Positions 1-1,161 of a DNA stretch of 1,161 bases are shown in pieces. Source of the DNA: Naegleria gruberi (lineage: Eukaryota). The stretch's first letter is position 1; the number at the start of each line of letters is the position of its first letter. The DNA is taken from the NCBI GenBank assembly GCA_000004985.1, contig GG739523.1. The stretch is one strand, 5' to 3'. The position numbers were made by a program, and so were the translations under genes. A model generated the notes under the pieces. The model was not told where the DNA came from, did not search any database, and saw nothing but the letters and a program-made list of their open reading frames with translations.

Positions 1-516
1 TGCTCTCAGTTTTCCAAACTCACCTTCAGCAAGAAACTGGGCCAAGATGATTCTTTTTTCTTAAAAACAATTCAAATTCCAAAACTATAGATACTAGAAT
101 CTCACGCAACCTAAAATCAAATTCTAGAGATCAACTAGAACGATTTGATGTATTGTGTGTACTTCTACCTGGTCTCAATTTTATGTAGTAGTGCACAGCT
201 TTAATAACATGAACAAAATCCAGCCAAAAATTGCTTGCCAAAAAATCACAAAATATTTTATTGATAAATAAGTGAATAAATCTTGCAAAACACCTCAAAA
301 TCAATTTTCTCATTAAAAACAAATCGAAAAGATGAATAAAAAAGAGAGTATCATGAGATGGTCCATTGAGTTTTATTTGTCATTTTTTGTGTTCTTCCAC
401 AAAGTAAAAGACCTGATATTTGCAAAATATGTTTTTTATTGGACTTGTAAATTTTTTTTTGTGGCTTTTGAGAACAACAAAATACTGAACATACCCCCCA
501 CCTGATAATATCAATC

Positions 517-527
517 TCCAATTTCGA
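517..527 (+). repeat. Copy 1 of the short direct-repeat motif TCCAATTTC(G/A)A
   Basis: tccaatttcga at 517-527. The same 9-mer TCCAATTTC recurs at 625-633, and the variant TTCAATTTCAA at 754-764. Confidence 0.35.
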
Positions 528-624
528 ATAGTAGATGTGGGTGCTGAACAAGAGGAATTAATAGGATGATGAATCTTAAACATGTTATTCATACCTTAAT
601 ATTGTATCACCCTTCTCGTTAGAT

Positions 625-635
625 TCCAATTTCAA
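625..635 (+). repeat. Copy 2 of the short direct-repeat motif TCCAATTTC(G/A)A
   Basis: tccaatttcaa at 625-635, which shares an identical 9-mer with 517-525. Confidence 0.35.
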
Positions 636-753
636 TTAGATACCTTCCTCTCAACCAATTGAAACATTAAGAGCCAATTGTTGTTATCTTTTTTACTTCT
701 AATTGGAAAAAAAAACTGCGCGCTAAGTTTTTAGAAAGTGCGCTCTTCAAAAA

Positions 754-764
754 TTCAATTTCAA
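754..764 (+). repeat. Copy 3 (variant) of the TCCAATTTCAA motif, immediately upstream of the start codon
   Basis: ttcaatttcaa at 754-764. It shows 10/11 identity to copy 2 and overlaps the AAAAATTCA element. Confidence 0.3.
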
Positions 765-776
765 CCTCATAAAAAA

Positions 777-1161
777 ATGTCTCGATCATTCCACTATGAT
801 GATGCACTCTCTAATGGCTCGGATAACAATTTGAGGGATATCGAGTTGGCAGATGATAGTAAATATGTACTTCCTAAAAAAACAAAATGGTCTCGGAATA
901 AAAAGATTTGTGTGGGTAGTTTGCTAGGCTGTGGATTGTGTTGTTTAATTACATGTATTGTAATTGCTATTGCTATTGCAATTTATTTAGGAAGAAAGAA
1001 TGTAAATATTTATCCTACTCCTGAATATACAGCATCAGATGATTTTTTACGTTTTCTTGTTGTTGGAGATATGGGACGTGCAGATGATGGTCAAAAGGCT
1101 GTTGCTGCCAGTATGGGAAAGTTCTGTAAAACACAAAAATGTCATTTTGTAATTGGTATTG
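777..1161 (+). CDS. Partial CDS (5' complete, 3' truncated by the window end) for a membrane-anchored purple acid phosphatase / tartrate-resistant acid phosphatase (ACP5)-like metallophosphoesterase
   Basis: ATG at 777 in an A-rich context (cataaaaaaATGtct). An in-frame TAG lies at 732-734 with no ATG between it and 777. No ATG occurs on the + strand between 584 and 777. The frame stays open for 128 codons to the window end with a coding-like composition of about 35% GC, against about 28% upstream. Translation contains FLRFLVVGDMGRADDG (a GDxG metal-binding motif I without His, as in purple acid phosphatases). About 25 residues later it reaches HFVIGIG at the window edge, where motif II (GDNxY) is expected. 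Spacing and hydrophobic pattern match human ACP5 LRFVAVGDWGG...ADFILSLGDNFY from memory. The ORF track missed this because it runs off the window. Confidence 0.8.
   Translation, partial: MSRSFHYDDALSNGSDNNLRDIELADDSKYVLPKKTKWSRNKKICVGSLLGCGLCCLITCIVIAIAIAIYLGRKNVNIYPTPEYTASDDFLRFLVVGDMGRADDGQKAVAASMGKFCKTQKCHFVIGI
906..992 (+). other. Predicted single transmembrane / signal-anchor segment within the CDS (ICVGSLLGCGLCCLITCIVIAIAIAIYLG), with type II (N-in) topology predicted
   Basis: A 28-residue uninterrupted hydrophobic stretch with 5 Cys, translated from 906..992. It is preceded by the basic cluster KKTKWSRNKK (6 positive charges) and followed by only GRKN, so the positive-inside rule puts the N-terminus in the cytosol. 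There is no cleavable-signal-like small-residue motif right after it. The catalytic domain starts about 20 residues downstream. Confidence 0.65.
1053..1076 (+). other. Metallophosphoesterase motif I (FLVVGDMG) coding segment
   Basis: Beta-strand-like hydrophobic run followed by GDxG. Purple acid phosphatases use GDxG rather than the GDxHG of PPP phosphatases. Reading-frame positions were verified codon by codon. Confidence 0.7.

What the first reader, a model, noticed from the sequence alone, without database searches (positions are those of the whole stretch)
777..1161. Unannotated partial gene: an ACP5 / purple-acid-phosphatase-like metallophosphoesterase that the ORF track missed
The only convincing coding signal in the window is an open frame from the ATG at 777 to the window edge. 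It is absent from the supplied ORF list because it has no stop in the window. The translation carries the PAP-type motif I (VVGDMG) and the lead-in to motif II (HFVIGIG, with GDNxY expected next). Spacing and hydrophobic pattern mirror the N-terminus of mature mammalian TRAP/ACP5. The binuclear Fe-Fe/Fe-Zn centre ligands of this family start exactly at these two Asp-containing motifs.
Basis: partly seen in the sequence, partly recalled or inferred. Interest (0 to 1): 0.6.

Follow-up and report, generated by a model that had tools for sequence, protein, structure and literature searches.

The report
Partial Naegleria purple acid phosphatase gene
The open frame at the end of this Naegleria gruberi fragment is the real 5' part of a gene for a membrane-anchored relative of mammalian tartrate-resistant (purple) acid phosphatase; this is a correct but ordinary gene call.

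Summary
Confirmed. The window is a 1161-bp Naegleria gruberi scaffold. The frame from ATG 777 runs open to the edge (128 codons), with VVGDMG at 1059-1076 and HFVIGI at 1143-1160. The fragment alone misses the Pfam and PDB thresholds. An exhaustive HMMER scan with it still finds full-length Metallophos proteins (E down to 5e-19), and it aligns to the N. lovaniensis orthologue at 53% identity (E 8e-43). A contig from sequencing run ERR1078381 is identical over these 385 coding bases apart from one extra codon, and it extends the gene. Two GT..AG introns of 50 and 40 nt give a 376-aa protein carrying GDMG, GDNIY, GNHD, GHHH and GHVH. All seven PAP metal ligands are present. It matches human, pig and rat ACP5 at E ~1e-39 (33.5% identity to the human enzyme); the orthologue's model superposes on them at TM 0.84.

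- The gene is not unannotated. NCBI holds XP_002667980.1, "predicted protein, partial", 116 aa, with no function assigned.
- The first ~90 residues are not ACP5-like. They form a basic cytosolic tail, a Cys-rich transmembrane segment and a conserved linker, which suggests a type II anchor rather than a cleaved signal peptide. This layout recurs in Naegleria and Willaertia paralogues.

This is a new member of a known kind and of low interest.

The parts
777..1161 (+). First exon (5' part, cut by the scaffold end) of an ACP5-like purple acid phosphatase gene. It has 128 codons plus the first base of the Gly codon of motif II (GDNIY).
   Evidence: Open frame. Identical to NCBI XP_002667980.1 over aa 1-116. 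Identical to L001 486-873 except for one AAC indel. Homology shown.
777..905 (+). Predicted cytosolic N-terminal tail, aa 1-43. It is acidic and polar at first, then basic (KKTKWSRNKK) next to the membrane.
   Evidence: There are 6 K/R and 0 D/E in the 15 residues before the hydrophobic core, against 2 K/R and 1 D/E after it. The tail is present in Naegleria orthologues P0003 and P0004. The equivalent residues 1-25 of P0003 are disordered in the AF2 model.
906..992 (+). Cys-rich hydrophobic segment, aa 44-72 (ICVGSLLGCGLCCLITCIVIAIAIAIYLG). This is the predicted transmembrane signal-anchor.
   Evidence: Kyte-Doolittle 19-residue means reach 2.84. The segment is conserved in orthologues and paralogues. 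It is modelled as one long helix, residues 29-62 of P0003, with per-block pLDDT rising from 50 to 96 along it.
993..1046 (+). Juxtamembrane linker, aa 73-90 (RKNVNIYPTPEYTASDDF). It is a family-specific motif, roughly [VI][FY]P-x-P-x-Y-[TS]-x-S-x-D.
   Evidence: Conserved in the heterolobosean relatives P0003-P0006, P0123-P0128 and P0133. It is absent from mammalian ACP5, whose alignment starts at aa 90.
1059..1076 (+). Metallophosphoesterase motif I, VVGDMG. Asp98 (nt 1068-1070) is the first metal ligand, equivalent to Asp14 of pig PAP.
   Evidence: It aligns to D18 of chain 1war_A. The column is invariant in 121 homologues.
1143..1160 (+). HFVIGI, the beta-strand that leads into motif II. 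GDNIY follows immediately beyond the window end.
   Evidence: L001 continues ...HFVIGIGDNIYNYGV. It aligns to DFILSLGDNFY of human PAP.
505..776 (+). Conserved upstream region, presumed to be the promoter and 5' UTR. It contains an in-frame TAG at 732-734 and two GC-rich boxes (TGCGCGCTAA 717-726, GTGCGCTCTTC 738-748) in otherwise AT-rich DNA.
   Evidence: It aligns to L001 256-485 with 10 mismatches in 227 aligned bases plus indels. No similarity is found upstream of 505. Its function is inferred, not tested.

Best explanation
Window 777-1161 is the 5' end of a nuclear protein-coding gene of Naegleria gruberi, cut off by the end of a tiny scaffold. It encodes a low-molecular-weight, mammalian ACP5/TRAP-type purple acid phosphatase.

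Shown here:
- The frame is open and starts at ATG 777.
- Its product is homologous to full-length Metallophos proteins.
- The window contains the first metal-ligand motif, GDMG with Asp98.
- A contig identical over these 385 coding bases, apart from a 3-nt in-frame indel, continues the gene through two short introns to a 376-aa protein.
- That protein has all seven PAP metal ligands (Asp, Asp, Tyr, Asn, His, His, His) and is 33.5% identical to human ACP5.

Inferred:
- The catalytic domain binds a binuclear Fe(III)-M(II) centre and hydrolyses phosphomonoesters at acid pH, as ACP5 does.
- The protein does not use the cleaved signal peptide of ACP5. It is inserted as a type II membrane protein: a 43-residue basic-ended tail in the cytosol, a Cys-rich transmembrane helix at aa 44-72, then a conserved linker.
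- The enzyme therefore faces the lumen of the endo/phago-lysosomal system or the cell exterior.
- Its likely role is to release phosphate from ingested material, and possibly to contribute redox chemistry as macrophage TRAP does.
For: - Organism and existing model.
- Open frame and motifs.
- The window fragment alone by exhaustive HMMER gives 12 hits at E <= 1e-3. Seven of the nine non-self hits examined carry PF00149. The best is an N. gruberi paralogue, XP_002675161.1 (57% identity).
- The window fragment against the N. lovaniensis orthologue gives 53% identity and E 8e-43. That orthologue hits human PAP at 6.5e-35.
- Extension L001 gives exons 486-999, 1050-1346 and 1387-1706, with GT..AG introns of 50 and 40 nt. 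The resulting 376 aa carry GDMG, GDNIY, GNHD, GHHH and GHVH. Both junctions align without gaps to the orthologue.
- The full protein scores Pfam Metallophos 48.4 bits against a cut-off of 21.5, and PDB 1war 2.8e-39 over 90-374 against 9-304.
- The seven ligands map one to one onto 1war. Six are invariant in 121 homologues and the Tyr is kept in 118.
- The AF2 model of the orthologue has pLDDT 90.7. Its best PDB folds are pig, rat and human PAP at TM 0.82-0.87, normalised to the target.
- Hydropathy and charge asymmetry of the anchor. Its conservation.
- Coding against upstream divergence: 0/385 against 10/227.
Against: - The window itself holds only about 38 residues of the catalytic domain and one of the seven ligands. 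On its own it scores nothing against Pfam, NCBIfam or PDB sequences.
- The remaining motifs come from a different sample, ERR1078381, which differs upstream and by one codon. They do not come from the same genome, so an intact 3' part in strain NEG-M is inferred.
- No transcript, activity, metal content, topology or localisation data were available.
- The second-sphere histidine equivalent to pig His195 is Gly in the Naegleria clade, which could alter kinetics.
- No literature on a Naegleria PAP was found.
Confidence: 0.85

Rival explanations
1. The gene is real, but the hydrophobic segment acts as a long signal sequence, or is clipped after insertion. The mature enzyme would then be a soluble lysosomal or secreted PAP like mammalian ACP5, not membrane-anchored.
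For: Mammalian ACP5 and the bacterial homologues start with short N-terminal hydrophobic leaders. A conserved linker motif (IYPTPEY) sits just after the helix and could be a processing site.
Against: Forty-three residues, with a strongly basic end, precede a hydrophobic core of about 29 residues. This is much longer than the n- and h-regions of cleaved signal peptides (established knowledge). The tail and the helix are conserved across Naegleria and Willaertia relatives, which suggests they are retained and functional.
Confidence: 0.2
2. In strain NEG-M this copy is a truncated or degenerate gene fragment on an orphan scaffold, meaning a pseudogene, an uncollapsed haplotype or an assembly leftover. 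Only the related strain would have an intact gene.
For: The scaffold is only 1161 bp and ends inside the exon. No NEG-M protein covering the rest of this gene appeared among the best 120 hits of the full-length search. Sequence upstream of 505 is unrelated to the other contig.
Against: The 385 coding bases have no substitution and no frame disruption relative to an intact gene, while the adjacent non-coding DNA has diverged by about 4%. A short scaffold ending in a gene is a common assembly outcome.
Confidence: 0.1
3. The protein is a catalytically inactive PAP-fold membrane scaffold, like apicomplexan GAP50.
For: GAP50 (3tgh) is a significant sequence and fold match (E 6.8e-14; TM 0.77). It is also membrane-anchored, as reported in PMC2172186, which was listed but not read.
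Against: All seven metal ligands and His92 are retained. The match to active mammalian PAPs is stronger by 25 orders of magnitude.
Confidence: 0.04
4. The open frame is a chance ORF in AT-rich non-coding DNA.
For: A stop-free run of at least 128 codons occurs in 1.4% of simulated windows. Pfam finds nothing in the fragment.
Against: There is highly significant homology to orthologues and paralogues with a Metallophos domain. The frame continues into a complete PAP.
Confidence: 0.01

Closest known systems
Mammalian tartrate-resistant acid phosphatase type 5 (ACP5 / TRAP / uteroferrin; PDB 1war, 2bq8, 1ute, 1qhw)
   Same: Both have a single ~300-residue metallophosphoesterase domain. The five motifs come in the same order, all seven metal ligands and His92 are conserved, and identity to the human enzyme is 33.5% over the whole domain. 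ACP5 is the best fold match for the orthologue's model (TM 0.84).
   Different: ACP5 has a cleaved signal peptide. This protein has a 43-aa tail, a transmembrane anchor and a linker. The spacing between motifs I and II is six residues shorter. Motif IV is GHHH rather than GHYP. The His195 equivalent is Gly. The repression-loop region is not conserved in sequence.
Heterolobosean TM-anchored PAP paralogues (N. gruberi XP_002675161.1; N. lovaniensis C9374_001728; several Willaertia magna hypothetical proteins)
   Same: They share the architecture of tail, TM segment, FPNPxY linker and PAP domain. The window fragment is 53-57% identical to the two Naegleria proteins, the N. lovaniensis orthologue and the N. 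gruberi paralogue. The Willaertia relatives are 38-40% identical to it.
   Different: All are annotated only as predicted or hypothetical proteins and none has been characterised. The paralogues keep GHHP and a His at the His195-equivalent position, while the orthologue clade of this gene has GHHH and Gly.
Bacterial 'tartrate-resistant acid phosphatase type 5 family' metallophosphoesterases (Bacteroidota, Acidocella and others)
   Same: They are 31-39% identical over the catalytic domain and have the same ligands.
   Different: They have short N-terminal leaders, no long tail or TM anchor, and no introns.
Apicomplexan GAP50 (PDB 3tgh)
   Same: It has a PAP fold on a membrane-anchored protein.
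   Different: The match is much weaker (E 6.8e-14 against 2.8e-39). GAP50 is a structural anchor of the glideosome, whereas the metal ligands are intact here. In GAP50 the anchor is C-terminal (from my own knowledge, not tested here).
Plant high-molecular-weight PAPs (kidney bean, sweet potato; PDB 1kbp, 1xzw)
   Same: They have the same seven ligands and the same catalytic fold (PMC2267794).
   Different: The plant enzymes are ~55 kDa and carry an extra N-terminal domain. Their fold match is far weaker (TM ~0.5, 14% identity).

Membership tests
Calcineurin-like metallophosphoesterase superfamily (Pfam PF00149) | Score above the Pfam gathering threshold (21.5 bits) | tested here: met
   The window fragment alone gives no hit. 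The reconstructed 376-aa protein scores 48.4 bits, E 2e-12, covering profile positions 1-189 of 191. Seven of nine proteins found with the fragment alone also pass.
Calcineurin-like metallophosphoesterase superfamily (Pfam PF00149) | Motif I, GDxG/GDxH with the metal-binding Asp, inside the window | tested here: met
   GDMG is aa 97-100, with Asp98 at nt 1068-1070. It aligns to D18 of 1war and the column is invariant in 121 homologues.
Purple acid phosphatase (PAP) | Five motifs in order: GDxG, GDxxY, GNH[DE], xxxH (GHxx), GHxH | tested here: met
   GDMG98, GDNIY130, GNHD169, GHHH267 and GHVH302 in the spliced L001 product. Only the first lies in the window. The others come from a contig identical over the window's coding bases apart from a 3-nt in-frame indel.
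Purple acid phosphatase (PAP) | Seven invariant metal ligands (Asp, Asp, Tyr, Asn, His, His, His; PMC2267794), including the Tyr that gives the Fe(III) charge-transfer colour | tested here: met
   D99, D131, Y134, N170, H268, H303 and H305 (L001 numbering) align to D18, D56, Y59, N95, H190, H225 and H227 of 1war_A. They are conserved in the Naegleria orthologues.
Purple acid phosphatase (PAP) | Conserved second-sphere histidines (pig His92 and His195; PMC2267794) | tested here: inconclusive
   The His92 equivalent (H171) is present and invariant. The His195 equivalent aligns to Gly277 in this gene and its three closest orthologues. The column is variable and gappy across the 121 homologues: H 40, R 39, D 24.
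Low-molecular-weight (mammalian ACP5-type) PAP subgroup | Single ~35-kDa catalytic domain, without the N-terminal domain of plant PAPs, and closest by sequence and fold to ACP5 | tested here: met
   The alignment covers chain residues 9-304 of 310 in 1war at E 2.8e-39. In the fold search, ACP5 structures score TM 0.82-0.87 and plant PAPs about 0.35-0.48, normalised to the target.
Low-molecular-weight (mammalian ACP5-type) PAP subgroup | Cleavable N-terminal signal peptide giving a soluble lysosomal or secreted enzyme | tested here: not met
   A 43-aa tail precedes a hydrophobic core of about 29 residues, with positive charges on the N-side. This looks like a signal-anchor. Cleavage itself cannot be tested with these tools.
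Purple acid phosphatase (PAP) | Tartrate-resistant acid phosphatase activity, a binuclear Fe(III)-M(II) centre and purple colour | not testable with these tools
   This needs a recombinant enzyme, a pNPP assay at about pH 5 with and without tartrate, metal analysis and absorbance at about 510-560 nm.

The most novel reading that the evidence does not exclude
Heterolobosean amoebae (Naegleria, Willaertia) carry a small multigene family of ACP5-type purple acid phosphatases. These would be permanently tethered by an N-terminal, Cys-rich and possibly S-acylated type II anchor to the phagosomal or plasma membrane. In the Naegleria clade of this particular gene, the canonical second-sphere His195 has been lost and motif IV changed from GHHP to GHHH. 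That would imply a rearranged proton-donor or substrate-positioning arrangement and a membrane-proximal role, either ecto-phosphatase activity or phagosomal redox and killing. Such a role would differ from that of soluble TRAP.
Probability: 0.25. Interest if true: 0.3.

Novelty: new member of a known kind. Interest (0 to 1): 0.15.

Why it matters
The practical value is annotation. A 'predicted protein, partial' in the N. gruberi reference can now be named as the 5' end of an ACP5-type purple acid phosphatase, and its gene model corrected: the frame continues past 1124, and two short introns lie downstream.

It also shows that heterolobosean amoebae have a family of membrane-anchored TRAP-like enzymes. 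These are plausible components of the phago-lysosomal system, which is of interest for Naegleria feeding and, in N. fowleri, for pathogenicity. None of this is surprising to a specialist. PAPs are widespread, and acid phosphatases are expected in amoebal lysosomes (PMC9928731).

Tried and rejected
- **Fragment against curated libraries.** Pfam, NCBIfam and PDB-sequence searches with the 128-aa fragment alone gave nothing significant. Too little of the domain lies in the window.
- **Word-indexed homologue search with the fragment.** It found only itself. The exhaustive HMMER scan was needed.
- **Exact lookup of the NCBI partial protein.** It gave no contig. The cluster mate P0002 did.
- **His195-to-Gly as a unique feature.** Rejected as distinctive, because the position is variable among 121 homologues.
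- **Other features in the window.** I found no Rfam family, no tRNA and no notable repeats. Bacterial-type promoter and terminator matches were at or below shuffle expectation. Five upstream ORFs on both strands had no Pfam hits.
- **Neighbouring ORFs on L001 and L002.** They gave no Pfam hits.
- **Literature.** No paper combines Naegleria and purple acid phosphatase. A search for type II membrane PAPs in protozoa returned nothing directly relevant apart from GAP50.
- **Origin of the protist clade.** I did not attempt a phylogeny to decide between bacterial and eukaryotic ancestry.

Full report
**Observation.** The window is AT-rich: 32% GC overall, 31% upstream and 35% in the frame. Translation from ATG 777 gives 128 codons without a stop up to the last base. 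The mechanical ORF list omits this frame because ORFs that run off the source are not listed. The stop-free run starts after a TAG at 732-734, and ATG 777 is the first ATG in it. VVGDMG is aa 95-100 (nt 1059-1076) and HFVIGI is aa 123-128 (nt 1143-1160). Length alone is weak evidence: a run of at least 128 stop-free codons occurred in 72 of 5000 first-order Markov simulations of the window.

**Origin and existing annotation.** The fragment is 100% identical to NCBI XP_002667980.1 / EFC35236.1, 'predicted protein, partial [Naegleria gruberi]'. That entry is 116 aa on a contig of 1161 bp. The gene is therefore already modelled publicly, without a function. The model stops at nt 1124, 12 codons before the end of the open frame.

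**The fragment on its own.** Pfam, NCBIfam and PDB-sequence searches of the 128 aa are negative, because only about 38 residues of the catalytic domain are present. An exhaustive HMMER scan of 1.84 billion representatives finds 12 proteins at E <= 1e-3. Of the nine non-self hits examined, seven carry PF00149 Metallophos.
- The best is a complete N. gruberi paralogue, XP_002675161.1 (E 5e-19, 57% identity).
- Others are Willaertia magna hypothetical proteins.
- The fragment also aligns to the N-terminus of the N. lovaniensis orthologue C9374_001728 at 53% identity, pairwise E 8e-43.
- That orthologue matches human PAP 1war at 6.5e-35.

**Extension.** A cluster mate of the NCBI protein (P0002, 187 aa) lies on a 2700-bp Logan contig from run ERR1078381 (L001) and on its ENA twin (L002). 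Window 505-1161 aligns to L001 256-873. The 385 coding bases are identical except for one extra AAC codon (Asn) in L001. The 227 aligned upstream bases carry 10 mismatches and several indels, and nothing aligns upstream of 505 (Fisher P = 4e-5).

L001 continues the frame directly into GDNIY...LLGNH. There a GTAAGT...ATAG intron of 50 nt interrupts it, and a second intron (GTAGGT...ATAG, 40 nt) follows GHHH. The spliced 376-aa product contains GDMG, GDNIY, GNHD, GHHH and GHVH. Both junctions align without gaps to the N. lovaniensis protein. Another Naegleria-like sequence (P0004) shows a 13-residue in-frame read-through exactly at the second intron position.

**Family assignment.**
- The reconstructed protein passes Pfam Metallophos at 48.4 bits against a cut-off of 21.5.
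- It matches human, rat and pig purple acid phosphatase / TRAP structures at E 2.8e-39 to 7e-38, over residues 90-374 against 9-304 of 310. GAP50 is a distant seventh at 6.8e-14.
- Identity to human PAP is 33.5%.
- PAPs are defined by seven invariant metal ligands (PMC2267794). All seven map one to one: D99, D131, Y134, N170, H268, H303 and H305 align to D18, D56, Y59, N95, H190, H225 and H227 of 1war_A.
- Six of the seven ligand columns are invariant in a 121-sequence alignment, and the Tyr is kept in 118 sequences.
- An AlphaFold2 model of the orthologue (pLDDT 90.7, pTM 0.86) is closest to pig, rat and human PAP at TM 0.82-0.87, normalised to the target. GAP50 follows at 0.77, and plant PAPs are far weaker at about 0.35-0.48.
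- The gene therefore belongs to the low-molecular-weight, ACP5-type PAP subgroup.

Residues 1-90 have no ACP5 counterpart.
- Residues 44-72 (ICVGSLLGCGLCCLITCIVIAIAIAIYLG) give Kyte-Doolittle 19-residue means up to 2.84.
- Six K/R and no acidic residue lie in the 15 residues before this segment, against two K/R after it.
- By the positive-inside rule (established knowledge) this predicts an N-in, C-out type II signal-anchor rather than a cleaved signal peptide.
- The tail, the Cys-rich helix and a linker motif (IYPTPEYTASDD) are conserved in Naegleria orthologues. Apart from the long tail, they are also conserved in the N. gruberi paralogue and in Willaertia relatives.
- In the AF2 model the segment is one long helix, residues 29-62 of the orthologue, preceded by a disordered tail.

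**Mechanism.** What is shown: this is a gene, it is an ACP5-type PAP homologue, and its metal ligands are intact. What is inferred from the family: a binuclear Fe(III)-M(II) centre hydrolyses phosphomonoesters at acid pH. What is inferred from the anchor: the catalytic domain faces the lumen of endo/phago-lysosomal compartments or the cell surface. This fits the expectation that acid phosphatases belong to Naegleria's phago-lysosomal system (PMC9928731).

One deviation stands out. The pig His195 equivalent, a conserved second-sphere histidine according to PMC2267794, is Gly in this gene and its close orthologues, and motif IV reads GHHH instead of GHxP. That column is variable among the 121 homologues, so I do not treat the change as remarkable.

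**Surroundings.** The upstream 776 bases hold no Rfam family, no tRNA, no significant repeat and no ORF with a Pfam hit on either strand. Bacterial-type promoter and terminator scans are at or below background and are irrelevant for a eukaryote. Positions 505-776 are conserved with the other contig and presumably hold the promoter and 5' UTR.

**Limits.** Six of the seven ligands and all motifs after the first come from a near-identical contig of another sample, not from the NEG-M scaffold. No expression, activity, metal or localisation data could be obtained. No paper on a Naegleria PAP was found.

**Verdict.** The finding is a correct functional annotation of an already modelled partial gene. 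It is a new, uncharacterised member of a well-known enzyme family with an N-terminal membrane anchor shared by heterolobosean paralogues. Interest is low.

Noticed in passing
window 1124-1161: The public NCBI model (116 aa) ends at nt 1124, although the frame stays open to 1161 and continues in L001 into GDNIY. A donor-like T|GTAAAA at 1125-1131 may have been taken as a splice site by the gene caller, so the 3' end of the model looks wrong.
   Followed up: partly
window 825-830 (Asn run, aa 17-18) vs L001 534-542: There is a one-codon (AAC) length polymorphism in an Asn run of the cytosolic tail: SDNNL in the window and SDNNNL in L001. It is the only coding difference between the two sources.
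   Followed up: yes
window 1-504 and 582-627: Similarity to the other contig stops abruptly upstream of 505. A block of about 43-46 nt at window ~582-627 is absent from L001. Either an indel or mobile sequence has changed one lineage, or the intergenic DNA evolves very fast.
   Followed up: partly
window 717-726 and 738-748: Two GC-rich boxes (TGCGCGCTAA and GTGCGCTCTTC) lie 30-60 nt upstream of the ATG in otherwise AT-rich DNA. Both are conserved in L001 and are candidate core-promoter or 5'-UTR elements.
   Followed up: no
window 909-956 (Cys45, 52, 55, 56, 60): Five cysteines cluster in the cytosol-proximal half of the predicted TM helix. The CGLCCL[IV][TS]C pattern is conserved in the Naegleria orthologues, so these are possible S-acylation sites.
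   Followed up: no
L001 1334-1420 (beyond the window): In this gene and its three closest orthologues, motif IV is GHHH instead of GHxP, and the residue aligned to pig His195 is Gly. The N. gruberi paralogue and the Willaertia relatives keep GHHP and His.
   Followed up: partly
L001 1000-1049 and 1347-1386: The two introns are very short, at 50 and 40 nt, with GTAAGT / GTAGGT donors and ATAG acceptors. P0004 reads through a 39-nt in-frame intron at the second position, so that intron position is conserved across Naegleria species.
   Followed up: partly
L001 1793-2176 (-) and 2354-2689 (-); L002 3-299 (-): The neighbouring ORFs on the extended contigs have no Pfam match, so their identity is unknown. 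The first begins with a signal-peptide-like hydrophobic stretch.
   Followed up: partly
P0131 (283 aa, hit): A metagenomic protein contains two tandem copies of the module made of the TM anchor and the PAP N-terminus. It may be an assembly artefact or a duplicated locus in an unidentified eukaryote.
   Followed up: no

What the first reader, a model, noticed from the sequence alone, without database searches (positions are those of the whole stretch)
777..992. Unusual architecture for a TRAP-like phosphatase: a long cytosolic N-terminal tail and a Cys-rich type II signal anchor instead of a cleavable signal peptide
Known ACP5/PAP enzymes are soluble secreted or lysosomal proteins with short cleavable signal peptides. 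Here the first 43 residues are hydrophilic: an acidic and Ser-rich stretch (DDALSNGSDNNLRDIELADDS) followed by the basic cluster KKTKWSRNKK. A 28-residue hydrophobic segment with five cysteines follows (C45, C52, C55, C56, C60), and the catalytic domain starts about 20 residues after it. This predicts a membrane-tethered ecto- or lumenal phosphatase with a cytosolic tail. The juxtamembrane Cys next to the basic cluster are candidate S-palmitoylation sites. The acidic/Ser cluster could be a casein-kinase-type phospho-sorting signal.
Basis: inference. Interest (0 to 1): 0.55.

Follow-up and report, generated by a model that had tools for sequence, protein, structure and literature searches.

The report
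Membrane-anchored TRAP-like phosphatase of Naegleria
The window holds the start of a Naegleria gruberi gene for a tartrate-resistant-type (purple) acid phosphatase whose N-terminus looks like an uncleaved membrane anchor with a cytosolic tail rather than a short signal peptide, a genuine feature shared by its whole amoeboflagellate subfamily but only a modest variation on a well-known enzyme.

Summary
Window 777-992 encodes residues 1-72 of an ORF that runs off the contig. It has a 43-residue hydrophilic tail (acidic, then basic), then a 28-29-residue hydrophobic segment with Cys at 45, 52, 55, 56 and 60. GDMG follows 25 residues later.

The window is a 1161-bp Naegleria gruberi mini-scaffold. 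The 128-aa fragment alone matches no Pfam or PDB entry. Its orthologues (N. lovaniensis P0017 and environmental P0020, both 53% identical) are clear TRAP/ACP5 homologues: E about 1e-34 to human TRAP, TRAP fold, all seven metal ligands.

The tail and anchor are not an annotation artefact. Residues 1-261 of the orthologue lie in one exon, and no Met lies between M1 and the catalytic motif. All 17 members of this Naegleria/Willaertia-type subfamily carry a 20-34-residue (P0024: about 26) hydrophobic segment after a 6-70-residue tail. Bacterial ACP5-like relatives have ordinary signal or lipoprotein-type leaders.

The motif CGLCCL[IV][TS]C is invariant in the three orthologues, which fits S-acylation but does not prove it. 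The casein-kinase idea fails: the tail has no [ST]xx[DE] site.

Best reading: a type II signal-anchored lumenal or ecto purple acid phosphatase. It is a new variant of a known kind and of modest interest.

The parts
1..776 (.). AT-rich upstream non-coding DNA (31% G+C). It has no ORF over 70 aa, no Rfam match, and no conservation with the orthologous loci.
732..734 (+). In-frame TAG stop 14 codons upstream of the ATG. The reading frame therefore cannot be extended upstream without splicing.
777..779 (+). ATG start codon, preceded by AAAAAAA. It is the only Met before residue 99.
777..860 (+). Acidic, Ser/Asn-rich part of the predicted cytosolic tail (residues 1-28; 7 acidic, 2 basic). The orthologue's tail (P0017 residues 1-28) is modelled as disordered. 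A weakly conserved patch S-D-x(2-3)-L-R-[DE]-[IV] is present.
861..905 (+). Basic juxtamembrane cluster (residues 29-43, KYVLPKKTKWSRNKK; +7, no acidic residue). This is the positive-inside determinant. The orthologues carry KKKK at the same place.
906..992 (+). Hydrophobic signal-anchor or transmembrane segment (residues 44-72, ICVGSLLGCGLCCLITCIVIAIAIAIYLG).
   Evidence: helix 29-63 in the P0017 model
930..956 (+). Cys-rich motif CGLCCLITC (C52, C55, C56, C60). It is invariant as CGLCCL[IV][TS]C in the three orthologues and reads CGLAC in Willaertia P0003. C45 (window 909-911) lies at the cytosolic boundary.
993..1046 (+). Conserved lumenal linker (residues 73-90, RKNVNIYPTPEYTASDDF). P80, Y84, S87 and D89 are invariant in the 8-sequence subfamily alignment A2. 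The equivalent stretch is confidently modelled in the orthologue.
1047..1160 (+). Start of the metallophosphatase (TRAP/ACP5-type) catalytic domain, residues 91-128. The contig ends just before the family's GDNIY motif.
1065..1076 (+). Metallophosphatase motif I, GDMG (residues 97-100). D98 is the first metal ligand, and G97, D98 and G100 are invariant in the family.
1125..1160 (+). Twelve codons (CKTQKCHFVIGI) that the public 116-aa gene model leaves out. They align with all homologues and include the near-invariant C117 and C122. They are therefore coding sequence and not an intron.

Best explanation
The window is the 5' end of a real Naegleria gruberi gene. It encodes a purple (tartrate-resistant, ACP5-type) acid phosphatase from a subfamily seen in Naegleria, Willaertia and unnamed environmental relatives.

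The proposed mechanism is inferred, not shown. It rests on a rule from my own knowledge: a long n-region plus an h-region of more than 20 residues gives a signal anchor, and the positive-inside rule sets orientation.
1. The protein is made with an uncleaved N-terminal signal anchor.
2. The 28-residue hydrophobic helix targets the nascent chain to the ER.
3. The +7 basic cluster in front of the helix holds the N-terminus in the cytosol.
4. The binuclear-metal catalytic domain is translocated to the lumenal or extracellular side. It sits close to the membrane on a short, conserved Pro/Tyr-rich linker.

The enzyme would then hydrolyse phosphomonoesters in the phagolysosomal system and/or at the cell surface of this bacterivorous amoeba. 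The tether would keep it from being lost. The disordered acidic-then-basic tail and the conserved CGLCC..C cysteines at the cytosolic half of the helix are the likely handles for sorting, possibly through S-acylation.

Shown here: the gene, its homology, its fold (through the orthologue), conservation of the architecture, and the single-exon N-terminus.
Inferred: topology, absence of cleavage, location, acylation and substrate.
For: - Source and reality: there is a 100% match to 'predicted protein, partial [Naegleria gruberi]' on a 1161-bp contig.
- Orthologues: P0017 (N. lovaniensis) and P0020 (environmental) are 53% identical over 91-95% of the query, tail and anchor included.
- TRAP identity: P0002 and P0017 match TRAP in the PDB at E = 2e-35 and 6.5e-35. 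The AlphaFold model of P0017 has pLDDT 92, and Foldseek gives TM-score 0.84-0.89 to pig, rat and human TRAP. D89, D122, Y125, N161, H259, H294 and H296 of P0017 are invariant or nearly so in 54 sequences.
- Architecture: the P0017 tail (1-28) is disordered, residues 29-63 form one helix, and the linker 64-80 is confidently modelled.
- Family survey: the 17 subfamily sequences have tails of 6-70 aa and uncharged hydrophobic segments of 20-34 aa, median 28; for P0024 the script value (42) merged the segment with the first strand and the real one is about 26 aa. The ACP5-like hits in the same table that I take to be mostly bacterial (few carry an organism name) mostly have leaders of 0-10 aa and h-regions of 13-21 aa.
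- Charge bias: +7 in the 15 residues before the segment and +1 after it.
- Not an exon-joining error: residues 1-261 of P0017 are one exon in the N. lovaniensis genome. P0020 is a continuous ORF on three independent contigs.
- No alternative start: the only Met residues are 1, 99 and 113, and there is a stop 14 codons upstream.
- Selection: dN/dS is about 0.38 for the anchor, 0.24-0.40 for the linker and about 0.2 for the catalytic start.
- Cysteines: C52, C55, C56 and C60 are invariant in the orthologues, and C45, C52 and C56 are kept in Willaertia P0003.
- Lumenal-side hints: the catalytic domains of family members carry 1-8 N-x-S/T sequons and a near-invariant Cys pair, C117/C122.
Against: - No dedicated topology or signal-peptide predictor could be run, and no transcript or protein data were available.
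- The window itself contains only motif I of the enzyme and matches no Pfam or PDB entry on its own.
- The rest of the N. gruberi gene is not in the public protein set. The best other N. gruberi protein is only 57% identical. An incomplete or dead copy on an unplaced mini-scaffold therefore cannot be fully excluded.
- Small residues at -3/-1 (A-I-A, V-L-G, V-V-A) occur in all three orthologues four residues before the lumenal end of the helix. Signal-peptidase cleavage is unlikely but not formally excluded.
- No canonical sorting motif ([DE]xxxL[LI], YxxPhi, or a CK2 site) is present in the window tail.
- The sequons are weak evidence in Asn-rich proteins.
Confidence: 0.78

Rival explanations
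1. The anchor is only a transport form. The protein is inserted as a type II membrane protein but is clipped in the linker after delivery, by lysosomal or Kex2-like proteases. This would release a soluble phagolysosomal or secreted TRAP-like enzyme, much as some lysosomal and vacuolar hydrolases mature from membrane-bound precursors.
For: - A dibasic or basic pair (GRK, GRK, GRR) sits at the lumenal end of the helix in all three orthologues.
- From my own knowledge, characterised TRAPs act as soluble enzymes and are activated by proteolysis.
Against: - The basic pair lies directly at the membrane boundary.
- The following linker is conserved and confidently modelled, which leaves little exposed tether.
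- The conserved Cys motif and the dN/dS below 1 in the anchor suggest that the anchor has a function beyond a disposable leader.
Confidence: 0.22
2. The hydrophobic segment is a cleavable signal peptide with an unusually long n-region. The mature enzyme would then be an ordinary soluble secreted or lysosomal TRAP.
For: - Positions -3/-1 before I69 (A-I-A; V-L-G and V-V-A in the orthologues) satisfy the small-residue rule.
- Other ACP5-like proteins, including Acrasis kona P0028, have ordinary leaders.
Against: - The n-region is 43 residues and the h-region about 25-28 residues, with no polar c-region before the candidate site. From my own knowledge, h-regions longer than about 17-20 residues convert signal peptides into signal anchors.
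- The site ahead of the basic pair has Tyr at -3.
- All 17 subfamily members keep h-segments of 20-34 residues.
Confidence: 0.08
3. Annotation or assembly artefact. Either the N-terminus is a wrongly joined or mis-started exon, or the mini-scaffold carries a dead gene fragment.
For: - The contig is only 1161 bp and the public model is partial.
- The public model's 3' end is demonstrably misplaced by 12 codons.
- No full-length N. gruberi counterpart was found.
Against: - The orthologues have the same collinear tail-anchor-linker-catalytic order within one exon or one ORF.
- The 128-codon ORF is intact, with dN/dS of 0.2-0.4.
- No alternative Met exists.
- Nucleotide identity to the orthologous loci is about 74% across 896-1150.
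Confidence: 0.04

Closest known systems
Mammalian tartrate-resistant acid phosphatase type 5 (ACP5/TRAP, uteroferrin; PDB 1ute, 1qhw, 1war)
   Same: - The catalytic domain is of the same type: about 28-29% identity (Foldseek alignment), E about 1e-34, TM-score 0.84-0.89 for the orthologue model, and all seven metal ligands present.
- Window residues 91-128 align to TRAP's first strand, motif I and the first helix.
   Different: - TRAP has a short cleavable signal peptide and is a soluble lysosomal or secreted glycoprotein (my own knowledge).
- This protein has a 43-residue tail and a 28-residue Cys-rich hydrophobic anchor.
- Its motifs read GDMG/GDQG and GDNIY instead of GDWG and GDNFY.
- It has a subfamily-specific linker, [IF][YF]PxPxY[TS]xSxD, and an extra conserved Cys pair (C117/C122).
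Naegleria/Willaertia ACP5-like subfamily (N. lovaniensis C9374_001728 and C9374_010683, N. fowleri FDP41_002123, N. gruberi NAEGRDRAFT_69834, Willaertia magna ABK040_010907 and others). All are uncharacterised 'hypothetical' or 'predicted' proteins.
   Same: The window gene is a member of this group. It shares the tail, basic cluster, long hydrophobic segment, conserved linker and catalytic domain.
   Different: - Tail length (6-70 aa) and tail sequence are not conserved between paralogue groups.
- The CGLCC..C motif is specific to the window's orthologue group and partly kept in Willaertia P0003.
- Another paralogue group instead carries YYS[LFV] in the tail.
Yeast vacuolar alkaline phosphatase Pho8/ALP
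   Same: This is a working analogy only. ALP is a phosphatase made as a type II membrane protein, and sorting information in its cytoplasmic tail directs it to the vacuole via AP-3 (PMC2132655, read).
   Different: - ALP has an unrelated fold (the alkaline phosphatase superfamily, from my own knowledge).
- No canonical dileucine motif is present here. There is only a loose D-S-K-Y-V-L in the window, and it is not conserved in the orthologues.
Plasmodium/Toxoplasma GAP50 (PDB 3tgh) and plant PAPs with membrane attachment
   Same: - GAP50 has a TRAP-type fold that is tethered to a membrane (Foldseek E = 4e-23).
- Membrane-attached and possibly ER-anchored plant PAPs are mentioned in the literature (PMC3716720, read).
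   Different: - GAP50 is anchored at the C-terminus and is thought to be catalytically inactive (my own knowledge).
- The membrane-associated plant forms are large plant-type PAPs.
- None is described with an N-terminal signal anchor plus a cytosolic tail.

Membership tests
ACP5/TRAP-type purple acid phosphatase (metallophosphoesterase superfamily, PF00149) | Motif I, GDxG, with the first metal-binding Asp after a hydrophobic beta-strand | tested here: met
   Window residues 93-100 read FLVVGDMG. G97, D98 and G100 are invariant in alignments A1 and A2.
ACP5/TRAP-type purple acid phosphatase (metallophosphoesterase superfamily, PF00149) | Motifs II-V (GDxxY with the Fe(III)-ligand Tyr, GNH[DE], a His-containing motif IV, and GHxH) | tested here: inconclusive
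   The contig ends at I128, immediately before the family's GDNIY, so none of these motifs is in the window. All are present in orthologues P0017 and P0020, and they are nearly invariant in 54 aligned sequences.
ACP5/TRAP-type purple acid phosphatase (metallophosphoesterase superfamily, PF00149) | Significant sequence similarity to characterised or solved TRAPs and to the Pfam Metallophos model | tested here: inconclusive
   The 128-aa fragment alone gives no Pfam hit except a chance-level one (E = 0.32) and no PDB hit at E of 10 or below. By transitivity the test is met: window to P0017 at E = 8e-43, P0017 to human TRAP at 6.5e-35, and P0002 to pig TRAP at 2e-35 with Metallophos at 2.7e-13.
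ACP5/TRAP-type purple acid phosphatase (metallophosphoesterase superfamily, PF00149) | TRAP fold (beta-alpha-beta-alpha-beta sandwich of about 300 residues) | tested here: met
   This was tested on the orthologue, not the window. The AlphaFold model of P0017 has pLDDT 92. The top Foldseek hits are pig, rat and human TRAP, with TM-score 0.83-0.89 and E about 4e-29.
ACP5/TRAP-type purple acid phosphatase (metallophosphoesterase superfamily, PF00149) | Fe(III)-Tyr charge-transfer colour and tartrate-resistant acid phosphomonoesterase activity | not testable with these tools
   This needs purified enzyme.
Type II (signal-anchor, N-in/C-out) single-pass membrane protein | A single N-proximal uncharged hydrophobic segment long enough to span a bilayer (at least about 19 residues) and longer than a signal-peptide h-region | tested here: met
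   I44-L71 is 28 residues with mean KD 2.6 and KD19 maximum 2.84. The approximate Hessa-scale sum is -4.3 kcal/mol for residues 49-69, using scale values I recalled from memory.
Type II (signal-anchor, N-in/C-out) single-pass membrane protein | Positive-inside charge bias favouring a cytosolic N-terminus | tested here: met
   Net charge is +7 in the 15 residues before the segment and +1 in the 15 after it. The same sign of bias is seen in P0017, P0020 and P0003.
Type II (signal-anchor, N-in/C-out) single-pass membrane protein | No signal-peptidase cleavage, and topology verified | not testable with these tools
   No SignalP, Phobius or DeepTMHMM was available and no experiment was possible. 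The only evidence is rule-of-thumb: a 43-aa n-region, a 25-28-aa h-region, and no polar c-region.
Type II (signal-anchor, N-in/C-out) single-pass membrane protein | Architecture conserved in orthologues, so it is not a gene-model artefact | tested here: met
S-acylated (palmitoylated) transmembrane proteins | Cys at or near the cytosolic end of the membrane span, next to basic residues, and conserved | tested here: met
   C45 sits two residues after KK. C52, C55, C56 and C60 lie in the N-terminal (cytosolic) half of the span. Four of the five are invariant in the orthologues, and three of the five are kept in Willaertia P0003.
S-acylated (palmitoylated) transmembrane proteins | A thioester-linked acyl chain demonstrated | not testable with these tools
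   This needs acyl-biotin exchange or acyl-RAC with Cys-to-Ser mutants.
CK2-phosphorylated acidic-cluster sorting signal | Ser/Thr with an acidic residue at +3 ([ST]-x-x-[DE]) inside an acidic cluster | tested here: not met
   There are zero matches in window residues 1-43. The orthologues have 2-3 matches, but none at a position that is a consensus site in the window.

The most novel reading that the evidence does not exclude
The conserved CGLCCL[IV][TS]C signal anchor makes this the first example of a permanently membrane-tethered, multiply S-acylated TRAP-type phosphatase. It would act at the lumenal face of phagosomes or as an ecto-phosphatase on the amoeba surface, with acylation and the bipolar tail controlling its sorting. 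If so, a defined gene family would be assigned to the acid and ecto-phosphatase activities that have long been described cytochemically in free-living and pathogenic amoebae (that description is from my own knowledge).
Probability: 0.2. Interest if true: 0.45.

Novelty: new variant of a known kind. Interest (0 to 1): 0.3.

Why it matters
- Studied purple acid phosphatases are soluble enzymes. A lineage-wide switch to a type II membrane anchor shows another way that phagotrophic protists can retain a phosphate-scavenging hydrolase on their endolysosomal or surface membranes.
- The finding supplies candidate genes for amoebal membrane-bound acid phosphatase activity. This includes the pathogen N. 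fowleri, through its paralogue FDP41_002123.
- It corrects a public gene model and flags a gene that is incomplete in the N. gruberi assembly.
- It does not change the understanding of the enzyme's chemistry, and the membrane-anchoring principle itself is commonplace.

Tried and rejected
- Pfam and PDB sequence searches with the 128-aa fragment found nothing useful, because too little of the domain is in the window.
- An exact look-up of the public 116-aa model found no encoding contig.
- Two metagenome scans, one with the fragment and one with the three-orthologue alignment, returned no confirmed locus.
- The AlphaFold-database fold library was not available. The spread of the anchored architecture across eukaryotes could therefore be sampled only through the sequence hits.
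- Literature searches found no paper on an N-terminally anchored ACP5-type enzyme or on these loci. They covered a type II or signal-anchored purple acid phosphatase, Naegleria acid phosphatase, and the locus tags.
- Two literature leads were false. 'PAP2' in Trypanosoma brucei is a phosphatidic acid phosphatase. The Plasmodium PAP-domain protein UIS2 has a classical signal peptide plus a PEXEL motif.
- The upstream 776 nt showed nothing beyond chance in the promoter/terminator scan, the repeat search and the Rfam search. It is not conserved with the orthologous loci.
- I rejected a mitochondrial presequence because the tail is acidic.
- I rejected a tail-anchored protein because the hydrophobic segment is N-terminal to the catalytic domain.
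- I rejected an intron at 1126 (GTAAAA), which the public model implies, because the read-through is conserved.
- No canonical dileucine or YxxPhi signal occurs in the window tail.
Full report
**What is in the window**

The 1161-base window is 32% G+C. Its only substantial coding feature is an ORF that starts at ATG 777 and runs off the 3' end, 128 codons in all. An in-frame TAG lies 14 codons upstream, at 732-734. In the upstream 776 nt, no frame is open for more than 70 codons.

The product is identical over its first 116 residues to 'predicted protein, partial [Naegleria gruberi]', whose longest contig is 1161 bp. The window is therefore an unplaced mini-scaffold of the N. gruberi assembly that carries only the 5' end of a gene.

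**Check of the observation**

- Coordinates 777-992 are residues 1-72.
- Residues 1-43 are hydrophilic. Residues 1-28 hold 7 acidic and 2 basic residues. Residues 29-43 (KYVLPKKTKWSRNKK) hold 7 basic and no acidic residues.
- I44-L71/G72 is an uncharged stretch of 28-29 residues. Its Kyte-Doolittle 19-residue mean reaches 2.84, and it has Cys at 45, 52, 55, 56 and 60.
- The strand and motif LRFLVVGDMG begins at residue 91.

'TRAP-like' cannot be verified from the window alone. The 128 aa give no meaningful Pfam hit and no PDB sequence hit, because the contig ends one residue before the second metallophosphatase motif.

**Identity of the enzyme**

An exhaustive phmmer search of 1.8 billion representative proteins found 12 hits at E of 0.001 or below. 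Ten are the fragment's own model plus ACP5-like relatives; two long proteins (P0008, P0009) matched only the hydrophobic or basic stretch. Named sources among the relatives were N. gruberi, Willaertia magna, Volvox carteri and a SAR324 bacterium. The rest were environmental sequences.

A profile search added N. lovaniensis, N. fowleri and further environmental sequences. The two closest are orthologues:
- P0017 (N. lovaniensis C9374_001728, 367 aa): 53% identity, E = 8e-43, aligned from residue 12 to 128.
- P0020 (387 aa, found on three metagenome or read-assembly contigs): 53% identity, E = 1e-45, aligned from residue 7.

Full-length relatives are unambiguous TRAP/ACP5 homologues.
- P0002 and P0017 match pig, rat and human TRAP at E = 2e-35 and 6.5e-35.
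- Seven full-length or partial relatives that were scanned all match Pfam Metallophos.
- The AlphaFold model of P0017 (pLDDT 92, pTM 0.86) superposes on TRAP structures with TM-score 0.83-0.89.
- The seven metal ligands (D89, D122, Y125, N161, H259, H294, H296 in P0017) are invariant or nearly so in a 54-sequence alignment.

The window's D98 is the first of these ligands.

The 12 codons after the end of the public model (CKTQKCHFVIGI) align with all homologues and contain two near-invariant Cys. The implied intron at 1126 is therefore not real.

**Is the N-terminus real?**

1. Downstream start. The only Met residues are 1, 99 and 113. M99 lies inside the catalytic GDMG, so no alternative start keeps an active enzyme.
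2. Mis-joined exon. In the N. lovaniensis genome, residues 1-261 of the orthologue are one uninterrupted exon. The single intron lies after GHHH. P0020 is one continuous ORF. Nucleotide identity to these loci is about 74% from window 896 to 1150, and translated similarity extends back to 813.
3. Orthologues lacking the extension. They do not lack it. P0017 and P0020 have tails of 34 and 38 residues that are acidic and then KKKK, followed by 28-residue hydrophobic segments.

Across the 17 sequences of the subfamily in the script's table, tails range from 6 to 70 residues. The uncharged hydrophobic segments are 20-34 residues long, with a median of 28. For P0024 the script merged the segment with the first strand; the real one is about 26 residues.

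The ACP5-like proteins recovered in the same search that I take to be mostly bacterial (few carry an organism name) mostly have 0-10-residue leaders and 13-21-residue h-regions. Those are the pattern of signal or lipoprotein peptides.

dN/dS against the two orthologues is about 0.38 for the anchor, 0.24-0.40 for the linker and about 0.2 for the catalytic start. The whole N-terminus therefore evolves as coding sequence under constraint.

**Topology and mechanism (inference)**

A 43-residue n-region and a 25-28-residue h-region without a polar c-region are the features of a signal anchor, not a cleavable signal peptide. This rests on established rules for signal sequences, recalled from my own knowledge.

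The charge difference, +7 before and +1 after the segment, predicts a cytosolic N-terminus and a lumenal or extracellular catalytic domain.

The model of the orthologue shows a disordered tail (1-28), a single helix (29-63), and a non-helical linker that is nonetheless confidently placed (64-80) leading into the first strand. The linker carries the subfamily signature [IF][YF]PxPxY[TS]xSxD, and P80, Y84, S87 and D89 are invariant in the 8-sequence subfamily alignment. The free tether is therefore probably only about eight residues, which would hold the active site close to the membrane. I could not inspect model coordinates, so packing of the linker on the domain is inferred from conservation and confidence alone.

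N-glycosylation sequons (1-8 per catalytic domain) and a conserved Cys pair in the catalytic domain are compatible with a lumenal location, but they are weak evidence.

The most likely role is phosphomonoester hydrolysis in phagolysosomes and/or at the cell surface of a bacterivorous amoeba, with the anchor preventing loss of the enzyme. Whether the ectodomain is later released is open. A basic pair (GRK or GRR) is conserved at the lumenal boundary.

**The cysteines and the tail**

CGLCCL[IV][TS]C is invariant in the three orthologues. C45 is kept in P0020 and in Willaertia P0003, which has VC...CGLAC. Cys recurs at the positions of C52, C56 and C60 in 6-8 of 17 family members.

In the window-to-P0017 comparison, 4 of 5 Cys are conserved against 10 of 24 other anchor residues. 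These Cys lie in the half of the segment nearest the cytosol, next to the basic cluster. This is the usual context of S-acylation sites (my own knowledge).

The casein-kinase idea is not supported, because the window tail has no [ST]xx[DE] site. There is also no canonical [DE]xxxL[LI] or YxxPhi motif. The only candidates are a loose D-S-K-Y-V-L, which is not conserved, and a weakly conserved S-D-x(2-3)-L-R-[DE]-[IV] patch. A different paralogue group (P0016, P0004, P0019) has a conserved YYS[LFV] in its tail. This hints that the tails do carry sorting information, but of differing kinds.

**Comparison with what is known**

The catalytic domain belongs to the ACP5/TRAP branch of the purple acid phosphatases.

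What differs is the targeting module. Characterised TRAPs and small plant PAPs use cleavable signal peptides. GAP50 of Apicomplexa is C-terminally anchored (my own knowledge). The literature mentions membrane-attached or ER-anchored plant PAPs only in passing (PMC3716720).

Functionally, the closest analogies come from yeast:
- The vacuolar alkaline phosphatase is a type II membrane protein sorted by its cytoplasmic tail through AP-3 (PMC2132655).

Full-text searches found no description of an N-terminally anchored ACP5-type enzyme or of these loci.

The architecture is not unique to this gene. It is general in the Naegleria/Willaertia subfamily. It also appears in a Volvox homologue (P0010) and in three further ACP5-like proteins of unknown origin with the standard GDWGR/GDNFY motifs (P0024, P0130, P0153).

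**Verdict**

The palmitoylation suggestion is plausible and untested. The CK2 suggestion is not supported.

This is a new architectural variant of a well-known enzyme family. It is shared by a set of uncharacterised amoeboflagellate proteins and is of modest interest (0.3).

Noticed in passing
window 1122-1160: The public 116-aa gene model ends at F116 (window 1124), apparently at a presumed donor GTAAAA at 1126. The read-through CKTQKCHFVIGI is conserved in all homologues, including two near-invariant Cys. The model is therefore truncated by 12 codons and there is no intron here.
   Followed up: yes
L002 about 2308-2346 (P0020 residues 265-277); L001 from 5784: P0020 carries a 13-aa insert (SKFIIENVVQLTK) after GHHH. 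Its DNA is a 39-nt GTAAGT...AAAAG element in phase 1. It sits exactly where the N. lovaniensis orthologue has its only intron. It is probably an unspliced, in-frame mini-intron that the metagenome gene caller read through.
   Followed up: partly
window 1-90: Frame +1 is open from the contig start to TAA at 88-90 (CSQFSKLTFSKKLGQDDSFFLKTIQIPKL*), and by eye the first ~50 nt look less AT-rich than the rest (not measured). This could be the 3' end of an upstream gene.
   Followed up: no
whole window / N. gruberi assembly: No N. gruberi protein in the databases is closer than 57% identity (P0002), whereas N. lovaniensis has a full-length orthologue. The remainder of this gene seems to be missing from the N. 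gruberi assembly or protein set. No N. fowleri orthologue of this particular paralogue appeared among the listed hits.
   Followed up: partly
window 1-776 versus L001 4944-5000 and L002 1312-1515: The upstream spacer here is at least 776 nt. The spacer to the divergent upstream gene is only 57 nt in N. lovaniensis and 204 nt in the environmental relative. The neighbouring genes in those two loci also differ from each other, so there is no conserved synteny upstream.
   Followed up: partly
P0010 (Volvox carteri VOLCADRAFT_95555): The Volvox gene model repeats its first ~120 residues (tail, membrane segment and start of the catalytic domain) twice in tandem, with small differences. This is likely an assembly or gene-model artefact, or else a recent tandem duplication.
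   Followed up: no
one search hits P0131-P0140: The plant 'acid phosphatase' and 'PAP17/PAP3' entries of about 470-690 aa are well above the ~330 aa of a small PAP, most about double. They look like fused tandem gene models.
   Followed up: no
tails of P0016, P0004 and P0019: A different paralogue group has a conserved YYS[LFV] (YxxPhi-type) motif, 12-15 residues before the hydrophobic segment. This suggests adaptor-dependent sorting for those paralogues. The motif is absent from the window's orthologue group.
   Followed up: partly
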